From a virus (lineage: Duplodnaviria; Caudoviricetes): a stretch of DNA of 55,952 nt. Where the stretch lies: IMG/VR virus record IMGVR_UViG_3300020404_000088, positions 1 to 55,952 of that record; one strand, written 5' to 3'. Shown here one piece after another: positions 1 to 55,952 of the stretch. A model generated the notes under the pieces. The model was not told the origin of the DNA. It worked only from the letters and a program-made list of their open reading frames with translations, and made no database searches. Position 1 is the first letter of the stretch; every line of letters begins with the position of its first letter. The position numbers were made by a program, and so were the translations under genes.

Positions 1-137
1 AATTTTTCAGCGTCTGCCTTATCGTTGTAAGTAGCAACAGCAATCTTTTGATTTGGGTTCATAGCATATTTTACTTTAAACGCCTCATCTTTTTTAAGAA
101 ACTTAAAAATCAAATCTTTAAAACTTTGTTTAGCCAT
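1..137 (-). CDS. hypothetical protein, 5' part only (runs off window)
   Basis: ATG at 137 overlapping the upstream stop; manual translation MAKQSFKDLIFKFLKKDEAFKVKYAMNPNQKIAVATYNDKADAEK is open to the window edge. Confidence 0.65.
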   Translation of the reverse strand, partial: MAKQSFKDLIFKFLKKDEAFKVKYAMNPNQKIAVATYNDKADAEK

Positions 138-687
138 TTAAATCCTCTGTCGTTAAAAATACGTTATTATATTTAAATACATCATAACCCATAATAGATT
201 GTGTGTCTTCTTTAAAATCAATTACCTCTCCACTATTTATGACTATATCACCTTCTAAATCGTAAATATCTTTATTTACTATATATTTGCCGTGAGATAT
301 AGGTTCACCATAGTTTTCGCTGATATCAAACTCAAAACCTTGTTCTTTGATATGTTTATATATTTCTTTTTCTATGATTGGATTGTAATCTTTTTCTTCT
401 CTGAAAAATGCGATTGCAGCTGCAGCCGCTGAACCTAGAGGTCCTCTTATACCTACTTTAGATAATAATCTTTTTAGATTGAATACAAAACGAATAAGCA
501 ATGTGTATGCTTTTCTCGCTTCTTGCACTTTGCCTGGGGGGAATGATTTGATAAAATCTTTTGATTTAATTAGTACCTTACCCTTATCATCAATAATACC
601 AAGTTTATATGCCTTGGTTCTCTTGAAAGGCGTAACTAATATTTTTAACACTCTATAAGCAACTAGGGCGTCTATAACTCTTCCCAT
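130..687 (-). CDS. conserved hypothetical T4-like phage protein
   Basis: 185-aa ORF tightly packed in the operon; AYKLGIIDDKGKVL segment familiar from marine T4-like phages. Confidence 0.75.
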   Translation of the reverse strand: MGRVIDALVAYRVLKILVTPFKRTKAYKLGIIDDKGKVLIKSKDFIKSFPPGKVQEARKAYTLLIRFVFNLKRLLSKVGIRGPLGSAAAAAIAFFREEKDYNPIIEKEIYKHIKEQGFEFDISENYGEPISHGKYIVNKDIYDLEGDIVINSGEVIDFKEDTQSIMGYDVFKYNNVFLTTEDLNG

Positions 688-688
688 T

Positions 689-1054
689 TTATATCCTTTT
701 TAATTCTTCCATTACGTTTTGATCTGTTTCTATATCAATCATTTCGTTTTCTGGCATATAATTTAAAAAGATGAGAATTGTTTTAAGTAAATACCAATGC
801 TGTTTATCTATTTTAAAAAATAATAGTGTAGTTGCAGCATCAATACCGAATACATTTGCCAAGACAATAACGTGATTAATAATTAATCTTGACTTAAATT
901 CTTGAGATGTATCGTACTTTCTAAATAATCTTTTCAGATATTTAAAACGCTTCATATCATCTTCAAATTCTTCTTTACTAGCACCTCTATTATCATAATG
1001 CCTTAAAGCAAATATGTCAATAGTTTCAGGTGTTAGTATCTTAAAATCAGCCAT
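689..1054 (-). CDS. conserved hypothetical T4-like phage protein
   Basis: 121-aa ORF; EEFEDDMKRFKYLKRLF...RLIINH pattern typical of a conserved marine T4-like family. Confidence 0.8.
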   Translation of the reverse strand: MADFKILTPETIDIFALRHYDNRGASKEEFEDDMKRFKYLKRLFRKYDTSQEFKSRLIINHVIVLANVFGIDAATTLLFFKIDKQHWYLLKTILIFLNYMPENEMIDIETDQNVMEELKRI

Positions 1055-1089
1055 AATTTATTCACTTGTATTGATGTAGTAGTAGTATG

Positions 1090-1527
1090 TTATTTTAAAC
1101 TCGCAAAAACTTTAAATTGATTGTTCTCTTGTTTTTCCCAGTTAAATTCCATTTTCAATCCGCCATCTTTTTTATGAGAAACTCCATCACCGTCTTCAAT
1201 TTCTTTACCTTGTGACATAGGACCGTTTGAGTTCTCAGGTGTTTTGCCGTATCTTCCACCGAATTGAGTAACCTCAACAGTTGCGTTTCCCTTATCTGAC
1301 TCTATCTTAGGTTCAGTAAAGTTTAACCCCATAACATTTAACTTATTGTTAAGTTGTTTCATAGCAGCGTCTGGTTGCATATACTCTTGTTGAGCCATTG
1401 CACCAACAAAACCATTTAATCTTTGCATTACTCTTTCGTCATGTATGTTGAAAAGACCTAGATTGTCATCTTCAGCAGAGTTAAGAGCAACAGTATGGCT
1501 CTCATCAAATTGTTTAAAGCTTTTCAT
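1090..1527 (-). CDS. hypothetical protein, probable internal head protein
   Basis: Start re-assigned to MKSFKQFDES (ATG 1527, GGA upstream), resembling a T4 capsid-targeting sequence. Confidence 0.7.
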   Translation of the reverse strand: MKSFKQFDESHTVALNSAEDDNLGLFNIHDERVMQRLNGFVGAMAQQEYMQPDAAMKQLNNKLNVMGLNFTEPKIESDKGNATVEVTQFGGRYGKTPENSNGPMSQGKEIEDGDGVSHKKDGGLKMEFNWEKQENNQFKVFASLK

Positions 1528-1702
1528 TTTTCTTTTCCTTTTTAGTTTCTTTATCTTCGTCAAATAAGTCTATCTCAAATTCTAAGTCTTTAACTTCGTT
1601 AGGGTTTTCTGTTAAGATTTCAGAAATAACATTAGAATCCTCGTAAGCTTTTCTAGCTCTAGGAGATAGTCCATTTAATTCTTGTAATGTTAATTTTTTC
1701 AT
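1514..1702 (-). CDS. hypothetical protein
   Basis: 62-aa ORF with AGGAG RBS. Confidence 0.65.
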   Translation of the reverse strand: MKKLTLQELNGLSPRARKAYEDSNVISEILTENPNEVKDLEFEIDLFDEDKETKKEKKNEKL

Positions 1703-1711
1703 TTTATCTCC

Positions 1712-1942
1712 TTATGAAGTTGCCATATTTAGTGCTTGTTCTTTATCTCTGGGCATTTCTTTATTATCTTCAAGTTCTTTTAAAAACAAATCACATTGTT
1801 GATTTGCCCCAGCCAAAGCATTTAAATTGTTCTTCATTTGTCTAATTTTTATCTCACCATCTTCAATTTGTGTAGCAAGCATATCAACATCTTTTTTAAT
1901 CTGTTCTTTTCTTGCAATTAATTTTTCTTTAGTAATTGACAT
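1712..1942 (-). CDS. hypothetical coiled-coil protein
   Basis: 76-aa ORF with GGAG RBS and heptad pattern. Confidence 0.7.
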   Translation of the reverse strand: MSITKEKLIARKEQIKKDVDMLATQIEDGEIKIRQMKNNLNALAGANQQCDLFLKELEDNKEMPRDKEQALNMATS

Positions 1943-1966
1943 TATATATCTCCATTATTTAAATTT

Positions 1967-1990
1967 GTAGAGGGGGCGAACCCCCTCCAC
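1967..1990 (-). terminator. UUCG-loop hairpin (terminator or mRNA stabiliser)
   Basis: GTGGAGGGGG-TTCG-CCCCCTCTAC just after a stop codon; no good U-tract. Confidence 0.55.
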
Positions 1991-2001
1991 ATTACTGATT
2001 A

Positions 2002-2553
2002 TTAGTCAGCGAAAGCAGGTGCAGTATCAGATGATACGAAACCAGTTACTCTCCATACAGTAGAAGAAACACCAATACACTCTATGTCATAGTGACCAGG
2101 TACATTGATTTGTAAAGTTTCGTTTGAGTTACCGTCTGAACCAACTACTGAATTAGCGTTACCATCGATATCCAAGAAAGTTACTTGACCTTGGAAGAAG
2201 ATAGAGTTACCAGTACCAGCAGAGATGATTAAATCATGTCCGTCTTCAGCAGCAGAAGCGATATTCGGTCCTACAAATCTGAAATGCATACCAGCGATAG
2301 GCGTTGGTAAAGTCATAGTTCTGTCAGCAGTTAAATCGTTACCAATCAAAAGTCTACCAGCGTGAGTAGCTTCTGTTAGTGTTACGTTTGAATCAGCTAA
2401 AGATACAGGCGCCATAAGAGCGTTTGCAGCTTCACCGATAGTTACTTTTTTGTTAATCGGCGTTCCAGAAGGATCATCAACTAGGTGAAGTAAATCTTCC
2501 CTTGCTGTAGCAGTTCCTAATGAAGTTAATGCCGTGATTTTTTTGTCAGCCAT
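2002..2553 (-). CDS. putative virion structural / fibre-associated protein
   Basis: [10 protein letters not shown]-terminus, Ala/Thr/Gly-rich beta-type composition, late promoter upstream. Confidence 0.6.
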
Positions 2554-2668
2554 TTTAGTTTTTCTCCATTTAATTTAACCCCTTATGTATTTGGGGAATA
2601 TTAGCCCAGGCATTGATGCTATCTCGCCAGGGATCAAAAGTAGTATAGGGCACTAATGCCCTACACAA

Positions 2669-2676
2669 TATTTATA
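2669..2676 (-). promoter_or_regulatory. T4-type late promoter
   Basis: Exact intergenic TATAAATA (gp55 consensus). Confidence 0.75.
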
Positions 2677-2685
2677 ATCTTTTTA

Positions 2686-3369
2686 TTACGCAGTTACAGT
2701 AATTGTACCAGCGTCAGTTCCAATAGAAGCAGCACTTGTAATCGTAGAAGCAGTGTTTGCCTCTTGGTTTAAGTGACCACCTTGAGCGCCTTCTAGTCTT
2801 ATGAACTCACCAATGTCTCCAGAGTTTGTTCCTTCTTCTAAAACAACGTGTTCAGTAGATTTCTCATTGATTGTACCACTATTTAAAGCGAGTGCGTTTG
2901 CACCTATTGAAAGTACATCATCTGCATTTGTAGCGGCATTAGCAGCTGCAATTGCAAGTTCGAATGTAAGTCTGTTTGTACCAGAACCACTAGCGTATAA
3001 TAGGTTGTGTGGACCACGACCTGAACCTGAACCAGCGTTACTGTTTGTGACAGCAAGATGTGGCGTACCACCATCTGTAGCAACTTCAACTTCCTCGTTG
3101 AAAGTAACTGTAGCACTTAAAGTACCACCATCAGACTTATCAAAACTATCTATATTCCAATCGATTGCTGTGATGTCTGCAAGATTCAGAGAAGTGCCCA
3201 AGTCACCAATTGCCACGATAACTTCTTCTTGTGTTCGATTAGCTCGACCACCAGTTCCAGTTACCTTTTTTACCCAACCTTTTTCGGTAGCGTAAACGTT
3301 TAATTTCTCAGCGGCTGTGAAGTGTTTTGGTTTATCTTCAACTGCGTCTGAATTTCCCCATAAAGGCAT
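2686..3369 (-). CDS. putative virion structural protein (Ig-like/beta-sandwich)
   Basis: 227 aa, VTFNEEV...YASGSGTNRLTF...LALNSGTI pattern; AGGAG RBS; GATAAATA variant at 3415-3422. Confidence 0.6.
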   Translation of the reverse strand: MPLWGNSDAVEDKPKHFTAAEKLNVYATEKGWVKKVTGTGGRANRTQEEVIVAIGDLGTSLNLADITAIDWNIDSFDKSDGGTLSATVTFNEEVEVATDGGTPHLAVTNSNAGSGSGRGPHNLLYASGSGTNRLTFELAIAAANAATNADDVLSIGANALALNSGTINEKSTEHVVLEEGTNSGDIGEFIRLEGAQGGHLNQEANTASTITSAASIGTDAGTITVTA

Positions 3370-3420
3370 ATTATCTCTCCTTATTAATAAGATTTATTTG
3401 TTATATAACGTTACTATTTA

Positions 3421-3942
3421 TCAAAAACCTAATCTCTTAAGCTCTGAAATTGTTTTTGAAGCACTAGTATGATGTATACCAATACCCCCAGCTGCCTTAA
3501 ATTGATCTACGTTTCTTTTGAAATCATCAATCAATAATGCAGGCCTTCTCTTCCCACCACTTTTCATTGCAAACTTTTGCTTATCTCTACGTCTTACCAA
3601 GTTAATATTACTTGTAGATATATTAACATTTTTTCTTAACCAAGTTCTTTTACCTGGTATGCAGTTAGGGTCTTCAGTTGTATAAGCAGATAATATATGT
3701 GGTTTATATTTGTCAATATAATTCCATAGTTGTTGTCCTCCAGGCATCCAAGGCATATTTGACCAGAAATTACGATACTTCTTGATCACTTCCCAATGTT
3801 CATCTGACTTATCTTGTGTGAAGATAACTCCTGTCGCCTTCTTCGCCTGCACTATAAAGTCACAAAGCACACCATCCATATCACAATAGATACGAGGTAG
3901 ATCGCCTTTTGCTTCTCTATAAAACTCTTTATAATCTCTCAC
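3421..3942 (-). CDS. HAD-superfamily 5'(3')-nucleotidase-like protein
   Basis: Motif I YCDMDGVLCDF, ILSA, conserved K, LLIDD. Confidence 0.85.
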   Translation of the reverse strand: MRDYKEFYREAKGDLPRIYCDMDGVLCDFIVQAKKATGVIFTQDKSDEHWEVIKKYRNFWSNMPWMPGGQQLWNYIDKYKPHILSAYTTEDPNCIPGKRTWLRKNVNISTSNINLVRRRDKQKFAMKSGGKRRPALLIDDFKRNVDQFKAAGGIGIHHTSASKTISELKRLGF

Positions 3943-3956
3943 TAGAGATTTCCTCC

Positions 3957-4574
3957 CTAATGTAAATTACCTGTGTTAGTTCTCATACCGCCAGAGAAAT
4001 TACCAATGTCTTTGTCTGGATTAACTTCTATTTTAGTTTTACCACCAACTTTGATTTCATCTTTTTTCTTTGATTTTACAAGTTCTTTAGTATCAACTTT
4101 CTTATCTAATATTGCGTTTGCTATTCCTGTTCTTAATGGCACCTCTCCTGTTTCAGGATTAGCCTCAGGTTTAACAACTTTATTCTTTTCGTTTTCTAAC
4201 TTTTGTTTTACTAAAGCTAATTGACCTGTTAGATTTGTTATTGTTCTTTCTAAAGCATCTGTATCTTTTTTAGGTTCTGCTTTTTTAACTTCCGACTCTT
4301 CTTCTTTTGCTTCGTTTGTTATCTCTGGATTGTTAGTCACATAGTTAGCGACAGAATTTAACTTATCCTCTGCACTAGTTATCTTAGATTGTAACCATGC
4401 CTCCATATTATAGTCATCACCTTTACCAGAAAGAAAGTCCATTATCTTACCTACTCTATCTTGTATAGTTTTTAACTGACCGACTGCCATAGAAACTTCG
4501 TAGTCTTCTTTAACTACTTTAGGTTCTCTAACTTCTTTTAGTGAGTCAGCAAATGATTTAGTATATTTTGTCAT
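3957..4574 (-). CDS. probable internal head protein
   Basis: 205 aa, Lys/Glu-rich, EVSMAVGQL...EAWLQSKIT module bounded by xxE sites. Confidence 0.6.
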   Translation of the reverse strand: MTKYTKSFADSLKEVREPKVVKEDYEVSMAVGQLKTIQDRVGKIMDFLSGKGDDYNMEAWLQSKITSAEDKLNSVANYVTNNPEITNEAKEEESEVKKAEPKKDTDALERTITNLTGQLALVKQKLENEKNKVVKPEANPETGEVPLRTGIANAILDKKVDTKELVKSKKKDEIKVGGKTKIEVNPDKDIGNFSGGMRTNTGNLH

Positions 4575-4582
4575 TATGATCC

Positions 4583-7144
4583 TTACTTAACTAGACCTCT
4601 TGATTTTAAAACTGCTTCCTCTAGTGAACCAGGTTTTGTATCTAGGTATCTTTTTGCTTTTTCTCTTGACTCACCATACATAGCTTTCATATTAACCATT
4701 TTCTTTTCTTTTGAAATTTTCATCATAGCATTCATCATCTCAGGTGTGTCTTTAACTTTTGCCATATCAGCGCCACCGTTATCTTTGACAGATGCTTTTA
4801 CATCTGATTTCATGTACATAGCATTCATGTCTTTCATAGCGTTCATAGGTTTAGCTTTCATAGCATTCATTTGCATTGCGTTAAGAGCTTTAACTTTTGG
4901 TTCTGAGTCTGTTTCTTTAGTCTTTTCTTCTTTCTTCATGTCTTTCATGGCATTCATCTTCTTCATAGCATTCATAGAACCGTATTCTTTTTTCATAGAC
5001 TTCATTTCTTTTTTATCTTTTCTTAACATTGCGAAGTCTTTAGCATCGAGATCACCATCTTTATCTTTATCTAATTTTTTTTGACCACCTACTAAATCTT
5101 CTTTCACTTCTTTTTTATCTTTCTTCATGTCATGCATTTCTTTTTTATCTTTTTTCATGTCGTGCATTTCATCTTTAGAGTCGTCTTTCTTACCTTGTTT
5201 AGCAAGAATAGCTTTCTGCAATGCAGGTGGTAATTTCTTTTGTCCTGCAGTTAATCCCTCTGTTAAACTATCAACATAACTGAAAAATTCTTTTTGATCT
5301 TCATCTTTTAATTCTCCTAGGGAACTGATTTTGTAATGCTCCATAGCAGAGGTTAGTCTTTGTTTGTATGATTCATTCATTTTAAGTTCTCCTTTTTTGA
5401 TGAATTGCTTGTCTTCGCCTAGACCTAATTTCTTCTTGACCATATTAGTTGCTGTCGCATAACGAACAGCGTCACCATCTTTTCCATATCTTTTAATAAA
5501 GTCTTTCTTAGGTAGATCATCAGCTTTCTTATGTACTTGTTTAATTTGTGATTTAGATAAATCTGCTTCTTCTAAATCTTTCTCATCTGAAATATCTTTT
5601 GCTAATTGTTTAGCTTGTTTGTCGTGTGATTTAACAGATTTTTGAAGTTGTTTGATGATAGGTTTGATAGTCTTCTCATCATCTTTATTTAAATCTTCTT
5701 TAACAACTTTAGCACCTGAGCCGTATTGATCAACATATCTTTGTGCCTCATGTGGAGTGTTGTATCTTCCTAAAGTCATTTTGCTACCATCTTTTTTAGT
5801 GATCTGTACAGTATATGTTTCTGTCACTGGTATTTTTCTTTGTATCATTTTTGATAATGCAAGACCTGATATGAAAGGTATCTTTTTCTTTCTCACATCA
5901 TTTAAGGCATGATCTGGAAGTCTTCCTATCATGTCACTTAATTTCTTAGCGTTAGAAACTGATATAGTTTTATCTTTCATAACACCATATGCTTTTGCAA
6001 GTTTATTAAGTTGATCTGCACTAAAATAATTTTGATTTTCAATTATATTAGTTAGAGTATCTACTAATTCATTTTCCTCATCTTCTGGAAAAACAACTTG
6101 CCAATCTTCAAGTATGTCAGATATGTATTTAATCTTTGCATTTTTAATATCCATTTGAGTAAATTGATCAAGACTTTTAACAAAGTTTTTTATATTTGGT
6201 GTTAAATCTGAAGCCTTTTTAGTTGACCAAGTCTTTTTCATTCTAGCAAGTTGATCTTTTGAAAATGAACCTTTGTACATATCAGCAATACTTTCACTCA
6301 CCTCGTAGATGTAATCTTTACCAAATAGATCATCAACTATGTCTTCTTGGACACAATTAGGAACCATTTTGTCACCTTTTTTCTTTAGGCCAACTTGTTT
6401 ATATCCTACCCAACAAGCTTCTTCTAGGTCAGTTTCTTTATCTTCCTTTATCTCTACTTCGTCATTTAAAGCTAAAGGTCTATCTAAACCTCTAAAGTTA
6501 ATGTGATTATTAAAATTTAAAGTGTGTGTAGTAATTGATATGTCTTTTAATCCATCTCTCTTTAATTGAGCAGCTTTATCATCAGCAGCTTTTTGTGTTT
6601 TGTATGCAGCCGCAAATCTTTTCTTGTTTGCAGGATCAAAAAATCTAACAACAAAACCTTTTTGTATTTTTTCTTGAATTGTATTGTCTTTTTGTTCCTC
6701 AAGTGAAGGACATTGACATTCTTCACCCTCACATTTAGGGCAAGTTTCTTCTAATTTAAGAGTGCCTTTATTTTTTTGTAAGATTTTCAAATCTCTCATA
6801 GTCATGCCTGGTGCTCTTGTAGCTATAACTCTTGCTAAATCCATAGCTCTAATTTTACCAGCCTCAGTATTTCTTTCACTAGCAGGCATATCTTTTAGAA
6901 TCATTTTATATTGTTTCTCTAATTCAAACTTTCTCATATCAGGACTAATTTCATTTAAGTCTTCTTCATATTTAGGACTCACTTTTTTAGTGCCATCTGC
7001 TCTAGGTATTAAACCTTTTGCTTTTAAATGTGCCTTGTCTGTAAAACCAGCGTTGCCAGACTTAAATCTTTTCATAGCGTCAGCCGTATCAGGAGCTTTC
7101 TCTCTAACTTGTTTTAACGCTTCTGTCATGTCTATGTGCTTCAT
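4583..7144 (-). CDS. large modular Lys/Glu/Met-rich protein, probable processed internal head polyprotein
   Basis: 853 aa of short modules separated by LEE/LNE/VKE/IKE; CWVGY...VPNCV module; DKDKDGD motif; MNAM repeats. Confidence 0.65.
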   Translation of the reverse strand: MKHIDMTEALKQVREKAPDTADAMKRFKSGNAGFTDKAHLKAKGLIPRADGTKKVSPKYEEDLNEISPDMRKFELEKQYKMILKDMPASERNTEAGKIRAMDLARVIATRAPGMTMRDLKILQKNKGTLKLEETCPKCEGEECQCPSLEEQKDNTIQEKIQKGFVVRFFDPANKKRFAAAYKTQKAADDKAAQLKRDGLKDISITTHTLNFNNHINFRGLDRPLALNDEVEIKEDKETDLEEACWVGYKQVGLKKKGDKMVPNCVQEDIVDDLFGKDYIYEVSESIADMYKGSFSKDQLARMKKTWSTKKASDLTPNIKNFVKSLDQFTQMDIKNAKIKYISDILEDWQVVFPEDEENELVDTLTNIIENQNYFSADQLNKLAKAYGVMKDKTISVSNAKKLSDMIGRLPDHALNDVRKKKIPFISGLALSKMIQRKIPVTETYTVQITKKDGSKMTLGRYNTPHEAQRYVDQYGSGAKVVKEDLNKDDEKTIKPIIKQLQKSVKSHDKQAKQLAKDISDEKDLEEADLSKSQIKQVHKKADDLPKKDFIKRYGKDGDAVRYATATNMVKKKLGLGEDKQFIKKGELKMNESYKQRLTSAMEHYKISSLGELKDEDQKEFFSYVDSLTEGLTAGQKKLPPALQKAILAKQGKKDDSKDEMHDMKKDKKEMHDMKKDKKEVKEDLVGGQKKLDKDKDGDLDAKDFAMLRKDKKEMKSMKKEYGSMNAMKKMNAMKDMKKEEKTKETDSEPKVKALNAMQMNAMKAKPMNAMKDMNAMYMKSDVKASVKDNGGADMAKVKDTPEMMNAMMKISKEKKMVNMKAMYGESREKAKRYLDTKPGSLEEAVLKSRGLVK
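5108..5170 (-). repeat. 30-bp coding tandem repeat (EMHDMKKDKK x2)
   Basis: Two near-identical 30-nt units visible in DNA and protein. Confidence 0.85.
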
Positions 7145-10014
7145 TATAGTTCCTTTTTCATACGTTCAACGGCCTTTTCTAGTTCTTCCTTGTACCGTTC
7201 TTTGTATCGTTTCTTATATTTATCTATTGTTTCTTCTTCATTTCTAAATTTTTCTATATCTGCCATCTTGATAGTTTCACTATATTTTCTGAAGTTTTGT
7301 ATAGGTTGACCTGGGGTCATACTCATTGTATGCCTAGCAGAATGATCTGTGCCTAATAAGTAATATTCATCTATTTTCATCTCTTTTTCAAGTTTATCTA
7401 TCAGACTTTCTTTCTGCATTTCTTTTGTCTTTTTCTTCATCTGTTCAATATATCTTCTATATACTGCCGCTTCTGAAGTTTTACCCATCTCTTTTGCTCG
7501 TTGTTCCATTGCAACAGCAGCTTGAATCTTGTGTGCATGAGTCTTACCAGAATTCTTAATCTTATTCACACTTGCTCTCGCAGTTTCAACATCTTTGAAA
7601 CCTAGACCTTTGATAGTGCCTTTTGGATTTTCATCTGTATATAGATCACTATGTTTATCTGAACCTGCAGGTTGACCTTTCTTTCTAGGTATTCTAGGTG
7701 CTTCGTCTAAAGGTTGTAGATCATATAACCATGCCTTCTTAATCAGACCGTCATTCTCATATGATACATAATTAGAACCTCGCCTAACAACCATACCTTG
7801 TGTGCCGTCTGTATGTTCTACCATATCACCCACGTTGAATATTTTTTCTTGATGATATTCTTCTCTTAAATCATTGTTCACAAAGTCAGTAAAATTACCT
7901 ACATAACTTTCTCTAATGTCCATACCTTTCTTGACAGCGGCAAATAATGCCTTTGTATCACTATCAGAAAGATTAACAACACCTCTTTTAAAATTTCTAT
8001 AATCATTATTCTTTGCCATCTCTCTCATTTTAGAGGCAGACATTCCTGTTACACCTTCAGCATCAGGATCTCTCTCGCCAGATGAAGCAACTTTGATTGA
8101 TTTGTAATTGTATTCTTTACCATTATACTTGTCAGCGAGTGATTGAAACTCTCTTATCCTATCACTACCAGCTACCATGATTATCTCACCATACATCTTG
8201 TCGTAGAATTTTAATATCTCCATAAATGTTCTTTGTGTGCCACCTGCTGCCATAATCTTATTTCTAGGAAACATTTTTCTCATAAACTTAACTTTGGTGT
8301 TTACATCTAATGGATTCTTTCTTTTGTCTTGTGAGGCGCTAGCATAGACAACGTGATTAGCGCTGTTCTTTCTAGCTTGATTTATCACTTCTCTCATAAG
8401 TTTATCATGCCCACTAGTAGGAGGGTTGAACCTACCAAAGGCAAATATTAGTTTCTTGCTATTATCTAACGCCTCTTTAACAGCCCTCGTTTTACTTTGG
8501 GCTAATTCTTTTCTGTAAGGTCCATGACCTTTATCTTTCCAGTTTTTATCTTGAATATTTTTAGCACCGACAGATTCTACATAACCACCTTTAAGTGAAT
8601 CTATCTCATCATCATCAACTTCACCATCTGCTAATATATTTTTTAGATATTTAAAGAAAGTTATATAGTGATATTTTTCTAACATCTTATATATTACATT
8701 TTTAGGTAATCTATTTTTGATACCATATGCTCTAATCTCGTCTGGTGTCATGTCTTTATCAAACGCCGCTCTTCTTTCAGCGTCAACTGTATCACCGATG
8801 TCAACAATATCTTGTATATCTTTTTCTATTTCTTCTAACTTATTCTTAATTCTTTTTTCTAAATCTTTAATATCGCCTGATTTTAATTCTTTTAATTCAT
8901 CATAGTCGATTATATCTCTTTTTAATTCGCCTTTAATTACGTCTATCTCTTGTACTTTTTTATCAAAATCTTTAATATATAAATTAACATCAAAGGTAAA
9001 ATCTTCTGGTCTTTTTACAAACTTATTATTCGTTATATCAAATACTGCGTCTGCTTTATTATTTTGATCATCATAAGTTTTTTCATCTGTAATTAAATAA
9101 TAATTAACAGGATGTTTTGTACCTGGTATTAACTTGCCTTGTATGTTGTCTGGATTTTTAGAAGATAAAAATTGTTTTGATAATCTTAATCTCTCGTCTT
9201 CTTGTTTTTCCTCTGGCACATCAAATAAAATATTAATATCTAAATCAGCATCATTTCTATATCTCTTTGTAAGTATAGAGCCAATCAAAGTTATCTTTAA
9301 AACAGGATATTCTTTTTCAAATTCTTCAACCTGTTTATCAATCATAGATAAAACACTAGACTTAATCTTTGGATTATCTGTATCTTCATCATCAAAAACA
9401 CCAGGTGCATAAGTTCTTCTAGGTATATCGATAATGGATTCTACAAATGTTTTAAATGTTTTCATTTCTTTTACATAGTTCCCTTTATTCATAAGGGCAT
9501 ACATTTTTTCACCTAATAAATTACCAGCATCATAATCTGAAACATAATGAAATCCTGCCAATACTCTTCCATAACCACACTCATTACCTGCCTCGATTAA
9601 GTTAGCCTCGTGTTCAGGAAATTTACCTGCAACATATCTCGCAACTATTCTTGATTGAACCGCATGGCCACTAGGGTATGATGGTGTCTTGTTTGTTTTA
9701 CTTGGTGATGTATCAATCGTCTTATCTATTTCGATAGGTCTCTTTCTATCAAACTTATCTTTAAAATAATTAATAGTATCTGTTGCTCCATAAATTATGT
9801 CTTTAAATTCATCTTTGTGAAACATCATTTTATTATCGTCACAATATTTTTTAATAGCATAGAAAGGAACTTCATCATGGTCTGCGATTGATTTCTCTTG
9901 CTCTGCCGTTCTATTAGATACAATTTTCTTCACCTCTTTTGCTTCACCTATATCATCTTTAGGTGGTGCAGGTATTGTTATATCTTTATACAACTTATCT
10001 TTAAAAAATTTCAT
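7144..10014 (-). CDS. multidomain enzyme: PAP2 phosphatase + Pol-beta-type nucleotidyltransferase + cytidylyltransferase-like (HIGH class) + C-terminal modules
   Basis: RKRP/PSYPSGH/RVLAGFHYVSD (PAP2); IGS...DADLD (NTase); FGRFNPPTSGH/VAGSDR/MSASKMR (HIGH-like). Confidence 0.8.
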   Translation of the reverse strand: MKFFKDKLYKDITIPAPPKDDIGEAKEVKKIVSNRTAEQEKSIADHDEVPFYAIKKYCDDNKMMFHKDEFKDIIYGATDTINYFKDKFDRKRPIEIDKTIDTSPSKTNKTPSYPSGHAVQSRIVARYVAGKFPEHEANLIEAGNECGYGRVLAGFHYVSDYDAGNLLGEKMYALMNKGNYVKEMKTFKTFVESIIDIPRRTYAPGVFDDEDTDNPKIKSSVLSMIDKQVEEFEKEYPVLKITLIGSILTKRYRNDADLDINILFDVPEEKQEDERLRLSKQFLSSKNPDNIQGKLIPGTKHPVNYYLITDEKTYDDQNNKADAVFDITNNKFVKRPEDFTFDVNLYIKDFDKKVQEIDVIKGELKRDIIDYDELKELKSGDIKDLEKRIKNKLEEIEKDIQDIVDIGDTVDAERRAAFDKDMTPDEIRAYGIKNRLPKNVIYKMLEKYHYITFFKYLKNILADGEVDDDEIDSLKGGYVESVGAKNIQDKNWKDKGHGPYRKELAQSKTRAVKEALDNSKKLIFAFGRFNPPTSGHDKLMREVINQARKNSANHVVYASASQDKRKNPLDVNTKVKFMRKMFPRNKIMAAGGTQRTFMEILKFYDKMYGEIIMVAGSDRIREFQSLADKYNGKEYNYKSIKVASSGERDPDAEGVTGMSASKMREMAKNNDYRNFKRGVVNLSDSDTKALFAAVKKGMDIRESYVGNFTDFVNNDLREEYHQEKIFNVGDMVEHTDGTQGMVVRRGSNYVSYENDGLIKKAWLYDLQPLDEAPRIPRKKGQPAGSDKHSDLYTDENPKGTIKGLGFKDVETARASVNKIKNSGKTHAHKIQAAVAMEQRAKEMGKTSEAAVYRRYIEQMKKKTKEMQKESLIDKLEKEMKIDEYYLLGTDHSARHTMSMTPGQPIQNFRKYSETIKMADIEKFRNEEETIDKYKKRYKERYKEELEKAVERMKKEL

Positions 10015-10268
10015 TATTCTCCACCTCCATTACCATTTGATCCATTACCATTAGTGCCATTACCATTGCCGTTAGTACCATTATCGTTTGTATTGTTATC
10101 ACTTGATTGTTGATCATTTTGTCCGTTGCCATTTCTACCACCAAAGTAAGGATAATATCTAGTCACGCCAGTAGGCACACAGACTTGTAACTTATTATCA
10201 AATCTATATCCTGGTGGACACTTTTTCTGTTTTTGTGCCTGCAACATAAACTGTTTAAATTTATACAT
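10014..10268 (-). CDS. small protein with Cys pair and Asn/Gly-rich tail
   Basis: CPPGYRFDNKLQVC followed by NG repeats; abuts both neighbours. Confidence 0.7.
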   Translation of the reverse strand: MYKFKQFMLQAQKQKKCPPGYRFDNKLQVCVPTGVTRYYPYFGGRNGNGQNDQQSSDNNTNDNGTNGNGNGTNGNGSNGNGGGE

Positions 10269-10269
10269 C

Positions 10270-11502
10270 TTATCCTTTTACCCAATCTTTTGCTACATTA
10301 AAGTTTGCCTGACTAAAGACTAATCTATCAACTAGTTTGACAGCGTTACCTTTATTTATTGCAACATAACCCTCAGGATTTGTTACCTTGTAGCCATTTT
10401 TAGTTCTCATAAAAGAACCTATACTTTGTATCTTATTTAATTTACTTAACAACATACTCTTTGCTGTCTGTAACGTGATGTAAGAAGCAATAGTAAAATA
10501 AAGACCTTGTCTGTTAGGTCTTAATATCTTCATACCTGCTTCTAGTATCTCTTTGTATTTTTGTTTTGCTTTATCAGTTTTCTTACTGTCTATCTCTTTC
10601 TTTATTTTCTCTATGAAATATACCTCAAAGTTATTTGTTAATGCTTTTGCATTACCAATCTTTGATCCTGCTCTAATATATGTATTGAAAAATGTTTTAA
10701 GTTGAACACCTAGAGATAAAGGACCTTTATCTTTTTTAATTTTATCTATGAAAGCACCTGCCTTATAGATAGAACCCTCTGCCATATTTAATATAGCGTC
10801 AAATCTTTTTTCTTCTCCTGAATTAAAACCAGGATCTTCTGCCTGTTTGTATCTTGCGTCATCAAAGAATACGTTTTTGTTTTGCCTTAATCCACCAACA
10901 CTTGCACCAAAACTTGCTTTCATAGTTTTGATCGTTTTACCTGAATATGATGTGTGGAAAATTATACCGATCTTTGCCTTGTTTATTCTATCATACATAG
11001 AACTGCCAAAGAATCCACTCTTGACAACTGGCACAGCATAAGTTATTGTGTTAGGTGTAAATACAATCGACTTCTCTCCATTAACATTAGCCATCTTCTT
11101 ATCATCACTTGTAAACAATAAGTCACCTTGTATTACGCCTTTGATACCTAACGAAGGCAAATACTTTAATGCAACAGCAAGTTTATCCGCTAATGCGCCG
11201 CCGTGGTTTCTGGATATATCCGACACGGTGTAGTTTATTTTAGGCGTTGCATTAAATATTGATTTCGTTCCTACGAAAAATCTACCATTCTCTGGATTGA
11301 TACCACAGAATATAGCAGGTGCACCGTCCCATTTCACTGAAACAGTTGAACCTCCCTTGCCTCCCTGAAGCATTTTTTTGATAGACTTTAAAAACTCAAT
11401 CGAAGTTTTTGCACCGCTTGTCCCATTATTAATAATTTCGTCTTCTAAATGTTCAAGGTGTGTATTTCGGTCTTCATTTAAGACTTTTTTAAACCCTTGC
11501 AT
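10270..11502 (-). CDS. conserved T4-like protein with ATP-dependent ligase-type motif (putative RNA-ligase-like nucleotidyltransferase)
   Basis: NTHLEHLED N-terminus; KWDG (motif I-like), QGDLLF (III-like), EGYV (IV-like), VKLV (V-like). Confidence 0.65.
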   Translation of the reverse strand: MQGFKKVLNEDRNTHLEHLEDEIINNGTSGAKTSIEFLKSIKKMLQGGKGGSTVSVKWDGAPAIFCGINPENGRFFVGTKSIFNATPKINYTVSDISRNHGGALADKLAVALKYLPSLGIKGVIQGDLLFTSDDKKMANVNGEKSIVFTPNTITYAVPVVKSGFFGSSMYDRINKAKIGIIFHTSYSGKTIKTMKASFGASVGGLRQNKNVFFDDARYKQAEDPGFNSGEEKRFDAILNMAEGSIYKAGAFIDKIKKDKGPLSLGVQLKTFFNTYIRAGSKIGNAKALTNNFEVYFIEKIKKEIDSKKTDKAKQKYKEILEAGMKILRPNRQGLYFTIASYITLQTAKSMLLSKLNKIQSIGSFMRTKNGYKVTNPEGYVAINKGNAVKLVDRLVFSQANFNVAKDWVKG

Positions 11503-11533
11503 TATGCACTTTCTCCATTTAATATTATATGAT

Positions 11534-11569
11534 TATTTATATTATAACACACTTTAGACAGGCTGTCAA
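11534..11569 (-). promoter_or_regulatory. overlapping sigma70-type and late promoters
   Basis: TTGACA(11564-69)-N17-TATAAT(11541-46) with TG extension; TATAAATA at 11534-41. Confidence 0.8.
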
Positions 11570-11575
11570 GTGATA

Positions 11576-12835
11576 TTATTTGGCAATTACAAATTTACCA
11601 GATTTTGGTGCTCTAGAGGTTACATAAGTAAATATACTTCTAACAAATTCAGTTTTTACTTCTTGTTTTTCTTTTGCTAGCCAACCTGATATGACAGGCA
11701 TAACTCTATTAATAATAGTTGTAGCACTTAATTCACCTCTTCTTTTATCGTAAGCTTCTTTACCATACTTATTTCTAAATTCTGCTTTTGTTTTCTCGTG
11801 TATCTTATTTTGTGCTTTAAATAGATCATTTCCTATCTTATATTGTTTTAAAAATTCTTCACCAACTTTTGAATTATGTTGACCCACTAACCTAGAAAAT
11901 GCGTCAAATGATGTAAGAGAACCACCTCTTGCTTGAGCACCTTTATATGTAAAGTCAACTTTCCATTGACCTGCTGAGGGTTCATGTCTTATCTGTATCT
12001 TACCTTTATCACCACCTTTATCGTCAACTATTCCTAATAACATATCTCTTTGTGGATCTTTTTCTGTGTACCAGACTTTACCTGCTTTCATTTCAACTTT
12101 ATATATATCTTTATATTTTACATTTTTTAATAATTCTGTTTTTGATTTTTCATCAAAGTTTACTGGTTGAAGTTGAACCTCTTTAATTTGTTTTTTTAAA
12201 GATAAAGGAAATAAATCACCTGATTTCATATTTTCAGTAATTAGTATGTTTAATCTATCTATATTATATGAGCCTTGATTTGATTGTGCAAATGATAACT
12301 CTTTATTAACATTTCTTTTTGCAACTTCACTAGCAAAATACATATCAGCAGGACTCCATTTATTAATATCACCAAACGATGGTTGTCCTAGAGTAGTCCA
12401 GTATTTTGTATTCTTATTTGCTATCTTAAATAACTTCTCTATATTACCCATGATAGGACCATCACCTCTTTTGTATAGTAAGTTATTAATTCCTGGTGTC
12501 TGTATTCTATTAAATTTTGTATATCCTAACTTTGACATTAAAGTTGTAATATCTTGAATTAATTTCAAAGCAATTAAAACAGAGGATCGATACCAACCAT
12601 TTTTATCACTAGGTCTTTTTAAAAAATCTTCTATACCTATTAATGAAGCACCTGGAGTATCAATAGCTTTATATGCTTGATCTATTAATTTTCTATTATC
12701 AGATTCAAATTCATTATAGTTAGTATATTTTGATAAATCTAAAACTGATTTTGCCTTTGATACACCTGCAATGTCGGCTATAGCACAAAATAGTGCTTGT
12801 GCTGATTCTCCGAATTTTGTATCTATTGCTGACAT
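11576..12835 (-). CDS. hypothetical protein, possible PD-(D/E)xK-type nuclease
   Basis: Start moved to ATG 12835 to avoid the tRNA; KWSPADMY...PLSLKK motif. Confidence 0.55.
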   Translation of the reverse strand: MSAIDTKFGESAQALFCAIADIAGVSKAKSVLDLSKYTNYNEFESDNRKLIDQAYKAIDTPGASLIGIEDFLKRPSDKNGWYRSSVLIALKLIQDITTLMSKLGYTKFNRIQTPGINNLLYKRGDGPIMGNIEKLFKIANKNTKYWTTLGQPSFGDINKWSPADMYFASEVAKRNVNKELSFAQSNQGSYNIDRLNILITENMKSGDLFPLSLKKQIKEVQLQPVNFDEKSKTELLKNVKYKDIYKVEMKAGKVWYTEKDPQRDMLLGIVDDKGGDKGKIQIRHEPSAGQWKVDFTYKGAQARGGSLTSFDAFSRLVGQHNSKVGEEFLKQYKIGNDLFKAQNKIHEKTKAEFRNKYGKEAYDKRRGELSATTIINRVMPVISGWLAKEKQEVKTEFVRSIFTYVTSRAPKSGKFVIAK

Positions 12836-12840
12836 ATCAT

Positions 12841-12848
12841 TATTTATA
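12841..12848 (-). promoter_or_regulatory. T4-type late promoter
   Basis: TATAAATA immediately after the tRNA CCA and 5 nt before an ATG. Confidence 0.7.
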
Positions 12849-12850
12849 TA

Positions 12851-12927
<77 letters not shown>

Positions 12928-12931
12928 CTAA

Positions 12932-13633
12932 TTAATCTTTTTTAGATTCTTCTTTTTTCATACCATCTGTTGTGCCTTTGAACACTAATGATACTCTAAA
13001 CTTATCTGTTTCAACTGATCTCGCAACATGAGGTATTCTACCATCAAACAATACGACACGACCTGCTCTTGGCCAGTATGACTTCACAATGTTTTTTGCG
13101 TCACTACCATTAAGACCATATGGTGTTTTTATCGCCATCGCTCTTTGTTCATCATTTAGATTAGGTGTCCAGAATTCAATCGATCCACCATCTTCAGGTT
13201 GCCAATCAGGTGTTAGATATACAATTGCTGTATATTGATTAGCAGTCCAACCGTCAATGTGTATGCCGCCCGATTGATGTTTACCATGACCATTAAGATA
13301 ATGCCTTAATAGTTTCATACCAGGATTAACTTTATCCCATATCTCTTTAACCCAATCTTGTTCTATCTCGTATTCTTCTCTCTTGGTATCATGGCCACCA
13401 AGATGAATATGTTTATAACCAGATGTCTTTGCCTCTGCTTTCATCTCTTCCGATGAATACCAACCTTCTTGCCAGTCTAACTTCATAGCAATATCATAAT
13501 ATCTTTTAATATCTTCTTCAGGTATTGTGCCGTCTGAAGCATTGATTGTTCTATGATAATCACCACCAAGCATATTACTACCATCGGTAGTTGAGTATTT
13601 GCCGTCTGGTTGTTTCATTATTACTTCACCCAT
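12932..13633 (-). CDS. 2OG-Fe(II) oxygenase
   Basis: HID...YLTPDWQPEDGG...LFDGRIPH...RVSLVFK (HxD..H..R). Confidence 0.88.
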   Translation of the reverse strand: MGEVIMKQPDGKYSTTDGSNMLGGDYHRTINASDGTIPEEDIKRYYDIAMKLDWQEGWYSSEEMKAEAKTSGYKHIHLGGHDTKREEYEIEQDWVKEIWDKVNPGMKLLRHYLNGHGKHQSGGIHIDGWTANQYTAIVYLTPDWQPEDGGSIEFWTPNLNDEQRAMAIKTPYGLNGSDAKNIVKSYWPRAGRVVLFDGRIPHVARSVETDKFRVSLVFKGTTDGMKKEESKKD

Positions 13634-13908
13634 TATATTTTCCCTTCCGTCAAGAACTTGACAATGCCACCACTATGAATCCATTGTTTATGTTTATTAT
13701 GAAAAGCAGCAAGCTTCTTAGCATCATCTTCAAAGTGACTTGATTGAATAATACTTCCTGTTGGTCTTTCTATAACCAACCATCGCATTTTATTTTTATG
13801 CTTACTCAATTTAGTTTCATAGAATAGTTTATTTTTATGCATAGTCTTTGGTGGTCTTTTGTCACCAGGAAAATGCCTAGTTCTATTGCTGCTTTTCTTT
13901 TTTTTCAT
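13633..13908 (-). CDS. basic hypothetical protein
   Basis: Likely start MKKKKSS at 13908, directly after the upstream stop. Confidence 0.65.
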   Translation of the reverse strand: MKKKKSSNRTRHFPGDKRPPKTMHKNKLFYETKLSKHKNKMRWLVIERPTGSIIQSSHFEDDAKKLAAFHNKHKQWIHSGGIVKFLTEGKI

Positions 13909-13909
13909 A

Positions 13910-14185
13910 TTATGATTGTGGTTGATCTGCGTTATCCTCTGCAGGTTCCTCAGCAGAGTTAGCGGCAGGCTCACCATCTTTAGCAGTTTCTTCTACTAAA
14001 GCACTTTCAGGTAGATTATTTGTTAAATAATCGCTGTACCAATTAATTATAATTTTAACATTATCAAACTCAGATGTTAATTGTCTTAATTTAGCTTGTG
14101 CCTGTGAAACCTGTACGACAGCGTTCTTACACTTATCGTCTATTTTAGTTTCGTCATATGTTTTACCATTTATTGTTATTGCCAT
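13910..14185 (-). CDS. hypothetical coiled-coil protein
   Basis: ITINGKTYD N-terminus, helical body, acidic tail; AGGAG RBS. Confidence 0.75.
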   Translation of the reverse strand: MAITINGKTYDETKIDDKCKNAVVQVSQAQAKLRQLTSEFDNVKIIINWYSDYLTNNLPESALVEETAKDGEPAANSAEEPAEDNADQPQS

Positions 14186-14195
14186 TTTGTTCTCC

Positions 14196-14399
14196 TTATA
14201 TTAATGCAATGTCAGAAGCAGCCTGTTTACCACGTTGCTCTGTTAGTTCGTAAGATACTGCTTGTCCATCTGAAACAGATTGTACATTTGCAGCTTGTAA
14301 TGCTGATACATGAAGGAATGCATCTTTACCACCATCATCTGGTGTTATAAATCCGAATCCTTTTTTAGCATCAAACCATTTTACTTTTCCTGTAGCCAT
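14196..14399 (-). CDS. cspA: cold-shock protein
   Basis: GKVKWFDAKKGFGFITPDDGGKDAFLHVSAL (RNP1/RNP2). Confidence 0.96.
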   Translation of the reverse strand: MATGKVKWFDAKKGFGFITPDDGGKDAFLHVSALQAANVQSVSDGQAVSYELTEQRGKQAASDIALI

Positions 14400-14423
14400 T
14401 TATTTTCCTTTTTAGTTTAGGTC

Positions 14424-15800
14424 TTATATTTTAAAGTCCGAGAATTGACCTACTTTTTTCCCGAATTTATTATCAGTTGTTAATGTTTGACCACTATCAA
14501 CTAAATCTGTTTGTGCTGATTGTTCTACATCATAGAATCTCATCTTTGATCTATCAACACCTAGAATAAATTTTCTATTGATCGTTGGATCATTATATCT
14601 ATTCTTTAATTGTTTAACCATTATCTGATTCTTTTCTTCTAGTTCTTCACTTGATATCAAGGCGAACATGAAGTCTGCCGTTGCAGGCAAACCAAAACTT
14701 TCAGATGTATCTTCTAAACCTACATCACTACTTACAAAACCACCTCTTGTAGTTTGTGTGGCAGAGAATATAGGTACATCAATCTCAACTGCAAGACCTC
14801 TTAGTTCTTCAGCGATTGATTTGATGTAAGTATAACTATTCACATTTGCACCTGATTTAAATCTTGCACTAGCACATATATTCAGATAATCAATAAATAC
14901 AATATCTGGTTTAAAAGATTTCTTCATTGCAAGTTCACTCAATAGATTCTTGAAATGACCTGTATGAGCAGACGCAGTAGGATATTCTTTGATGATTAAC
15001 TTACCTGTCGTCTTACTTTGTAATTTGTTTATCTTCGTTTCATACATTGTATATGGCAATTCTTCAAGATCACTCATACCCACATTCAATAGATTAGCAT
15101 CTATTCTCTCGGCAATTCTTTCTTCAGCCATCTCCATAGTAATATACAATACGTTCTTACCTTGTAATAATACAGATGAAGCAAGGTGTGTCATAAACAT
15201 TGTCTTACCAACACCTGTACCTGCAAGACAAATATTCAAAGTCTTGCTTGGTATACCACCTCTTGTAATTTTATTGAAGAAATCTAAATCTAATTCTAAT
15301 CTTTCTTCTTTCTTTTTATAGAAGTCATATCTTTCCTGTGACTCTAGTAAATAATCATGCCCAACTTTTTGATCAAACGATACACTCAAAGCACCTGATA
15401 ATAATTCAGGTAGATATTCTGGTGTGTGTTGTTTATCTTTACCATCTAGTATCTGAATACCACCTAGTATTGCATTATGTATGGCACGATCTTTACAAAA
15501 CTTTTCTGTTGTTTCTAATAACCATTCTGTATTCACTGGTTCTTTATCTAATGTAGATAATATATCTGTTATCTTTTTGTATTCATCTTCATTAATATTC
15601 TTATTAGAGTTAATCTCAATAGATAATGCTTCTTTTGTAGGAAGACTATTATACTTGTCAACAAATTTATAGATTTCTAAAAATAATAATCCTTCTAATC
15701 TGTCAGCAAAGTATTCTTGTTTGATGAAAGGTAAAACTTTTCTAGTATATTCTTCGTTGTGAATTAAATTACTTAAAGCTGTTTGTTCAATTCTTGGCAT
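14424..15800 (-). CDS. gp41: replicative DNA helicase
   Basis: AGTGVGKT Walker A, ITMEMAEE, IDYLNI, SESFGLPATAD, QLKNRY. Confidence 0.96.
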   Translation of the reverse strand: MPRIEQTALSNLIHNEEYTRKVLPFIKQEYFADRLEGLLFLEIYKFVDKYNSLPTKEALSIEINSNKNINEDEYKKITDILSTLDKEPVNTEWLLETTEKFCKDRAIHNAILGGIQILDGKDKQHTPEYLPELLSGALSVSFDQKVGHDYLLESQERYDFYKKKEERLELDLDFFNKITRGGIPSKTLNICLAGTGVGKTMFMTHLASSVLLQGKNVLYITMEMAEERIAERIDANLLNVGMSDLEELPYTMYETKINKLQSKTTGKLIIKEYPTASAHTGHFKNLLSELAMKKSFKPDIVFIDYLNICASARFKSGANVNSYTYIKSIAEELRGLAVEIDVPIFSATQTTRGGFVSSDVGLEDTSESFGLPATADFMFALISSEELEEKNQIMVKQLKNRYNDPTINRKFILGVDRSKMRFYDVEQSAQTDLVDSGQTLTTDNKFGKKVGQFSDFKI

Positions 15801-16161
15801 TTAGTTTATCTTCTTTTAGTTTTTCATCAAGTAACACAACTAGTATGTCACCGATATGGTTAATAAATTCTTGACTATCAATATCTGCGTCAATCTTATT
15901 CTCTATTATATCATAATCGAACTGCATAGGCAAGGTGCCATCGGGTCTTTTTTCAGATTCAGGTCTGAACCCAACAGCACCGTACTTATAAACTATTGAT
16001 GAAAATGGACCACTAATCAACTTCAATGCCGTAAAGTCCTCTCCAGGCTTCTCTACGAACACATAGTCTTCCATATGTTTAGGATTAGTCGTCTTGTGAG
16101 GTTTCGGTATCGGCTTCTTCAAATCCATCTCCATATTTAAACTCTTTACTACATACTCCAT
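15787..16161 (-). CDS. hypothetical protein at the T4 gp40 position
   Basis: ORF between uvsX and gp41; true start uncertain (possibly 16128). Confidence 0.6.
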
Positions 16162-17137
16162 CTAATTGTTCTAGTATCTCTTTTGTGAAGTATTTTGTCG
16201 GGTCGTTATTAATTGTCTTACCAAATGTTTTTGATCCGTCTGGTAATTCAATTCTAGTAGAAACTTGTTTAAATATTTTATGTTTTAAAGCCAAGTCTAG
16301 TAGACCGTAGTATCTATCCAAACCTTTGTCGTAGGTTAATCTAACATCTACAACTTTGTTTTCTTTGGTTAATCTTGATTTATAGTTCTTACAATGTATT
16401 ATATTACCTATAATTTCTGTGCCATCTTTCTCTTTCCTTTTAGATAGATATACGATTGATGACGCTGCATATTTTAATCCTGATCCACCACCCATTTCTT
16501 TCTGTGGGAACATTGAACCAATAACATCATAAGTGTGATTAGTAATTATCAAAGGCACTTTTGCCTTACCTAGTTTTAGTGTCAATACTCTAAAGGCAGC
16601 CTTGACTATCTGTGCCCTTGTCATATCTTTAGTTTCTTTACCTGCTTGTGTATCTTCCATCTCTTTAGTAGTTGATAACATACCTAAACTATCTAATACT
16701 AATAACAATGGTTTTCTATCAGAGGGGTCTTGCTCTATGTACTTATCAAGCACAGTGAGTGATTGATGTCTAAATTCTTGTACAGTAGTCACTGGCATAA
16801 TAACTATTCTACTGCTATCTATACCACGTTCTTCAATTATATCTTTTGTAATTGCTGATTCTGATTCAAAGAATATAACACCACCGTCAGGATTTTTATC
16901 AAGAAAGTTTTTACACATCCCTAATACAAAGAAAGTTTTACCTGTAGCACTTTCACCTGCGATTGCTGTTATCTTATTTGATGGTAGGCCTCTATGAATT
17001 GAGCCGCCTAATAGTGCATTGAATATATATGATCCTGTATCTATGAAAGAATCAACATCACCTGAAGCACCGTCTGATACTATACTGGCATATTCATTAC
17101 CAGTTTCTTTTATTATATCTTTTAAAAAATCACTCAT
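16085..17137 (-). CDS. uvsX: RecA-like recombinase
   Basis: [32 protein letters not shown]. Confidence 0.96.
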
Positions 17138-17164
17138 TAATTATCCTTGTTAGTTTCATTATCT

Positions 17165-17192
17165 ATTATACTATATTTATATTCAATGTCAA
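17165..17192 (-). promoter_or_regulatory. sigma70-type promoter with nested late promoter (uvsX)
   Basis: TTGACA-N16-TATAAT; TATAAATA at 17174-81. Confidence 0.7.
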
Positions 17193-18505
17193 GCAAAGAA
17201 TTCATCTAAATTTGCCTTTCTGGAATGTTTAAACAAATCAAAATTTTTATCACCAAAACACCAAACATTTTCTATAAAGAGTTTATTCATAAAATCCGCT
17301 TTGGCTTTATCATCTGTAAATAGTTTATCCGATTTAGGTCTTTGCATAATTCTCATTCCTATCTGGCCTAGAAACTTATCTCTTAATCTATTTACCAATT
17401 CATCACTTGATCTATAGCGAGTACCTTTAATCTTTGGATCCATAATATTAACAAATAAAAACTTTGATACTGCCATTGACTTTTCGGCAACAGGTAAATA
17501 GAAGTCATCACGCCATTTCTCATACTCATTAAATTTAGACCACGATTGATCTTCTTGAAACTCACCACCCTTATTATATTCCTCTGTTGAGAAATAAGGT
17601 GGAGAAGTAAATGCAACATCTATCGGTGGCAACTTATGATATGGTAGGTCTTCAGCACCACAACGCCATATTGTAACTTTCTTAGGTTTAGATAGTAACT
17701 TATTATATTTTGATATCTGTTCGGTATATCTAGCGTATGTGTTAGGATTAGGATCACAACCATAGTATTCTTCGGCATCACTAGCAAAGAAACCTGCAAG
17801 TCTATCGCCCCAACCACAACTTGTGTCTAATACTCTTTTAGCATTTGTCATCTGATAAATTGCTTTTGCAACGACAGGTTTAAATTGTGTTGCAATATAT
17901 GTGCCTAATCTAAATGCACTTATATAACTTTTAGAATCTAGTTTACCACCTAGTAATTGTTCAGACTCATTGCCATCTAAATCTTTTACTTTAGTTAGTT
18001 TAACATCATTGATACCACGCCATATAGGACCTAAACATTTCCATATGGCATATGCGTCACCATTTTCCCATACTTCTTTAGGTGCCCTAAAGCCATAACT
18101 ACCACATTCTAATCTCAAATCTTGCATAAAATAATTTGACACATCATTGTAGGTACTTGGCCCATTGATTAAACCTAAACCATACTTTTCATAACTATAT
18201 TCATAATCATCATACTTTTCAAATACTTCTTTATCAACTTGATCTTTAGGTGTACAAATAGAATTAGTATTGAAGTTTTTTAAACTATTAAAACTATTTC
18301 TCATATCATCCTCTGTTATTTCTTTTAGAGGAAATACAGGTCGTTCAGTTGCGATATAATCAGCAAGATTCTTTCTCATTTCTTCTTTGCCGTATTCTGC
18401 GTTCATTGATTCAAATGTCTTATTATCTAACACAGGTAACTTATCGTCTCCTGCGGCGGCTAATAGACGGCTATATAGTGTATTGTTTCTGATATAATCT
18501 TTCAT
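17189..18505 (-). CDS. DNA amino-methyltransferase (N4-C/N6-A type)
   Basis: LDTSCGWGDR (motif I) then FTSPPYF (motif IV). Confidence 0.85.
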   Translation of the reverse strand: MKDYIRNNTLYSRLLAAAGDDKLPVLDNKTFESMNAEYGKEEMRKNLADYIATERPVFPLKEITEDDMRNSFNSLKNFNTNSICTPKDQVDKEVFEKYDDYEYSYEKYGLGLINGPSTYNDVSNYFMQDLRLECGSYGFRAPKEVWENGDAYAIWKCLGPIWRGINDVKLTKVKDLDGNESEQLLGGKLDSKSYISAFRLGTYIATQFKPVVAKAIYQMTNAKRVLDTSCGWGDRLAGFFASDAEEYYGCDPNPNTYARYTEQISKYNKLLSKPKKVTIWRCGAEDLPYHKLPPIDVAFTSPPYFSTEEYNKGGEFQEDQSWSKFNEYEKWRDDFYLPVAEKSMAVSKFLFVNIMDPKIKGTRYRSSDELVNRLRDKFLGQIGMRIMQRPKSDKLFTDDKAKADFMNKLFIENVWCFGDKNFDLFKHSRKANLDEFFA

Positions 18506-18509
18506 AATT

Positions 18510-21005
18510 TTAAAAAAAATCGTCTAAGTTTGCCTTTCTTTCAAAATTCCATCCGATTGCATTGACAATAAATCTTAATGGTTCTAAAAACGATTTAGTA
18601 AACATTTCATCATGGTTAATATATTGATGTAGTTTAAATTCTTTTGGTAACTTACTAGTAAAAGATATGACATTTTCTCTTATAGGATTTGGTTCTTTTA
18701 ATGTGATAAATTTAATCTTATCGCCATCTTGTATTGTTTCATATTTTCTTAATTTGTTTTGTTTCAATAAGTTATTATAAAGTAAAGCACCTCTTACATG
18801 AATAGGAGTTGACTTTTGATATATGTCTTTTGTTGAAGAATACTTTTTAAGATTATTACAACTTCTAGGATATGCAATATCTTCAGGTGGCAACTTCTTA
18901 AAATGTTTTCTAAAATCTTCTATAAACTGAATTAATGCTGATTCATCTTTTGTCATAATCACTTTTAATGCTTCTTTAATCTTTATACGACAAGGTGCAG
19001 GAGTTGAAGATTTAACAGCTTCAATACCCATGATCTTTAGTTTAGGTTCTTTCAGATCAAGACCTTCTTCATTAAACACATTTAGGATATATCTTTTCTT
19101 TGCAGTCCATATGCCTTTGTTGGCGATTACTTCTCGTTTCATAATCATTTTCTGATCATAAGCATTTACATACTTTGCTAGTTTAGCAAAACTAGAATCA
19201 ATAAATGGTTGTAGTTTTTCTTCACAAAACTTATCTAATACTTTTACGATCTTTCTATGATCAGATTTATCTTTAAATATCTTGTTAACCATTTCACCTA
19301 GTTTGATGTAGATAGAATCTGTATCAGACGCAACAACATAGGTAACATTTTTAGTACTTAGTAGTTTGTTTAGATAATCATTTACATCACGTTCAATCCA
19401 TCTGATAGTCAATTGACCAGCCATAGTAATACCTTCAGCGTGTCTTACATCAAAGTATCTAAAGTATTGATTACCGATAGCACCATAGGCACTATTCAAG
19501 GCAATCTTTCTTGCAAGTTGAATATTATAATTAGAAGATATCTCATTCTTTAATCTTTCATCACCAGTTTCTTGATACAACGCCTTTGCTTTTGCCATCT
19601 TGTTCTTATACATGACACGTTCTTTGTAAAACTTATCCATAAGTTCAGGTAAGAAACCCTGCTTGTCTGTCCTAAATTGAGCACCATTGGGAGTGATAGT
19701 TCTCGTATCTAGGTCAGACAAATCAGATTTTTGATTTAACATATTCTCAACACTCACACGATTAGGATCATGACCAATCATAGTTTCAGGAGAGATATTG
19801 TATTGCATAATTAAATGCGGATACAAACTGTTTAAATCGAAACTCACTATCCAGTCGTGAAAACCTACAACAGGATCTTTTACATAGGCACCTTCATAAC
19901 CTCTTGATTGTTTAGACTCTACAACGGCAGGTGCAACAATATTTTTAGATTTTAAATGATTGAATATAATTGTATCCCACATTCTTACTTGACCAAAACA
20001 ATCTTGATAATTAACTTTTGCTTCATAGGCCATTGTCAAATGCAACTCAATCAGTTTCATCTTGTCTTCTAGTTTATCAACAAGTTCTACATCTTGGATA
20101 TTATATTCTATAAACTGTTGATAATCTTTTGTATAAAATTCTTTAAATGTATCATAAGGATTTTCATTTTTGTTTTCACCTAGTTCTACTTCACCTATAT
20201 AATCTAGTTTATAGCTCTCTCGTCTAACAAATGTATGTTTACGATATAGATCAAGATAATCCAATACAGTAACGCCCATGATATCCCAATAGTTTTGTTC
20301 TTTGTTAAAACCTTTTGCTGTTATTCTAGCACTTTGTTGTGACACTACGTTCCAAGGACTAAATTGTAAAATAAATTCATCACCCATTAATCTTCTAAAT
20401 CTATTCATCAAGAAAGGCATATCGAAAAATTTAACATTCCAACCTGTAACAATATCAGGATTATATTCTAACCAAAATTCTAAAAATTTTTGAATCAATT
20501 CTCTTTCAGTAGGACATTTAATATATCTAACATCTGGCCTATCATTCACAAAGTCATTCATACCGAAGACTATGATCTTCTTTGTTGTATGTTCTTTTAC
20601 TGTTATTGATATAAGAGGTTCAATTGCCTCATCTGAATTAGGAAAACCATTCTCACTTTCACACTCTATATCGATTGTAAGTATTCTTATTTGTTTGATA
20701 TCCCAATCTATCTTGCCAGGAAATTCATCTGCAATAAAAGGATATTGATATCTCGTATTACCATAATATTGAAAACCACTTACATCTTTATATTGATCAA
20801 TCCATTTCTTAGCCTCAGGCATACTTTCGAAAGTAACCTTGCCAACATTAGTGCCGTCAAGTGTTTTGTACTTTGATTCTTTACCAGATGGAATAAACAA
20901 AGATGGTTTATAATTAATTCTAAACTTCTTATGACTACCATCGTGGTTCACACCACGAACTAATAGCCTGCCACGATACGGCAATACCGAAGTATAGAAT
21001 TTCAT
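18510..21005 (-). CDS. gp43: family B DNA polymerase
   Basis: DIECE exo I, SFDLNSLYP, KIALNSAYG, SDTDS, KKRY. Confidence 0.98.
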   Translation of the reverse strand: MKFYTSVLPYRGRLLVRGVNHDGSHKKFRINYKPSLFIPSGKESKYKTLDGTNVGKVTFESMPEAKKWIDQYKDVSGFQYYGNTRYQYPFIADEFPGKIDWDIKQIRILTIDIECESENGFPNSDEAIEPLISITVKEHTTKKIIVFGMNDFVNDRPDVRYIKCPTERELIQKFLEFWLEYNPDIVTGWNVKFFDMPFLMNRFRRLMGDEFILQFSPWNVVSQQSARITAKGFNKEQNYWDIMGVTVLDYLDLYRKHTFVRRESYKLDYIGEVELGENKNENPYDTFKEFYTKDYQQFIEYNIQDVELVDKLEDKMKLIELHLTMAYEAKVNYQDCFGQVRMWDTIIFNHLKSKNIVAPAVVESKQSRGYEGAYVKDPVVGFHDWIVSFDLNSLYPHLIMQYNISPETMIGHDPNRVSVENMLNQKSDLSDLDTRTITPNGAQFRTDKQGFLPELMDKFYKERVMYKNKMAKAKALYQETGDERLKNEISSNYNIQLARKIALNSAYGAIGNQYFRYFDVRHAEGITMAGQLTIRWIERDVNDYLNKLLSTKNVTYVVASDTDSIYIKLGEMVNKIFKDKSDHRKIVKVLDKFCEEKLQPFIDSSFAKLAKYVNAYDQKMIMKREVIANKGIWTAKKRYILNVFNEEGLDLKEPKLKIMGIEAVKSSTPAPCRIKIKEALKVIMTKDESALIQFIEDFRKHFKKLPPEDIAYPRSCNNLKKYSSTKDIYQKSTPIHVRGALLYNNLLKQNKLRKYETIQDGDKIKFITLKEPNPIRENVISFTSKLPKEFKLHQYINHDEMFTKSFLEPLRFIVNAIGWNFERKANLDDFF

Positions 21006-21008
21006 TAA

Positions 21009-21239
21009 TTATATTTGTGTATTATTAAAATGTTTTTTAAGACTAGCAAGTTTTTCTTCCGCATTTGCAAGTTGATCATTCAACTTATCTAATTCTGATA
21101 GATGTTGAGGGTGTTCACCTATTGCGACAGGATTGTCAAAATAGATTATCATAGTTGCTTTCGCTGCTTCTATATCAGCGATATATTTTTTCTCTAGTGC
21201 TTTGTATAGGGGATTGTTTGTTTGATGATTTTGTGCCAT
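21009..21239 (-). CDS. conserved hypothetical protein
   Basis: 76 aa, NPVAIGEHP motif, AGGAG RBS. Confidence 0.75.
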   Translation of the reverse strand: MAQNHQTNNPLYKALEKKYIADIEAAKATMIIYFDNPVAIGEHPQHLSELDKLNDQLANAEEKLASLKKHFNNTQI

Positions 21240-21263
21240 TGTTCACTCCTTTGATTATATAAC

Positions 21264-21292
21264 ATTATAACATATTTAGAATAGATTGTAAA
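21264..21292 (-). promoter_or_regulatory. sigma70-type promoter upstream of gp43 unit
   Basis: TTTACA-N17-TATAAT with TG extension. Confidence 0.75.
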
Positions 21293-21296
21293 GCGT

Positions 21297-22760
21297 CTAT
21301 TCATCTTTTTGTAATGGTAAATTAACACCTCGTGTATCATTGCCATCGCTTCTTTCAATCCAAGAAGAAAGAACAAACTTTCTATTTGGATTTACATTGA
21401 CTTTAAATCTAGTCAATAAATCTCTATTGATTAAAAATGTACTTCTTGAATCTTTTGTCGTCAAGCCAATTGGCACATCTGTATAAAATTTATTATTGAA
21501 AGTTATATCTACAAGAACAATCGGTCTCTCATCTACTTGATCCATTCGAGTTGCCTCAGAGATACCTTCTAGTTTACTTGTAAATTTCTTACCATCTTTT
21601 TCCCATTTGACAGTTTTACCTGATACATCTATTTTGTCAACACAAAACATTGACGCCTGAGTACCGTTACCTGTATCAAACTTTGCTCTGACAGGTCCAT
21701 AACCATCGATAACAAGTCTTTCGTGAAACCCTGCCTCTTTTGTGAAAGAGTGTTTTCTATGTACGTCTTGTGTAAGATAGTTAAATAATTCTTTTACTAC
21801 ATTTTCAGGTGTAGTTTTTCCCACATATGATCTATCCTTTAAATCAGTATTATATAATGAGAAGTTTGAACCAATCCCAGGTGATCCATTACACTCTAAC
21901 ACATAATAGTTGCCATTCACTATCGCATGGTCGACACCTACCATAAACGCACCAGTTGATCTGGCAGCGTCTAATACTACTTTACGTTCATCATCTGAAA
22001 GTTTATAAGGTTCAGTAGTTGCCTCTCTATGTCTATTAGACCTAAAATCTTTCTTAGCACTTATTCTTTTTGTTGAAGCTAATACTCTACCATCAACAAC
22101 TATTGTACGAACATCAAAGTCAAACTTCATAAATTCTTGTAATAGTAAAGCAGCACCAAACTTCCATAATGATTGTGCAACTGAGACCATACTTTTTTCA
22201 GACTCGACAACTGATACACCAATACCTTGTGTACCTGTTAGTGTTTTTATAATGACAGGATACTTGCCACCTAGTTTTTCGTGGGCATGAATTAATCCTT
22301 TTTCATTTGAAATTAAAGCAGTTCTTGGTGTAGGTATATTATCTCTCTCAAAAGAAATGTATGCTGACATCTTGTTATCACAAGTAAGCATACCGTTTCT
22401 AGTGTTTATCATAAATGCACCAGCATTTTCGAATGTAGATAATAACGCTAAACCAGTTTCGTCTTCAAGAACACCTGCTCTTGTAAAACAGATTGTCTTT
22501 GAAAGATCAAATTCTATTTCAGTATCTTCGCCATCAATATTTGATACAAGCAAAGTACCTTTCTCTAAATCATTTTTTGATACCCATGCCTCAGACGTAT
22601 TAATAATATGACAAGGAATATTTCGACTTTTACATTCCTTAGCTATCATATTACTAACAACAGACTTACTGTCAGCATTGATTTTAGTTAAGATAGCAAC
22701 TTGTATATTACTTCTCTCAACTTTCTCAGATATGAATTCTTTAAACTTGGGCGCCTTCAT
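21297..22760 (-). CDS. rimK: RimK-family ATP-grasp ligase fused to retropepsin-like protease domain
   Basis: IPTPRT, YPVIIKTLTGTQGIGV, LLQEF, DFRSN, GVD, LECNGSPG; C-terminal AKFDTGN...RP...LINRD. Confidence 0.85.
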   Translation of the reverse strand: MKAPKFKEFISEKVERSNIQVAILTKINADSKSVVSNMIAKECKSRNIPCHIINTSEAWVSKNDLEKGTLLVSNIDGEDTEIEFDLSKTICFTRAGVLEDETGLALLSTFENAGAFMINTRNGMLTCDNKMSAYISFERDNIPTPRTALISNEKGLIHAHEKLGGKYPVIIKTLTGTQGIGVSVVESEKSMVSVAQSLWKFGAALLLQEFMKFDFDVRTIVVDGRVLASTKRISAKKDFRSNRHREATTEPYKLSDDERKVVLDAARSTGAFMVGVDHAIVNGNYYVLECNGSPGIGSNFSLYNTDLKDRSYVGKTTPENVVKELFNYLTQDVHRKHSFTKEAGFHERLVIDGYGPVRAKFDTGNGTQASMFCVDKIDVSGKTVKWEKDGKKFTSKLEGISEATRMDQVDERPIVLVDITFNNKFYTDVPIGLTTKDSRSTFLINRDLLTRFKVNVNPNRKFVLSSWIERSDGNDTRGVNLPLQKDE

Positions 22761-23172
22761 CTTCTATTTTTTTACCTATATTATATTTTGCTTGAAGATC
22801 CCACTCGTTCTTTTCTTTAAAACTTAATACTTTAATTTGTGATAGAGGTGCTTTCTTCTCGGCGATTTCTTTATTTAATATAGCGATTAAACCCCAATCG
22901 CTTAACAGTTGAGCAATTGTGTTTCGTCTTTCAGCGTCATTGTCAGAGAAGTTTGCTGTCTTACCATCTAAGGCAAATAACTCTTTGAAATGCACTATGA
23001 AATATCTTCCTTGTTTGTGTAGTATGTGACAAGATTGAAATAACTTTTTATCTTTTCTTGATGCCACACCTATTCTAGTTAGAGTCTCCCTGACTTTTAG
23101 AAAATCATCAGGCTCTTTTAACTGTACTTCTAACATCTTCTCAGGATGCCAGAGATTATCTAATTCATTCAT
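22741..23172 (-). CDS. regA: translational repressor
   Basis: PDDFLKVRETLTRIGVAS, QSCHILHKQGRYFIVHFKELF. Confidence 0.97.
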   Translation of the reverse strand: MNELDNLWHPEKMLEVQLKEPDDFLKVRETLTRIGVASRKDKKLFQSCHILHKQGRYFIVHFKELFALDGKTANFSDNDAERRNTIAQLLSDWGLIAILNKEIAEKKAPLSQIKVLSFKEKNEWDLQAKYNIGKKIEDEGAQV

Positions 23173-23558
23173 TTTGTCCCACCTTTATATAATTTCTCTT
23201 TAATCAATTTTAGTTGATCTTTAGTGAGTATATCAAGTACAGTTTTTGCTTTTTCATTACTATATCCATAATACTCTTTTACCAAATCAATATCTTTTAA
23301 TTTATTAGCTCTTAAAAAAGGACTAAACCTTTTCTTTGATCTAATACTATTTAGTAGAAACGAGTATTGCATATCCTTATCTAGGAAGTGATTACGATTT
23401 ACTTCATTTACAAGCATTATGGTGTCTGAAAAGCCAGACAGTATCTTGTTAATTATAAATGCAGGATACTTCTTGACCCAATCCTTATCATCGGATTTCA
23501 TCAAATCTTTTTTAGTGAAGTTTATAGAGTTAAGATAGTCTTTAAGTTCATAGCTCAT
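23169..23558 (-). CDS. gp62: clamp loader small subunit
   Basis: YLNSIN...YPAFIINK...VKEYYGYSNEKA; position before regA. Confidence 0.92.
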   Translation of the reverse strand: MSYELKDYLNSINFTKKDLMKSDDKDWVKKYPAFIINKILSGFSDTIMLVNEVNRNHFLDKDMQYSFLLNSIRSKKRFSPFLRANKLKDIDLVKEYYGYSNEKAKTVLDILTKDQLKLIKEKLYKGGTK

Positions 23559-23931
23559 TTATATACCTCTTCAATTCTTTGTCTTGTACATCTTTTGGTA
23601 TCTCATTCTTATAGAATATTCTATAACTATCATTACCATATTTACCTATGCCATGTAGAGCCCTGGCGTCTTTACGATTCCATGACAGGAAATCTATACT
23701 CATCAACCTTATTCTCTTTGCCCTAACAGTTGACATACCTAAAGGTCTTAACATCTTCTCCTGTGTCTTATATCTGCCTCGTATATAAGCAGCTGCATTA
23801 GGATATCTCTTGAACAATTTAGGTAATAACTTCTTGACTTGTTTTCTATATGTAAGATTAAGACATATGACACCTACCATATGTTGCCATACGCTCTTGA
23901 CCTGTTGTTGTACCATTAATTCATCTATCAT
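23548..23931 (-). CDS. HhH-GPD DNA glycosylase, MBD4-like
   Basis: VICLNLT, LRPLGM...RA, LHGIGKYGNDSYRIF, DKEL..Y. Confidence 0.85.
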   Translation of the reverse strand: MIDELMVQQQVKSVWQHMVGVICLNLTYRKQVKKLLPKLFKRYPNAAAYIRGRYKTQEKMLRPLGMSTVRAKRIRLMSIDFLSWNRKDARALHGIGKYGNDSYRIFYKNEIPKDVQDKELKRYINEL

Positions 23932-24467
23932 ACTTCATTACCCCATGCATCCCAGCCATCAAATTTTTGTCTAGCAAATAATTCTATTCTAGGTAGATCA
24001 CCACATAACTTGATTATATCGTTTCTGATTCTATCTGGTTTTCTACTATGTTCTCTACGCTGATCTATGACTAATTGTGCCACAGATTTACTAACTCTTT
24101 TAGGTTTACCTTTTGTTGCAAGTAAACACATTTCTGGATTACATCTAGTCCAATATCCTAATCCTGTAAACATACCCATATTAGTTTTGTTTGATTTCGC
24201 CCAGGTAAATCCTACTGTCTTGTAAGTGAACCCCCAGGCGTCAATAACTTTAAATGCTTTTTCTAATAATGGATCAGTAACCCACATTAATAATACACAA
24301 TCTTTATCTGCTATTTTTTCAACAGGCATATCGCATATATCTTTTAGTGACATACAATCATAATGTTGAGTAGCATTTCTACCTTCTCCTTTTTCACTTC
24401 TTGATTTAAAGTGCCAAGGTGGGTCAGCATAGATTATGTTATATTTTTTATCTGGTAATGATATCAC
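23928..24467 (-). CDS. MT-A70 family methyltransferase
   Basis: IIYADPPW, LLMWVT, WGFTYKT, EMCLLA, REHSRKP, IELFAR, WGNEV. Confidence 0.93.
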   Translation of the reverse strand: MISLPDKKYNIIYADPPWHFKSRSEKGEGRNATQHYDCMSLKDICDMPVEKIADKDCVLLMWVTDPLLEKAFKVIDAWGFTYKTVGFTWAKSNKTNMGMFTGLGYWTRCNPEMCLLATKGKPKRVSKSVAQLVIDQRREHSRKPDRIRNDIIKLCGDLPRIELFARQKFDGWDAWGNEV

Positions 24468-25402
24468 TTGAATTTGACCTGTGACATTAGTTCAGTTAAA
24501 CAAGCAACTAAATTAATCTCCTGGTCAGCAACAAAGGCTGACTTGTATTGATAGTCAGCAATAATTAAAACAGCATGAGGTATAGTTGATGGTTCTAAAT
24601 TAGTATATAATGTATCATATATCTTTCTAAAAATCTTAACAGGATCGTTGTCAAGATTATTGACAACCCATTTTCTCATGTCACTAAACTCCTTATTCTT
24701 TAAATGAGTTACTAGTGTCTTTAGGTTTTCATCTGATACATTCACTAAAATGCCAGCGTCTATGGCACCACTTACTGAATATCTTTGTAGTTCATTAATT
24801 AGTTTTCTAAAATCTGGAAAGTGTTTTGTAATTAATTCAACAAGGACCTTGTCTTCATAATCTATATTTTGTTCTTTAAGAATATAAATTGCTCTCTCGA
24901 ACAATCTACTTGCCAGTTTAGGTTTATCTTTAGGGTTAACTTTAAACTCTATGTTTGAGAATCTACTATGTAGAGGTTCTATAATTCTATTCTTAAAATT
25001 ACAAGTAAGAATAAATCTACAATTCTTATGAAACTCCTCTACAAATCCTCTTAACGCAGGTTGTGTTGATTGTGGATTAAGATAATCAGCCTCATCTAAT
25101 ATCACAACTTTTTTACCACCAGATAGTGATACAGTTGAAGCAAAGTTTTTAATCTTATTTCTTAATACATCTATACCACCTTCCTCTGAACCATTTATCA
25201 TAATCCAATCACAATTCATTTGTTCACATAATGCTTTTGCAACTGTGGTCTTACCGATACCAGGAGTACCAGAGAACAACATATTAGATAATTCACCTTT
25301 CTTAACGAAAGACGAAAATAAAGATTTTAGAGAATCAGGTAATATACAATCATCAATAGTCTTTGGTCGATACTGCTCGACCCACAAAAAATCTGTATTC
25401 AT
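24464..25402 (-). CDS. gp44: clamp loader ATPase subunit
   Basis: LWVEQYRP, GTPGIGKT, ILDEAD, LHSRF. Confidence 0.96.
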   Translation of the reverse strand: MNTDFLWVEQYRPKTIDDCILPDSLKSLFSSFVKKGELSNMLFSGTPGIGKTTVAKALCEQMNCDWIMINGSEEGGIDVLRNKIKNFASTVSLSGGKKVVILDEADYLNPQSTQPALRGFVEEFHKNCRFILTCNFKNRIIEPLHSRFSNIEFKVNPKDKPKLASRLFERAIYILKEQNIDYEDKVLVELITKHFPDFRKLINELQRYSVSGAIDAGILVNVSDENLKTLVTHLKNKEFSDMRKWVVNNLDNDPVKIFRKIYDTLYTNLEPSTIPHAVLIIADYQYKSAFVADQEINLVACLTELMSQVKFK

Positions 25403-25409
25403 ACAGAAC

Positions 25410-26084
25410 CTACTTAGTTATAGTACTGTCTGGTTCTAAAGCGATCCAGTATTCAACAGGTAGTTTTGTGTGTTTAAAGTGTGAGATTGATTTTGAAGAT
25501 ACAGCAACATCATAGTCACCGTCTAGCATTTTCATATTCTCTACTTTGAAGTAGAAAGTATAATCTGCTGTTGCACCTTGACCTACAACGATATCAAAAG
25601 AGTTTGATGTATCGTTCTTCTTATCACAAACTTTAAGAACAATATCGCCACCTTTTGTACCGATCAATGCTAAGTCTGGTGATTTTAAAATCGCAGCCAT
25701 CTTTAACAGTTCTTTATAGTTTGATGATGATAGACTAAAGGTTACCTCTGCTTCTGGCATATTAACTTCTTTAGTAGGTGATACTATTACTGAAGGATCA
25801 GAATAGAAATATTTTACTTTTGATTTACTACCTTCAGAGGATATTGTCATATACTTATCTTGTAAAGATAATTCAGGTTTAGCAAAACCTGATACTGCTG
25901 ATAGGAATTCATTTAGATCATAGATACCAAACTCATTGGTAAATTCATCTGAAATTTTTGCCTTAGCAAAAATATTTCTCATAGTTGAGATAGTTGATAA
26001 CTCATCACCTTGTTTGATTAATATGTTAGTATTAATACCTGCAAAGTTTTTAAGTGTTTCGATTGTGTTTTGATTTAGTTTCAT
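25410..26084 (-). CDS. gp45: sliding clamp
   Basis: LKNFAGIN, FGIYDLNEFL, YWIALE; start taken at MKLNQNT. Confidence 0.95.
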   Translation of the reverse strand: MKLNQNTIETLKNFAGINTNILIKQGDELSTISTMRNIFAKAKISDEFTNEFGIYDLNEFLSAVSGFAKPELSLQDKYMTISSEGSKSKVKYFYSDPSVIVSPTKEVNMPEAEVTFSLSSSNYKELLKMAAILKSPDLALIGTKGGDIVLKVCDKKNDTSNSFDIVVGQGATADYTFYFKVENMKMLDGDYDVAVSSKSISHFKHTKLPVEYWIALEPDSTITK

Positions 26085-26117
26085 TATATATTTTTCTTTC
26101 AATTGTTAATTTATTGT

Positions 26118-26146
26118 AGTATATCATTTTATATCAGACAAGTCAA
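26118..26146 (-). promoter_or_regulatory. sigma70-type promoter (gp45)
   Basis: TTGACT-N17-TATACT. Confidence 0.7.
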
Positions 26147-26309
26147 GCTTACTATTTTTTATATATCTTCCCCAAATGTATTTCATTATTTGATATATAG
26201 GAAATGGTAAAGTTATATACTTAACTCTTTTACCTATCACATACATAAGTTGTCCACGCCATGGTAATCCATGGTGACTAAAGCCTATGCAATGTTTTAT
26301 GATGTGCAT
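26124..26309 (-). CDS. hypothetical protein
   Basis: 61-aa ORF filling the gap, with a promoter 6 nt upstream. Confidence 0.55.
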   Translation of the reverse strand: MHIIKHCIGFSHHGLPWRGQLMYVIGKRVKYITLPFPIYQIMKYIWGRYIKNSKLDLSDIK

Positions 26310-26315
26310 GAAATT

Positions 26316-26353
26316 ATTATAACAAAGTTATAAGGGCCTGTCAAGCAGGCCCC
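26316..26353 (-). promoter_or_regulatory. sigma70-type promoter overlapping terminator-like hairpin
   Basis: TTGACA(26339-44)-N17-TATAAT(26316-21); GGGCCTG/CAGGCCC inverted repeat around the -35. Confidence 0.75.
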
Positions 26354-26360
26354 TTTATTA

Positions 26361-27497
26361 TTATATGTTTAATGGACTTGTTGATTGAAATAACTCTTCC
26401 CTCTCTCCATTTACTGTTACAGTTTGTTGTTTCTTAAATAGTCTTATCTTATCTAAGTTTTTATGTTCTTTTTTTAGAGCAGGTAAAGCACCATATAAAA
26501 CTATGTTATCAGCAAATGCAACCTTTGAATTATTTGGTGAAGCCTCAAAGAATGTTGCTCTGATATTTTCTATATCTGATTCCCAAATAGTTTTAAATTT
26601 ATCTACTAAGTCGTTATAAGAATTTAAAAGATTACCAGAGTCTAAAACACCTGTGTGTATGACAACTCTAATTTGAGCACCGATATTATCTTTTGCAAGT
26701 CTGGCTGCCTTTGTTATGGTTGAACTCACAGTTGAAGCAGATACGACTAGATACTTTATCTTATCTGTATTGATGTATTTGTTTTTATTCATCCATGTCT
26801 TGATTTGTGTTTGTGATTCCCAAGATGTTATATCTTCTTGATTAGTATCCTTTTCTTTATAAACACGAAGAATTGCAGCATCCATAGCGTTTTTAGTATA
26901 ACTGTTTTCGCAAATATCATAAAATCTTTCAGTTATTGCGTCTATTTGTTTATACATATCGTCATATTTTTTTATCCAACCTTTTTGTAAAGCAAGTATG
27001 CACTCTTGCTCTATGTCATATAACCTCGATGGTCCTGATGGATCGTTTTTTGGATTTAATTTTAAGGCAAACTTTGAAGCATCTGATTCTTCTGGTATGT
27101 CATATACTGTAGCGATACAATTCTCTAGTCCTATCTCCTCAAATATTTTATCTCTCGTATGACCTGTTAGTGGATATAAACCATCTGCTTTTCTAATCAA
27201 ACTTAAACCAGGTGATGTTAGTTTTAAACCTTGCTCATGTATTGAATTTCTAATATCTTTATGTGCAGGATTACCATTACCAAATCTACTTTGATAGGTC
27301 TGAAATCTTCCTCCACGCCATTTGATATCTTTTCTATCAACTAGTGTGGGCTCAGAAGCTGTTCCGTATGGAAATTTATCACCATACATTTGAGGCTTAA
27401 GTTCTTTATTGTGAGTTTGTTTGTGAATTGTTAAGTGGTCTTCATTTAGTCTTTTTACTTTAGATAGATCCACTATGTGGCTTGATTCTATTAGCAT
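26361..27497 (-). CDS. hypothetical protein, possible ParB/Srx-like N-terminal domain
   Basis: 378 aa; IRNSIHEQGL...LYPLTGHTR resembles the ParB GxxR motif; AGGAG RBS. Confidence 0.55.
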   Translation of the reverse strand: MLIESSHIVDLSKVKRLNEDHLTIHKQTHNKELKPQMYGDKFPYGTASEPTLVDRKDIKWRGGRFQTYQSRFGNGNPAHKDIRNSIHEQGLKLTSPGLSLIRKADGLYPLTGHTRDKIFEEIGLENCIATVYDIPEESDASKFALKLNPKNDPSGPSRLYDIEQECILALQKGWIKKYDDMYKQIDAITERFYDICENSYTKNAMDAAILRVYKEKDTNQEDITSWESQTQIKTWMNKNKYINTDKIKYLVVSASTVSSTITKAARLAKDNIGAQIRVVIHTGVLDSGNLLNSYNDLVDKFKTIWESDIENIRATFFEASPNNSKVAFADNIVLYGALPALKKEHKNLDKIRLFKKQQTVTVNGEREELFQSTSPLNI

Positions 27498-27583
27498 TTT
27501 ATTTCTCCTTGTTTTTAGGTTGTCAATCTCTTTACTAGTGGTATTCTAGTGTATTGATTAACAATTAATTAATGTTATATTTT

Positions 27584-27630
27584 TATTTATATTATATCAT
27601 ATTTAGAGGAGAGGATCAAGCCCTCTCCTC
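27584..27630 (-). promoter_or_regulatory. hairpin with embedded -35, -10 and late promoter
   Basis: GAGGAGAGG/CCTCTCCTC inverted repeat; TTGATC-N17-TATAAT; TATAAATA at 27584-91. Confidence 0.7.
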
Positions 27631-27643
27631 CATTTTATTTTTA

Positions 27644-28066
27644 TTATTTGATTTTGATTGTCTTCGGTTTCTTTTCCTCAGGTACAATCTTTTCAAGATC
27701 AATAACAAGCATACCGTCTTTTAATTCAGCACCTTTTACAACAACATCATCTGCCAATGTAAACGATCTAGTGAATTGTCTTTTTGATATACCTTTATGT
27801 ATTGGTTCTTTTCCCTTGTCTTCACTCGGTATAGATTTAATTGTCAATTGATTTTCAGCAGTAGATACATCAATATCTTTTTTGCCAAAACCAGCAAGTG
27901 CTATCTCAATGTTCCAATTGAAATTATCTATCTTATTAATATTGTAAGGGGGATAATTTACTGTCCTCGTATTGTCTAGGTGTAAATTAAAGTGATCGAA
28001 TATATTATCGAACCCTACTGAAAAGGGTCTTAGATCATTCCAGATCCGTAGTTCTCTATTAGTCAT
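27644..28066 (-). CDS. hsp20: small heat shock protein (IbpA/Hsp20)
   Basis: NYPPYNI, IEIALAGF, HKGISKRQFTRSFTL, LKDGML.I.L..IVPEEKKPKTIKI. Confidence 0.96.
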   Translation of the reverse strand: MTNRELRIWNDLRPFSVGFDNIFDHFNLHLDNTRTVNYPPYNINKIDNFNWNIEIALAGFGKKDIDVSTAENQLTIKSIPSEDKGKEPIHKGISKRQFTRSFTLADDVVVKGAELKDGMLVIDLEKIVPEEKKPKTIKIK

Positions 28067-28071
28067 ATTTG

Positions 28072-28117
28072 CTCCTTTGTAAGCGAGTTAAATTATGATA
28101 CCTCTTATGAGCGTATC
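28072..28117 (-). promoter_or_regulatory. ROSE-like RNA thermometer in hsp20 5' UTR
   Basis: CUC(G)CUU pairs with AAGGAG with a bulged G (UCGCU motif); upstream hairpin GAUAC(G)CUC-AUAA-GAGGUAUC. Confidence 0.7.
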
Positions 28118-28125
28118 GTTATTAT

Positions 28126-28153
28126 ATATAAGAATTAATTTTTAAATTACAAG
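28126..28153 (-). promoter_or_regulatory. alphaproteobacterial RpoH(sigma32)-type promoter
   Basis: CTTG-N17-CTTATAT directly upstream of the hsp20 UTR. Confidence 0.6.
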
Positions 28154-28174
28154 TCTTATATAAAATTATTTATA

Positions 28175-28375
28175 ATCGGTAGAGGTAGGTCTCACCCTCT
28201 TTTACCCTAAAATGTCTTACCATTTTTGTCACATTTAAGTGCTACAAAGACCAATGGACCGATAAGGTAGTTTCTTTTATCACGGAGTGAAACTACCAAA
28301 CCTCACCGAATTAAGTATCTTTGCGGAAGATACTCTACCTCTTAATGTAAGGACTTACGATCAGCCTTACATTAC
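28175..28375 (-). ncRNA. putative structured non-coding RNA (~200 nt)
   Basis: ORF-free; TATAAATA at 28376-83 and 28167-74; four hairpins plus two crossing long-range helices. Confidence 0.7.
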
Positions 28376-28390
28376 TATTTATACGGCCAA

Positions 28391-28657
28391 TTACGCTGAA
28401 TAAGCGTATTTAAATGGACCATATAATTTTCTAATACCAGCAGCGATAATAGATTTAGTAGGAGTACCCAATCTGTATGAAGTACCTTTAGTTGATTCAT
28501 TGATATAAATCATGTGTCCCTCTGATCTTAATTGATCTACCATTGCTCTTGGTGATGTTAAATCAAATTTGCTTCTTAGTGCTTTCCAAGATACTGGTGC
28601 ACCTTTTGAAAGTAAATTTAATACTTTAGTTTTTTTATTTAATGTTTTTCTAGCCAT
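28391..28657 (-). CDS. small basic winged-HTH-like protein
   Basis: Start MARKTL (28657); KVLNLL..G..VSWKAL..FDLTSPRAMVDQLRSEGHMI..YRLG. Confidence 0.7.
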   Translation of the reverse strand: MARKTLNKKTKVLNLLSKGAPVSWKALRSKFDLTSPRAMVDQLRSEGHMIYINESTKGTSYRLGTPTKSIIAAGIRKLYGPFKYAYSA

Positions 28658-28733
28658 TATATTTTTCCTTTTTTTCTCTTGTTGTTTCAAATTAAACATA
28701 CGAGATATTAACAACATAAAATATCTCATAATT

Positions 28734-28946
28734 CTATATTTCGCCTTTCAGCGCTTTAATCTTTTGCTCTTTTTTATATCTTCTAGTATTCTCTTTTTTC
28801 TTCTCTCTCTTTTTAAAAGAAGGTTTTTGATAATACTGTCGATCTCTTAATTCTTTCATAACGCCATCTTTTAATAATTTTTTCTTTAAGACTCTTAATG
28901 CCTTCTCAACGTTATTATTTCTTACTTCTATTGTATATCCAGCCAT
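28734..28946 (-). CDS. rpsU: ribosomal protein bS21
   Basis: IEVRNNNVEKALRVLKKKL..DGVMKELRDRQYYQKPS. Confidence 0.93.
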   Translation of the reverse strand: MAGYTIEVRNNNVEKALRVLKKKLLKDGVMKELRDRQYYQKPSFKKREKKKENTRRYKKEQKIKALKGEI

Positions 28947-28947
28947 A

Positions 28948-29265
28948 CTATTCTTTAAATGTTATCTCAGTTACATCTTGTACCCAAGCCGCAGGTATAG
29001 TTGATACATTACCTACTGTTAATGTTCCGTCTTCATCATCTACAATGTAGTCTGTGAAGATAATAATTTTATCTCTATTCTGTAATAGTTTATATCCTAA
29101 TGATACAGGTCTAGCGGGTTTAGATAACAATGCTTTATTAATATCATGCCAACCAGCATCACCAACAGCGTCATACCATTTTACTTCAACTAGAGGATAG
29201 TCAGCAATAGTACCACTTAATTTTTTTTGTTTTCTATTTCTTGGTTCTTTTTTAGATATTCTCAT
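28948..29265 (-). CDS. hypothetical protein
   Basis: 105 aa, LVEVKWYDA...SLGY...TIPAAWV small beta domain. Confidence 0.75.
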   Translation of the reverse strand: MRISKKEPRNRKQKKLSGTIADYPLVEVKWYDAVGDAGWHDINKALLSKPARPVSLGYKLLQNRDKIIIFTDYIVDDEDGTLTVGNVSTIPAAWVQDVTEITFKE

Positions 29266-29285
29266 AATTGAATCTTTCTATAATC

Positions 29286-29314
29286 ATTATAACACTTTTA
29301 GATTGTATAGTCAA
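29286..29314 (-). promoter_or_regulatory. sigma70-type promoter for the bS21 unit
   Basis: TTGACT-N17-TATAAT with TG extension; hairpin 29322-41 just upstream. Confidence 0.75.
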
Positions 29315-29354
29315 GCTATCAAGGGCGGAATAATCCACCCTCGATATAATGTGT

Positions 29355-29585
29355 TTATTCACTATCGGTAGATTCCGATTCAACAACTTGCCCTAGTGTA
29401 GGTAAAGTATATGAAGCTCTGTTTACTCTATAAGCAGTATTCTTCATTAACCAAGCTGGTTTAGTGATACCGTGTTTACTTTGTAGAGATATGATATCTT
29501 TCCTAGTAATCTCGGTAGTAAAACCTTCCTTGTTTGCCAATTTAACAAACGATTCTTGTTTTGGTGTTAGTTTAACGTTTTGCAT
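29355..29585 (-). CDS. small protein homologous to the N-terminal domain of the adjacent CobS-like ATPase
   Basis: Start MQNV (GGAG RBS); TRKDI...KPAWL...YRVNRASYTL vs TRSEI...NPSWL...FKVDRGVYTL. Confidence 0.75.
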   Translation of the reverse strand: MQNVKLTPKQESFVKLANKEGFTTEITRKDIISLQSKHGITKPAWLMKNTAYRVNRASYTLPTLGQVVESESTDSE

Positions 29586-29616
29586 AAGTGTATTCACTCC
29601 TTCCATTAATTAATAA

Positions 29617-29640
29617 CTGGTGGGGAACAACCCCCACCAG
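29617..29640 (-). terminator. GC-rich hairpin after cobS-like gene
   Basis: CTGGTGGGG/CCCCACCAG stem followed by TTATT. Confidence 0.6.
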
Positions 29641-29668
29641 CGGACTTACATTATGAATAGATTTTAGA

Positions 29669-30874
29669 TTAGACTTCAAATGTGTCCTCATCTTCCTCAC
29701 TATCATTGGAATCTTGTTTTTCTTCTGATAATATCTCTGCCTCTTCAGCAGCCTTCTTGTCAGCAAGAATTGATTCGGCACTCGCACCACTATCAACTTT
29801 AGTATATAAGTCAACAAATGATGTCTTGGTACTATCATCAAATCTGTTAGTACAAACTTCAATTGCCTTCATCTTACTTTTAAAGATCGCATATGCCTCA
29901 GCGATATGTACTAATCTTCTAGTACTGATAATCTCATCAACACCACCGTCTTTAAATGTTTTTCTAATTACATCTGCCCACGTCACAAGATTAGTAGCAA
30001 ACTTATCATCTGATTTACCAGCAGACTTTAATTTAGTAGCAACAATCTTTTGTTCAGTTTTAGCAGCAGGATACTGTTGTTCAAATGTAATAGGGAATCT
30101 TTCAAGAAACGCCTCATTAAGAACATTAGTACCGATAAACTTACCGTCATCTGAACCTTGACCTTTAGTATTAGCAGTAGCAACTACGTTGAAACCAAGT
30201 TTTGGTTTTACAAACTTGTTAATCTTTTTAACATAGATACCAGAACCTTCTAAGATAGGTTGTAAACACATGATCTTATTAGACGCAAGGTCAATCTCAT
30301 CAAGAAGTAAAACAGCACCTCTCTCCATCGCCTCGATTACTGGACCATTCTGCCATATAGTTTGACCGTCTTTCAATCTGTAACCGCCAAGTAAATCATC
30401 TTCATCGGTCTCAATTGTAATATTGACCCTAATCATTTCTCGTTTTGCAACAGCACAAGCCTGCGTTACAGCAAGAGTCTTACCATTACCAGACAATCCA
30501 GTAATGAATATAGGATAAAACTTTTTAGATGTTATAACATTTTTAACATCAGCAAAGTTACCAAAAGATACAAAATCTTTATCTTTATTAGGAACTACAT
30601 TATCAGTTAGCGAACTAACAATATATGCAGCCTTACTTTCATTTGAAATTTTAGTATCAACTGATTCAGTTTCAGCAACTTCACCAGACTCATCATTGAC
30701 GTTAAGAGTATAAACTCCTCTATCAACTTTGAACTTGTCAGATTTTAACCACGAAGGATTTTTAATCTTACCTTTTTTAACTAGATCATTAATCTCCGAT
30801 CTAGTAACCGTATCTTTTTTGTAAGTATCTTTTAATACTTTCAATACGGATTTTTGATTCACATTTAGTTCCAT
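29669..30874 (-). CDS. cobS: CobS-like MoxR AAA+ ATPase
   Basis: GLSGNGKT, ETDEDDLLGG, LLLDEID, TANTKGQG, LNEAFLERF, ISTRRL. Confidence 0.92.
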   Translation of the reverse strand: MELNVNQKSVLKVLKDTYKKDTVTRSEINDLVKKGKIKNPSWLKSDKFKVDRGVYTLNVNDESGEVAETESVDTKISNESKAAYIVSSLTDNVVPNKDKDFVSFGNFADVKNVITSKKFYPIFITGLSGNGKTLAVTQACAVAKREMIRVNITIETDEDDLLGGYRLKDGQTIWQNGPVIEAMERGAVLLLDEIDLASNKIMCLQPILEGSGIYVKKINKFVKPKLGFNVVATANTKGQGSDDGKFIGTNVLNEAFLERFPITFEQQYPAAKTEQKIVATKLKSAGKSDDKFATNLVTWADVIRKTFKDGGVDEIISTRRLVHIAEAYAIFKSKMKAIEVCTNRFDDSTKTSFVDLYTKVDSGASAESILADKKAAEEAEILSEEKQDSNDSEEDEDTFEV

Positions 30875-30929
30875 AATATATAAGTCCTTTCTTTGTTTAT
30901 ATTATTTTTTTTTCTCATAATGTACTATT

Positions 30930-30990
30930 AAGCTATCATAATTTCGGCATAAAGTCAAGCACGAATAAGTGTTGATTTTACTAGGGTTAT
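30930..30990 (-). promoter_or_regulatory. promoter with upstream AACCCTAGTA box (copy 1)
   Basis: TTGACT-N17-TAGCTT; CTAGGGTT (+ strand) at 30981-88. Confidence 0.65.
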
Positions 30991-30996
30991 CCATGA

Positions 30997-33180
30997 TTAT
31001 GCAACCCTCTTGATAAAGTTTTGCAATAATACCCTTGATTCTAGTCTTTTTTTCATGCCAGACATAAACATTCTTTTTAACTGACTTTTTTTAACAGTTG
31101 CCGTATCATCATAAACTTTATTGGTAACTTTAGTGTCTGATTTCACATAGTAATAAACATCATAACCTGTGCCATAGTCAGCGATAAACTTATCTCTAGT
31201 AAACATTCTCTTAGCAAGAGCTTCTTTATTATAAGGCACATGAAAATTATATCTTAAATCTTGATATTTTTTAACTAGAAAGAAACCGATAGTCTGTAAA
31301 TCATATTTCTTTTTAAGATTCTGTAATAGGTGATAAGTTAAATCTTTACCATCACCTCTATAAGAATAATCACATTTTTTGTATCTATTGTTTAGTTTAA
31401 TCATCAACTGGCCACCATCAATACTAGAGATTGAATTGGCAGAACCGTCTGTTAAGGTAACTAAAGCAACTTTATCTGTTCTATAATCCTTTCTAAACTT
31501 GGCAATCATAGGATCCATAGCAATAAAAGCCTCGTTCAACGGAGTAGATGATAGGTAATACTTGTGACTAATACTAGGTATACTATAAGAATCATATGAG
31601 TTATAACTTCTTCTACCCATATAATAACTACCGAAATACATTGCTGATCTATGTAAGTTTTCAGCACATCTTTTAAAATCTGATTTACTTTGTTTATGTG
31701 TAAACAACTGAACCAATCTAGTAGTCTGATCTGGTTGAAGTGACTTACGGTCTGTAATAAATGGCGTGTCAGGATGACTTTTAAGTTTATTTGCCTGTCG
31801 TTCTTGATAACTAAATCCTGTTGAACCGTTATTTAAAAACTTATATACTGAAAAAGGTATATTGATTTTTCTACAAAACATCACAAGGTTTAGTAATTGT
31901 TCAGTTGTAGGTATAAGGTTACGTTGCATTGAACCTGACCAATCAAGTAAGAACATCATACCGTGATTTTTCTGATTAGGTATACTAGACATCTTTTTGA
32001 AGATATCTTCAGCATATTTGTATGAGTGTAATTTTAGAGGATCAATAATACCTGTTTTTGATATCGTTGATCTAGCGTGTAGTTGAGCATTCTTCTTCAT
32101 TTCAAACTCTTTAACAAGATAATTCACAACACTAGAAGACTCATCCATAAACTTTTTAGTTTCATTTTTACATTTTTGTAAATCTTCTTTTTCACCTGTC
32201 ATTAGTTTAGCGTCTTCTCTAGCAAAATCTCTAATATATTCTTTGTAAGGTATAATTAATTTGTTTAATCTAACACCTGGCACAGTAACATATGATCTTG
32301 AAGTAGCATTATCATCAACTTGTTTTTGAACAGCGTCATCAAAAGCCTCATTAGTAACTGATATGATCTTTAAGTCACCATCAGCGCCGTTAGCAGAAGC
32401 ACCTTTTGTGTCTTCTTCTTTTTTATCTTCTTGTTTATCTTCGCCAACTTCTTTAGATAAGAAGTCTTGTAGTTTATCTTCGGTAGACTTATCTGATTTT
32501 TGATCTTCATTATCACTATCACTTGAATTGTCTGATTGTGAATCTTGATTATCACCTTCTTGTTTATCATCACCCTTGACTTTTTTAGGTGTATAAGTCT
32601 TTTTAAGCTGTGGTTGTTTTTTTAATTCTTCTTTACAATAACCTAGTATATCTTCGGCAAGTTTTTGTACATCAGCAAATGATTTACAAGCGTCAACTAG
32701 TTTTACAAAGTGTTGTTCTTTTTTATTGAAATCAAAATCTAGAGTCTTTGATGATTTGAAATACATATTGATCTTGTCAATAAGTGTATAATCTTTTTGT
32801 AAATTTTTATCTTGTGTGCCAAAGAAGTTATCTTTGTACATCTTTTTGAAACCTAATAGATAGTCATTAGTCAAACCAGGATATTTCTTTTGTATAAGTT
32901 TATCAATTCTAGCGTCTTCGATAACGTTTACAAACGATCTGAATTCTTGTGATCTATCTTTCATGTTCATCCAACCGTCGGCAGGTGTGTGTAAAGCATG
33001 AGATACCTCATGGCCAACTAACATATCATAAACGTGTTTCGATTTGTGTTCTTCTTTAAATATAGGGATTGTTAAGACTCTATCTTTTACATCAAAAGAA
33101 GCAGTCTTTACAGCGTTCTCTTGTACTTCAATATTTTCTGTTGCGAGAAGTTTAGCAAGTTGTGATTTATTTTTTTTCAT
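30997..33180 (-). CDS. vWA-domain protein with N-terminal HExxH metallopeptidase-like domain (CobT-like partner)
   Basis: GHEVSH, NVIEDARI, acidic linker, LLDWSGSM (MIDAS), STPL, LTDG. Confidence 0.88.
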   Translation of the reverse strand: MKKNKSQLAKLLATENIEVQENAVKTASFDVKDRVLTIPIFKEEHKSKHVYDMLVGHEVSHALHTPADGWMNMKDRSQEFRSFVNVIEDARIDKLIQKKYPGLTNDYLLGFKKMYKDNFFGTQDKNLQKDYTLIDKINMYFKSSKTLDFDFNKKEQHFVKLVDACKSFADVQKLAEDILGYCKEELKKQPQLKKTYTPKKVKGDDKQEGDNQDSQSDNSSDSDNEDQKSDKSTEDKLQDFLSKEVGEDKQEDKKEEDTKGASANGADGDLKIISVTNEAFDDAVQKQVDDNATSRSYVTVPGVRLNKLIIPYKEYIRDFAREDAKLMTGEKEDLQKCKNETKKFMDESSSVVNYLVKEFEMKKNAQLHARSTISKTGIIDPLKLHSYKYAEDIFKKMSSIPNQKNHGMMFLLDWSGSMQRNLIPTTEQLLNLVMFCRKINIPFSVYKFLNNGSTGFSYQERQANKLKSHPDTPFITDRKSLQPDQTTRLVQLFTHKQSKSDFKRCAENLHRSAMYFGSYYMGRRSYNSYDSYSIPSISHKYYLSSTPLNEAFIAMDPMIAKFRKDYRTDKVALVTLTDGSANSISSIDGGQLMIKLNNRYKKCDYSYRGDGKDLTYHLLQNLKKKYDLQTIGFFLVKKYQDLRYNFHVPYNKEALAKRMFTRDKFIADYGTGYDVYYYVKSDTKVTNKVYDDTATVKKSQLKRMFMSGMKKRLESRVLLQNFIKRVA

Positions 33181-33192
33181 AATGTATAACTT

Positions 33193-33251
33193 ATGCTACT
33201 ACGAATTGGCATAAAAGTCAAGCATTAAAAAAGTCAATAAATACTAGGGTT
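33193..33251 (-). promoter_or_regulatory. promoter with upstream AACCCTAGTA box (copy 2)
   Basis: TTGACT-N17-TAGCAT; CTAGGGTT (+ strand) at 33244-51. Confidence 0.65.
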
Positions 33252-33268
33252 TTTGAATATATATAAAA

Positions 33269-33283
33269 GAACAAAACAAGAAC
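33269..33283. promoter_or_regulatory. alphaproteobacterial LexA (SOS) box-like site
   Basis: GAAC-AAAACAA-GAAC (= GTTC-N7-GTTC), intergenic. Confidence 0.6.
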
Positions 33284-33293
33284 ATTAGTAGAA

Positions 33294-34382
33294 TCAACAC
33301 TTTTTAAATATAAAAACTGGTTCAAATTTACGACCTGATATATCTGGTCTTTTGTATTCACCCATATATTGTTGTTTTTGTTTAGTTTCAGTAGTATCTC
33401 CGTCTAGTGTAGAAACGGCAGAACCTCCTTGTTGAGTTGATAATGATAACCACCATGTATCTGTATGTTCAAACCCTACCTGTTTGGCAAGTTCAACTGT
33501 ATCTTCCTCAAATGTTTTATACTGTTTTGTATTTGCAACGTTAAGTCCTAAAAACTTATTTTGTTTAAGGCCTGTATATGCATTGGCAATTGTCTGTTTA
33601 AGAAACTTCTCTTTCCACATATCACTTGTAGAAAACTTAATACTTGATTGTTCAGGTTCATCGCCATATGCTTCCCAACCAAAGTAAGGTGGACTTGTAA
33701 ATACAAAGTCTAATGAATTTTGCATTGGCACATATGTTTCGCTACCTTGTCTTAATAATTTATATGATAAATGTTTGTGACCATATTCGTCCCTAATCTT
33801 TTCTAGGCCTTCGTATGTGGGTATACAAGGATCAGTACCTATGTAATTAACGCCTGCTGATATGGCGCCTAATAAGCGACCACCATAACCCATACTAGGA
33901 TCCCATACTGTACCTGCTGTTGTGCCTTCTAGTGGACTGTCTTTATCTACAAATATATCATACATTGCAGCCGCAGCTGTAGGTCTAAAATTAGATACCA
34001 TTTGAGTACCTGTGTATCTTCTTAACATAGATCGCATATCTGATTCTGTAATTGAATGTGCTGCCTTTTTAGTGAAAAAGGTGCCTGATAATATTTTGTT
34101 TAATCCTTTTTTAAGATGTTCTTCGTCATGCCATATCTCCATAGGTGTCTTCATCTTACCACACTTAATTCCCCACGAATGATCCATATAAGACCATGCA
34201 AGATTAAGACCATGTGCAGCCTGACCTATTATCTTATTCTTTCTATCAACTAAGGTATCTCTTTTAAAATTTATTAATTGATTGAATATATTATCACGCC
34301 ATTTCTTGTCTTTAGGATAATAAGGAAAACCTCTTTGTTTCCACTCATCATGTACTTGCTGTAATGTTGTATCTTCTATCAT
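33294..34382 (-). CDS. DNA amino-methyltransferase (same family as 17189..18505)
   Basis: NFRPTAA, WDPSMGYGGRL (motif I), FTSPPYF (motif IV); start probably MIEDTT. Confidence 0.85.
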   Translation of the reverse strand: MIEDTTLQQVHDEWKQRGFPYYPKDKKWRDNIFNQLINFKRDTLVDRKNKIIGQAAHGLNLAWSYMDHSWGIKCGKMKTPMEIWHDEEHLKKGLNKILSGTFFTKKAAHSITESDMRSMLRRYTGTQMVSNFRPTAAAAMYDIFVDKDSPLEGTTAGTVWDPSMGYGGRLLGAISAGVNYIGTDPCIPTYEGLEKIRDEYGHKHLSYKLLRQGSETYVPMQNSLDFVFTSPPYFGWEAYGDEPEQSSIKFSTSDMWKEKFLKQTIANAYTGLKQNKFLGLNVANTKQYKTFEEDTVELAKQVGFEHTDTWWLSLSTQQGGSAVSTLDGDTTETKQKQQYMGEYKRPDISGRKFEPVFIFKKC

Positions 34383-34627
34383 ATCAATAACCAATTATAT
34401 GTTGCTCTCATACTTAATACTAGATACATAAATTCCATCAATGCTCTAGGCCAATCTTTATCTTTCAAACCAAAATACACCCACATTATACAAGCGATAA
34501 CACTAAAGGTCCAACCCACCCATTGTGTAGAGATATTTGCATTAGATAATATAGATACACTTATCATCGCTAATAAGAAGCCTACCCAACGCCAACCGTT
34601 TATATGTTTGAATGATTTAATTTTCAT
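34379..34627 (-). CDS. small three-helix membrane protein
   Basis: Three hydrophobic Trp-rich segments. Confidence 0.7.
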   Translation of the reverse strand: MKIKSFKHINGWRWVGFLLAMISVSILSNANISTQWVGWTFSVIACIMWVYFGLKDKDWPRALMEFMYLVLSMRATYNWLLI

Positions 34628-35039
34628 TATATACATAAACATCGCCAGGCAGAGTGCCTTTTGCCCAACTTGTTTTACCCACTAGTTTCATATTATTTCT
34701 TAAATAAAAATTCTTTGCCACTTCATTATCACTTCTCACACTTAAATAAACTCGTCTATTTACAAACTTAAAAAATCTTTGTAACACATCACTAGCAGTA
34801 CCTTTATTCTTGGCTGCTATTTGATGAAGAATACAATCATCTTTATATGCTTGAATGTCTCCTACTTTTTGTTTTCTTTTGTAAAAGTTATATGTGATAA
34901 CAACATCATTATCTAATATTAGATTGTTTTTAGCAATCATACGTTTCATATAGTCAGTTCTTATATGAGGAAACCATTTTTTATGTAAATAAAAGATTTC
35001 TTTTACTGTTTCAAAGTCCGATATTTGTGCGTGATACAT
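34617..35039 (-). CDS. GNAT-family acetyltransferase-like protein
   Basis: LHQIAAKNKGTAS...LSVRSDNEVAKNFYLRNNM. Confidence 0.8.
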   Translation of the reverse strand: MYHAQISDFETVKEIFYLHKKWFPHIRTDYMKRMIAKNNLILDNDVVITYNFYKRKQKVGDIQAYKDDCILHQIAAKNKGTASDVLQRFFKFVNRRVYLSVRSDNEVAKNFYLRNNMKLVGKTSWAKGTLPGDVYVYNEN

Positions 35040-35046
35040 ACTTCAT

Positions 35047-35075
35047 ATTATATCATAGATGACGGTCCTCGTCAA
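35047..35075 (-). promoter_or_regulatory. sigma70-type promoter (GNAT-membrane-MTase unit)
   Basis: TTGACG-N17-TATAAT, 7 nt before the ATG. Confidence 0.7.
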
Positions 35076-35668
35076 GCTATGAGAGTCCTGAGGGCGTTAT
35101 TTGCCTCACAATCGACTACTAAATGGATTCTGTCTTCTTTTGACGTATTTCGGACAGCGTGTGGTTTACTGACATCTGTATAGTAAAAATGACCAGTTTT
35201 AAGATTATGTTCTTGTCCTTTTTTATCTTTGGCATTTTCATATAAAGTAAATATGACATCTTTATTTGTGCGAATTGGAATGTGTACTCTAATTATTTTA
35301 CCACTATCAATATCTTTATCTATTTTATCAGAGTGCTTGCCAATGATTTTACCTTTTGATAGTTTCATAAATCTAACTCTTTCATATCTACAAGGAAGTC
35401 TGTCTAGTATTTCAAGTATAGGTTTCATTTCATCAAGATTTATTAGACTAGTGTATTGTAGTTTTGTATCTATATTAACTGAACTTTTTAAAACACCAGG
35501 TTTTAATATATCTAAAGGGTGGCTACCATAACCATGAAAAGATAAAGCAGTCCAATCGTCACCCTTTGTATATTTTGTTTTAACTTTCTTAAATTCAAAA
35601 TCATCTAAAAACGTTGATATTTTTTCTAAGGAGTTTTTATATGGTTCTATATTTAATTCTTTTATCAT
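35072..35668 (-). CDS. aspartyl/asparaginyl beta-hydroxylase-like 2OG oxygenase
   Basis: RVRFMKL..G..I..HSD, RVHIPIRTN, PHAVRN...RIHLVVD. Confidence 0.85.
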   Translation of the reverse strand: MIKELNIEPYKNSLEKISTFLDDFEFKKVKTKYTKGDDWTALSFHGYGSHPLDILKPGVLKSSVNIDTKLQYTSLINLDEMKPILEILDRLPCRYERVRFMKLSKGKIIGKHSDKIDKDIDSGKIIRVHIPIRTNKDVIFTLYENAKDKKGQEHNLKTGHFYYTDVSKPHAVRNTSKEDRIHLVVDCEANNALRTLIA

Positions 35669-35991
35669 TTGCCTCCCATCTCATTCTTAGGTTGTTTTTC
35701 CCATCTAGGTGGATTATCACCACCCACGTCATAATCGTGATATGATCCCTTTTTATATGTATCATAATCAGGTCTAGGGGCATGGCCTGTTTTACCCTCT
35801 TTAATATCCTCTCTAGTAAAGGCAGGTTTTTTACTCTTGTCTAAACTGCCCACGTTAGTAGGATAGCCTGGTTCTAATTTTTGAATTTTTCCCCCCTTCG
35901 CTAAAAACTTTTTCATTTGCTCATCTCTTTCAGCTTGGGTTGCTTTAGGTTTGTATTCTTCTAGGCCAGAGTTATCTTTGAAACTGCTCAT
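35665..35991 (-). CDS. small protein with SutA-like RNA polymerase-binding motif
   Basis: ERDEQMKKFLAKGGKIQKLEP resembles the Pseudomonas SutA core (FL.RGGKVQEIEP). Confidence 0.6.
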   Translation of the reverse strand: MSSFKDNSGLEEYKPKATQAERDEQMKKFLAKGGKIQKLEPGYPTNVGSLDKSKKPAFTREDIKEGKTGHAPRPDYDTYKKGSYHDYDVGGDNPPRWEKQPKNEMGGK

Positions 35992-36215
35992 TTTTCTCCT
36001 TCTATTTTTAATTTATCATCTTTAGGCACCCAATCTTTTGGCACTTCTTGCATTTCTTCTTCTTTCATCTTACTCCATATATCATCAAAAAGTAAATCAG
36101 GTTGTTCTAGCATAACTTCTACCGCACCTCTTAACTTCTCTTTATTATATGATATCTTTCTTTGAAAATCATAGTACGCTTTTAACTCTTTATATTTTTG
36201 TTTAGGTATAGGCAT
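35988..36215 (-). CDS. hypothetical protein
   Basis: 75-aa ORF with overlapping start/stop on both sides. Confidence 0.7.
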   Translation of the reverse strand: MPIPKQKYKELKAYYDFQRKISYNKEKLRGAVEVMLEQPDLLFDDIWSKMKEEEMQEVPKDWVPKDDKLKIEGEK

Positions 36216-36913
36216 TACTTAATTACACCACCTCTTGCATATTCTTTTAACATTTTTGATCTTGTTTTTTGTGCTCTTTCTAATTTAAACTTACTTACTA
36301 GATCGGTAAATACATAGCCATTCATATGTTCATTTTCATGTTGAAAGACCCTTGCTGACATTCCGTGTAGTGTTTCTTCTATCTCTTTGCCATGTTGATC
36401 TGTATATTTTACTGAACACCATTTAGGTCTATTGATAGTTAAGAATAGGAAAGGAAAAGATAAACAGCCCTCTTTAAAATTTATTGTTTCTTTACTAACA
36501 TCATTTATCAAAGGATTAAACACTGATCTTACTTTACCATCTTCTATCTGTGGGTGACCACCCATAACAAACATACGATATGGTAGGCCGACTTGATTAG
36601 CAGAAAGACCTAGACCACCATACTTGACCATTGTATCATACATTACTTTTGATAGATCAAGTCTATCTTTAAAATCAAATTCTTTTAGAGTATCATCTAC
36701 AAAAGGTGCCACCTGCATTAACAATCTAGGATCACTAGGTGGTATTAAAGGTAATATTCTTTTTTCTTCTTTCTTCGCTTGTAAGATTTTAGGATCTATC
36801 TTTGCTGTAACCTCTTCTTTATCACCTTTAATTATAGGAAGTTTACCTTCTTGTATCTTCTCGTAATTTTTAGCGATTTCTTCTATCTTTTCTGGTGTTA
36901 GTTTCTCTGCCAT
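36215..36913 (-). CDS. def: peptide deformylase
   Basis: GGLGLSANQVG, EGCLS, QHENEHMNG. Confidence 0.95.
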   Translation of the reverse strand: MAEKLTPEKIEEIAKNYEKIQEGKLPIIKGDKEEVTAKIDPKILQAKKEEKRILPLIPPSDPRLLMQVAPFVDDTLKEFDFKDRLDLSKVMYDTMVKYGGLGLSANQVGLPYRMFVMGGHPQIEDGKVRSVFNPLINDVSKETINFKEGCLSFPFLFLTINRPKWCSVKYTDQHGKEIEETLHGMSARVFQHENEHMNGYVFTDLVSKFKLERAQKTRSKMLKEYARGGVIK

Positions 36914-38625
36914 TATGCCATCCTCGTAAAGTTTTTGTACTTCTCAAATTTTAATATACTAGGGAACTTATCTAATAAGGTATCCCCTTTGTGTGAGATA
37001 ACAAAAACATTTTCTTTTGCTAGTTTGTTGGTTAGTATTCTCATAAATTCATCTGTGCCTGAAGCGTCTAGTGAACTATCAAATATTTCATCTAGTATAA
37101 GTAGATTTGTATTCATAGAGTTTTTCATCTTAGCAATCTCTCGCCAAGTAAATAATATTGACAAATCTATTCTTAACTTCTCACCCTCACTAAAAGAGTT
37201 ATAATTAAACTCATCACGGTGCCTAGATTTAATTGTTTCATTAAACTCATCATCTAAAGTAAAATTAACAAAGAAGTCCATATCTGCTAAATTTTTATTA
37301 ATAAACTGATTCATTATAGGTAAATATTGTTTGATGATCTTTGTTTTAATACCTGTGTCTTGCATAAGATATCTAGCAGTATCTAAATAAGTCTTTTGTT
37401 CTTTTTGTTTAATCTTAGCTGTTTCTGCTTCATTTAATTGTTTTTGTAATTCTTCTAATTGACCAGTGGCAACACCTGTTGTAAACTTATCATCTGATAA
37501 CTCATCAATCTCATTTTTTTTATTTGCCATATACTTTTTGATTTCTGATATAGATGTTTCGTATCTATTAATCAATAATTCTTTTTCTCTTATGGTGACC
37601 ATTGTTTGATTAATCTTTGTTAATCTAGTTTCGGTAGAACTAATATCTTTTTCTATCTGACCTAATGCAACTTCTAACTCTTGTATTTTTTCTGCCTTTT
37701 TACTCATCATTGTAGTTTTGTATGCCTCATCAATCACTTGTTGGCAAACAGGACAATCGTTATGTGTCTGAAAGAAACCTAAATCTTTTTTATGTTTACT
37801 ACAAGTATTTTCTAACTTGGCTTCTAAATTATGTAGTTGTTTATACTTATTATTTATTTTAGTTTCATCTAATATTTCACTTTGCAAAGCGGTCTTCTCA
37901 ATAACTACTCTATCTATATCTAATTGATAATTATCAATATCTGTTTGAGCCTGTTGTATCTCTATTTGTTTTTTATCAATCAGTTGTTGATTATTGCCAC
38001 TCATATCTTCTATGTGTTTCTTTTGTGATTCTATCTTACCATCAATTAGTTGACAATTGAAATCTGATTGTTTAATTACCTCATCTTGTAGTTTTTGTTT
38101 TTCTCTAAACATTAAATTCATTTTAGAAAAAATTTCAATATCAAGTATTTCTTCTACAACCTCTCGTCTATGTCTAGCTCTCAATTGCATAAAAGGTACA
38201 AACGAAGCATTACCTAATATGACAACTTGTGTGAATGATCTGAAGTTTAGTTTTAATATTGTTTGTTCTAAATGTTTCTGATAATCTCTTACAGCAGCAT
38301 CTTGATTCAACATAATGCCGTTACACCATATCTCAAATATATTAGGCTTGATACCTCTTATAATTTTATATTCATTTTGACCTATAACAAATTCTACCTC
38401 TACAACACAATCTTTCTCATTGATACTATTGACCATCTGATCTTTTTTGATATTTCTAAATGCTCTCTGAAATAAACCAAAACATAATGCGTCTAACATG
38501 GTTGACTTACCTGCACCATTCTCACCAACAACTAATGTCTTTGATGATCTATCTAGTTGTATTTCTATAAACTGTTGACCTGTTGATAGAAAGTTTTTAT
38601 ATCTTACTTTTTTGAATATTATCAT
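36913..38625 (-). CDS. gp46: recombination endonuclease ATPase subunit (Rad50-like)
   Basis: GENGAGKS, CPVC hook, FSEGEK, LILDEIFD, VISH. Confidence 0.96.
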   Translation of the reverse strand: MIIFKKVRYKNFLSTGQQFIEIQLDRSSKTLVVGENGAGKSTMLDALCFGLFQRAFRNIKKDQMVNSINEKDCVVEVEFVIGQNEYKIIRGIKPNIFEIWCNGIMLNQDAAVRDYQKHLEQTILKLNFRSFTQVVILGNASFVPFMQLRARHRREVVEEILDIEIFSKMNLMFREKQKLQDEVIKQSDFNCQLIDGKIESQKKHIEDMSGNNQQLIDKKQIEIQQAQTDIDNYQLDIDRVVIEKTALQSEILDETKINNKYKQLHNLEAKLENTCSKHKKDLGFFQTHNDCPVCQQVIDEAYKTTMMSKKAEKIQELEVALGQIEKDISSTETRLTKINQTMVTIREKELLINRYETSISEIKKYMANKKNEIDELSDDKFTTGVATGQLEELQKQLNEAETAKIKQKEQKTYLDTARYLMQDTGIKTKIIKQYLPIMNQFINKNLADMDFFVNFTLDDEFNETIKSRHRDEFNYNSFSEGEKLRIDLSILFTWREIAKMKNSMNTNLLILDEIFDSSLDASGTDEFMRILTNKLAKENVFVISHKGDTLLDKFPSILKFEKYKNFTRMA

Positions 38626-38834
38626 ACACTATCTATTGGTTCACATCCTATTTCTAGGCGTTCTACACTTAGAAAACCATCCTCATCACTTAAAAATTCT
38701 CTTGTCATTTTTTCTTTTATTATAGCTGCAGCTTTACACTCTTTCATTGTATCAAATGTACGAGGTGGATCTTCATACATTGTATTACATTCAAGAACTG
38801 TCACAGCACATATTATGGCAAACATTTTAAACAT
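38622..38834 (-). CDS. small Cys-containing hypothetical protein
   Basis: 70-aa ORF inserted between gp47 and gp46. Confidence 0.65.
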   Translation of the reverse strand: MFKMFAIICAVTVLECNTMYEDPPRTFDTMKECKAAAIIKEKMTREFLSDEDGFLSVERLEIGCEPIDSV

Positions 38835-38836
38835 TT

Positions 38837-39916
38837 TTATTCAGCAGATATATCACTATCTTGAGCCTCCACAAATGTTTCTTTGATCATGTTCTTTAAT
38901 TTGTCTTTATCTAAATCGACAGGTAGTTGATCAACATAATTATTTACAAGTGTCATTGTATCTTCCGTACCTTCTACAACATCATCACTTACTAGATTAG
39001 CATTAAGATCAGAATAATCTTCTAAGATTTTTAATTCATGTACTGTTATCTTATTATACAATCGATCAAGTAATCTATCAAACATTTCATTATTCTTTTT
39101 ACTAACAACAATAAGTTTTACAAATTTATTATGTAAATGATCTATATCAAATTCATCATAGTTTGTTTCGGTATCATTATACATTAACTTTTGAAATATA
39201 GTATTTGGATTAGGTATGAATTCTATATCTCTTGTTTCAGTATCAAATATATGAAAACCTTTTGTCTGACCATAATCTGACCATGTCATTTCGTATTGAG
39301 CGCCTAGATAGAATATTTGACCATCATCATTTTTTGTATGAAAGTGACCACTAAATGTTTTTTCAAATCTTTTTACAATACTCTTATCATAACCATGTGT
39401 TTGTGTTATATTCTCGTGCATATAGAAACCATTTAAATCTAAATGGGCCATACATACGTCAGCCTTTGCTGTGTTTAACATATCAAAAGATTGTTGTTGA
39501 TTTTCAGGATTTATCCATGGCAACATTAATATCTTTAGACCATCAAAGTCAACCACTTTAGGTTCTTCGTATATCCACGGTTCGTTAATGCCGTCAGGCG
39601 CTGTACATAACTGTTGTAGGGAGTTTACTTTATTTGTATTCTTAAAATAGATATCGTGATTACCTATCAACATATGGGTATCTATCTTCATATCCCATAG
39701 TTTGTTTAGAAAGCCTTTTCTAAAGTTATCTGCAACTCTAAAATTAATAAACTTTCTTCTATCGACCACATCACCTAGATGTATTAGTGTTTTGATATTA
39801 TGTTTTTCTAGGTAAGGAAAAAATACTTCTCTGTAAAATTTGTGTAAGAAATCATCAAAGATCATACTATCGTTTCTCACACCGAAGTGAGTATCATTTA
39901 ATAACGCTATTTTCAT
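38837..39916 (-). CDS. gp47: recombination endonuclease nuclease subunit (Mre11-like)
   Basis: DTHFG, HLGDVVDRR, GNHD, SGHFH. Confidence 0.96.
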   Translation of the reverse strand: MKIALLNDTHFGVRNDSMIFDDFLHKFYREVFFPYLEKHNIKTLIHLGDVVDRRKFINFRVADNFRKGFLNKLWDMKIDTHMLIGNHDIYFKNTNKVNSLQQLCTAPDGINEPWIYEEPKVVDFDGLKILMLPWINPENQQQSFDMLNTAKADVCMAHLDLNGFYMHENITQTHGYDKSIVKRFEKTFSGHFHTKNDDGQIFYLGAQYEMTWSDYGQTKGFHIFDTETRDIEFIPNPNTIFQKLMYNDTETNYDEFDIDHLHNKFVKLIVVSKKNNEMFDRLLDRLYNKITVHELKILEDYSDLNANLVSDDVVEGTEDTMTLVNNYVDQLPVDLDKDKLKNMIKETFVEAQDSDISAE

Positions 39917-39919
39917 TAT

Positions 39920-40441
39920 CTATTTTTTTTTCTTTTTCTTTACTTTTTTAGGTTCTGCTGGATCACTTTCTTTTACATTTTTTTGTAAGAACTCTAACAT
40001 CTGACTTCTATATTGAGCATCATCGCCAACTAAAGTATCTAACATCATTTCGCTACCAGAATTAGCAATTAGTTTAGCCTTAACATCTTGCTGTTTCTTT
40101 TCTTTCTGTATTCTTCTTATAAATGCATAATATATAATTTGTGTAAAATATGCAAATGGATTATTAGATTTATCTGGATTAAAATTACTCATATATTGTA
40201 AGCAGTTTTCTATACCATCTGATATCATATCATCACGATAAGTATAGTTTATAAAATTCGGTCTGTAAGATAAGTGATTAGCGATCTTCAAAAAACACTC
40301 ACCAATATAATTGGTCACTTCAGGTGCTTTCCTTTTCTTCTCTTCCGCTTTTCTAACTTTAGCACGGTGTTCGATCATAGCCTGAAGAAACTTCTTATTA
40401 TCTACATAATGAGGTTTCAATTTTGCTTTTGTTTTTTCCAT
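39920..40441 (-). CDS. gp55: late-transcription sigma factor
   Basis: HYVDNKKFL, YIGECFLKIANHLS, MISDGIENC, NPFAYFTQI. Confidence 0.96.
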   Translation of the reverse strand: MEKTKAKLKPHYVDNKKFLQAMIEHRAKVRKAEEKKRKAPEVTNYIGECFLKIANHLSYRPNFINYTYRDDMISDGIENCLQYMSNFNPDKSNNPFAYFTQIIYYAFIRRIQKEKKQQDVKAKLIANSGSEMMLDTLVGDDAQYRSQMLEFLQKNVKESDPAEPKKVKKKKKK

Positions 40442-40468
40442 AATTTATCTTTCTGATTAATATAACTT

Positions 40469-40497
40469 ATTATATCATTTTTGCTATTAGATGTAAA
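40469..40497 (-). promoter_or_regulatory. sigma70-type promoter (gp55)
   Basis: TTTACA-N17-TATAAT with TG extension. Confidence 0.75.
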
Positions 40498-40523
40498 GCC
40501 TTTTAAATATTTTTTGCTATTGC

Positions 40524-40551
40524 TTGACAGTCCTAGGAACTATGTTATAAT
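40524..40551 (+). promoter_or_regulatory. plus-strand sigma70-type promoter with no downstream sense gene
   Basis: TTGACA-N16-TATAAT with TG extension. Confidence 0.7.
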
Positions 40552-40592
40552 CGACTATGTAGGAGTTTGGGGAGATACCTTAGCTAGTATTC

Positions 40593-41042
40593 CTAGTGTA
40601 TAGTTTTTTTTCCAAATAAGCCAATTAAATCTTCTTCCGACCATTGTATATTTTCTTTTGGTTCGGTCTCTCTTAATCTATCCATTTGATCAGCTAACTT
40701 ATATATCTTTTCTATTTCTTCAGCAGATAAAGTAGGTTTGGCATTTGCTTTCTCTTTCTCTATCTTATTTAATATTACCTCATAGTAATGTGATATATGC
40801 TGATTTGCTTGAGTGATAACTAATATTTTATCTTTAGGAATAATAAACGTTTTATCATCTGTAAATGATATCCAAGGAGTTAAAGTAGAGTCCTCTTTAG
40901 AACCCATTTCTGTTTCTCTCTGTACCGTATGTAATTCTAATGCGTTTGTGATTCGTAGGAAATCTTTATCAACAGCTATAGTACCCATTATAGTACTACC
41001 ATCAGTAAGTTTTACCATACGATAATCTGTGTTATTATCCAT
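40593..41042 (-). CDS. conserved hypothetical protein (Sm-like fold suspected)
   Basis: MVKLTDGSTIMG...LTPWISF...FIIPKDKILVI; usual position between uvsW and gp55. Confidence 0.75.
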   Translation of the reverse strand: MDNNTDYRMVKLTDGSTIMGTIAVDKDFLRITNALELHTVQRETEMGSKEDSTLTPWISFTDDKTFIIPKDKILVITQANQHISHYYEVILNKIEKEKANAKPTLSAEEIEKIYKLADQMDRLRETEPKENIQWSEEDLIGLFGKKTIH

Positions 41043-41044
41043 TT

Positions 41045-42544
41045 TTAATCCTTTAGGTTAATATTATGTATTTCGTAATCGAACTCTTCCTCGTTGTATA
41101 TATTTATTCTTTCCTGGAAGTGCTTTAGTGTATAATTTTCTTTAGACTTATAATTTAAATCATCCGCTATATCATATAAAGTGGCATTGACTTTATTGTC
41201 GCCTAATCTCAATCCTCTACCGATTGATTGTAGATTTCTTATTCTACTTTTTGAAGGGCTTGCAAATATTATATTATGTAAATTCTTAATATTAATACCT
41301 GTTGAAAAAGTGCCATAACTCGCTACAATAATTGCATTGGTTTCATTCTCAACTATCGCTCTCGCCTTTTCTCTCTCTTCCGTTTCGACACCGCCATAGA
41401 TATAAAAAACCTTTCGATCTTTTTCCGCTTTATCTTCTATACTTTTATATAAATCTTTACCATGTTTTTCTACCAATTGAAAAAGCACTAAAGTGTTACC
41501 TTTTATTTTAAGTGCAAGATTACGAATAAAATTATTTCTCGCTTTACTTGATACCAGATAATCAATCTCATCTTGATATTTACCTTTAGATACTATTTTA
41601 GCATTTGCCTCACTATGTTTAAGTATCAAACATCTTACAGCTAGATTACTTAACTGTTTTTTGTCCATAAGTTTTTTAGTAGATGTCACTTTATTTACGG
41701 CGCCAAACAATCCTTCTAAAACTAATTTATGTGTGTGAGCACCATCTAAAGTACCTGTAAGACCTATACGATATTTACAGTCAACTAGTTTAGTCATAAT
41801 TTCTGTCAATGATTTAGATTTAAATAGATGTGCCTCATCACCAAATACACAACCGAACTGTTTAAAATATTCTTTTGGCAACTTATATAGACTTTGCCAT
41901 GTTGATATTAGTACTTTTTTATCTGTTTGATTAGAATATCCACTATACAATCTATGACAATATTTCTTTACATTCCAACCATATGATTCAAAGTCGGTAT
42001 ACATTTGTTCTACTAATGATGTAGTTGGCACGATTAATAACACTCGATTATTAGATTCTTCTTTAATTAAATGACTATAATAACGAATCAAAGAATATAT
42101 GATGAATGACTTACCTGAGGCCGTAGGACTCAATAGCAACGCCCTATTGCGTTTTAAACTATGATATATTGCGTCTATCTGATAATCTCTTGCTTCAAAT
42201 TTCTGACCTAGACTATTAGAAAATTTAGTGACAACCTCTCTATCAACCTTGTTATCTATATCTACATCTTTGGCAGTTACTATGGTATATCCTCGTTCTT
42301 CAGCAAATGCTTTGATGTAAGGATACAGGCCAAAGTAAATCTCTTTTGTCTTTTGTGAGAACAATCTTATCTTGCCATCCCACATACGATTACGAAATGC
42401 TGGCATGAATTTATATCCTGGCACATAGAAAGTAAAAAATTCAGATATTTCTCTTTGTATATCCGACTCGCAGTCTACCGTTATGTAAACTTCGTTTTTC
42501 TTTTCTATGATGATGAGATTAGAATTGTCCTGATTGGTAATCAT
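41045..42544 (-). CDS. uvsW: SF2 DNA/RNA helicase
   Basis: RDYQ, SPTASGKS, DEAH, GLTGT, QSIGRGLR. Confidence 0.96.
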   Translation of the reverse strand: MITNQDNSNLIIIEKKNEVYITVDCESDIQREISEFFTFYVPGYKFMPAFRNRMWDGKIRLFSQKTKEIYFGLYPYIKAFAEERGYTIVTAKDVDIDNKVDREVVTKFSNSLGQKFEARDYQIDAIYHSLKRNRALLLSPTASGKSFIIYSLIRYYSHLIKEESNNRVLLIVPTTSLVEQMYTDFESYGWNVKKYCHRLYSGYSNQTDKKVLISTWQSLYKLPKEYFKQFGCVFGDEAHLFKSKSLTEIMTKLVDCKYRIGLTGTLDGAHTHKLVLEGLFGAVNKVTSTKKLMDKKQLSNLAVRCLILKHSEANAKIVSKGKYQDEIDYLVSSKARNNFIRNLALKIKGNTLVLFQLVEKHGKDLYKSIEDKAEKDRKVFYIYGGVETEEREKARAIVENETNAIIVASYGTFSTGINIKNLHNIIFASPSKSRIRNLQSIGRGLRLGDNKVNATLYDIADDLNYKSKENYTLKHFQERINIYNEEEFDYEIHNINLKD

Positions 42545-42574
42545 ATAAATGTATGTTCAATTTTTTCATACTTA

Positions 42575-42582
42575 TATTTATA
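42575..42582 (-). promoter_or_regulatory. T4-type late promoter (uvsW)
   Basis: Intergenic TATAAATA. Confidence 0.7.
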
Positions 42583-42586
42583 ACGA

Positions 42587-43138
42587 TTATGTCCATGGTT
42601 TTCCTACGACCCAACCTACTAAAGATTTTCTAGTGCCTTTAGTGATCTTATCTACTTTATGCCAAACATGACTAGGAAAAATTATCATGTCGCCTTTTTT
42701 AAGTTTAAATTTTGTTGTAACCGATAGGTCTGGTTTAGGATGAGGATCACATATACTGAAATCGCCCCCCTCATATCCATCATTTAAACATAAAGTAAAA
42801 CTTAATTTTCTAATAGTATTATTTCTATACGGCTTTACATGGTTGTCTGTATGCCAATTATAATGATCGCCTTCATTATATATTGTAAACTGTAAATCTT
42901 CAAATTCTTTTAATGAGAAGTTCCAATTACTTTCATCATTTGCTGATTTAATAAAATAACTTAATGTTGTTTGTAATTCTTTATCATTTAACCACGATAT
43001 ATCAGAGCTTCTATTATCATCATTACCGTCTGCAATTTTTGCTTTTTTAATAGTCAATAATTCACCATCTTTTATTATTTGATCGCAAAAACTATCTGGT
43101 ACAATTTTTTCTTTTAAGTTATATATATTCTCAAACAT
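42587..43138 (-). CDS. 2OG-Fe(II) oxygenase (prolyl-hydroxylase-like)
   Basis: YNWHTD, RKLSFTLCLN..YEGG, FPSHVWHKV, RKSLVGW; start MFEN. Confidence 0.9.
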   Translation of the reverse strand: MFENIYNLKEKIVPDSFCDQIIKDGELLTIKKAKIADGNDDNRSSDISWLNDKELQTTLSYFIKSANDESNWNFSLKEFEDLQFTIYNEGDHYNWHTDNHVKPYRNNTIRKLSFTLCLNDGYEGGDFSICDPHPKPDLSVTTKFKLKKGDMIIFPSHVWHKVDKITKGTRKSLVGWVVGKPWT

Positions 43139-43139
43139 G

Positions 43140-43568
43140 CTAGATAGCTCCGCTAGTAAACTTCTTCCACTCGATAGCATTTTTAATTAAGAATGTTCTA
43201 TTGTTTACGCTTCTCAATACTTGTTCAAGATATTTAACTATCTGATTTAGATAGGCAACTTTTTGATCTGCCTTTTGTAGATCAGGATCAGAATCCATAT
43301 AGATATGTACATCTGCCTTTAATACTTTTATATCAAAAGGTTTCTCTTTATACACACTAGGGTCTGCTTTGCCAGTGTAATATTCCCACTTATCTCTTAT
43401 CATACTCTTATGATCGTATTCTGCCTTTTTTAATAGTAAAGAAAACTTATTAAAATGTATTAAATATTTGTTATGTAATAATGGTATGTTTATAGATTCA
43501 GTATCTAATTCGGTATCGTCTAGTTTAAAGTCCTTATTGACTGATTGTTGTAATTCTTCTAATGTCAT
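43140..43568 (-). CDS. uvsY: recombination mediator
   Basis: IPLLHNKYL, WEYYTGKA, RTFLIKNAIEWKKF. Confidence 0.93.
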   Translation of the reverse strand: MTLEELQQSVNKDFKLDDTELDTESINIPLLHNKYLIHFNKFSLLLKKAEYDHKSMIRDKWEYYTGKADPSVYKEKPFDIKVLKADVHIYMDSDPDLQKADQKVAYLNQIVKYLEQVLRSVNNRTFLIKNAIEWKKFTSGAI

Positions 43569-43574
43569 ACGGAT

Positions 43575-43603
43575 ATTATATCACCTTTTCGGTTAATTGT
43601 AAA
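43575..43603 (-). promoter_or_regulatory. sigma70-type promoter (uvsY)
   Basis: TTTACA-N17-TATAAT, 6 nt before the ATG. Confidence 0.75.
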
Positions 43604-44381
43604 GCTGTTGCAACATTTTTTCTTGCGTTATATATTTTAGGTTAGCACATGAACTCCATTCATTTATTGGCATATCTGTTTTTGCTTCGGTACCTTTATT
43701 CACTTTATAAAATTGAACATTCGGAAACTTATTAAATGTATTCTTGTGTTGTAGTATCCAGTTAAATGTTTCGTCTGGATTATTAGGTCTGGCTGCCAAT
43801 GCGTCTTTTTCGGCATAACTATCTGTGCCAGCATATATGTTATTTACCTTATCCGTATTAGAATATAGATCGTGTCCCACTATATAAACTTCTTTAGCAT
43901 TTAGTTCACATGCCAAATGTATTGATCTACTGCCTGTCGCATATGCGAAGCCATCTACGTCTGGTTCAATATCTATTATATTATCTTCTTTAGAAACACC
44001 TGTGATATAAGTTATGCCTAGATTATGTCCCTTTGTGAGTGTAAACACGCCATCGGCACCATGATAAACAACCTCATCACTATCATTCCATACAATATCA
44101 GTTTTGTCTGCCATTGTTTTCATCATTTCTTTTGCAACAAATATCGGCACAGGTGTCCAGTAACCTAGATATATTTTCATGTCTTTGAGATTTGCTTTAC
44201 GATATATCTCGTGTGACATTCTTGAATCTAATGCCACTAATATATCAGGAGTGAAGTCACGATATATAGCATTACAACCTATTACAGTTGCATAGTCTTT
44301 CATTTTTTGTAAATCTAGGCCTTGTCTTGATTGCCCATTACCGAGGCAGACGGCCGTATCTATCCATGTTAAAGTCTTCAT
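43593..44381 (-). CDS. hypothetical protein, Maf/DUF115 glycosyltransferase-like fold suspected
   Basis: AVCLGNGQS, VIGCNAIYR..PDILVALD, EVYIVGHD. Confidence 0.6.
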   Translation of the reverse strand: MKTLTWIDTAVCLGNGQSRQGLDLQKMKDYATVIGCNAIYRDFTPDILVALDSRMSHEIYRKANLKDMKIYLGYWTPVPIFVAKEMMKTMADKTDIVWNDSDEVVYHGADGVFTLTKGHNLGITYITGVSKEDNIIDIEPDVDGFAYATGSRSIHLACELNAKEVYIVGHDLYSNTDKVNNIYAGTDSYAEKDALAARPNNPDETFNWILQHKNTFNKFPNVQFYKVNKGTEAKTDMPINEWSSCANLKYITQEKMLQQLYN

Positions 44382-44407
44382 CAAAAATCATCCTATATTG
44401 TCTTGTA

Positions 44408-44998
44408 CTATAATTGTACTATATCATAATACATATAATTAAAACTTGCCGATACTTGTAAATAATCAATATCACTTGCTTTAATATCATAAGATAATGA
44501 ACCTAGAGATATGGGAAAAACATTCTGAAATCTTATCTCTGTTTTGGCAATGTTCTTACTATTTAAAACTGTGAGTGTTGCATCCGAATATATACCGCCC
44601 TCTGCTAGAGGCTGTGGTATACTTGTTCCTGTTGCAGCCGTGCTTGATGTTGTGCCAGGAAATCTATCAGCACCAGTCGCTTGTAAATTTTTAAATTGAT
44701 CGTGATTTTGTGCAAATCCTAAACCTGTAATCCAATCGTGTATTTCCTTATAGTTGTTGAGATTTTCATCAACAAGAAATGACACATCTAAAGTTTGATA
44801 TGTAACTTTATCGCCGACACCTGCAATGTCTTTTAGAGGTGTTTCAAAACTTGTAGACCCTAAAGAGATACCAGGTATGTTTGCTGTCTGTACAAAAAAT
44901 TCAACATTAGGTAGTTTAGTCATTTTAAATCTAAACTGTATCGGACTTGCATAGTCAAATTTACTAGGTGTTCTATCAATTATATTTGTATCTGTCAT
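44408..44998 (-). CDS. gp3: tail completion / tube terminator protein
   Basis: FRF...P.VEFFVQTANIPGISLG, FLVDENL.NY.EIHDWI, F.NVFPISL; position after gp23. Confidence 0.85.
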   Translation of the reverse strand: MTDTNIIDRTPSKFDYASPIQFRFKMTKLPNVEFFVQTANIPGISLGSTSFETPLKDIAGVGDKVTYQTLDVSFLVDENLNNYKEIHDWITGLGFAQNHDQFKNLQATGADRFPGTTSSTAATGTSIPQPLAEGGIYSDATLTVLNSKNIAKTEIRFQNVFPISLGSLSYDIKASDIDYLQVSASFNYMYYDIVQL

Positions 44999-45002
44999 AA
45001 TA

Positions 45003-45251
45003 CTATTTATCTGTTGAATTATCTACTTCTTGCCATTCTTTTTCAGTGGCTTTTTTCTCTAGTTCTTTTTCATTTTCTGTAAGAATAATCTCTTTTTGTT
45101 CTACTTTTTTAATCTTTTCTTCTAATTCTTGTAGCACATCTTGTTTAGGATTCATATGGTTAAGACAATAAGCGAGTACACCCATGATAACTATGAGTGA
45201 ACCTATACCTAAAACTATTTGTTTGAATTCTTTAATTTTACTTTTTGTCAT
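45003..45251 (-). CDS. small single-TM coiled-coil protein
   Basis: Hydrophobic IVLGIGSLIVIMGVLAY; TATAAATA at 45263-70. Confidence 0.7.
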   Translation of the reverse strand: MTKSKIKEFKQIVLGIGSLIVIMGVLAYCLNHMNPKQDVLQELEEKIKKVEQKEIILTENEKELEKKATEKEWQEVDNSTDK

Positions 45252-45282
45252 CTTTTATGTACTATTTATAATCATTAAGGAC

Positions 45283-45310
45283 AAAAAAAAGGGCGCCGAA
45301 GCGCCCTTTT
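45283..45310 (-). terminator. Rho-independent terminator after gp23
   Basis: GGGCGC-TTCG-GCGCCC followed by T8. Confidence 0.93.
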
Positions 45311-45332
45311 TCGTAATCGGTATTAACCAATA

Positions 45333-46652
45333 TTACATAATGTTAGAAACTTTAACACGTCTGTAATATACGTTTTGGTCACCAGCTGCAGGAGACGTTA
45401 AGTCAATTGCACCAGTACCGTTAGTAGTTGCGAAAGGATTAGCAACCATACCATATCTAGTTTTGAAACCGATTTTTGGTTGGAAACTATCTTGACCAAC
45501 GGCTCTTACCATTTGTAGTGGTACGTAAGGACAATAGAATAGTCCAGAGTCGTAAGGTGAAGTACCTTTGTAACCTACAACGTAGAATTGTGAAGCAGCA
45601 ATATTTGCACTATATGGATCAATGTAAACTTTAAATTTACCATTTAATACACCAGCGAAAGTATTTCCTGTGTCATCAACGTTTAAGTTAGTAGAAAGAG
45701 CAGGAGAGTAATCTAATACACCTGACATCTGAAGTGCAGAAGCAACATCAGCTGAACAGATAATCATATTACCTTTTCCTCTTCTTGTTAATTGACCAAC
45801 AGCGTTAGCATCTCTCTCTAATTGGAATAATAGTCCTTTGAATTTCTCAACTGACCATCTACCGTTAGAGTCTGTGTCAAGATCGAAAATACCAGCAGTT
45901 GTAGTATTAACTTGAGCACCTGCTTTTGCAGTTGTGTAGATTGTTCTAACAACTTCTCTATTGATCTCCGCAAGGATTTCTGAAGATAGGATGTTAGCAA
46001 GTTCCGTTTCAGCATCTAAACCGTGGATTGCTTTTAAGTCTTGAGCAAGTTCCATAGTGTATTCTGCTTTAAGAGCTCTTGATTTCGCAGTTACAGTAAC
46101 TTTATCGATTGAGAAAGCCATTTCTGCGAACTCGTCTGTTCCGTCACCTAGTGTTTCTGCTTGTGCAACAGTCATACCGTCACCAGTTGTGTAAGTACCA
46201 GCAGGTGAATCGTTAAGAACACTTGGATTAGATCCAGAGTGAGCACTAGCTGAACCAGTGTTACCAGCAGCATCTCTAGCTGAGAAATCTGAATCTGCTT
46301 CGTTAAATAGTGCTTCAGCACCAGCTTGCGAACCAAATCTTGACTTCATAGCGAAGATTAAACCAGTTGGACCAGTCATAGGTTGAACACCACAAATGTC
46401 ATAGGCAATAAGGTTAGGCATTGCTCTTCTAACAAGTGATATTAAAACAGGATCCCAGTTGTCAACAGATGAACCAGTTGCGTTAGCTGGTGCAGCTTCT
46501 GACATAAATGATCTGTCTTCTCTAACTGCTTTCTCTTGGTTTTCCAAGATAACAGTTGTTACAGCTCTTTTGTATGCGTCACCGATTTTTGGTAAATCAG
46601 GATGCTCCAATACTGGCTGCCATTTGTCTTGTAAGTTTTCAGTAAGATACAT
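45333..46652 (-). CDS. gp23: major capsid protein
   Basis: LISLVRRAMPNLIAYDICGVQPMTGPTGLIFAM, KSRALKAEYTMELAQDLKAIHGLDAE, FYCPYVPL. Confidence 0.99.
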   Translation of the reverse strand: MYLTENLQDKWQPVLEHPDLPKIGDAYKRAVTTVILENQEKAVREDRSFMSEAAPANATGSSVDNWDPVLISLVRRAMPNLIAYDICGVQPMTGPTGLIFAMKSRFGSQAGAEALFNEADSDFSARDAAGNTGSASAHSGSNPSVLNDSPAGTYTTGDGMTVAQAETLGDGTDEFAEMAFSIDKVTVTAKSRALKAEYTMELAQDLKAIHGLDAETELANILSSEILAEINREVVRTIYTTAKAGAQVNTTTAGIFDLDTDSNGRWSVEKFKGLLFQLERDANAVGQLTRRGKGNMIICSADVASALQMSGVLDYSPALSTNLNVDDTGNTFAGVLNGKFKVYIDPYSANIAASQFYVVGYKGTSPYDSGLFYCPYVPLQMVRAVGQDSFQPKIGFKTRYGMVANPFATTNGTGAIDLTSPAAGDQNVYYRRVKVSNIM

Positions 46653-46681
46653 TTTTATCTCTCCTAAGTTTATTAATTAAA

Positions 46682-47737
46682 TTAAATCTTTACAGATTTA
46701 ACGTTTTTAGTAATAGCGGCTGTATATGCAGCCATAGCATCGGTATTGCTCTCAATTGGAGCGTTAGCCGCAACTGAATCAACCTCATCTTTAGATGTTG
46801 TTTCTTCAATCTTTGTTTTAGGGAAGTAAGATTCTTTAATAGTTTCTAACTTTTCCTTAAACTTGTCAGCACTATCGTACTCAACATTCTCAGCCATCTT
46901 CTCGAATTTTTCTTTTTCTGTTTCTGCTAAATCTTCAGCGATTTCATCAATAGCTAATTTTTTTGCAGATTGAGAAACTTCTTTAGTTAGATCAACATTT
47001 TTTGCAATCTGTTCATTTAACTTTTCTTCAAGTTTTTTATTCTGAGTAGTTAAGTCGTCTAGCACGTTGTATTTTTCTTCTGGAACATCAATATAATGTT
47101 CTTTGAATAAATCTTTAAGACCAGTAATGAAGTCTTCAGCAATCTCAGTTCTAATTCCTCTTTCAACTGCTAATTCATTTTCTTTCATCCATTCTTCAAC
47201 AACATAGTTTAGGTATGAGTCAACTTTTTCGACCATAGCTTCTTTTACTGTTTCAGTTTCAGCTGAAAGTTTTTCTTCGTACTTTGCCTCAAGGATTTTA
47301 GTTTGTTCTTGGATTCTTGTTTTAACAGCAGCTTCAAAAATTGTTGCAGCTTTATCTTTGAATTCCTCAGATAAATCAGCGTCACTTGAAACTAATGCCT
47401 CAACATCAGCAGATAAGTCTATTTCAACTTCTTTAGATTCTTCTTTGTCTTCAGCAACAACTTCTTTGTCCTCTGAAGCTTCAACTTCTTCTTCTTTCAT
47501 AGAAGCAGGTTTTGAATCATTTTCTAAAGAACCATCTTTAGCACTTTTCTTAGCTGGATCCGAAGTATTTTGTTTTGCCTTTGAAGCAGCGTCTGGATTG
47601 CTGTCAGTTGGTTTTACAACTGGAGCGCCCATGTCAACTGCGTCATTTTTAAGGTGAGTAGTTTCAGCTGGAGCTGCGTCTTTAACCGCAACATTAACTT
47701 CTTCCAACTTCTCTACATCTTTTGTAGTATCTGACAT
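46682..47737 (-). CDS. gp22: prohead core scaffold protein
   Basis: LSEEFKDKAATIFEAAV, VDSYLNYVVEEWM.EN; acidic coiled coil. Confidence 0.95.
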   Translation of the reverse strand: MSDTTKDVEKLEEVNVAVKDAAPAETTHLKNDAVDMGAPVVKPTDSNPDAASKAKQNTSDPAKKSAKDGSLENDSKPASMKEEEVEASEDKEVVAEDKEESKEVEIDLSADVEALVSSDADLSEEFKDKAATIFEAAVKTRIQEQTKILEAKYEEKLSAETETVKEAMVEKVDSYLNYVVEEWMKENELAVERGIRTEIAEDFITGLKDLFKEHYIDVPEEKYNVLDDLTTQNKKLEEKLNEQIAKNVDLTKEVSQSAKKLAIDEIAEDLAETEKEKFEKMAENVEYDSADKFKEKLETIKESYFPKTKIEETTSKDEVDSVAANAPIESNTDAMAAYTAAITKNVKSVKI

Positions 47738-47790
47738 TCGGTCTCTCCTTGATTATTAATAAAAATTTAAATTTAAATTTTAGTTATTAT

Positions 47791-47798
47791 TATTTATA
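47791..47798 (-). promoter_or_regulatory. T4-type late promoter (gp22/gp23)
   Basis: Intergenic TATAAATA. Confidence 0.8.
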
Positions 47799-47844
47799 TA
47801 TTTTATCATCTTAAACTCTACGAATTATATCAAAGCTGCGTAGG

Positions 47845-48483
47845 TTATTTAAGTTTAGATAAAAAGTCGTTGAAAATAGAGGCTTTCGTTTCTGCCAATT
47901 GAGCTCGTTTCGTCTTCTCTATTTGTTCTTTGTATTCTTCAACAGATTTACTTTTCAGTATACCGTTGTCCCATACCCATTCTTTGCCTTCCATGATACC
48001 TTCTACGAAAGCGTCAGGCGCTGAAGGATCTGCAACTATATCAGCCGCAGTAGCTAGATAGAAATCTTTACCGACAGTATGTCCTTGTATTGATCCCATA
48101 CCTCTTGATGATACACCTAGTTGTGCGCCCTCGTCAATTAAATTTTTGACGATCTTGCCGTATGGCGTATCCATTATCTTAGCCTCACCTATGAAGTTTT
48201 TACCTTCTGGTTTTAGACTAGTAATCATGTGTGAAACTCTCTCTAGGTTAACTGTTGGTCCGTCAGGATGTCCTAGTTCACCGAAAGCACGTTTCTTGTT
48301 TATAAATTGTTCGTTGTATCTATTAACTTCTTTAGCAAGAGTTTGTACTGGATAGACACGACCGTTACGATTCTTGATATCCGCTTGCATGAAGACACCT
48401 CTTATCTTATATTGTTTTTCACCAGAGGCATTTGCTTCTGTCAATACTTCGATATCTTCTATTGTTTCTGTTATTAGTTTCAT
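47845..48483 (-). CDS. gp21: prohead protease
   Basis: NRNGRVYP, GELGHP, GVSSRGMGS, DIVADPSAPDAFV. Confidence 0.97.
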   Translation of the reverse strand: MKLITETIEDIEVLTEANASGEKQYKIRGVFMQADIKNRNGRVYPVQTLAKEVNRYNEQFINKKRAFGELGHPDGPTVNLERVSHMITSLKPEGKNFIGEAKIMDTPYGKIVKNLIDEGAQLGVSSRGMGSIQGHTVGKDFYLATAADIVADPSAPDAFVEGIMEGKEWVWDNGILKSKSVEEYKEQIEKTKRAQLAETKASIFNDFLSKLK

Positions 48484-48513
48484 GTTCTCTCCACCTTCTC
48501 TTTTATTACTTGT

Positions 48514-48933
48514 TTACCTTACTTCAATTATAATGGTATAGTTATCGCCTGCAACAAATCCTTTTGTTGAAAACAAAATATCACCAGCAGGACTTGTGTT
48601 TGCTTCTAATGTTGCGTTATTAGGAATACTATTTCCTGCCGTATTATAATCGTGAAATCCACGACCAGAAAAGAAACCTATCGTTGCGTCAGCAGCACTT
48701 GTTCCGCTACCTGCCCACAATATTTCAACACCAGATTTACCATTAGTAGTATTAACTGCCCAATATATTTTTGAGATCGTTCTATTAGCATCTTCGGTCA
48801 TGAAAGTCAAAGCACTTGCATCCATTTTAGTTACAAGTGTTTCACCTGATCCATCACTCATATTTGTAAACTTCATCACGGTTTTTGTACCAGATGTATC
48901 TACTATCGTTTGACTTGTTACTACGTCAGCCAT
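48514..48933 (-). CDS. putative structural protein (paralogue 1 of 3)
   Basis: Beta-rich 139 aa; shares DASAL, IYW, G.G.H, NNAT, GDI, IIEVR with neighbours. Confidence 0.7.
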   Translation of the reverse strand: MADVVTSQTIVDTSGTKTVMKFTNMSDGSGETLVTKMDASALTFMTEDANRTISKIYWAVNTTNGKSGVEILWAGSGTSAADATIGFFSGRGFHDYNTAGNSIPNNATLEANTSPAGDILFSTKGFVAGDNYTIIIEVR

Positions 48934-49280
48934 TAGTTGTTTCTCCTAAATTCACTTACTAACAAATAACTCTTTACATTTGAGTCAGTTGTTAATAATA
49001 TTTGTTTATCATTTCCAAACTTTAATTGATCAGGTCGTAATCCATACTTACCTTTACCAGTCAAAGTCAAATTGTTTTCTTCACTAGAAGCACTTAACGT
49101 TAATGTACCTGTGCCTTCTATTAAATAATAACATTCTATTAAACTTATTTGTGATTGATTATTACCACTTACAAGTTTTTCAGCGTCAACAAGTATTTGA
49201 TCTTCTTCACCACCAATACCTTTTGACCTTACAATATGTTTGATTGTAGAGTCCACTACTGTGGTATTAGTTATCGTCAT
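48933..49280 (-). CDS. putative structural protein (paralogue 2 of 3, divergent)
   Basis: 115 aa; VDAEKL, LTGKGKY, VSEFRR. Confidence 0.65.
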   Translation of the reverse strand: MTITNTTVVDSTIKHIVRSKGIGGEEDQILVDAEKLVSGNNQSQISLIECYYLIEGTGTLTLSASSEENNLTLTGKGKYGLRPDQLKFGNDKQILLTTDSNVKSYLLVSEFRRNN

Positions 49281-49286
49281 AATAAA

Positions 49287-49715
49287 TTACGCTGTAAAGT
49301 TTTCGTCTTTTCTTAATTCTATAATAACACTACCAGAAGTACCAAAAGCACTTAACTCTAAATCACCTGAGGTTGCGCCTGTGTTGGTTGCGTTATTTGT
49401 AATTTTACCAGCAGTACCATCATAGTGACCTGTGCCAGCAAGTTGAATTGCTGTCGTGTCAGATGAAGCACCTTTGAATTGTATCTGTACATGACCCGTA
49501 TTGTCATCAGCAGTACCTTGTACTAACTGCCACCATATTCTAGTGATATCTAGTTTTGCACCATTAGCATGACCTGATAAACCACTTGCGTCTAATATGT
49601 TTGAGTTAGCAGTAGTGTTATCATCCATGTTTACTAAAATAGTAACCTTACCACCCGAGGCACCACCAGAAGCTTCTACTACTGTGTCCCTTAATGTTCT
49701 TGTTGCAATTGCCAT
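49287..49715 (-). CDS. putative structural protein (paralogue 3 of 3)
   Basis: 142 aa; DASGL, IWW, GTGHY, NNAT, GDL, IIELRK. Confidence 0.7.
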   Translation of the reverse strand: MAIATRTLRDTVVEASGGASGGKVTILVNMDDNTTANSNILDASGLSGHANGAKLDITRIWWQLVQGTADDNTGHVQIQFKGASSDTTAIQLAGTGHYDGTAGKITNNATNTGATSGDLELSAFGTSGSVIIELRKDENFTA

Positions 49716-49727
49716 TTTTTATTTCCT

Positions 49728-49982
49728 TTAACTTAATATTTCGTTATCAAAATAATCTTCTATTGAAGACACTTTAACGTTTCTTTTTTTTGCTACTTGT
49801 TTGATAATACCATCAACTTTACTTATGATCTCACCTTTGGTATTACCTAACAAAGTAAATACATCTTTCACCGCCTGTTTCTCTGCAGGAGATAATTTCT
49901 TAAACTCCGCAGTTTCCTTAGGACTGTCTTCCTTCAACTCTGTAAGAGTCTTCTTAAACTTCTGGAACGACAGCTGGTTCAT
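49728..49982 (-). CDS. small prohead-core-region protein
   Basis: Start MNQLSFQKFKKTLTE with GGAG RBS; gp67/gp68 positional region. Confidence 0.65.
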   Translation of the reverse strand: MNQLSFQKFKKTLTELKEDSPKETAEFKKLSPAEKQAVKDVFTLLGNTKGEIISKVDGIIKQVAKKRNVKVSSIEDYFDNEILS

Positions 49983-50271
49983 CAACTTCTCCACCTTGAT
50001 CTATCTCAACTTCATTAGCAACAGGTTCTTCAACAGGCGTTTCTTGTCCTGGAGTAACAACACCACTTGCGCCAGCATCTAATCCACTAGCGTCTTTCAT
50101 TGCTTCTTGATCTTGAGCACTATTTAACCAGTCCGTAGCAACTGTTTGTCTTTTATCATCAAGTGCTTGTCCGATTTTGTCAGACAAAGCATTCTTAAAT
50201 GCGTCTTGAGCTTTAACATTGTCACCACTTGCAAGTGAATTGACCATGTCTTTTACATTATCATTTGGCAT
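49954..50271 (-). CDS. acidic prohead core protein (gp67-like position)
   Basis: Follows portal; AGGAG RBS; TATAAATA at 50288-95. Confidence 0.7.
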   Translation of the reverse strand: MPNDNVKDMVNSLASGDNVKAQDAFKNALSDKIGQALDDKRQTVATDWLNSAQDQEAMKDASGLDAGASGVVTPGQETPVEEPVANEVEIDQGGEVDEPAVVPEV

Positions 50272-50273
50272 AA

Positions 50274-51824
50274 TTATTCATCTCCTATATTTATATCAGT
50301 ATTATCATCATCATTATCCATAGACTGTCCCTCAGGTGAGGCGATAATACCTTGTTTAATTTCATCAGCAATCTGATTATCAATCTCAATTATATCTTCG
50401 TCACTTTGTCTTAATACTTTCTTTCTTATGTAGTCAACAGAATAATATTTACCTACATAAGGACTTACTTCTTGTGCAAGACTTAATCTTTCTCGCATAA
50501 TCTCTGCTTCTTTTAACTCAGCAAAATATCCATCTTTTAAATAATCATATTGAATATGACTATGAATTCTTTGCCAATCTTCGATTGTGATGATACCTTT
50601 TAAAATCAATTGTGACTTTAATATATCACCAAAGACTTGTGTAAATCTTTTTCTCAATCGTTGAATGAATTTAGTAAACTTTAATTCATCTCTAGTAATT
50701 TCAGCAGCCTTACCAAGATTGAAACCTGCTTCTGATTCCATTCTTGAAATCGGTACATTCAATGCTTTATATAATTTCTTTTGAAAATATTGAACATCTG
50801 AAATCTCACCTAGATTTTGACCACCAGGTAATGTAGATACTTCAGTTCCTTTTGCACCCTCTCTACGAGGTAGCCAAAAGTCTTCAAGCATTGACATATG
50901 TTTTCTGTCATCTCTTATCTCACCAGTTGAAGCGTCATAGACAAGTTTGTTTCTATATCTTGCCATCACATCTCTAAGATATGATTCTGCTTTTACTTTC
51001 GGTAAGTTTCCTACATCAACATAGAATACTCGTCTTTCTGGTGCTCTTACTATTCTGTAAATAACAACAGCGTCTTCGATCATTCTCAATTGATTAGTAG
51101 GTTTAATTGCTTTATGCAAATGACCCATAACCATATTTCTAGTTTGATCTACAACACCAGAAGTAACATAGGTAATTGAATCAGAAGCAATCTTTATACC
51201 AGCATTAGAATTTGCTGAAGACATTCCTTTTTCATTATAAACAAACCATTCGGCAGTTTGTTCTACAACTTCAATACCTTTGCCTTTATTATCTCTTTTC
51301 TTAGTTATCTCACGAACCTTTTTAATTTTTCTAGGGTCAATGTATCTAACCTCTGTAATTCCTTTTCTAGGACTAGTGGGATCGATTACTTTGTGGAAGT
51401 AAATTCTTCCGTCAATATACCATCGTTTAAAAATATCGAAACCTTTTTCGTCAAAATTTAATAGTCGTAAGACCTCATCAAACTCTGCTCTAATTTTTGT
51501 TTTTATATTGTCTGAAATAGCAAGTTTATCTAATGATAAAGAAACAGCTGAATCTCTCTCGTTAGCTATGATGACTTCATTGATTATATCTTCTATCGCA
51601 GTATCACATTCAGGATGCTGTGCGATCTCACGATATCTTTTGATTAAATCAAAGTCGTTCTTGGCAGTAACTTCCATATCCAAGTATTGGCCAAAGTAAC
51701 CGCCAGCAGATATAGTTGTTGTACCGTCATCTGGAGAAGGTATAGTGAAAGCCTGTTTGGCTTGCGCCGGCTTCTCCAGATCATCATCTTTTCTTGTTAT
51801 CTCGAACCCAAGTAGTTTTACCAT
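50274..51824 (-). CDS. gp20: portal vertex protein
   Basis: WYIDGR, YIDPRKI, YRIVRAPERRVFYVDVGNLP, EDFWLPRREG, EITRDELKF. Confidence 0.98.
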   Translation of the reverse strand: MVKLLGFEITRKDDDLEKPAQAKQAFTIPSPDDGTTTISAGGYFGQYLDMEVTAKNDFDLIKRYREIAQHPECDTAIEDIINEVIIANERDSAVSLSLDKLAISDNIKTKIRAEFDEVLRLLNFDEKGFDIFKRWYIDGRIYFHKVIDPTSPRKGITEVRYIDPRKIKKVREITKKRDNKGKGIEVVEQTAEWFVYNEKGMSSANSNAGIKIASDSITYVTSGVVDQTRNMVMGHLHKAIKPTNQLRMIEDAVVIYRIVRAPERRVFYVDVGNLPKVKAESYLRDVMARYRNKLVYDASTGEIRDDRKHMSMLEDFWLPRREGAKGTEVSTLPGGQNLGEISDVQYFQKKLYKALNVPISRMESEAGFNLGKAAEITRDELKFTKFIQRLRKRFTQVFGDILKSQLILKGIITIEDWQRIHSHIQYDYLKDGYFAELKEAEIMRERLSLAQEVSPYVGKYYSVDYIRKKVLRQSDEDIIEIDNQIADEIKQGIIASPEGQSMDNDDDNTDINIGDE

Positions 51825-51869
51825 ATTATAATTTTCCTTTTCGATTTAACTTATTACTTATTAAGTATA

Positions 51870-52397
51870 TTATGTAGTCGTATCTGTTTCAAAGTATTGG
51901 AATTGGAAAGTGACACCGAATTCTTCGATAGCGTCATTAGTTCCGTAGTTCAAAGCAATACTATCTAAAGCGATTGGAAACAGTCCTCTGTAAGTATATG
52001 ACTTTAGAGTTGATCCGTTTCTGTCTAAATGATCAACGAAACCATCAACTTGATAATCAGCAGGATTTGCGATACCTTCGTTGTCAGTCATGTTGTTTAT
52101 ACCATTCATCCATCTTTCAAATGCTCTGTACAATTTAAAGTCAGTATCATTTAACACCGTAATTGTCCAAGGTTCGAAAGTTCGATCCCCAGCGATATTA
52201 AGTTTTCTGCCTCTAAAATCAATAGGTACATTACCTACTGTTTGTCCAGGTATAGCAGTTGCTTTACATAAGAAAGCAAGATCAGATGTTTCACCACCTA
52301 CAGCAGCGTATCCAGGAAAAGGTAAAGTTACCTTAAACTGATTAGCTCGTGCTCCACCGCCTCTTAAACGAGATTTGAATTCATTTATATTTGGCAT
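51870..52397 (-). CDS. gp19: tail tube protein
   Basis: GGGARANQF, FRGR.L.IAGDRTFEPWTITV.ND, IEEF.VTF. Confidence 0.96.
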   Translation of the reverse strand: MPNINEFKSRLRGGGARANQFKVTLPFPGYAAVGGETSDLAFLCKATAIPGQTVGNVPIDFRGRKLNIAGDRTFEPWTITVLNDTDFKLYRAFERWMNGINNMTDNEGIANPADYQVDGFVDHLDRNGSTLKSYTYRGLFPIALDSIALNYGTNDAIEEFGVTFQFQYFETDTTT

Positions 52398-52417
52398 TTT
52401 ATTTTATCTCCTCTCTA

Positions 52418-54415
52418 TTAAGATCCTGCGACTTCAGAAAAGGCAACGCCTGATCTTGTAGCCACAAAGTTAAGTTGAATAAAATTAATAGAACGAGCAG
52501 GTTTGACAAAGATGTCAGCTCTAAATTCGTTTCTATCAATAACGTCTCCAGTGTTGTTTGAGTCGTCACAAACTACTGAGAAGTCAGTAAGACCTCTTCT
52601 ACCTTGTACATCTCTTAGGAAAGGTTCTACTAGATTTCTAAATTGTGCTCTAGTGAATTCATCATTGAATTCAAATAGTTGAAATTTAGCAGCAGTAGAG
52701 ATTGCTTTCTCTAATACGATAAACAGTCTTCTAACGTTTACTCTGTCAAAAGCACTAGGTTTAGCCTGTGCAGTCTTATCACCAAACAATACAGTACCTT
52801 GTCCAGGGAATGATACAACAGAATTTACTCTAGCCTTGTATAGTTCATCTCTCTGAGTTTGGTTTGGATTGAATGCTAATTTAACAGCACCTCTAACTTG
52901 ACCTCTATTGAATCCACCTGGTGAGAACCAAGCGTCTGCAATACTGTCAGTTCTAGCACAAAGACCAGCAATATCTCCGTTCAAAGGAACGAATCTATAA
53001 ACGTCATTGTATCTGTCGTACATATATTTGTAACCACTATCAATTACAGCATAACTTGTTGATGGTAAACCATCAGCAAATCCTACTACGTTTTGAGTTT
53101 GTGTGATTGCATTTGAAACACCAACTACGTCTGCTCTTGCAGGTGATATGAAAGCAACACAATCTTTTCTTGATGTTGCGATATCCATAACAGCAGTCGC
53201 TTTTGTATCTCCAGTAGCGTCAGCAGTTGTTTGAGAAGGTCCACATAATAGTAAACTTAAATCAACATTTTCTTTGTCGTTAAATTTTTCATATGCAGTA
53301 GCGATCTCAGCGTTAGTAGCAGCATAATCGTCTGTACCACTTGTTAGTGAGTAAGTCTTCACAACAAAAGCATCCCCTTGAGTATTATCGAAAGTTGTAC
53401 CTTTCTTAGCAGTACCTGAGTTTGCAAGTGTAGTTTCGTGATCCATTACATACACAAATTTAGATTGTGCATAGATAACATCAGCGAAGAAGTTTGAACT
53501 ACCAGTAGAAGTTTTAGCATCTGAAGCCTGTGAAACACCTTCGAAAGTTTCTAGGATTGTTCCAGCAGTTCCTGAGATTCCGCCATCTTCATCTACCACT
53601 ACGATATGCATTTCATCATTTGAACCACCAGCAGCAGATACATCATCTGAAGTTGTTGGTGCGTTAGAAAATTGAAAGTAGTATTCCCAATGTCTTAGGA
53701 CTTTAGCATTATCTTCAACAGCGTGTCTTAAACCACCAGTTTCAGTTGCTCCTGTCTGAGGATTAAATCTTGCGATTGTTAATAAGTTTGTTGATATTGC
53801 AGTTATTTTGTAAAAGAATCCAGAAGGTGCACCTGAAGTTGAAGGTACATTACTTGAGTCACCGAATTCTAAAATGTCGCCAACTTGCATTAAACTACCA
53901 TCATCAACAGATATTGATGTGTCTCCGATAGCAGCAGTTGCGTCATTAACTAGATTACCACTCATTGAGTGCGGTCCGAAAGCAGTAGAGTTAGAACATA
54001 CAGAAATTTTTAAACTGTTTCCTAATGTTCCTGCTTCTCTAGCAGCGTAAGGTCCAACAGCAGCAGCAAAACTTGCAGCTGATGAATAGTTATCTAAGTA
54101 GTCAGTTGTATTTTTTATTAAGATAGCAGTTCCAGATACACAAGCATTTACCATACCAGTGATCGGTCTTACTACCTTCAGATTGTTTCCGTAACCTAAA
54201 AAGTTTGCAGCCGTAAAGAATTCTTCAAAGTTAGATGAGTTTGGTTTTCCAAATGTTTCAACTAATTCTTGTTCAGATGAAATAGTAGTAATCTCATCAA
54301 TAGGTCCTTTTTCTGCTGTCATAACGATTCCACCAGAAGATGTTGATACTGCTGGTACGATATTCGTTAGATCCTTTTCAGTCACATTAACACCTGGTGA
54401 TACTTGAAAAGCCAT
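52418..54415 (-). CDS. gp18: tail sheath protein
   Basis: SPGVNVTEKD, WFSPGGFNRG, LFGDKT, FDRVNVRRLF, KPARSINFI. Confidence 0.98.
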   Translation of the reverse strand: MAFQVSPGVNVTEKDLTNIVPAVSTSSGGIVMTAEKGPIDEITTISSEQELVETFGKPNSSNFEEFFTAANFLGYGNNLKVVRPITGMVNACVSGTAILIKNTTDYLDNYSSAASFAAAVGPYAAREAGTLGNSLKISVCSNSTAFGPHSMSGNLVNDATAAIGDTSISVDDGSLMQVGDILEFGDSSNVPSTSGAPSGFFYKITAISTNLLTIARFNPQTGATETGGLRHAVEDNAKVLRHWEYYFQFSNAPTTSDDVSAAGGSNDEMHIVVVDEDGGISGTAGTILETFEGVSQASDAKTSTGSSNFFADVIYAQSKFVYVMDHETTLANSGTAKKGTTFDNTQGDAFVVKTYSLTSGTDDYAATNAEIATAYEKFNDKENVDLSLLLCGPSQTTADATGDTKATAVMDIATSRKDCVAFISPARADVVGVSNAITQTQNVVGFADGLPSTSYAVIDSGYKYMYDRYNDVYRFVPLNGDIAGLCARTDSIADAWFSPGGFNRGQVRGAVKLAFNPNQTQRDELYKARVNSVVSFPGQGTVLFGDKTAQAKPSAFDRVNVRRLFIVLEKAISTAAKFQLFEFNDEFTRAQFRNLVEPFLRDVQGRRGLTDFSVVCDDSNNTGDVIDRNEFRADIFVKPARSINFIQLNFVATRSGVAFSEVAGS

Positions 54416-54476
54416 GTTTAGTTCTCCTTAATATTAATATTAATCTTTGTTAGTTATGTAACCCTTTTACTTTAGA

Positions 54477-54484
54477 TATTTATA
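54477..54484 (-). promoter_or_regulatory. T4-type late promoter (gp18)
   Basis: Intergenic TATAAATA. Confidence 0.8.
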
Positions 54485-54500
54485 TGTATCAAAATCTATA

Positions 54501-55952
54501 CTATTCGCCCTTACGATAAGTGACTGGTCGCCATATCTCACCTGCGTCAACAAAATAACCGTCATTTCCTTCAGGATCATTTAAACCGTCATCTATAAAC
54601 CCAAAAGGCGCCATATCTGATTCTATTGCGTTTTGTTGTTCGGTAAACATTTGACCCCTTACATCAACATTCGTCAACTCTTTAAAATATCTTTGATTGG
54701 CAACCCAAGAAAAGATAACTAGACACATCACTAAATCATCATGAGCACCTTGTTCAGCCTCAAAAGATTTTCCTCGAGAAATAAAAGTTGATAACTCAGA
54801 CATAATATCAAAATCTTGAATCAATAACTTATCACCTTCTATCAGACTTTTCAGATTTGAAGTTCCGATTTTTTTTGTACCCTTTGTCATTCTTAAACCT
54901 AATTGATTACCTCTACCACTAAAGCCGCCACCTAATACTTGACCTGCTCTACCACGTTGTGTGACCATCATCATATTATCATACTCTAGCTCGAATTGCA
55001 TTGCGTCTGCCACCTGTTGACCTAGATCGTTTATCTCTATCAACACATACGCTTTGTTATAGTAATCGCCTATCTTCTTTATCATATTTGGAAATACAAT
55101 TGGCTTGATATTGTTGTTTCGATACTTCGCAACAATCTTGTAGGGCGCTGTTGTAGCATCTATGACTATGAAAGCTGAATAATCGTTATTGATACCTCTT
55201 GCAACATCAACAGTTATAACATAAGTATGATCTTTTTTCGGCATCTCGTAAACATCTAATCCATCGGGACTTCTTTTAGGATCAACAATGGCCATTGTCT
55301 TTAATTTTTGTGCATTGATAAGTGTATCAACACTACCTAAGAACTCACACTCGAACTCTGTCTGAAACTGTGCCTCACTCGTGTTCTTGATTGTTTGTTT
55401 CTTCCATTCATCATCACGACCAGGAACCTCTGACCAGTGTACCTCGATAGGTTTAAAAGTATTTTTCTTATTTACTGCGTCTGTCCACATCTTATAAAAC
55501 ATATTCATACCATGAGGTGTAGATACGATCATAACTTTAGATGACTTACCAGATGAGATTGTGGGATATACTGAACTAAAAAATTCTTCAGCGATATTAT
55601 TGGGTACATAGGCGAACTCATCTAAGAATATGATGTTAAAGGTACTTCCCCGAACAGCACTTGATGAAGTTGAAGCCGCAACGATTCTACTTCCGTTTTC
55701 TAGTTCTAGGGAACCTTTGTTCCAGTTAAGAACGCCTTGTTGCATCCATTTCGGCAAGTACTCGTAAGCTAATTGCAATCGCCCTAATAAATCTCTTGCC
55801 GTAGAAGATTTGTTTGCTAGTATTGCAACATTCACATTATCGTTAAATAAAACGTAATGTAAGAGGTAGGATACAATGATAGTTGACTTTCCACTCTGTC
55901 TAGGTAATTTACATATTGTAAACCTATTATCATGGAAAGTATCTACCATCTT
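54501..55952 (-). CDS. gp17: terminase large subunit (5' end outside window)
   Basis: PRQSGKST, IFLDEFA, IVSTPHG, EFECEF, VDVARG, HDDLVM. Confidence 0.97.
   Translation of the reverse strand, partial: KMVDTFHDNRFTICKLPRQSGKSTIIVSYLLHYVLFNDNVNVAILANKSSTARDLLGRLQLAYEYLPKWMQQGVLNWNKGSLELENGSRIVAASTSSSAVRGSTFNIIFLDEFAYVPNNIAEEFFSSVYPTISSGKSSKVMIVSTPHGMNMFYKMWTDAVNKKNTFKPIEVHWSEVPGRDDEWKKQTIKNTSEAQFQTEFECEFLGSVDTLINAQKLKTMAIVDPKRSPDGLDVYEMPKKDHTYVITVDVARGINNDYSAFIVIDATTAPYKIVAKYRNNNIKPIVFPNMIKKIGDYYNKAYVLIEINDLGQQVADAMQFELEYDNMMMVTQRGRAGQVLGGGFSGRGNQLGLRMTKGTKKIGTSNLKSLIEGDKLLIQDFDIMSELSTFISRGKSFEAEQGAHDDLVMCLVIFSWVANQRYFKELTNVDVRGQMFTEQQNAIESDMAPFGFIDDGLNDPEGNDGYFVDAGEIWRPVTYRKGE

Follow-up and report, generated by a model that had tools for sequence, protein, structure and literature searches.

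An 853-residue mosaic protein of a T4-like marine phage: a candidate polyprotein of internal head peptides

What is made from an 853-codon reading frame that lies beside nucleotide-metabolism enzymes, outside the head-gene block, in the genome of a T4-like marine phage? The frame occupies positions 4583-7144 of the window (the whole stretch of DNA that was analysed, 55,952 nucleotides, virus record IMGVR_UViG_3300020404_000088). A first-pass annotation, made from the letters alone, had read it as a chain of micro-domains that is cut after Glu by a protease of the T4 gp21 type and yields a set of small peptides inside the head. The ORF exists and lies on the minus strand, with its ATG at 7144 and its stop codon at 4583-4585; a plus-strand reading was rejected because stop codons occur all along it. 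The strings quoted in that annotation were likewise all found in the translation: CWVGYKQVGLKKKGDKMVPNCV at residues 244-265 (nt 6350-6415), ADLSKSQ...YATATN at 527-567, GLTAGQKKLPPALQKAIL at 630-647 and DLVGGQKKLDKDKDGDLDAKDFAMLR at 683-708.

The window belongs to a T4-like marine myophage that is a near relative of Pelagibacter phage HTVC008M. Comparison with PHROGs identified T4-like homologs of terminase, sheath, tube, portal, gp21 protease, gp22 scaffold and gp23 capsid protein (matches to phrog_207, phrog_237 and phrog_138 represent the prohead protease, scaffold and capsid protein genes), and homologs of DNA polymerase, UvsX and gp41 are present as well. The 853-residue protein is basic (pI 9.27, net charge +32), as are most of its predicted fragments. 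Homologs were collected from 8000 scored metagenomic candidates, of which 683 passed E<=0.001; the best 120 of the 683 were listed, and the homolog counts given below rest on 119 listed homologs or on the subsets that carry the module concerned.

Modular organization of the protein

No known fold or Pfam family could be assigned to the protein. With the whole protein as query, Pfam gave no match at E<=0.01, and the hits up to E<=10 (Apo-CII, Forkhead_N, IL15) were sub-threshold noise; PHROGs gave no match outside the CW module (30-46 residues, within residues 222-268), and a PDB sequence search with profile A1 gave none at E<=1. When the full predicted model was compared with about 48,000 PDB representatives, the best Z was 5.8, in the range common for unrelated chains; a sub-model of residues 243-526 (pLDDT 69.2) reached a best Z of 6.0 and a best Foldseek E of 0.2, again in the range of unrelated chains. 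The single BFVD match at E<=0.001 was a 'DUF5824 domain' protein of an uncultured virus with a TM of 0.08, and a search of the ESM Atlas with residues 60-135 returned scores up to 0.81 and no usable lead. Head proteins of the phiKZ type were not among the PHROGs or BFVD matches listed. Against isolated phages, Megablast of positions 4000-12000 found no match and tblastn of residues 527-650 and 683-853 found none at E<=0.01, so that these modules appear to be absent from cultured phages other than HTVC008M, which has weakly similar, divergent members, AGE60462, AGE60466, AGE60467 and AGE60473.

The AlphaFold2 model has a mean pLDDT of 55.9, with 441 of the 853 residues below 50. A single conserved domain, the fold that had been named as speaking against a polyprotein, was rejected, since the model contains four separate confident blocks (residues 66-125, 241-520, 589-650 and 841-853) and more than half of the residues are modelled with low confidence. 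The 'beads on a string' picture itself is only partly borne out, because beside the micro-modules there is a folded region of about 280 residues (243-520, one confident stretch with a pLDDT of about 75-85). Internal sites in this region may be inaccessible because its residues are predicted to be folded. The module described as EF-hand-like proved to be a bare DxDxDG loop, which has no EF-hand match in Pfam at E<=10 and sits in a region (653-834) modelled below pLDDT 50. The modules are listed in Table 1.

Table 1. Modules of the 853-residue protein and related features of the window (↓, position directly after the Glu of a hydrophobic-x-Glu site)
Feature	Coordinates	Strand	Remarks
Whole ORF	4583..7144	-	proposed precursor of internal head peptides
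Residues 1-15, leader MKHIDMTE↓ALKQVRE↓, two hydrophobic-x-Glu sites	7100..7144	-	not a canonical MKTFK leader
Residues 16-62, basic peptide module KAPDTADAMKR...KYEE	6959..7099	-	stand-alone gene in 11 loci
Residues 63-133, helical module ending LEE	6746..6958	-	pLDDT about 90; this copy only
Residues 134-242, Cys knuckle TCPKCEGEECQC plus GFVVRFFDP module, end KETDLEE↓A	6419..6745	-	
Residues 243-266, two-Cys beta-hairpin module ACWVGYK...PNCV	6347..6418	-	matches phrog_9737, phrog_727
Residues 267-442, conserved helical region, end VTE↓T	5819..6346	-	no PDB fold match
Residues 443-483, small strand-strand-helix-strand module between VTE↓ and VKE↓	5696..5818	-	optional
Residues 484-526, long helix DLNKDDEK..., end LEE↓A	5567..5695	-	
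Residues 527-577, basic module ADLSKSQ...YATATNMVKKKLG	5414..5566	-	near-invariant, pI 9.8, predicted disordered
Residues 578-629, helical module, end L-x-E↓G	5258..5413	-	
Residues 630-682, GLTAGQKKLPPALQKAIL module plus K/D/M low-complexity spacer	5099..5257	-	
Residues 683-710, DLVGGQKKLDKDKDGDLDAKDF	5015..5098	-	near-invariant DxDxDGxxDxxD loop
Residues 711-843, Met/Lys-rich repeats (MNAMK), conserved tail to YLDTKPGSLEE↓	4616..5014	-	
gp21-type prohead protease	47845..48483	-	phrog_207, E 8e-80; proposed processing enzyme
Major capsid protein	45333..46652	-	phrog_138; predicted maturation site FMSE52↓A53
Upstream neighbour, 956 aa, PAP2 + Pol-beta nucleotidyltransferase + cytidylyltransferase	7144..10014	-	starts MKFFKD
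Downstream neighbour, 205 aa, mosaic relative	3957..4574	-	starts MTKYTKSFAD..VRE↓
TATAAATA, T4 late-promoter-like motif	11534..11541	-	39 nt ahead of gene block 11502 to 3421

Conserved junctions and exchange of modules

The hydrophobic-x-Glu junctions noticed at first pass are all present: LEE at residues 131, 148, 240, 524 and 841, LNE at 63, IQE at 156, VKE at 481 and 680, and LTE at 627. Such motifs are more frequent than expected by chance, with 20 occurrences of [LIV]xE against 10.3 +/- 2.9 in 2000 shuffles of the protein (fraction >=20, 0.001) and 14 of [LI]xE against 7.5 +/- 2.5 (fraction 0.018). They also stand at the edges of the predicted structured blocks.

Conservation of the junctions was counted on the ungapped sequences of the listed homologs. 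The motif [LIVM]xE stands immediately before ADLSKSQ in 111 of 113 homologs, and the strict motif precedes G..QKKLPP in 88/88, the C-terminal AV.. in 93/94, TYTVQI in 52/52 and DLNKDD in 38/38. At the conserved junctions the Glu and the following Ala or Gly are invariant while the middle residue varies. The strict motif precedes DLVGG in only 29 of 112 homologs, and the query motifs at 282, 344, 367 and 680 are retained in fewer than half of those listed.

Similar motifs accompany the modules elsewhere. Counted over distinct contexts, the strict motif precedes the module heads GRM in 9/9, GTG in 5/5, ADL(S/T)KSQ in 13/17 and CWxGY in 13/24 cases, and the basic peptide (residues 16-62) in 10/13, with a Glu immediately before this peptide in all 13. 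Among 128 mosaic relatives, [LIVM]xE[AGS] occurs 337 times against 173 +/- 12 after shuffling, compared with 485 against 423 +/- 20 in a control of 527 other proteins, and Ala after Glu is enriched 1.93-fold compared with 1.09-fold. A motif lies within 3 residues of the alignment start for 27.8% of BLAST alignments, compared with 13.7% for random positions, and for alignment ends the figures are 33.0% and 14.2%. These enrichments are about twofold, and because the counted sequences are related, z-scores overstate significance.

The shuffling of modules between related phages, another of the initial proposals, could be seen directly: on 60+ related contigs, modules were found in other orders or as stand-alone genes. 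Recurring modules nearly always stand behind a hydrophobic-x-Glu that has Ala or Gly directly after it, and the stand-alone genes that carry them have leaders of their own. Residues 16-60, for instance, are found at 11 loci as a gene of about 65-70 aa composed of an MK(T/R)FK leader, an acidic spacer, hydrophobic-x-E and the basic peptide, and elsewhere the basic peptide of residues 16-62 is a C-terminal module, including in HTVC008M AGE60462. Module 134-242 is a separate upstream gene at locus L018 and lies within other proteins at L013, L031, L034 and L036, while module 527-577 was met in other contexts at L004, L005 and L046. The GLTAGQKKLPPALQKAIL module recurs in a 166-aa protein at L007 and in HTVC008M AGE60467. 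The sequence YLxxKPGS(L/I)EE forms the N-terminus of a separate downstream gene at L007, L008, L009 and L005, and the modules of the downstream 205-aa gene interleave with those of the target at L007, L008 and L005. The order of the core modules is collinear across the 120 listed homologs; the optional module 443-483 is found in about 45% of the listed homologs, and the module of residues 63-133 is missing from homologs P0003-P0007.

Leaders, maturation protease and gene neighbourhood

Among the listed homologs, 111 of 119 begin at about query residue 236, with MK(T/S)(F/Y)K(D/E)I...(L/I)xE↓A; their overall leader pattern is M(T/K)?K(S/T)(F/Y/M)K(D/E)(I/L/V/M), and the CW module begins 14-22 residues in for 110 of these 111. 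The leader junction is a strict [LIVM]xE in 87 of the 111; otherwise it is VQVE↓A (22 homologs; hydrophobic at P2 and P4, not P3) or IQD↓A (2 homologs). For comparison, the T4 record gives MKTFKEF...ITE↓A for ipI and MKTYQEFIAE↓A for ipII/III. T4 leaders are 10-19 residues long, with residues 4 and 7 involved in targeting and residues 8 and 10 in processing (PMC9026906). Judged by this pattern, the homolog leaders fit the capsid-targeting leaders of T4 internal proteins. A literature search of incomplete coverage found no description of either internal head proteins or capsid-targeting leaders from marine T4-like phages, and a search for the motif strings found none either.

In a set of 1743 ORFs from 70 loci, MK[TS][FY][KQ][DEQ] occurs within the first 30 residues of 56, all on the strand of the target and representing about 8 protein types, which are unrelated as judged by eye, not by clustering. 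A [LIVM]xE with its Glu at residue 8-20 is found in 41 of these 56, compared with 344 of 1162 other same-strand ORFs. The strict leader pattern occurs once only in HTVC008M and once only in P-SSM2.

The window protein fits the leader pattern only loosely because an upstream gene has been fused onto it. Its own start, MKHIDMTEALKQVRE, resembles a T4-type leader only loosely and the MKTFK type is absent; the sites at its leader end are MTE↓A and VRE↓K, plus a kept LEE↓A at 240-243. This copy is a lineage-specific fusion, in which an upstream gene and two inserted modules occupy the place of the leader and LEE↓A was kept. At L018 the N-terminal extension and the leader-bearing core are two separate genes, and the leader of residues 1-15 itself (MKHIDMTE↓ALKQVRE↓) heads a separate 118-aa gene there. 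Homologs P0004, P0005 and P0007 are fused and retain an internal MKTFKDVDK leader (region 134-242), whereas in the query, P0003 and P0006 the internal leader is lost and LEE↓A is retained.

The protease of the window is identical to T4 gp21 at 67 of 212 residues, with the stretches GELxHP and GVSSRGxGS in common. In the alignment of capsid proteins, FMSE↓AA of the window stands opposite FLTE65↓A66 of T4 gp23 (FLTE↓AE), whose propeptide is 65 residues long (PMC5694885). In the T4 record, [LIV]xE followed by A, G or S lies near the start of gp22, gp67, gp68, gp24, gp23 and ipI-III.

The ORF is part of a tightly packed gene block that spans 11502 to 3421 and encodes a ligase-like DUF6267 protein, an 84-aa protein, the PAP2-nucleotidyltransferase-cytidylyltransferase, the candidate polyprotein, the 205-aa mosaic protein and an NT5C-like nucleotidase. 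Together with a 145-aa gene outside the block (1090-1527) these make seven genes, six of which start M..(F/Y)(K/Q/T)(K/E/D/Q). The late-promoter-like motif TATAAATA ahead of the block is weak evidence: 12 copies were found against about 10 per strand expected from an estimate on base composition, 10 of the 12 are intergenic, and recombination genes carry it as well.

Two cyanophage families are related to this neighbourhood. T4-GC119 (PSSM2_123 of P-SSM2, S-SM1 ORF 115, P-SSM7 ORF 194) shares the CWxGYxxxGxKKKGxKxVPNCV module with the target and is, like it, basic and mosaic. The tblastn match is limited to residues 239-335 (35.6-61.8% identity, E 2e-6 to 5e-7), the homology amounts to one module of 30-96 residues, and everything beyond that module is unrelated. 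The T4-GC119 members of P-SSM7 and Syn1 carry T4-like leaders. In P-SSM7 and P-SSM4 the gene lies downstream of a cytidylyltransferase; the P-SSM7 member, which starts MKTYSQFIEE↓G, is directly downstream, the same placing as that of the target ORF, whereas in many cyanophages T4-GC119 is flanked by gp15 and gp16 or belongs to a mobile cassette. The cytidylyltransferase part of the upstream neighbour is itself homologous to P-SSM2 PSSM2_194, which belongs to T4-GC190 (E 2e-53). In a virion proteome study, mass spectrometry of S-SM1 virions gave 13 counts for T4-GC119 and 25 for T4-GC190, and detection was confined to S-SM1: neither family was detected in Syn9, and in S-PM2, which has no T4-GC119, T4-GC190 was not detected either (PMC3037559).

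Competing explanations and biological meaning

We lean towards a capsid-targeted, protease-processed polyprotein of internal head peptides as the best reading of these sequences. The gp21-type sites and head location originally proposed agree with four comparative lines, namely the T4-type leaders of the homologs, the invariant Glu and Ala/Gly of the junctions, the protease with the matching capsid site, and the virion mass spectrometry of two related cyanophage families; the lack of a canonical leader in the window copy and its sizeable folded part speak against them. The ORF product would be made late, together with its neighbours, and its N-terminal leader would dock on the scaffolding core of the prohead. 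The gp21-type protease would then cut after Glu at hydrophobic-x-Glu↓Ala/Gly junctions, which would take off the leader and separate the modules; basic modules would remain beside the DNA in the head and accompany it into the host, and acidic spacers would leave the head. Such cutting would give fragments of about 25.7, 22.9, 4.6, 5.0, 5.7, 6.2 and 24.4 kDa. Over evolution, modules may pass from multi-module ORFs such as this one to genes that have one module and a leader of their own, and back. Head packaging, junction cleavage, retention and injection of the pieces, and their role in the host are steps that we infer.

In its logic alone, such a polyprotein is like retroviral Gag and the core-protein precursors of adenoviruses: a single chain is directed to the particle during assembly, and the protease of that particle then cuts it into small pieces, some of which bind DNA. 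The viruses, proteases and sequences are unrelated. We propose that the target may be a marine counterpart of T4 IPI, IPII and IPIII, concatenated as a polyprotein. The two share a T4-like phage, a gp21-type protease, a basic charge and, in most homologs of the target, the leader pattern, and the IP-like proteins of T-even phages are, like the target family, variable and unrelated proteins with the leader alone in common (PMC3012670, PMC9026906). Unlike the T4 proteins, which are single, small (95-193 aa) and cut once, the target runs to 853 aa, comprises about 10 modules and has conserved junctions between them, and its mature parts have no sequence similarity to the T4 proteins; in the window copy the canonical leader has been exchanged for a fused upstream gene, and its packaging is a prediction. 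Large head-internal proteins cut after Glu by a gp21-related protease are found in the giant phages phiKZ, 201phi2-1 and SPN3US (PMC5694885, PMC9026906). They have several sites each and long propeptides, with (S/A/G)-x-E or A-x-E as the cut motif rather than (L/I/V/M)-x-E; they have no sequence relation to the target, whose phage is an ordinary-sized T4-like one and whose modules also occur as stand-alone genes.

The protein might instead be packaged in the head and trimmed only at its ends, leaving a mature multi-domain chain of about 600-830 residues, which we consider unlikely. The leader and perhaps a 10-residue C-terminal tail would be removed, and the internal motifs would be relics of module acquisition or unused, redundant sites. 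T4 internal proteins are indeed cut once, beside the leader (PMC8442874), and Alt is cut at both ends (PMC9026906); the confident stretch 243-520 and the collinear core order would suit such a chain. The invariant Glu and Ala/Gly around a variable middle residue in 88-111 listed homologs are, however, hard to explain if the sites are unused, and both the recurrence of the modules as separate genes with leaders of their own and the position of the motifs at block edges speak against such a chain. Complete destruction seems very improbable: an accessory scaffold or core protein, cut up like gp22, gp67 and gp68 and expelled before DNA packaging, with no part of it left in the virion or delivered to the host, would be expected neither to belong to a variable, mosaic family nor to have a relative, T4-GC119, in mature S-SM1 virions. 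The target and most of its predicted fragments are basic like the retained T4 internal proteins, whereas the tail of T4 gp67 is strongly acidic. What speaks for this fate is that T4 breaks its scaffold proteins down at many [LIV]xE sites and clears them from the head (PMC8442874), that [LIV]xE motifs occur in T4 gp22, gp67 and gp68, and that cyanomyophages are without gp67 and gp68 (PMC2984593), so that analogs could exist.

We regard it as quite unlikely that the protein stays out of the virion and acts in the cell as a modular protein, for example as an adaptor or regulator for the adjacent ligase-like, phosphatase, nucleotidyltransferase and nucleotidase enzymes. This would agree with a context of nucleotide and nucleic-acid enzymes instead of head genes, and no fold or family match points to a function. 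The MKTFK start would then reflect shared 5' gene ends that recombination has spread or translation has favoured, but protein-level variation of the leader (T/S, F/Y, K/Q, D/E/Q) is unlike a fixed DNA cassette, and in several families the leader repeats the T4 pattern as far as hydrophobic residue 8 and Glu 10. Hydrophobic-x-Glu-Ala would represent helix-capping linkers, yet the motif coincides with the specificity that the capsid protein indicates for the protease of this phage. The DUF6267-like cyanophage cluster T4-GC71 and the cluster T4-GC422 carry no proteomic flag, which suits an intracellular role; the detection of the two related families in virions speaks against it.

If the polyprotein reading is true, T4-like phages that infect SAR11-type ocean bacteria and cyanobacteria, some of the most abundant viruses known, would use the leader and protease logic of T4 as well. 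These phages would go beyond T4 in having several cargo modules per precursor and in exchanging modules between genes. Conserved 'hypothetical' genes of marine viromes would gain a role that can be tested against exactly predicted cleavage sites and fragment masses, and the presence of a cytidylyltransferase in a cyanophage virion proteome would be explained. The internal proteins of T4 are textbook examples of proteins injected with phage DNA, and the T4 targeting leader also serves to load foreign proteins into T4 capsids. One of the T4 internal proteins blocks a host restriction enzyme (PMC3012670). A wider possibility, rather unlikely at present, is that the entire block from 11502 to 3421 codes for leader-tagged cargo, which this group of ocean phages would take into the capsid and deliver together with the DNA. 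In that case the T4 leader would be an ancient, portable address label, open to any gene and equally to a string of modules that protease sites connect, and a protein that acquired it would become an injected, early-acting factor.

Genomic setting of the target

The assembly consists of one contig, the window, with every gene on the minus strand. PHROG matches cover terminase, tail sheath, tail tube, portal, head maturation protease, scaffold and major capsid protein, as well as DNA polymerase, clamp loader, UvsX, gp41, gp46/47 and a UvsW-type helicase; the phage is a T4-like myophage. G+C content is 29-39% across 2-kb windows, mostly 30-34%. Both the order of the genes and the best protein matches lead to Pelagibacter phage HTVC008M.

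The target is a single open frame, and the plus strand of the same interval is closed by stops. It sits within a tightly packed gene block (3421-11502): the target's start and the stop codon of the 956-codon gene upstream overlap at 7144, and a 205-codon gene begins 8 bases downstream. Because the pair of genes downstream of this block resemble virion-type proteins, the block borders a probable structural block; one of the pair has an N-terminal start common to many loci, and the other is a homolog (54% identity) of the HTVC008M 'S-layer domain protein'. A hypervariable region separates the replication and structural modules of pelagimyophages, and the paper describing them, in the passages covered, makes no mention of prohead or internal proteins (PMC7029224). 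The T4 late-promoter-like motif TATAAATA occurs 12 times on the coding strand of the window; 10 copies are intergenic, 19-317 nt 5' of gene starts that include those of sheath, scaffold, UvsX and DUF6267.

Features of the window, with the block containing the target
Feature	Position (nt)	Strand	Remarks
DUF6267 protein	10270-11502	minus	Block member; Pfam E 2e-123
84-aa protein	10014-10268	minus	Block member
956-aa PAP2, Pol-beta-type nucleotidyltransferase and cytidylyltransferase-like fusion	7144-10014	minus	Block member
Target ORF, 853 codons	4583-7144	minus	ATG at 7144
205-aa protein, downstream neighbour of target			Block member
NT5C-like nucleotidase (5'-deoxyribonucleotidase)	3421-3942	minus	Block member
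Downstream gene pair	2002-2553, 2686-3369	minus	
145-aa protein	1090-1527	minus	
108-aa ORF	35665-35991	minus	Within replication/recombination module
Head maturation protease	47845-48483	minus	
TATAAATA motifs	54484, 50295, 47798, 45270, 42582, 28383, 28174, 27591, 17181, 12848, 11541, 2676	minus	

Module shuffling at conserved junctions

Lys (17.5%), Asp, Glu and Met are abundant in the target protein, which has a pI of 9.27 and a net charge of +32. The first-pass annotation described it as micro-domains separated by gp21-type Glu sites. All the strings it quoted are in place once the strand is corrected to minus, and [LIV]xE occurs 20 times against 10.3 +/- 2.9 expected (2000 shuffles). Its 'EF-hand-like' loop, DKDKDGDLDAKD, fits DxDxDGxxDxxD but has no EF-hand profile match. 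PDB fold, PDB sequence, Pfam family and atlas cluster searches of the target gave no function-giving match. An AlphaFold2 model (69 sequences; mean pLDDT 55.9) comprises a helical block (residues 66-125), a two-Cys beta-hairpin (248-266, within the CW module), helices (296-435), a small strand-strand-helix-strand unit (444-482), a long helix (487-520), helices (591-650) and a short C-terminal helix. pLDDT is under 50 for residues 14-65, 125-240, 521-588 and 653-834, although residues 527-577 and 683-710 hardly vary. For a separate model covering residues 243-526, the value was 69.2.

When 5.8 billion proteins were searched with the target and 8000 candidates scored, at least 683 matched at E<=0.001; the listing comprises 120 of these, including one protein identical to the query. 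Most listed homologs align to query residues ~236-853, with many invariant positions even in the low-complexity-looking C-terminal part, and residues 1-235 are present in only 5 of the 119 other proteins among the matches listed. Residues 443-483 are an optional insert, found in ~45% of listed homologs. Among ungapped listed homologs, the strict junction motif ([LIVM]xE directly before a module head) precedes ADLSKSQ in 111/113 (DLEE 65, QIVE 20, ELKE 18, others), G..QKKLPP in 88/88 (DMKE, GLDE, SLEE, others) and the C-terminal AV.. in 93/94, and flanks the optional insert in 52/52 (before) and 38/38 (after). The middle residue varies, and the Glu and following Ala/Gly are fixed. The exceptions are the junction before DLVGG, with the strict motif in just 29/112 and Glu always present, and the leader junction, which reads VQVE/A in 22 of the 111 leader-bearing homologs (slashes mark predicted cuts). 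Junction sites lie at the edges of confident blocks in the AlphaFold2 model.

The proposal that modules are shuffled between related phages was borne out: related contigs carry modules of the target and its 205-aa neighbour in different orders and differently combined. In 11 loci, residues 16-60 exist as a gene of their own, composed of a leader, an acidic spacer (..DFEED..), hydrophobic-x-E and a 46-residue basic peptide, which at other loci is also C-terminal in longer proteins (e.g. HTVC008M AGE60462). The target's tail, YLDTKPGSLEE/AVLK..., elsewhere begins a downstream gene that is separate (N-terminus MSYLKHKPGSIEE..). Over distinct sequence contexts in related contigs, the strict motif precedes GRM in 9/9, GTG in 5/5, the basic peptide in 10/13 (Glu 13/13), ADL(S/T)KSQ in 13/17 (Glu 16/17) and CWxGY in 13/24 (Glu 20/24; in another six, Leu is set back by one position). 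[LIVM]xE[AGS] was counted 337 times in 128 mosaic proteins versus 173 +/- 12 when shuffled, and 485 versus 423 +/- 20 in the 527 remaining proteins from these loci. Ala after the motif Glu is enriched 1.93x in mosaic proteins versus 1.09x in the others, and 27.8% of BLAST alignment starts and 33.0% of ends have the motif no more than 3 residues away, compared with ~14% of random positions. Since related sequences are included in all these counts, only the ratios are trustworthy.

Comparison with related loci indicates that the window copy is a fusion of an upstream gene with the leader-bearing core. Locus L018 has a 118-aa gene (MKYADMTE/ALKQVRE/STCPKCEGEG...) followed by an 848-aa gene starting with the leader. 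Three fused homologs (P0004, P0005, P0007) still contain MKTFKDVDK internally; it has been lost from the query, P0003 and P0006, which retain KETDLEE/ACW. Compared with L018, the query carries the basic peptide as an insertion directly after VRE/, and compared with P0003-P0007 an extra 71-residue helical module between KYEE and TCPK, ending in LEE; modules therefore enter at junctions, bringing a junction along. An internalised leader appears dispensable, and the cutting site is retained. An identical protein lies on a 15.8-kb database contig, possibly one derived from the same sample. Since five related fused forms exist among the matches listed, assembly error is an unlikely origin of the fusion.

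Leaders and the prohead protease

The start M(T/K)?K(S/T)(F/Y/M)K(D/E)(I/L/V/M) is found in 111/119 listed homologs, and in 110 of these 111 the CW-module Cys lies 14-22 residues from the start, the module being preceded by GIEE/A (28), DLEE/A (27), LEE/KA (25), VQVE/A (22) or a few others. In the T4 record, ipI starts MKTFKEF...ITE/A, with the Glu at residue 19, and ipII and ipIII start MKTYQEFIAE/A. MKTYQEFIAE is the T4 capsid-targeting sequence, removed by one protease cut (PMC8442874). Such propeptides are 10-19 residues long; residues 4 and 7 matter in targeting, residues 8 and 10 in processing, an Asp at position 10 prevents cutting and leaves targeting unaffected (PMC9026906), and diverse T-even proteins have only the leader in common (PMC9026906; PMC3012670). 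With its starts MKTFKD(I) and MKSYKE(I), the family matches T4 ipI at 5-6 of the first 6 residues, and its leader corresponds to the T4 capsid-targeting sequence.

Across 70 loci, MK[TS][FY][KQ][DEQ] occurs in the first 30 residues of 56/1743 ORFs, all on the target's strand and comprising ~8 unrelated protein types as judged by eye, among them the 145-aa, 115-aa and 101-aa families, the cytidylyltransferase enzyme, a P-loop kinase (MKSFKDYIFE/A) and a 65-aa basic-peptide gene. [LIVM]xE with Glu at residue 8-20 is present in 41/56 of them versus 344/1162 other same-strand ORFs. In the window, ^M..[FY][KQT][KEDQ] is found in 6/7 genes of the target block plus the 145-aa gene versus 2/57 others (Fisher 2.5e-6, for a grouping picked after looking).

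Several starts were noted individually. The DUF6267 protein begins MQGFKKVLNE, which is patterned like a T4 leader (aromatic residue at 4, hydrophobic at 7 and 8, Glu at 10) and directly precedes conserved NTHLEHLED; the HTVC008M counterpart starts differently (nine residues, MYNDLLVED). This protein had no match in a PDB sequence search and contains VKWDGAP, which resembles the KxDG motif seen in capping enzymes and ATP-dependent ligases. The 956-aa protein starts MKFFKD, and its 764-814-aa relatives MKTFKESIID or MKTFKQLRE/S. The nucleotidase starts with GTG and is extended by 13 residues, MRDYKEFYRE/AKG, before conserved LPRIYCDMDG; the extension matches T4 MKTYQEFIAE/A at 6/11 positions, and relatives in L008 and L009 are without it. 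The 145-aa protein probably starts at the Met of MKSFKQFDE rather than an upstream TTG, and ~30 related loci and HTVC008M AGE60473 always have a leader-like start. The 84-aa protein, conserved in L011 and L012, combines an MYKFKQF start, the Cys motif CPPGY..C..VP and a tail rich in Asn and Gly (NGNGNG...), and the 108-aa ORF has a leader-like start, MSSFKDNSGLEE/Y, with an LEE site. P-loop kinase-like proteins adjoining the cytidylyltransferase gene (L008 6066-6629, L046 7136, L001 8141) have short leaders ending in the junction motif (MKSFKDYIFE/A, ..MLTE/G, MIPFILKE/G); coliphage RB43 ORF241c starts similarly (PMC3037559 supplement).

The window protease shares 67/212 residues with T4 gp21, including GELxHP and GVSSRGxGS. 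T4 gp22, gp67, gp68 and gp24 have [LIV]xE followed by A/G/S close to their starts, which from the literature (PMC9026906, PMC5694885) we take to be cleavage sites. In the capsid protein alignment, window FMSE52/A53 lies opposite T4 FLTE65/A66, where the T4 propeptide of 65 residues ends (PMC5694885).

Virion data and readings of the target

Purified virions of cyanophage S-SM1 contained 41 proteins, one of them a presumed cytidylyltransferase (T4-GC190) (Sullivan et al., 2010, PMC3037559). In the ORF table of that study, T4-GC190 and T4-GC119 are flagged with proteomic data, and Table S8 scores both Y in S-SM1, with 25 counts for T4-GC190 and 13 for T4-GC119, a 'Structural protein'; T4-GC190 was undetected in S-PM2 and Syn9, S-PM2 lacks T4-GC119, which in Syn9 was undetected, and T4-GC71 (DUF6267-like) and T4-GC422 carry no proteomic flag, which counts against a wider claim. 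P-SSM2 PSSM2_194 (T4-GC 190) matches the cytidylyltransferase part of the upstream neighbour (E 2e-53), and PSSM2_123 (T4-GC 119) is the tblastn match of target residues 240-335. T4-GC119 members start MKTYSQFIEE/G (P-SSM7) and MKSFKQL..INE/S (Syn1), and the P-SSM7 and P-SSM4 genes are located, like the target, a few genes downstream of the cytidylyltransferase.

Several separate kinds of comparison and this one experimental anchor in relatives make capsid targeting and protease processing of the target well-founded inferences. The first-pass annotation held that one ORF yields a set of small peptides inside the head; this interpretation is partly supported, and a processed polyprotein of internal head peptides is the reading we favour, by a modest measure. 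A packaged protein trimmed at its ends only seems unlikely. A non-virion protein is somewhat less likely again. Least probable is a scaffold accessory expelled from the head. In the literature searched, with incomplete coverage, neither capsid-targeting leaders nor internal head proteins were described for marine T4-like phages. If the target is indeed cut into internal head peptides, the pieces might, as a guess by analogy to the T4 internal proteins, neutralise the charge of packed DNA or act early in the host.

What the first reader, a model, noticed from the sequence alone, without database searches (positions are those of the whole stretch)
7144..10014. Unusual triple-enzyme fusion: PAP2 phosphatase, Pol-beta nucleotidyltransferase, HIGH-class nucleotidyltransferase
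Catalytic motifs of three unrelated folds look intact in one ORF (PAP2 ~10014-9466; NTase ~9465-8580; cytidylyltransferase-like ~8465-7910), followed by IFNVGD and HSDLYTDENPKG modules. Junctions contain VKE/VES/IRE/LDE, and the second domain starts with its own MKTFKTFVES leader. This implies fusion of formerly separate packaged enzymes into a cleavable polyprotein. I recall the cytidylyltransferase as a stand-alone gene in cyanomyophages.
Basis: partly seen in the sequence, partly recalled or inferred. Interest (0 to 1): 0.75.

Follow-up and report, generated by a model that had tools for sequence, protein, structure and literature searches.

The report
Three-enzyme fusion protein in marine phage
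A marine T4-like phage encodes one real 956-residue protein that joins an acid-phosphatase-type domain, a small nucleotidyltransferase and an NMN-adenylyltransferase-like enzyme, built by shuffling of modules that may be loaded into the phage head.

Summary
The 956-aa ORF (7144-10014, minus strand) is real. All three Pfam domains pass their curated cut-offs and their catalytic motifs are intact. 45 of 119 listed related protein clusters from other assemblies cover at least 99% of it, and laid contigs show no indel. It is a rare variant. The common form is a two-enzyme NTase + HIGH-nucleotidyltransferase protein that starts at Met184 (MKTFKTFVES). A [84-aa gene + PAP2] cassette sits in front of that Met here, and one contig from an RNA library lacks the cassette. 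The "cytidylyltransferase" folds most like NMN/NaMN adenylyltransferases and PPAT. The NTase is a minimal-NTase core plus its own helical domain, a family with no solved full-length relative. The locus downstream of the ligase-like DUF6267 gene shuffles modules freely, including a ~100-aa module (HSDLYTDENPKG) that stays 75-92% identical.

The "packaged" idea has indirect support: leaders resembling the T4 capsid-targeting sequence, a late promoter, and a cyanophage homologue in a published virion proteome. The "cleavable polyprotein" idea has none, because (L/I/V)xE sites occur at chance frequency. Substrates remain unknown. This scan flagged the same kind of locus before on other DNA.

The parts
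7144..10014 (-). Whole ORF, 956 aa (P0001): PAP2 - NTase - HIGH nucleotidyltransferase - small beta domain - Ct1 - Ct2
9466..10014 (-). Residues 1-183: soluble PAP2 domain of class A acid-phosphatase type, with all three catalytic motifs
   Evidence: Pfam PF01569, 32 bits. PDB acid phosphatases 1iw8/1d2t at E 1.5e-8 with aligned K..RP, PSGH and R..H..D. Motifs kept in 20 of 20 PAP2 ORFs of related loci
9436..9465 (-). Residues 184-193, MKTFKTFVES: relic start and leader of the NTase-HIGH protein, like the T4 capsid-targeting sequence (aromatic at positions 4 and 7)
   Evidence: No good SD sequence 5-10 nt upstream
8560..9465 (-). Residues 184-485: Pol-beta-superfamily NTase module, a minimal-NTase core (222-330) plus a helical bundle (342-485)
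8467..8559 (-). Residues 486-516: basic linker, predicted disordered
   Evidence: pLDDT <50 at the end of model 1 and the start of model 2
7912..8466 (-). Residues 517-701: HIGH-signature (TSGH ... MSASKMR) Rossmann nucleotidyltransferase, NMNAT/PPAT-like
7705..7911 (-). Residues 702-770: two short helices and a small five-stranded beta domain (IFNVGD...AWLYD), always found with the HIGH domain
   Evidence: AF2 strands at model residues 227-264, pLDDT ~85. Conserved in the S-SZBM1 homologue
7390..7704 (-). Residues 771-875, module Ct1: a conserved but predicted-disordered stretch (PRIPRKKGQPAGSDKHSDLYTDENPKG) followed by three helices; pI 9.9
   Evidence: 75-92% aa identity in 67 tblastn rows, but only 46-71% identical codons at conserved residues. 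Found in many positions and as 106-109-aa ORFs. AF2. pI
7147..7389 (-). Residues 876-956, module Ct2 (GTD..MTPGQPI..F..Y ... ETIDKY)
10014..10268 (-). 84-aa gene, present or absent together with PAP2 as one cassette
10270..11502 (-). DUF6267, ligase-like (KWDG...), the conserved upstream neighbour. Some phages fuse it to the HIGH domain (phrog_455)
   Evidence: Present in 65 of 78 loci
11534..11569 (-). TTGACA-17-TATAAT (12 of 12, with TG) overlapping a T4-type late promoter motif TATAAATA, ahead of the gene run

Best explanation
This is a genuine single protein, not a mis-assembly.

Origin. In one lineage of uncultured marine T4-like (Kyanoviridae-like) myophages, a cassette made of an 84-aa gene and a soluble PAP2 phosphatase lies between the ligase-like DUF6267 gene and a widespread two-enzyme protein. 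The PAP2 reading frame is joined to the old start codon of that protein (Met184). The two-enzyme protein is a minimal-type nucleotidyltransferase fused to an NMNAT/PPAT-like HIGH nucleotidyltransferase.

Shown here: the fusion, its polymorphism, conservation of all three catalytic centres, the fold assignments, and the module shuffling in this locus.

Inferred chemistry.
- The HIGH domain transfers AMP from ATP onto the phosphate of a small phosphorylated molecule, with NMN or NaMN the best guess.
- The PAP2 domain hydrolyses or transfers a phosphomonoester on a related nucleotide.
- The NTase performs a second nucleotidyl transfer on an unknown acceptor.
Repeated independent fusions suggest the three act on one pathway.

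Inferred cell biology. The family is probably loaded into the prohead through a leader like the T4 capsid-targeting sequence and delivered with the DNA, so it would act at the very start of infection. In this PAP2-fused version the leader is internal, so whether it is still packaged, or cut there, is open.

My odds: real fusion >0.95; all domains active ~0.7; family virion-associated ~0.5; NMN/NaMN as substrate ~0.3.
For: Fusion and polymorphism.
- NTase-HIGH fusion in 74 of 78 loci; in the other 4 the ORF is cut by the contig end.
- PAP2 in 3 of those 78 loci, and in 7 of the first 80.

Catalytic motifs conserved: PAP2 20 of 20; NTase 21 of 23, the 2 misses being 5'-cut ORFs; HIGH 74 and 72 of 75.

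Folds.

Functional link between PAP2 and the HIGH enzyme: three architectures, N-terminal fusion of two PAP2 subtypes, HIGH...Ct1...PAP2 in one ORF, and an adjacent PAP2-Ct1 gene.

Leader.
- M-[KR]-x-[FY]-x-x-[FY]-[LIVM]-x-E occurs at 18 of 486 distinct coding-strand ORF starts and 0 of 593 opposite-strand ORFs.
- 13 of the 14 'internal' matches lie within 17 residues of the called start; only the PAP2/NTase junction is truly internal.
- The T4 CTS is MKTYQEFIAE (passage of PMC8442874). Residues 4 and 7 are reported to matter for targeting and 8 and 10 for processing (passage of PMC9026906).

Head genes and promoter: prohead protease, scaffold, major head and portal genes are in the window, with the late-promoter motif upstream.

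Virion proteomes.
- S-SZBM1_140 was detected (passages and table of PMC9146016). It is 37% identical over 270 aa to residues 520-763 and starts MRFRQFIIEA.
- S-CREM2 ORF154 was detected, and the authors write of 'frequent detection' of these enzymes in cyanophage virion proteomes (section 19 of PMC10665884).
Against: - The protein's own N-terminus, MKFFKDKLYK, lacks the aromatic at position 7 and the Glu at position 10.
- 0 of 28 distinct HIGH-first ORFs meet the strict leader pattern. They have L or I where the pattern needs an aromatic at position 7.
- Only 12 of 58 stand-alone NTases meet the strict pattern.
- The DUF6267 homologues of HTVC008M, S-PRM1 and S-SZBM1 have no such leader.
- The authors of PMC10665884 caution that abundant enzymes may co-purify with virions.
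- [LIV]xE is not enriched.
- The HIGH family has no PDB relative by sequence profile at E<=1. It scores 18 bits against a 397-bit cut-off for NadM. PPAT ties with NMNAT within about 1.5 Z units.
- No NAPRTase/NAMPT-family match in the window, which is only 31% of a genome.
- Model 2 is of middling confidence (pLDDT 75, pTM 0.51).
Confidence: 0.5

Rival explanations
1. Cytoplasmic enzyme only. The protein is an ordinary early or middle nucleotide-metabolism (auxiliary) enzyme that works inside the infected cell and is never packaged. The MKxFKxF leader is just a common N-terminal helix or a start-region preference of these AT-rich phages.
For: - The gene lies among replication and nucleotide genes: helicase, DNA polymerase, NT5C nucleotidase.
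- A perfect sigma-70-type promoter lies upstream.
- Its own N-terminus is not leader-like.
- The leader is absent from several orthologues.
- The authors caution about co-purification.
Against: - The leader is confined to N-termini and shared by unrelated families: DUF6267, adenylate kinase, NTase, Ct1 and others.
- It matches the T4 CTS at positions 4, 7, 8 and 10.
- Two virion proteomes detected the homologue.
- A late-promoter motif is present.
Confidence: 0.3
2. Nucleic-acid end-healing and sealing kit. Together with the DUF6267 ligase-like enzyme, PAP2 removes a 3' or 2',3'-cyclic phosphate, the Pol-beta NTase restores missing 3' nucleotides, and the ligase seals. This would be analogous to T4 Pnkp + Rnl1 repair of tRNAs cut by host anticodon nucleases.
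For: - Constant adjacency to, and occasional fusion with, a KxDG ligase-like protein.
- Kinases in the same slot in relatives: a Zeta/AAA_33-type kinase in HTVC008M.
- One NTase homologue carries weak Tpt1/PARP-like hits, below the Pfam cut-offs.
Against: - The HIGH domain resembles small-molecule adenylyltransferases, not RNA enzymes.
- The leader-bearing kinase in L014 is an adenylate kinase (E 1e-43), a small-molecule enzyme.
- PAP2's nearest relatives act on nucleotides, not polynucleotides (this substrate knowledge is recalled, not tested).
- The NTase shows no match to CCA-adding enzymes beyond the shared core.
Confidence: 0.15
3. Cleavable polyprotein. The prohead protease cuts at the domain junctions (VKE|M184 or FVE|S, LDE|A772, IDE|Y884) and releases separate PAP2, NTase-HIGH and small basic Ct1/Ct2 products inside the head.
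For: - Three module boundaries defined by BLAST coincide with [LIV]xE at 181-183, 769-771 and 881-883.
- The junctions are predicted disordered.
- Ct1 also exists as a leader-bearing 106-109-aa ORF, MKTFKQFIE|APRIP.
- [FY]xx[FY][LIVM]x?E occurs twice against 0.27 expected, P=0.03.
Against: - The tripeptide is at chance frequency overall.
- The residue before Ct1 varies: LDE, KNE, YKE, YGE and, where Glu771 itself is replaced, EDV, EQS, ESS, AKN, EET.
- The second [FY]xx[FY] hit lies inside a conserved helix.
- The module boundaries were set partly after seeing the motifs.
- No proteomic data for any relative.
Confidence: 0.15
4. Assembly chimera or missed frameshift.
For: None found.
Against. 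Also, three catalytic motif sets are conserved in frame in all related PAP2 fusions.
Confidence: 0.01

Closest known systems
Cyanomyophage / pelagimyophage 'cytidyltransferase' (phrog_3041, phrog_395; e.g. S-SZBM1_140, HTVC008M gp130)
   Same: Homologous HIGH domain plus small beta domain (37-47% identity). Same synteny after DUF6267 and the primase-helicase.
   Different: Those proteins lack PAP2 and the NTase. No cultured phage record matched residues 1-500 beyond two weak PAP2-like hits.
NMN/NaMN adenylyltransferases (NadD, archaeal NMNAT, NadM, NadR) and PPAT (CoaD)
   Different: 8-17% identity. Far below the NCBIfam cut-offs. No profile hit in PDB. Carries an extra beta domain and tail modules. 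Substrate untested.
Class A non-specific acid phosphatases (PhoN/PhoC, Escherichia blattae enzyme 1d2t/1iw8)
   Same: All catalytic motifs align.
   Different: No signal-peptide-like hydrophobic N-terminus (sequence). About 180 aa, fused to cytoplasmic-type enzymes.
Minimal nucleotidyltransferases (MNT/MntA antitoxins, AF0614 1ylq, HI0073)
   Different: Has its own ~145-residue helical domain with no specific match. No HEPN partner seen. The family of 738 representative clusters has no Pfam model of its own: only the generic NTP_transf_2 model hits the core.
T4 internal proteins with the capsid-targeting sequence (IPI-III; MKTYQEFIAE)
   Same: Relatives in this locus start M-K-T-F-K-Q-F-[IL]-x-E, with aromatic residues at positions 4 and 7, I/L at 8 and E at 10. 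Diverse cargo shares only the leader. A T4-type prohead protease is encoded.
   Different: In this protein the leader is internal (residues 184-193) and one residue short (FVES). Packaging and cleavage are not shown for any member.

Membership tests
PAP2 superfamily / class A acid phosphatase | Motifs KxxxxxxRP, PSGH, SRxxxxxHxxxD | tested here: met
   K85-x6-R92P, P114SGH, (G)R150-x5-H156-x3-D160, aligned to 1iw8/1d2t. G stands in place of the S before the R.
PAP2 superfamily / class A acid phosphatase | Pfam PF01569 score above the gathering cut-off | tested here: met
   32 bits against 27.2
PAP2 superfamily / class A acid phosphatase | Secreted, periplasmic enzyme with a signal peptide (class A NSAPs; recalled) | tested here: not met
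   The N-terminus MKFFKDKLYKDITIPAPPKDD has no hydrophobic core. So it is PAP2-fold and NSAP-like in chemistry, but not a classical secreted class A enzyme.
Pol-beta-superfamily nucleotidyltransferase (minimal NTase type) | hG[GS]-x9-13-Dh[DE]h motif | tested here: met
   G245S-x10-D257LD259. G65, D77 and D79 are invariant or >=90% conserved in 59 sequences.
Pol-beta-superfamily nucleotidyltransferase (minimal NTase type) | NTase core fold | tested here: met
Pol-beta-superfamily nucleotidyltransferase (minimal NTase type) | Third catalytic carboxylate | tested here: inconclusive
   No third acidic column reached >=90% between the DxD motif and the helical domain. H121 (protein residue 301) and D178 are conserved.
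MNT-HEPN toxin-antitoxin (MntA) | Adjacent or fused HEPN partner with an Rx4-6H motif | tested here: not met
   No HEPN hit in Pfam for the protein or its neighbours. MntA model at 18 bits against a cut-off of 60.
HIGH-signature nucleotidyltransferase superfamily | (H/T)xGH and ISxxxxR-type motifs on a Rossmann fold | tested here: met
NMN/NaMN adenylyltransferase (NadD/NadM/NadR equivalogs) | Score above the NCBIfam equivalog cut-off | tested here: not met
   NF003786 at 18.3 bits against 397; TIGR00482 at 15.6 against 112. It works like these enzymes by fold but is not a family member.
NMN/NaMN adenylyltransferase (NadD/NadM/NadR equivalogs) | Forms NAD or NaAD from ATP plus NMN or NaMN | not testable with these tools
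   Needs an enzyme assay.
Glycerol-3-phosphate / choline-phosphate cytidylyltransferase (the database label) | Closest fold and CTP specificity | tested here: inconclusive
T4-type capsid-targeted internal protein | N-terminal ~10-aa CTS: aromatic at positions 4 and 7, I/L at 8, E at 10 | tested here: not met
   The protein's own N-terminus MKFFKDKLYK has F4 and L8 but K7 and K10. A CTS-like copy is internal at 184-193, with F4, F7, V8 and E9. Relatives without PAP2 carry it at the N-terminus.
T4-type capsid-targeted internal protein | T4-type prohead protease and scaffold core encoded by the phage | tested here: met
   phrog_207 protease at E 8e-80, phrog_237 scaffold, phrog_138 major head protein, phrog_213 portal
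T4-type capsid-targeted internal protein | Present in virions and cut after the leader Glu | not testable with these tools
   Only homologue data from papers: S-SZBM1_140 and S-CREM2 ORF154 detected in virion preparations. No cleavage data.

The most novel reading that the evidence does not exclude
The protein is cargo of a T4-CTS-type head-loading system that marine T4-like phages use to inject whole enzymes. The three enzymes would form a self-contained nucleotide cycle delivered with the DNA. For example, PAP2 could use the pyrophosphate released by the NMNAT-like domain to phosphorylate a riboside, so that riboside + ATP gives a dinucleotide such as NAD. This would restore a cofactor that host defences deplete, before any phage gene is expressed. 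The extremely conserved, disordered-plus-helical Ct1 module would be the shared handle that keeps such cargo with the DNA or the ejection path.
Probability: 0.2. Interest if true: 0.85.

Novelty: new variant of a known kind. Interest (0 to 1): 0.6.

Why it matters
All three enzyme folds are known, and the HIGH enzyme is a long-annotated but never characterised near-core gene of cyanophages and pelagiphages. The new points are these.

1. The 'cytidyltransferase' looks like an NMNAT/PPAT-type adenylyltransferase.
2. It is commonly fused to an uncharacterised NTase family with 738 representative clusters.
3. PAP2 phosphatases have joined it repeatedly, which argues for one shared pathway and gives a concrete substrate screen.
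4. The locus behaves like the T4 internal-protein locus, with diverse shuffled cargo behind a common leader.

If packaging is confirmed, abundant ocean phages would be injecting metabolic enzymes. That bears on the open questions of what cyanophage virion-associated enzymes do and how phages counter nucleotide- or NAD-depleting defences.

Tried and rejected
- Sequence searches of PDB found nothing for the NTase profile beyond marginal MNT hits, nothing for the HIGH/Ct1 profile and nothing for DUF6267.
- Ct1 has no Pfam family at E<=5. The ESM Atlas returned only unnamed viral clusters at 0.89 and a DUF5771 lead at 0.81, below the trust level. DUF5824, which I had recalled, is a different tail module found in other relatives.
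- Internal start at 9465: the only SD-like element (AAGGGA) lies ~14 nt upstream, and a 9-of-12 promoter-like match there is at background level. This is neither supported nor excluded.
- A NAPRTase/NAMPT gene was not found in the window, but the contig is 31% of a genome, so this says little.
- RNA runs X15 and X17 hold contigs along the ORF. Contigs cannot show transcription, and DNA may be present in such libraries, so I claim no expression. A zero-depth bin in X17 is not a finding.
- Literature: 'cytitidyltransferase' 0 papers; 'DUF6267' 0; PAP2 + nucleotidyltransferase + myovirus 0; 'capsid targeting sequence' + cyanophage gave only a T4 review. My statement that this fusion and the CTS-like leaders of marine phages are not in print rests on these searches of the held library alone.
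- Supplements were closed. The S-CREM2 proteome table and the accession numbers behind 'frequent detection' were not seen.
Full report
**1. Observation.** The ORF listing and translate give one open frame, 7144..10014 on the minus strand, of 956 aa. GGAG lies 6 nt ahead of the ATG, which overlaps the stop of an 84-aa gene.
- Pfam finds three unrelated catalytic domains, each above its gathering score: PAP2 at 81-169, NTP_transf_2 at 225-280 and CTP_transf_like at 525-628.
- The catalytic signatures are all present: K85-x6-RP, PSGH, R150-x5-H-x3-D; GS-x10-DLD; TSGH and MSASKMR.

**2. Is the ORF real?** The window is an IMG/VR viral contig of 55,952 bp, estimated 31% complete.
- The exact protein is on record for 12 contigs.
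- Of the 119 other clusters listed by the search for homologous proteins, 45 cover >=99% of the query (923-967 aa, 69-92% identity). Three more carry PAP2 with 85-91% coverage. The remainder, mostly 750-774 aa at 84-93% identity, lack the first ~183 residues.
- Laid contigs of two DNA runs include an exact 864-nt piece spanning 9400-10263, across the PAP2/NTase junction, and none of the four runs listed an indel. X2 and X3 gave identical pieces and may be one data set.

**3. Context.** The contig carries T4-like replication genes: DNA polymerase at 18510-21005 and a DnaB-like helicase. It also carries a T4-type head module: portal, prohead protease, scaffold and major head protein.
- The gene order is helicase ... 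435-aa gene, DUF6267 (10270-11502; Pfam E 2e-123, with a KWDG ligase-like motif), 84-aa gene, the 956-aa gene, an 853-aa low-complexity gene, a 205-aa gene and an NT5C nucleotidase.
- The order matches HTVC008M, S-PRM1 and S-SZBM1, all Kyanoviridae, where a DUF6267 homologue precedes the annotated 'cytidyltransferase'.
- A perfect TTGACA-17-TATAAT overlaps a TATAAATA motif just upstream of DUF6267. No convincing terminator follows on the coding strand until ~2650.
- All 12 TATAAATA copies in the window lie on the coding strand, although their total number is what chance gives.

**4. Architecture survey.** In 80 IMG/VR loci found with the whole protein:
- 7 have PAP2-NTase-HIGH in one ORF (L002, L003, L012, L014, L015, L016, L019);
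- 16 have NTase-HIGH without PAP2 (L021 and L054 are 5'-cut, so PAP2 cannot be excluded there);
- 3 have HIGH...Ct1...PAP2 in one ORF;
- 10 have a separate PAP2+Ct1 ORF;
- 14 have Ct1 as a 106-109-aa ORF;
- 1 has Ct1 fused in front of DUF6267.

In 78 further loci found with the NTase profile:
- 74 NTase ORFs continue into the HIGH domain, and the other 4 are cut by the contig end;
- only 3 carry PAP2, two of them on contigs already counted;
- DUF6267 is present in 65 of the 78.

So the two-enzyme fusion is the common form and the triple fusion a rare variant. In cultured phages only the HIGH part is found: 562 records match, in the 40 listed rows only residues ~435-772, and 0 cover >=80%. Residues 1-500 give two weak PAP2-like hits.

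**5. How the fusion arose.**
- In IMG/VR loci the PAP2-less relatives start at the position of Met184, with MKTFKTFVES-type leaders.
- The PAP2 of L002/3/14/15/16/19 is only 35-39% identical to this one, while their NTase is 70-77% identical. The PAP2 of the separate PAP2-Ct1 genes is 47-56% identical. Different PAP2 alleles have therefore been joined to the same partner.
- Those other fusions also keep a Met and a leader remnant at the joint...ITMRKTFKESIID.
- One contig in RNA-library run X15 joins position 10270, the last base of the DUF6267 stop, through 22 other letters to 9442. Read on the coding strand this gives TAATG and an ORF starting MKTFRQLKES.
- The [84-aa gene + PAP2] unit is thus a presence/absence cassette in natural populations.

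**6. The domains.**

*PAP2.* The nearest solved proteins are class A acid phosphatases (1iw8, 1d2t, PhoN; E 1.5e-8 to 2e-6), with all catalytic residues aligned. No signal peptide is visible.

*NTase.*
- A full HMMER scan of 1.84 billion representatives found 738 clusters at E<=0.001, and 113 at E<=1e-30. Most are stand-alone at 285-300 aa. Some are fused to other unknown regions, to DUF5662, or, weakly, to a PARP/Tpt1-like part.

*HIGH domain.*
- The model of residues 505-875 has pLDDT 75.
- By sequence it is remote from all of them.
- A five-stranded small beta domain (IFNVGD...) always follows it.

*Motif conservation in relatives.* PAP2 20 of 20; NTase 21 of 23, both misses being 5'-cut ORFs; HIGH 74 of 75 and 72 of 75, two of the three ISxxxxR misses (L012, L019) being 3'-cut ORFs.

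**7. Ct1.** Residues 771-875 are 75-92% identical in proteins whose HIGH domains are only ~40% identical. Yet only 46-71% of the codons for identical residues are the same, in the 54 full-length ungapped tblastn rows of 67.
- This is purifying selection on the protein, not recent transfer.
- The most conserved stretch (PRIPRKKGQPAGSDKHSDLYTDENPKG) is predicted disordered and is followed by three helices.
- The module is basic, pI 9.9.
- It sits before or after PAP2, after HIGH, before DUF6267, or alone behind a leader: MKTFKQFIE|APRIP.
- I could not name its function.

**8. Packaging and cleavage.**
- The T4 capsid-targeting sequence is MKTYQEFIAE (passage in PMC8442874). A review reports that residues 4 and 7 matter for targeting and 8 and 10 for processing (passage in PMC9026906).
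- In the related loci the pattern M-x-x-[FY]-x-x-[FY]-[LIVM]-x?-E occurs at 18 of 486 distinct coding-strand ORF starts and at 0 of 593 opposite-strand ORFs.
- Of 14 'internal' matches, 13 lie within 17 residues of my ORF caller's start. Only the PAP2/NTase junction is truly internal.
- Carriers include DUF6267, an adenylate kinase (Pfam E 1e-43), the NTase, Ct1 and several unknown proteins.
- Published virion proteomes list the homologue. S-SZBM1_140 appears in the text and table of PMC9146016. I confirmed the homology at 37% identity, E 5e-46, and its start is MRFRQFIIEA. S-CREM2 ORF154 appears in section 19 of PMC10665884, whose authors also warn of co-purification.
- The leaderless S-SZBM1 DUF6267 homologue is not among the detected proteins in the passages I read.

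Evidence against:
- This protein's own N-terminus is a poor match.
- 0 of 28 HIGH-first ORFs and only 12 of 58 stand-alone NTases meet the strict pattern.
- HTVC008M and S-PRM1 orthologues lack the leader.
- For cleavage, [LIV]xE is at chance level, 15 against 13.7 +/- 3.2, and the residues before Ct1 vary.

I therefore rate family-level packaging at about even odds and processing of this protein as unshown.

**9. Mechanism.** The best-supported reading is a nucleotide-handling multi-enzyme.
- The HIGH domain adenylylates a small phosphorylated acceptor, an inference from its fold.
- PAP2 hydrolyses or transfers a phosphomonoester, an inference from its intact NSAP-type site.
- The NTase adds a nucleotide to an unknown acceptor.
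- Recurrent fusion of PAP2 with the HIGH protein in three architectures argues that they serve one pathway.
- Whether that pathway is cofactor (NAD-type) synthesis, by-product recycling for the neighbouring ligase-like enzyme, or nucleic-acid end repair cannot be decided here. The adenylate kinase in the same slot in L014 leans towards small-molecule chemistry.

**10. Relation to earlier notes of this scan.** The same kind of locus was flagged on other genomes and once followed up. I treated these notes as leads and tested the leader pattern, the promoter and the architecture on my own loci.

Noticed in passing
window 10270-11502 (-): DUF6267 protein with KWDG, QGD, EGYV and VKLV motifs in ligase order. 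It has no PDB sequence relative even at E<=10, is constant in the locus, and is fused to the HIGH domain in phrog_455. It may be an unrecognised ligase of these phages; that they lack a T4 gp30-type ligase is recalled, not tested.
   Followed up: partly
window 7390-7704 (-); L044:4977-5297 and many other loci: The Ct1 module is 75-92% identical across otherwise ~40%-identical proteins, with many synonymous differences. Its most conserved part is predicted disordered. It is mobile between proteins and also stands alone behind a CTS-like leader.
   Followed up: partly
window 9443-10269 (-): A contig in RNA-library run X15 lacks the 84-aa gene and PAP2. It joins the DUF6267 stop to an MKTFRQLKES start through a TAATG overlap, which points to a natural cassette polymorphism.
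   Followed up: yes
L014:3641-4222: An adenylate kinase (Pfam ADK, E 1e-43) with a CTS-like N-terminus (MKFFERFIRE) lies between DUF6267 and the PAP2 fusion. HTVC008M has a Zeta/AAA_33-type kinase in the same slot.
   Followed up: partly
window 4583-7144 (-): The 853-aa low-complexity protein shares only a CW.GYK..G.KKKG.K.VPNC mini-module with S-SZBM1_139 (E 1e-6). That protein was also detected in the S-SZBM1 virion proteome.
   Followed up: partly
window 12851-12927 (-): tRNA-Asp (GTC) overlaps the first ~11 codons of the 435-aa ORF called at 11576-12883, and a TATAAATA sits at 12841-12848. The true start of that gene is probably further downstream.
   Followed up: no
window, whole: All 12 TATAAATA motifs lie on the coding (minus) strand, several just upstream of head and tail genes, although the total count equals the chance expectation.
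   Followed up: partly
window 21297-22760 (-) and 1090-1527 (-): A RimK-like protein (MKAPKFKEFISE) and a 145-aa protein (MKSFKQFDES) also start with leader-like N-termini.
   Followed up: no

What the first reader, a model, noticed from the sequence alone, without database searches (positions are those of the whole stretch)
28175..28375. ~200-nt highly structured, probably pseudoknotted late ncRNA
ORF-free and exactly bounded by two TATAAATA boxes. Perfect helices: 28343-52/28365-74 (10 bp), 28314-21/28327-34 (8 bp), 28266-74/28289-97 (9 bp), and an interrupted stem at 28220-28257. Two long-range pairings cross each other, AGAGGUAG(28342-35)/CUACCUCU(28188-81) and AUCGGU(28263-58)/ACCGAU(28180-75), which is a pseudoknot. 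It is not a tRNA and I see no RNase P, tmRNA or hammerhead core. Its complexity suggests a ribozyme-like or protein-binding RNA, next to bS21 and hsp20.
Basis: partly seen in the sequence, partly recalled or inferred. Interest (0 to 1): 0.8.

Follow-up and report, generated by a model that had tools for sequence, protein, structure and literature searches.

The report
Two new structured RNAs in SAR11 phages
The flagged 200 bases are not one knotted RNA but two neighbouring, evolutionarily conserved structured RNA modules of phages that infect the ocean bacterium SAR11; neither matches any catalogued RNA family and their function is still unknown.

Summary
The window is a pelagimyophage fragment; genes here run on the minus strand (bS21, a small wHTH-like gene, then hsp20). 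Homologues show that the interval holds two separate RNA modules on the minus strand.

Module A (28383-28266) is a TATAAATA box, two hairpins with conserved loops, an invariant linker AGAGGUAGAG and a third hairpin. On 76 distinct sequences 98.6% of cells pair, against 87.5% when shuffled. In relatives the third hairpin forms an H-type pseudoknot and is followed by a U-run in 30 of 78 copies, but not here. A also occurs in Pelagibacter phages HTVC008M and Mosig.

Module X (28265-28173) has four helices plus a GGUC/GACC pseudoknot. On 100 distinct sequences the covariation score is 0.424, against 0.132 shuffled. X is optional next to A. It also occurs in unrelated contigs and in the cultured SAR11 phages Mosig, Kolga and Aegir, but in only 1 of 185,579 cellular species genomes.

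The pairing AGAGGUAG/CUACCUCU is not conserved, because that strand pairs locally. Rfam 15 has no match.

The function is inferred: autonomous phage non-coding RNAs, with X perhaps a processing or punctuation element.

The parts
28376..28383 (-). TATAAATA box (P1) at the 5' edge of module A; candidate T4-type late promoter
   Evidence: Exact match. TATAAATAG is invariant in 78 of 78 unique copies of the close clade. All 12 exact TATAAATA boxes of the window are on the minus strand, although the total count equals chance. Promoter activity was not tested. In bS21-adjacent relatives an RNA helix spans this box (seen by eye).
28345..28372 (-). Module A, hairpin HP1 with the conserved 9-nt loop (loop core UCGUAA)
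Evidence: 9 pairs, 5 of them with changes on both sides, 97.5% of cells paired. The inner pair C-G changes to U-A in L059.
28333..28342 (-). Module A, single-stranded linker AGAGGUAGAG
   Evidence: GAGGTAGAGT is invariant in 78 of 78, but those copies were collected with a pattern that contains these letters. The divergent copies in HTVC008M and L065 lack it.
28315..28333 (-). Module A, hairpin HP2 (7 bp, loop CCGCA)
   Evidence: 7 pairs, 2 with compensatory changes, U-G in 13 sequences, 99.6% paired.
28298..28314 (-). Module A, junction UUAAUUCGGUGAGGUUU: in relatives it holds the 5' strand of pseudoknot stem S1 and the U3 linker
   Evidence: Family-level S1 pairing is seen as GGG/CCC, GAG/CUC, AAGG/CCUU, AGGG/CCCU, GAGG/CCUC and UUAGAG/CUCUAA. 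Permutation test: 10.14 against 8.50 +/- 0.29, 0 of 2000. S1 of 4-5 bp occurs in bS21-adjacent relatives (seen by eye). In this window's subtype the S1 partner is unresolved.
28266..28297 (-). Module A, hairpin HP3 (9 bp here), which is stem S2 of the family's H-type pseudoknot; terminator-like in some relatives
   Evidence: 6 counted pairs, 5 with compensatory changes, 98.9% paired. A U-run of 4 or more follows in 30 of 78 unique copies, but the window has UUAUCGG. No terminator-like site was called here.
28173..28265 (-). Module X: autonomous four-helix pseudoknotted RNA. P1 28263-58/28180-75; pseudoknot GGUC 28252-49 with GACC 28191-88; P2 28241-39/28232-30; P3 28226-21/28214-09; P4 28200-196/28185-81
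   Evidence: Model R1 scores 97 bits, E 5e-25, and this is the only hit in the window. On 100 distinct sequences 87.3% of cells pair against 68.4% shuffled; 463 against 171 cells have double changes; covariation is 0.424 against 0.132 (0 of 500); slid controls are at most 0.074. The pseudoknot is 100% paired (UA 92, CG 8). An independent scan gave 11 of 11 X-like variants with a compensating C:G.
28167..28174 (-). Second TATAAATA box (P2), outside both folds; candidate late promoter for hsp20
   Evidence: Exact match. It lies about 100 nt upstream of the hsp20 start at 28066. In X-less relatives it follows HP3 directly (L020, L021).
27644..28066 (-). hsp20 (context gene downstream)
   Evidence: Pfam HSP20, E 3e-17.
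28391..28660 (-). Small wHTH-like gene (context gene upstream; module A starts right after its stop codon)
   Evidence: Weak Pfam HTH_39, E 0.0086. PHROG 4973, unknown function. Where other genes are inserted before hsp20, module A stays with this gene (L016, L060, L078).
28734..28946 (-). Phage bS21 (context gene)
   Evidence: Pfam Ribosomal_S21, E 3e-16.

Best explanation
The interval encodes, on the minus strand, two adjacent but evolutionarily independent structured non-coding RNA modules. They belong to a modular RNA array that pelagimyophages keep between bS21 (or the wHTH gene) and hsp20.

Module A runs from about 28372 to 28266. It would be transcribed from the TATAAATA box at its 5' edge, by read-through from the upstream gene, or both. 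It folds into a 5' hairpin with a conserved UCGUAA loop, a purine-rich single strand, a second hairpin, and a third hairpin. In the family that third hairpin is stem 2 of an H-type pseudoknot with a U-rich loop 1 and an A-rich loop 3. In some relatives it also acts as an intrinsic terminator, which would give an RNA of roughly 110 nt.

Module X (28265-28173) is a self-contained fold. A closing stem P1 stacks on P4, there are two variable hairpins, and a 4-bp pseudoknot ties the P1/P2 junction to the P4 loop. X moves between unrelated SAR11-phage genomes as a unit. It is always co-oriented with transcription and typically sits a few nucleotides after a stop codon or after another RNA module.

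Inferred mechanism (not shown): both act as RNAs in their own right rather than as switches for hsp20. X most likely works as a processing or punctuation element, either self-cleaving or recognised by a host RNase in the way tRNA-like structures are. It would separate and define the ends of the flanking RNAs. A's pseudoknotted 3' hairpin would then protect the released 3' end.

My odds: real functional structured RNAs, about 0.9. Two independent modules, about 0.9. The processing role of X, about 0.3.
For: Structure and strand.
- Module A: 22 pairs, 12 with compensatory changes; 98.6% of cells paired against 87.5 +/- 0.4% shuffled; 167 against 36.8 double-change cells; slid controls at most 0.086. 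By my sum of the table there are 89 G-U cells, which would be A-C mismatches on the other strand.
- Module X: and on a plain MAFFT alignment of 41 sequences (86.0% against 68.6%; covariation 0.452 against 0.151). G-U dominates two P3 pairs (GU in 82 and 44 of 100).

Independence of the two modules.
- X is missing from collinear relatives such as L002, L004-L009, L020 and L021.
- A metatranscriptome contig joins 28154 to 28264 without X.
- X occurs without A in most of the 99 unique copies.
- R1 finds one X in Mosig and one in a 96%-complete 58.6-kb phage, and none in HTVC008M.
- R2 finds A in HTVC008M (E 3e-10), in a 99%-complete 146-kb relative, and in Mosig. It finds none in Kolga or the 58.6-kb phage.

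Phage specificity. Cultured carriers are Pelagibacter phages Mosig, Kolga and Aegir.

Context that argues against cis-regulation and for punctuation.
- X sits after bS21 plus A in pelagimyophages.
- It sits directly after the stop codon of a 68-70-aa gene in Kolga-like phages.
- It sits just after one ORF and 12-14 nt before the ribosome-binding site of an AEP primase gene in another group.
- It sits 8-11 nt from an Rfam Flavobacterium-1 RNA, on either side, in 5 of 24 loci scanned.
- P4 runs into P1 with 0 unpaired nt in 56 junctions and 1 nt in 47 of 104, a continuous stack like the acceptor/T arm of tRNA.

Expression. Contigs from 4 marine metatranscriptome studies cover the region, some identical to the window over 111-162 nt.
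Against: - No transcript ends, strand or processing sites were observed. Logan contigs cannot show them, and DNA carry-over in the RNA libraries is not excluded.
- The processing role is an analogy only. X is not tRNA-like by ARAGORN or Rfam, only 11 of 104 copies have CCA after P1, and no known ribozyme model matches.
- About 35 invariant unpaired nucleotides in X would equally suit a ligand- or protein-binding pocket.
- X lies within 219-635 nt of a phage bS21 gene in 102 of 182 loci (one lineage) and again in the unrelated siphovirus Kolga. That hints at a link to the ribosomal protein instead, although 5 of 5 other X-bearing records have no bS21 over the Pfam cut-off.
- In this window HP3 has no U-run and its pseudoknot partner is unresolved. 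Here A and X may simply be a long structured 5' leader of a late hsp20 transcript.
- Ascertainment bias: homologues were collected with sequence patterns that fix many conserved letters, so invariance is overstated. A3 was aligned to the model's own structure; the pseudoknot was not in the model.
Confidence: 0.55

Rival explanations
1. X is an aptamer: a ligand-sensing riboswitch or a specific protein-binding RNA, for example a binding or decoy site linked to phage bS21 or to a SAR11 host factor. It would not be a processing signal.
For: Many invariant junction and loop nucleotides surround covarying stems, and a closing P1 plus a pseudoknot is the typical anatomy of aptamers. X lies near bS21 in two unrelated phage lineages, pelagimyophages and siphovirus Kolga. 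SAR11 and its phages are known to use riboswitches: a glutamine riboswitch is reported in Melnitz and Mosig (PMC9004378, passages and section 8 read), and one was seen here after hsp20 in L206.
Against: There is no consistent downstream gene class and no recognisable expression platform. Contexts range from 3' of an ORF, to 5' of a primase gene, to between other RNAs. In the window X lies upstream of the hsp20 promoters. bS21 is absent from 5 of 5 other X-bearing records, one of them 96% complete. No riboswitch family in Rfam matches.
Confidence: 0.2
2. A plus X form a cis-acting structured 5' leader that controls late hsp20 expression, by attenuation at HP3, as a thermometer, or as a stability element. 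They would not be independent RNAs.
For: The array always lies upstream of hsp20 in pelagimyophages. HP3 is terminator-like in 30 of 78 copies. In this window nothing terminator-like separates P1 from hsp20, so a P1 transcript would carry A and X as a roughly 310-nt leader.
Against: Separate promoter-like boxes (TATAAATA, and TTGACA-like in relatives) lie between the modules and hsp20, so most hsp20 transcripts would lack them. A stays with the upstream wHTH gene, not with hsp20, when genes are inserted (L016, L060, L078). Mosig has a 323-aa gene between the array and hsp20. X occurs in phages without a nearby hsp20. No ROSE or other thermometer family matches.
Confidence: 0.15
3. One reading: one ~200-nt late ncRNA bounded by two TATAAATA boxes and folded by two crossing long-range helices.
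For: Both complementarities are perfect in this window (8 bp and 6 bp). The minimum-free-energy folds use long-range pairs of the CCUACCUCUACCGA segment.
Against: The 8-bp helix is not compensated in evolution, and its 3' strand covaries with a local partner instead. X exists in more than 70 distinct copies with no linker nearby. X is an indel among close relatives.
Confidence: 0.07
4. Not functional RNA: DNA-level palindromes (protein operators, an origin) or plain terminators and repeats.
For: The region is AT-rich with promoters, and hairpins lie near gene ends.
Against: Compensatory changes with abundant G-U on one strand only. Conserved loops and junctions. A pseudoknot with compensating changes. 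A single copy per genome.
Confidence: 0.03

Closest known systems
Orphan phage-associated RNA motifs found by comparative genomics, e.g. Rfam RF02976 Flavobacterium-1 RNA
   Same: Both are compact, conserved, covarying folds of unknown function. They occur in marine phage-like contigs, are co-oriented with neighbouring genes and are single copy. Flavobacterium-1 lies 8-11 nt from X in 5 loci.
   Different: Neither A nor X scores against that model or any other Rfam 15 model. The helices, the pseudoknot and the conserved nucleotides differ.
tRNA-like structures used as processing signals next to a triple-helix-protected 3' end (MALAT1/mascRNA arrangement; tRNA punctuation). Recalled from general knowledge, not from a call.
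   Same: X has a closing stem stacked on a 5-bp hairpin stem, up to three hairpins, and a tertiary pairing between the first junction and the last loop. It follows within a few nt a hairpin-pseudoknot with a U-rich and an A-rich loop.
   Different: There is no anticodon-type arm and the last loop has 10 nt. CCA follows in only 11 of 104 copies. ARAGORN and the Rfam tRNA model do not match. RNase P cleavage and base triples are untested.
3'-UTR-derived small RNAs with their own promoter and a shared terminator (as in enterobacterial DapZ/MicL-type sRNAs; recalled)
   Same: A starts at a promoter-like box right after the stop codon of the upstream gene. It has a 5' hairpin and a conserved single-stranded stretch, and in 30 of 78 copies a hairpin plus U-run.
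   Different: No target, chaperone or transcript is known. The window's copy lacks the U-run. In bS21-adjacent relatives a helix spans the promoter box.
Two-piece tmRNA and glutamine riboswitch reported in Melnitz and Mosig (PMC9004378; abstract, passages and section 8 read)
   Same: These are pseudoknot-rich non-coding RNAs carried by the same group of T4-like phages of streamlined marine bacteria.
   Different: They lie at a different locus, next to a transcription co-activator gene in Melnitz. ARAGORN and the Rfam tmRNA models find nothing in the bS21-hsp20 region of 20 loci or in the window. No tag reading frame was seen.

Membership tests
Any Rfam 15 family (4227 models) | Covariance-model score at or above the family's gathering score | tested here: not met
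   Whole window: only tRNA-Asp at 12854-12927. Window 27900-28800 at E up to 10: only chance snoRNA-type hits outside the region. 28 further loci with A and/or X: no hit on A or X.
tRNA | Cloverleaf with a 7-nt anticodon loop and T loop, detected by ARAGORN or RF00005 | tested here: not met
   ARAGORN finds none in the region or on X in 20 loci. RF00005 does not hit at E up to 10.
Two-piece (permuted) tmRNA | tRNA-like domain ending in CCA, a tag reading frame, and detection by ARAGORN or the Rfam tmRNA models | tested here: not met
   No tmRNA call. No Rfam tmRNA hit, including Mosig at E up to 5. CCA follows P1 in 11 of 104 copies.
Intrinsic (rho-independent) terminator, for HP3 | G+C-rich hairpin followed directly by a U-run | tested here: not met
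   The window has HP3 followed by UUAUCGG, and the scan finds no site in 28067-28390. It is met in relatives: a U-run of 4 or more in 30 of 78 unique copies.
H-type pseudoknot (module A, 3' domain) | Stem 1 pairs the segment 5' of stem 2 with the loop of stem 2, supported by covariation | tested here: inconclusive
   Family level: several complementary S1 variants, and a permutation test with 0 of 2000. S1 of 4-5 bp in bS21-adjacent relatives (by eye). In the window's subtype only 3-5 bp alternatives exist (CGG/CCG or GUGAG/UUCAC) without clear compensation. Base triples are not testable.
Pseudoknot of module X | GGUC in the P1/P2 junction pairs with GACC in the P4 loop, with compensating change | tested here: met
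   100 of 100 sequences paired (UA 92, CG 8). A scan allowing any partner gave 11 of 11 X-like variants with C:G; the twelfth stretch is not clearly X. Only one of the four pairs varies.
T4-type late promoter | TATAAATA at about -10, dependent on gp55/gp33/gp45 | tested here: inconclusive
   The sequence is met at 28376-83 and 28167-74, and 12 of 12 boxes are on the gene strand, but the number of boxes equals chance. Start sites are not testable with these tools.
Riboswitch / cis-regulatory leader | Aptamer consistently upstream of one gene class, with an expression platform | tested here: not met
   Contexts of X are heterogeneous. Promoter-like boxes lie between the modules and hsp20. Ligand binding is not testable.
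Known self-cleaving ribozyme classes (hammerhead, twister, twister-sister, pistol, hatchet, HDV-like) | Match to the class model; site-specific self-cleavage | tested here: not met
   No Rfam match at E up to 10 or up to 5. Cleavage itself is not testable here, so a new class is not excluded.

The most novel reading that the evidence does not exclude
Module X is a new class of catalytic or tRNA-mimicking RNA. It would be a self-cleaving ribozyme, or a dedicated RNase P/Z substrate, that SAR11 phages of three morphotypes use as a portable 'punctuation mark' to cut polycistronic transcripts and release neighbouring small RNAs (module A, Flavobacterium-1 RNA). Alternatively it is a new aptamer class tied to phage bS21 and the host ribosome. 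Either way it would be a new functional RNA class from some of the most abundant viruses in the ocean.
Probability: 0.2. Interest if true: 0.9.

Novelty: new variant of a known kind. Interest (0 to 1): 0.72.

Why it matters
SAR11 phages are among the most numerous viruses on Earth, and their hosts rely unusually heavily on RNA-based regulation. Published genome analyses of pelagimyophages reported no regulatory RNAs in this region. PMC7029224 found none with Riboswitch Scanner, and PMC9004378 describes only a tmRNA and a glutamine riboswitch elsewhere in the genome.

Here a routine-looking intergenic gap turns out to hold two strongly covarying RNA families absent from Rfam. One of them (X) is shared by myo- and siphoviruses that can be grown in culture (Mosig, Kolga, Aegir; A also in HTVC008M). 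That makes the question directly testable with existing phage-host pairs and simple in-vitro assays. If X is a processing element, ribozyme or bS21-linked RNA, it would reveal a new layer of gene-expression control in marine viruses. It would also give function-finding leverage on the adjacent orphan motif Flavobacterium-1.

Tried and rejected
Rfam. Gathering and permissive searches on the window and on 28 other loci gave nothing on A or X. The sn1185 snoRNA hit (E 0.005, 28548-28612 plus strand) lies inside the wHTH gene and far below its gathering score, so I treat it as chance.

tRNA and tmRNA. ARAGORN was negative. I considered that the bS21-hsp20 array might be the two-piece tmRNA reported for Melnitz and Mosig. 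I rejected this: the locus differs, there is no tRNA-like domain, no tag frame and no model hit.

BLAST against GenBank phages. The window's 301 nt gave only chance hits. Homologues had to be reached through the neighbouring hsp20 gene and through patterns.

A bare 14-mer scan was a poor choice. 59 matches lacked the rest of X and were discarded.

Link between bS21 and X. It is suggestive but not general.

CCA end after X. Only 11 of 104 copies.

Metatranscriptomes. Four runs from four studies hold contigs over the region. Depth bins and contig ends are not interpretable. Two contigs that stop at 28181 in two studies are most simply assembly breaks at a strain-variable position. Parts without cover mean nothing.

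Literature (held library only; supplements closed).
- 'pelagiphage' + 'small RNA': 2 irrelevant papers.
- 'pelagiphage' + 'riboswitch': 10 papers, 3 opened.
- 'HTVC008M' + 'S21' + 'intergenic': 2 papers.
- 'Flavobacterium-1': 0 papers.
- One search was too broad to be useful.
None describes these RNAs. Table S1 of PMC9004378 and the supplements of PMC7029224 could not be seen and might list RNA features.

Pseudoknot of A. I could not count it with the count of structure pairs because MAFFT does not align the HP3 loop consistently, so I relied on my own permutation script.

Not done: complex prediction, structure prediction and protein-homology searches were not used. The metagenome-contig scan was not used.
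Full report
**What the window is**

The window is an IMG/VR viral contig fragment of 55,952 bp, estimated 31% complete. Its hsp20 region resembles Pelagibacter myophages HTVC008M and Mosig at about 68% DNA identity. Around the finding all genes run on the minus strand:
- bS21, 28946-28734 (Pfam E 3e-16);
- an 89-aa wHTH-like gene, 28660-28391 (weak HTH_39; PHROG 4973, unknown function);
- a 324-nt gap;
- hsp20, 28066-27644.

HTVC008M has the same order: CobS, bS21, a small ORF, a gap, hsp20.

**Checking the observation**

The gap folds better than every one of 100 dinucleotide shuffles on both strands (z -4.5 and -5.9). TATAAATA occurs at 28376-83 and 28167-74. All 12 exact copies in the window are on the minus strand, although the total number is what chance gives. 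ARAGORN finds no tRNA or tmRNA there. Rfam 15 has no match at gathering scores, nor at E up to 10 on a 901-nt excerpt.

**Homologues**

Using hsp20 as an anchor I fetched 80 related viral loci. BLAST of the gap against them showed a mosaic:
- positions 6-127 of the RNA-sense gap are widely conserved, at 84-90% over the first 70 nt even where Hsp20 is only about 65% identical;
- positions 128-236 or so are simply absent from many close relatives and present in others.

Reading the upstream regions side by side showed compensatory changes in each hairpin. It also showed that the variable block is a self-contained unit flanked by its own closing stem. I call the constant part module A and the optional block module X.

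**Module A (28383-28266, minus strand)**

A pattern from its most conserved stretch found 108 viral stretches, one match each. These gave 78 unique sequences (alignment A1). RNAalifold predicts three hairpins, and 12 of 22 pairs have changes on both sides. Counting on 76 distinct rows:

| Measure | Observed | Shuffled |
|---|---|---|
| Cells paired | 98.6% | 87.5 +/- 0.4% (0 of 500) |
| Double-change cells | 167 | 36.8 +/- 4.8 |
| Covariation score | 0.379 | 0.162 |

Partners slid by 1-3 columns score at most 0.086. By my sum of that table, 89 cells are G-U. They would be mismatches on the plus strand, so the RNA is on the gene strand.

Conserved unpaired parts are the HP1 loop (core UCGUAA), the linker AGAGGUAGAG and the HP2 loop CCGCA. 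The linker and part of HP2 were fixed by my search pattern, so their invariance is overstated.

Just 5' of HP3 a short G-rich segment followed by UUU is complementary to the start of the HP3 loop. Matching variants include GGG/CCC, GAG/CUC, AAGG/CCUU, AGGG/CCCU, GAGG/CCUC and UUAGAG/CUCUAA. A permutation of loops among 43 distinct combinations never reached the observed score (10.14 against 8.50 +/- 0.29; 0 of 2000). Relatedness is not controlled in that test. This is an H-type pseudoknot with a U-rich loop 1 and an A-rich loop 3.

In the window's own subtype (UUCGGUGAGG...) the partner is unclear, so I leave the knot unresolved for this copy. A U-run of 4 or more follows HP3 in 30 of 78 copies, which makes it terminator-like. 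The window has UUAUCGG, and no terminator-like site is called in the gap.

**Wider family of A**

A covariance model of A (R2) gives these results:
- HTVC008M: E 3e-10, one site in the whole genome;
- a 99%-complete 146-kb relative: one site;
- Mosig: one site plus a weaker adjacent one;
- many contigs in which bS21 is followed directly by the RNA, without the wHTH gene;
- siphovirus Kolga and a 58.6-kb phage: nothing.

In the bS21-adjacent contigs the gap is about 450 nt and reads A, then X, then a second weaker A-like unit that again ends in a hairpin-pseudoknot (R2 E 0.004-0.6 on the second unit). A helix with apparent compensatory changes encloses the NATAAATA box and HP1. I saw this by eye only.

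The window's arrangement is therefore a shortened member of a modular RNA array. Where extra genes separate the RNA from hsp20 (L016, L060, L078), A stays next to the wHTH gene.

**Module X (28265-28173, minus strand)**

Patterns from its two conserved ends showed that X occurs in many contigs that lack A. I collected 99 unique copies of 78-131 nt.

On a plain MAFFT alignment of 41 copies my proposed structure is 86.0% paired against 68.6% shuffled, with covariation 0.452 against 0.151. The structure has P1, P2, P3, P4 and the pseudoknot.

A model without the pseudoknot (R1) finds exactly one site in the window (97 bits) and one in each of 100 loci. On that alignment of 100 distinct sequences:

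| Measure | Observed | Shuffled |
|---|---|---|
| Cells paired | 87.3% | 68.4 +/- 0.6% |
| Double-change cells | 463 | 170.7 +/- 10.7 |
| Covariation score | 0.424 | 0.132 (0 of 500) |

Slid controls are at most 0.074. P4's three outer pairs each take 4-5 pair types. P1 is undercounted because one clade has an extra unpaired A. The nested helices lean towards the model.

The pseudoknot GGUC/GACC was not in the model and is paired in 100 of 100 sequences (UA 92, CG 8). Because my patterns allowed only T/C and A/G there, I ran a scan allowing any partner. Of 12 stretches with a non-T at that position, 11 are X-like and all carry the compensating C:G. The twelfth is G:T in a GC-rich sequence that scores only 24 bits. 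Only one of the four knot pairs varies, so support rests on that pair.

AUCGGU (28263-58) with ACCGAU (28180-75) is X's closing stem P1, and it is supported. CUACCUCU (28188-81) is the end of the P4 loop plus the 3' strand of P4.

In 29 distinct loci that carry both A and X, the linker is always AGAGGUAG while this segment varies. The long-range helix drops to 7/8 pairs in 22 loci and 5/8 in 2. The local P4 partner changes in step: AGUGG/CCACU and UUGGG/CCCAA stay 5/5, although two classes (17 loci) are 4/5 locally. Most X copies have no linker anywhere near. The long-range helix may form transiently in this strain, but it is not the selected fold.

**Distribution and context of X**

- In GenBank phages X is found in Pelagibacter phages Mosig (myovirus), Kolga and Aegir.
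- X is single copy: one each in Mosig and a 96%-complete 58.6-kb phage, and none in HTVC008M or two large relatives.

X is always co-oriented with its neighbours. Contexts are:
- downstream of bS21 at 219-635 nt in 102 of 182 loci (not deduplicated by contig; one lineage), with hsp20 downstream;
- immediately after the stop codon of a conserved 68-70-aa ORF in Kolga-like phages; in Kolga that ORF follows a bS21 gene;
- a few nt after one ORF and 12-14 nt before the ribosome-binding site of an AEP-type primase gene (Pfam AEP-TOTE/PriCT_1);
- in divergent intergenic regions upstream of a GP88-like gene, followed by CAAGCN heptad repeats and a TTGACA box;
- 8-11 nt from an Rfam Flavobacterium-1 RNA, on either side, in 5 of 24 loci scanned.

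Five other X-bearing records have no bS21 above the Pfam cut-off. P4's 3' strand continues into P1's 3' strand with 0 unpaired nt in 56 junctions and 1 nt in 47 of 104 distinct junctions. CCA follows P1 in only 11.

**Expression**

Of 24 listed runs, 21 hold part of a 1.4-kb stretch around the finding, at 16-31% of sampled words. I laid four runs from four studies. Contigs cover hsp20, both modules and the upstream genes. Some are identical to the window, for example 28205-28366 and 28181-28291. One contig joins 28154 to 28264 with 8 other letters between, which is a natural X-less variant.

These are assemblies. They show presence in RNA libraries only. They do not show strand, ends or level, and DNA carry-over is possible.

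**Interpretation**

Shown:
- two independent, strand-specific, covarying RNA folds;
- their modular arrangement;
- their restriction to phage sequence;
- X's presence in cultured SAR11 phages of two morphotypes.

Inferred:
- A is made from the box at its 5' edge and/or by read-through. In many relatives it ends at its own hairpin plus U-run, which gives a roughly 110-nt RNA. That resembles 3'-UTR-derived small RNAs.
- In this window the transcript probably continues through X.
- X's varied contexts, its tight abutment to stop codons and to other RNA modules, and its stacked P1/P4 with a junction-to-loop tertiary pairing suggest a portable processing or punctuation element. It could be self-cleaving or recognised like a tRNA-like structure. 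A's pseudoknotted hairpin would then be left as a protected 3' end.

I give the processing idea about 0.3. An aptamer or protein-binding role, possibly linked to bS21, gets about 0.2. A cis-leader for hsp20 gets about 0.15. These are not exhaustive.

**Comparison with known families and papers**

No Rfam family, tRNA, tmRNA, ROSE element, known riboswitch or known ribozyme class fits (see the membership table).

- Zaragoza-Solas et al. 2020 (PMC7029224; passages read) reported no riboswitches in pelagimyophages with Riboswitch Scanner and list bS21 as a core gene outside any gene cluster.
- Buchholz et al. 2022 (PMC9004378; abstract, passages and section 8 read) describe a two-piece tmRNA and a glutamine riboswitch in Melnitz, and a riboswitch in Mosig, at another locus.
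- I found no paper in the held library describing the RNAs reported here (searches; supplements closed).
- An earlier first-reader note from this scan (e1-6300790) describes the same layout next to bS21 in another genome: hairpins after TATAAATA, an H-type knot, then a roughly 105-nt closed domain. It agrees with what I derived independently.

**Verdict**

The finding resolves into two new structured-RNA families of SAR11 phages. One of them is widespread and portable. Both have solid comparative support, and their function is unknown but testable.

Noticed in passing
L288, L191, L256, L292, L296, L214, L265, L257, L083 (Mosig): about 450 nt between bS21 and hsp20: In pelagimyophages without the wHTH gene the whole bS21-hsp20 gap is a packed array. 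It reads A-like unit, then X, then a hairpin (AUUCAGG...CCUGAAU), a further conserved domain and a second hairpin-pseudoknot just before the hsp20 promoter. A helix with apparent compensatory changes (CCUCGC/GCGAGG, CCAUGCC/GGCGUGG, CCUACGC/GCGUAGG) encloses the NATAAATA box and HP1.
   Followed up: partly
L190:10376-10491, L204:2251-2372, L336:2303-2418, L240:5794-5911, L343:1040-1157: Rfam Flavobacterium-1 RNA (RF02976, 88-115 bits) lies 8-11 nt from module X. It is 3' of X in four loci and 5' of X in one. This suggests clusters of small structured RNAs in these phage contigs.
   Followed up: partly
L232, L218, L238, L204, L197, L244, L263, L278: the 20-90 nt after X: Tandem heptads of the form CAAGCNN (5-7 copies) follow X and precede a TTGACA box in contigs that carry a GP88-like gene. 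They look like iterated protein-binding sites.
   Followed up: no
window 28067-28166 (minus strand) and the same place in relatives: The proximal hsp20 5' UTR holds a conserved hairpin GAUAC-GCUCAUAAGAG-GUAUC with compensatory variants (GUACGCC...GGGUAC, GAGUUGCC...GGGACUC). Then come the conserved AACUYGCUUAA and the ribosome-binding site. TTGACA- or CTTG-type boxes precede the TATAAATA in relatives. This is the subject of another first-reader note (e1-6297636) and was not evaluated here.
   Followed up: no
L206:2499-2547: A glutamine riboswitch aptamer (RF01739, 53 bits) lies directly downstream of hsp20 in a pelagimyophage-like contig. This is consistent with published reports for Mosig and Melnitz.
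   Followed up: no
L358 (Kolga MT375529) 1956-2545: In the siphovirus Kolga a bS21 gene, a 70-aa ORF and module X follow one another within 600 nt. This is a second, independent juxtaposition of bS21 and X.
   Followed up: partly
window 28154-28264: A metatranscriptome contig (run X9) joins these two positions with ATAAAAAA between them. X-plus and X-minus variants of this phage population therefore co-occur in nature.
   Followed up: partly
window, 12 sites (2669 to 54484): All 12 exact TATAAATA boxes are on the minus strand, although the total count equals the shuffled expectation (11.8). One (12841-48) lies just downstream of tRNA-Asp.
   Followed up: no
L354:2918-3011: A GC-rich (61%) viral contig has a weak X-like match (24 bits, E 2e-4) with GGGC/GUCC at the pseudoknot. 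It may be a distant relative outside marine AT-rich phages, or a false positive.
   Followed up: no
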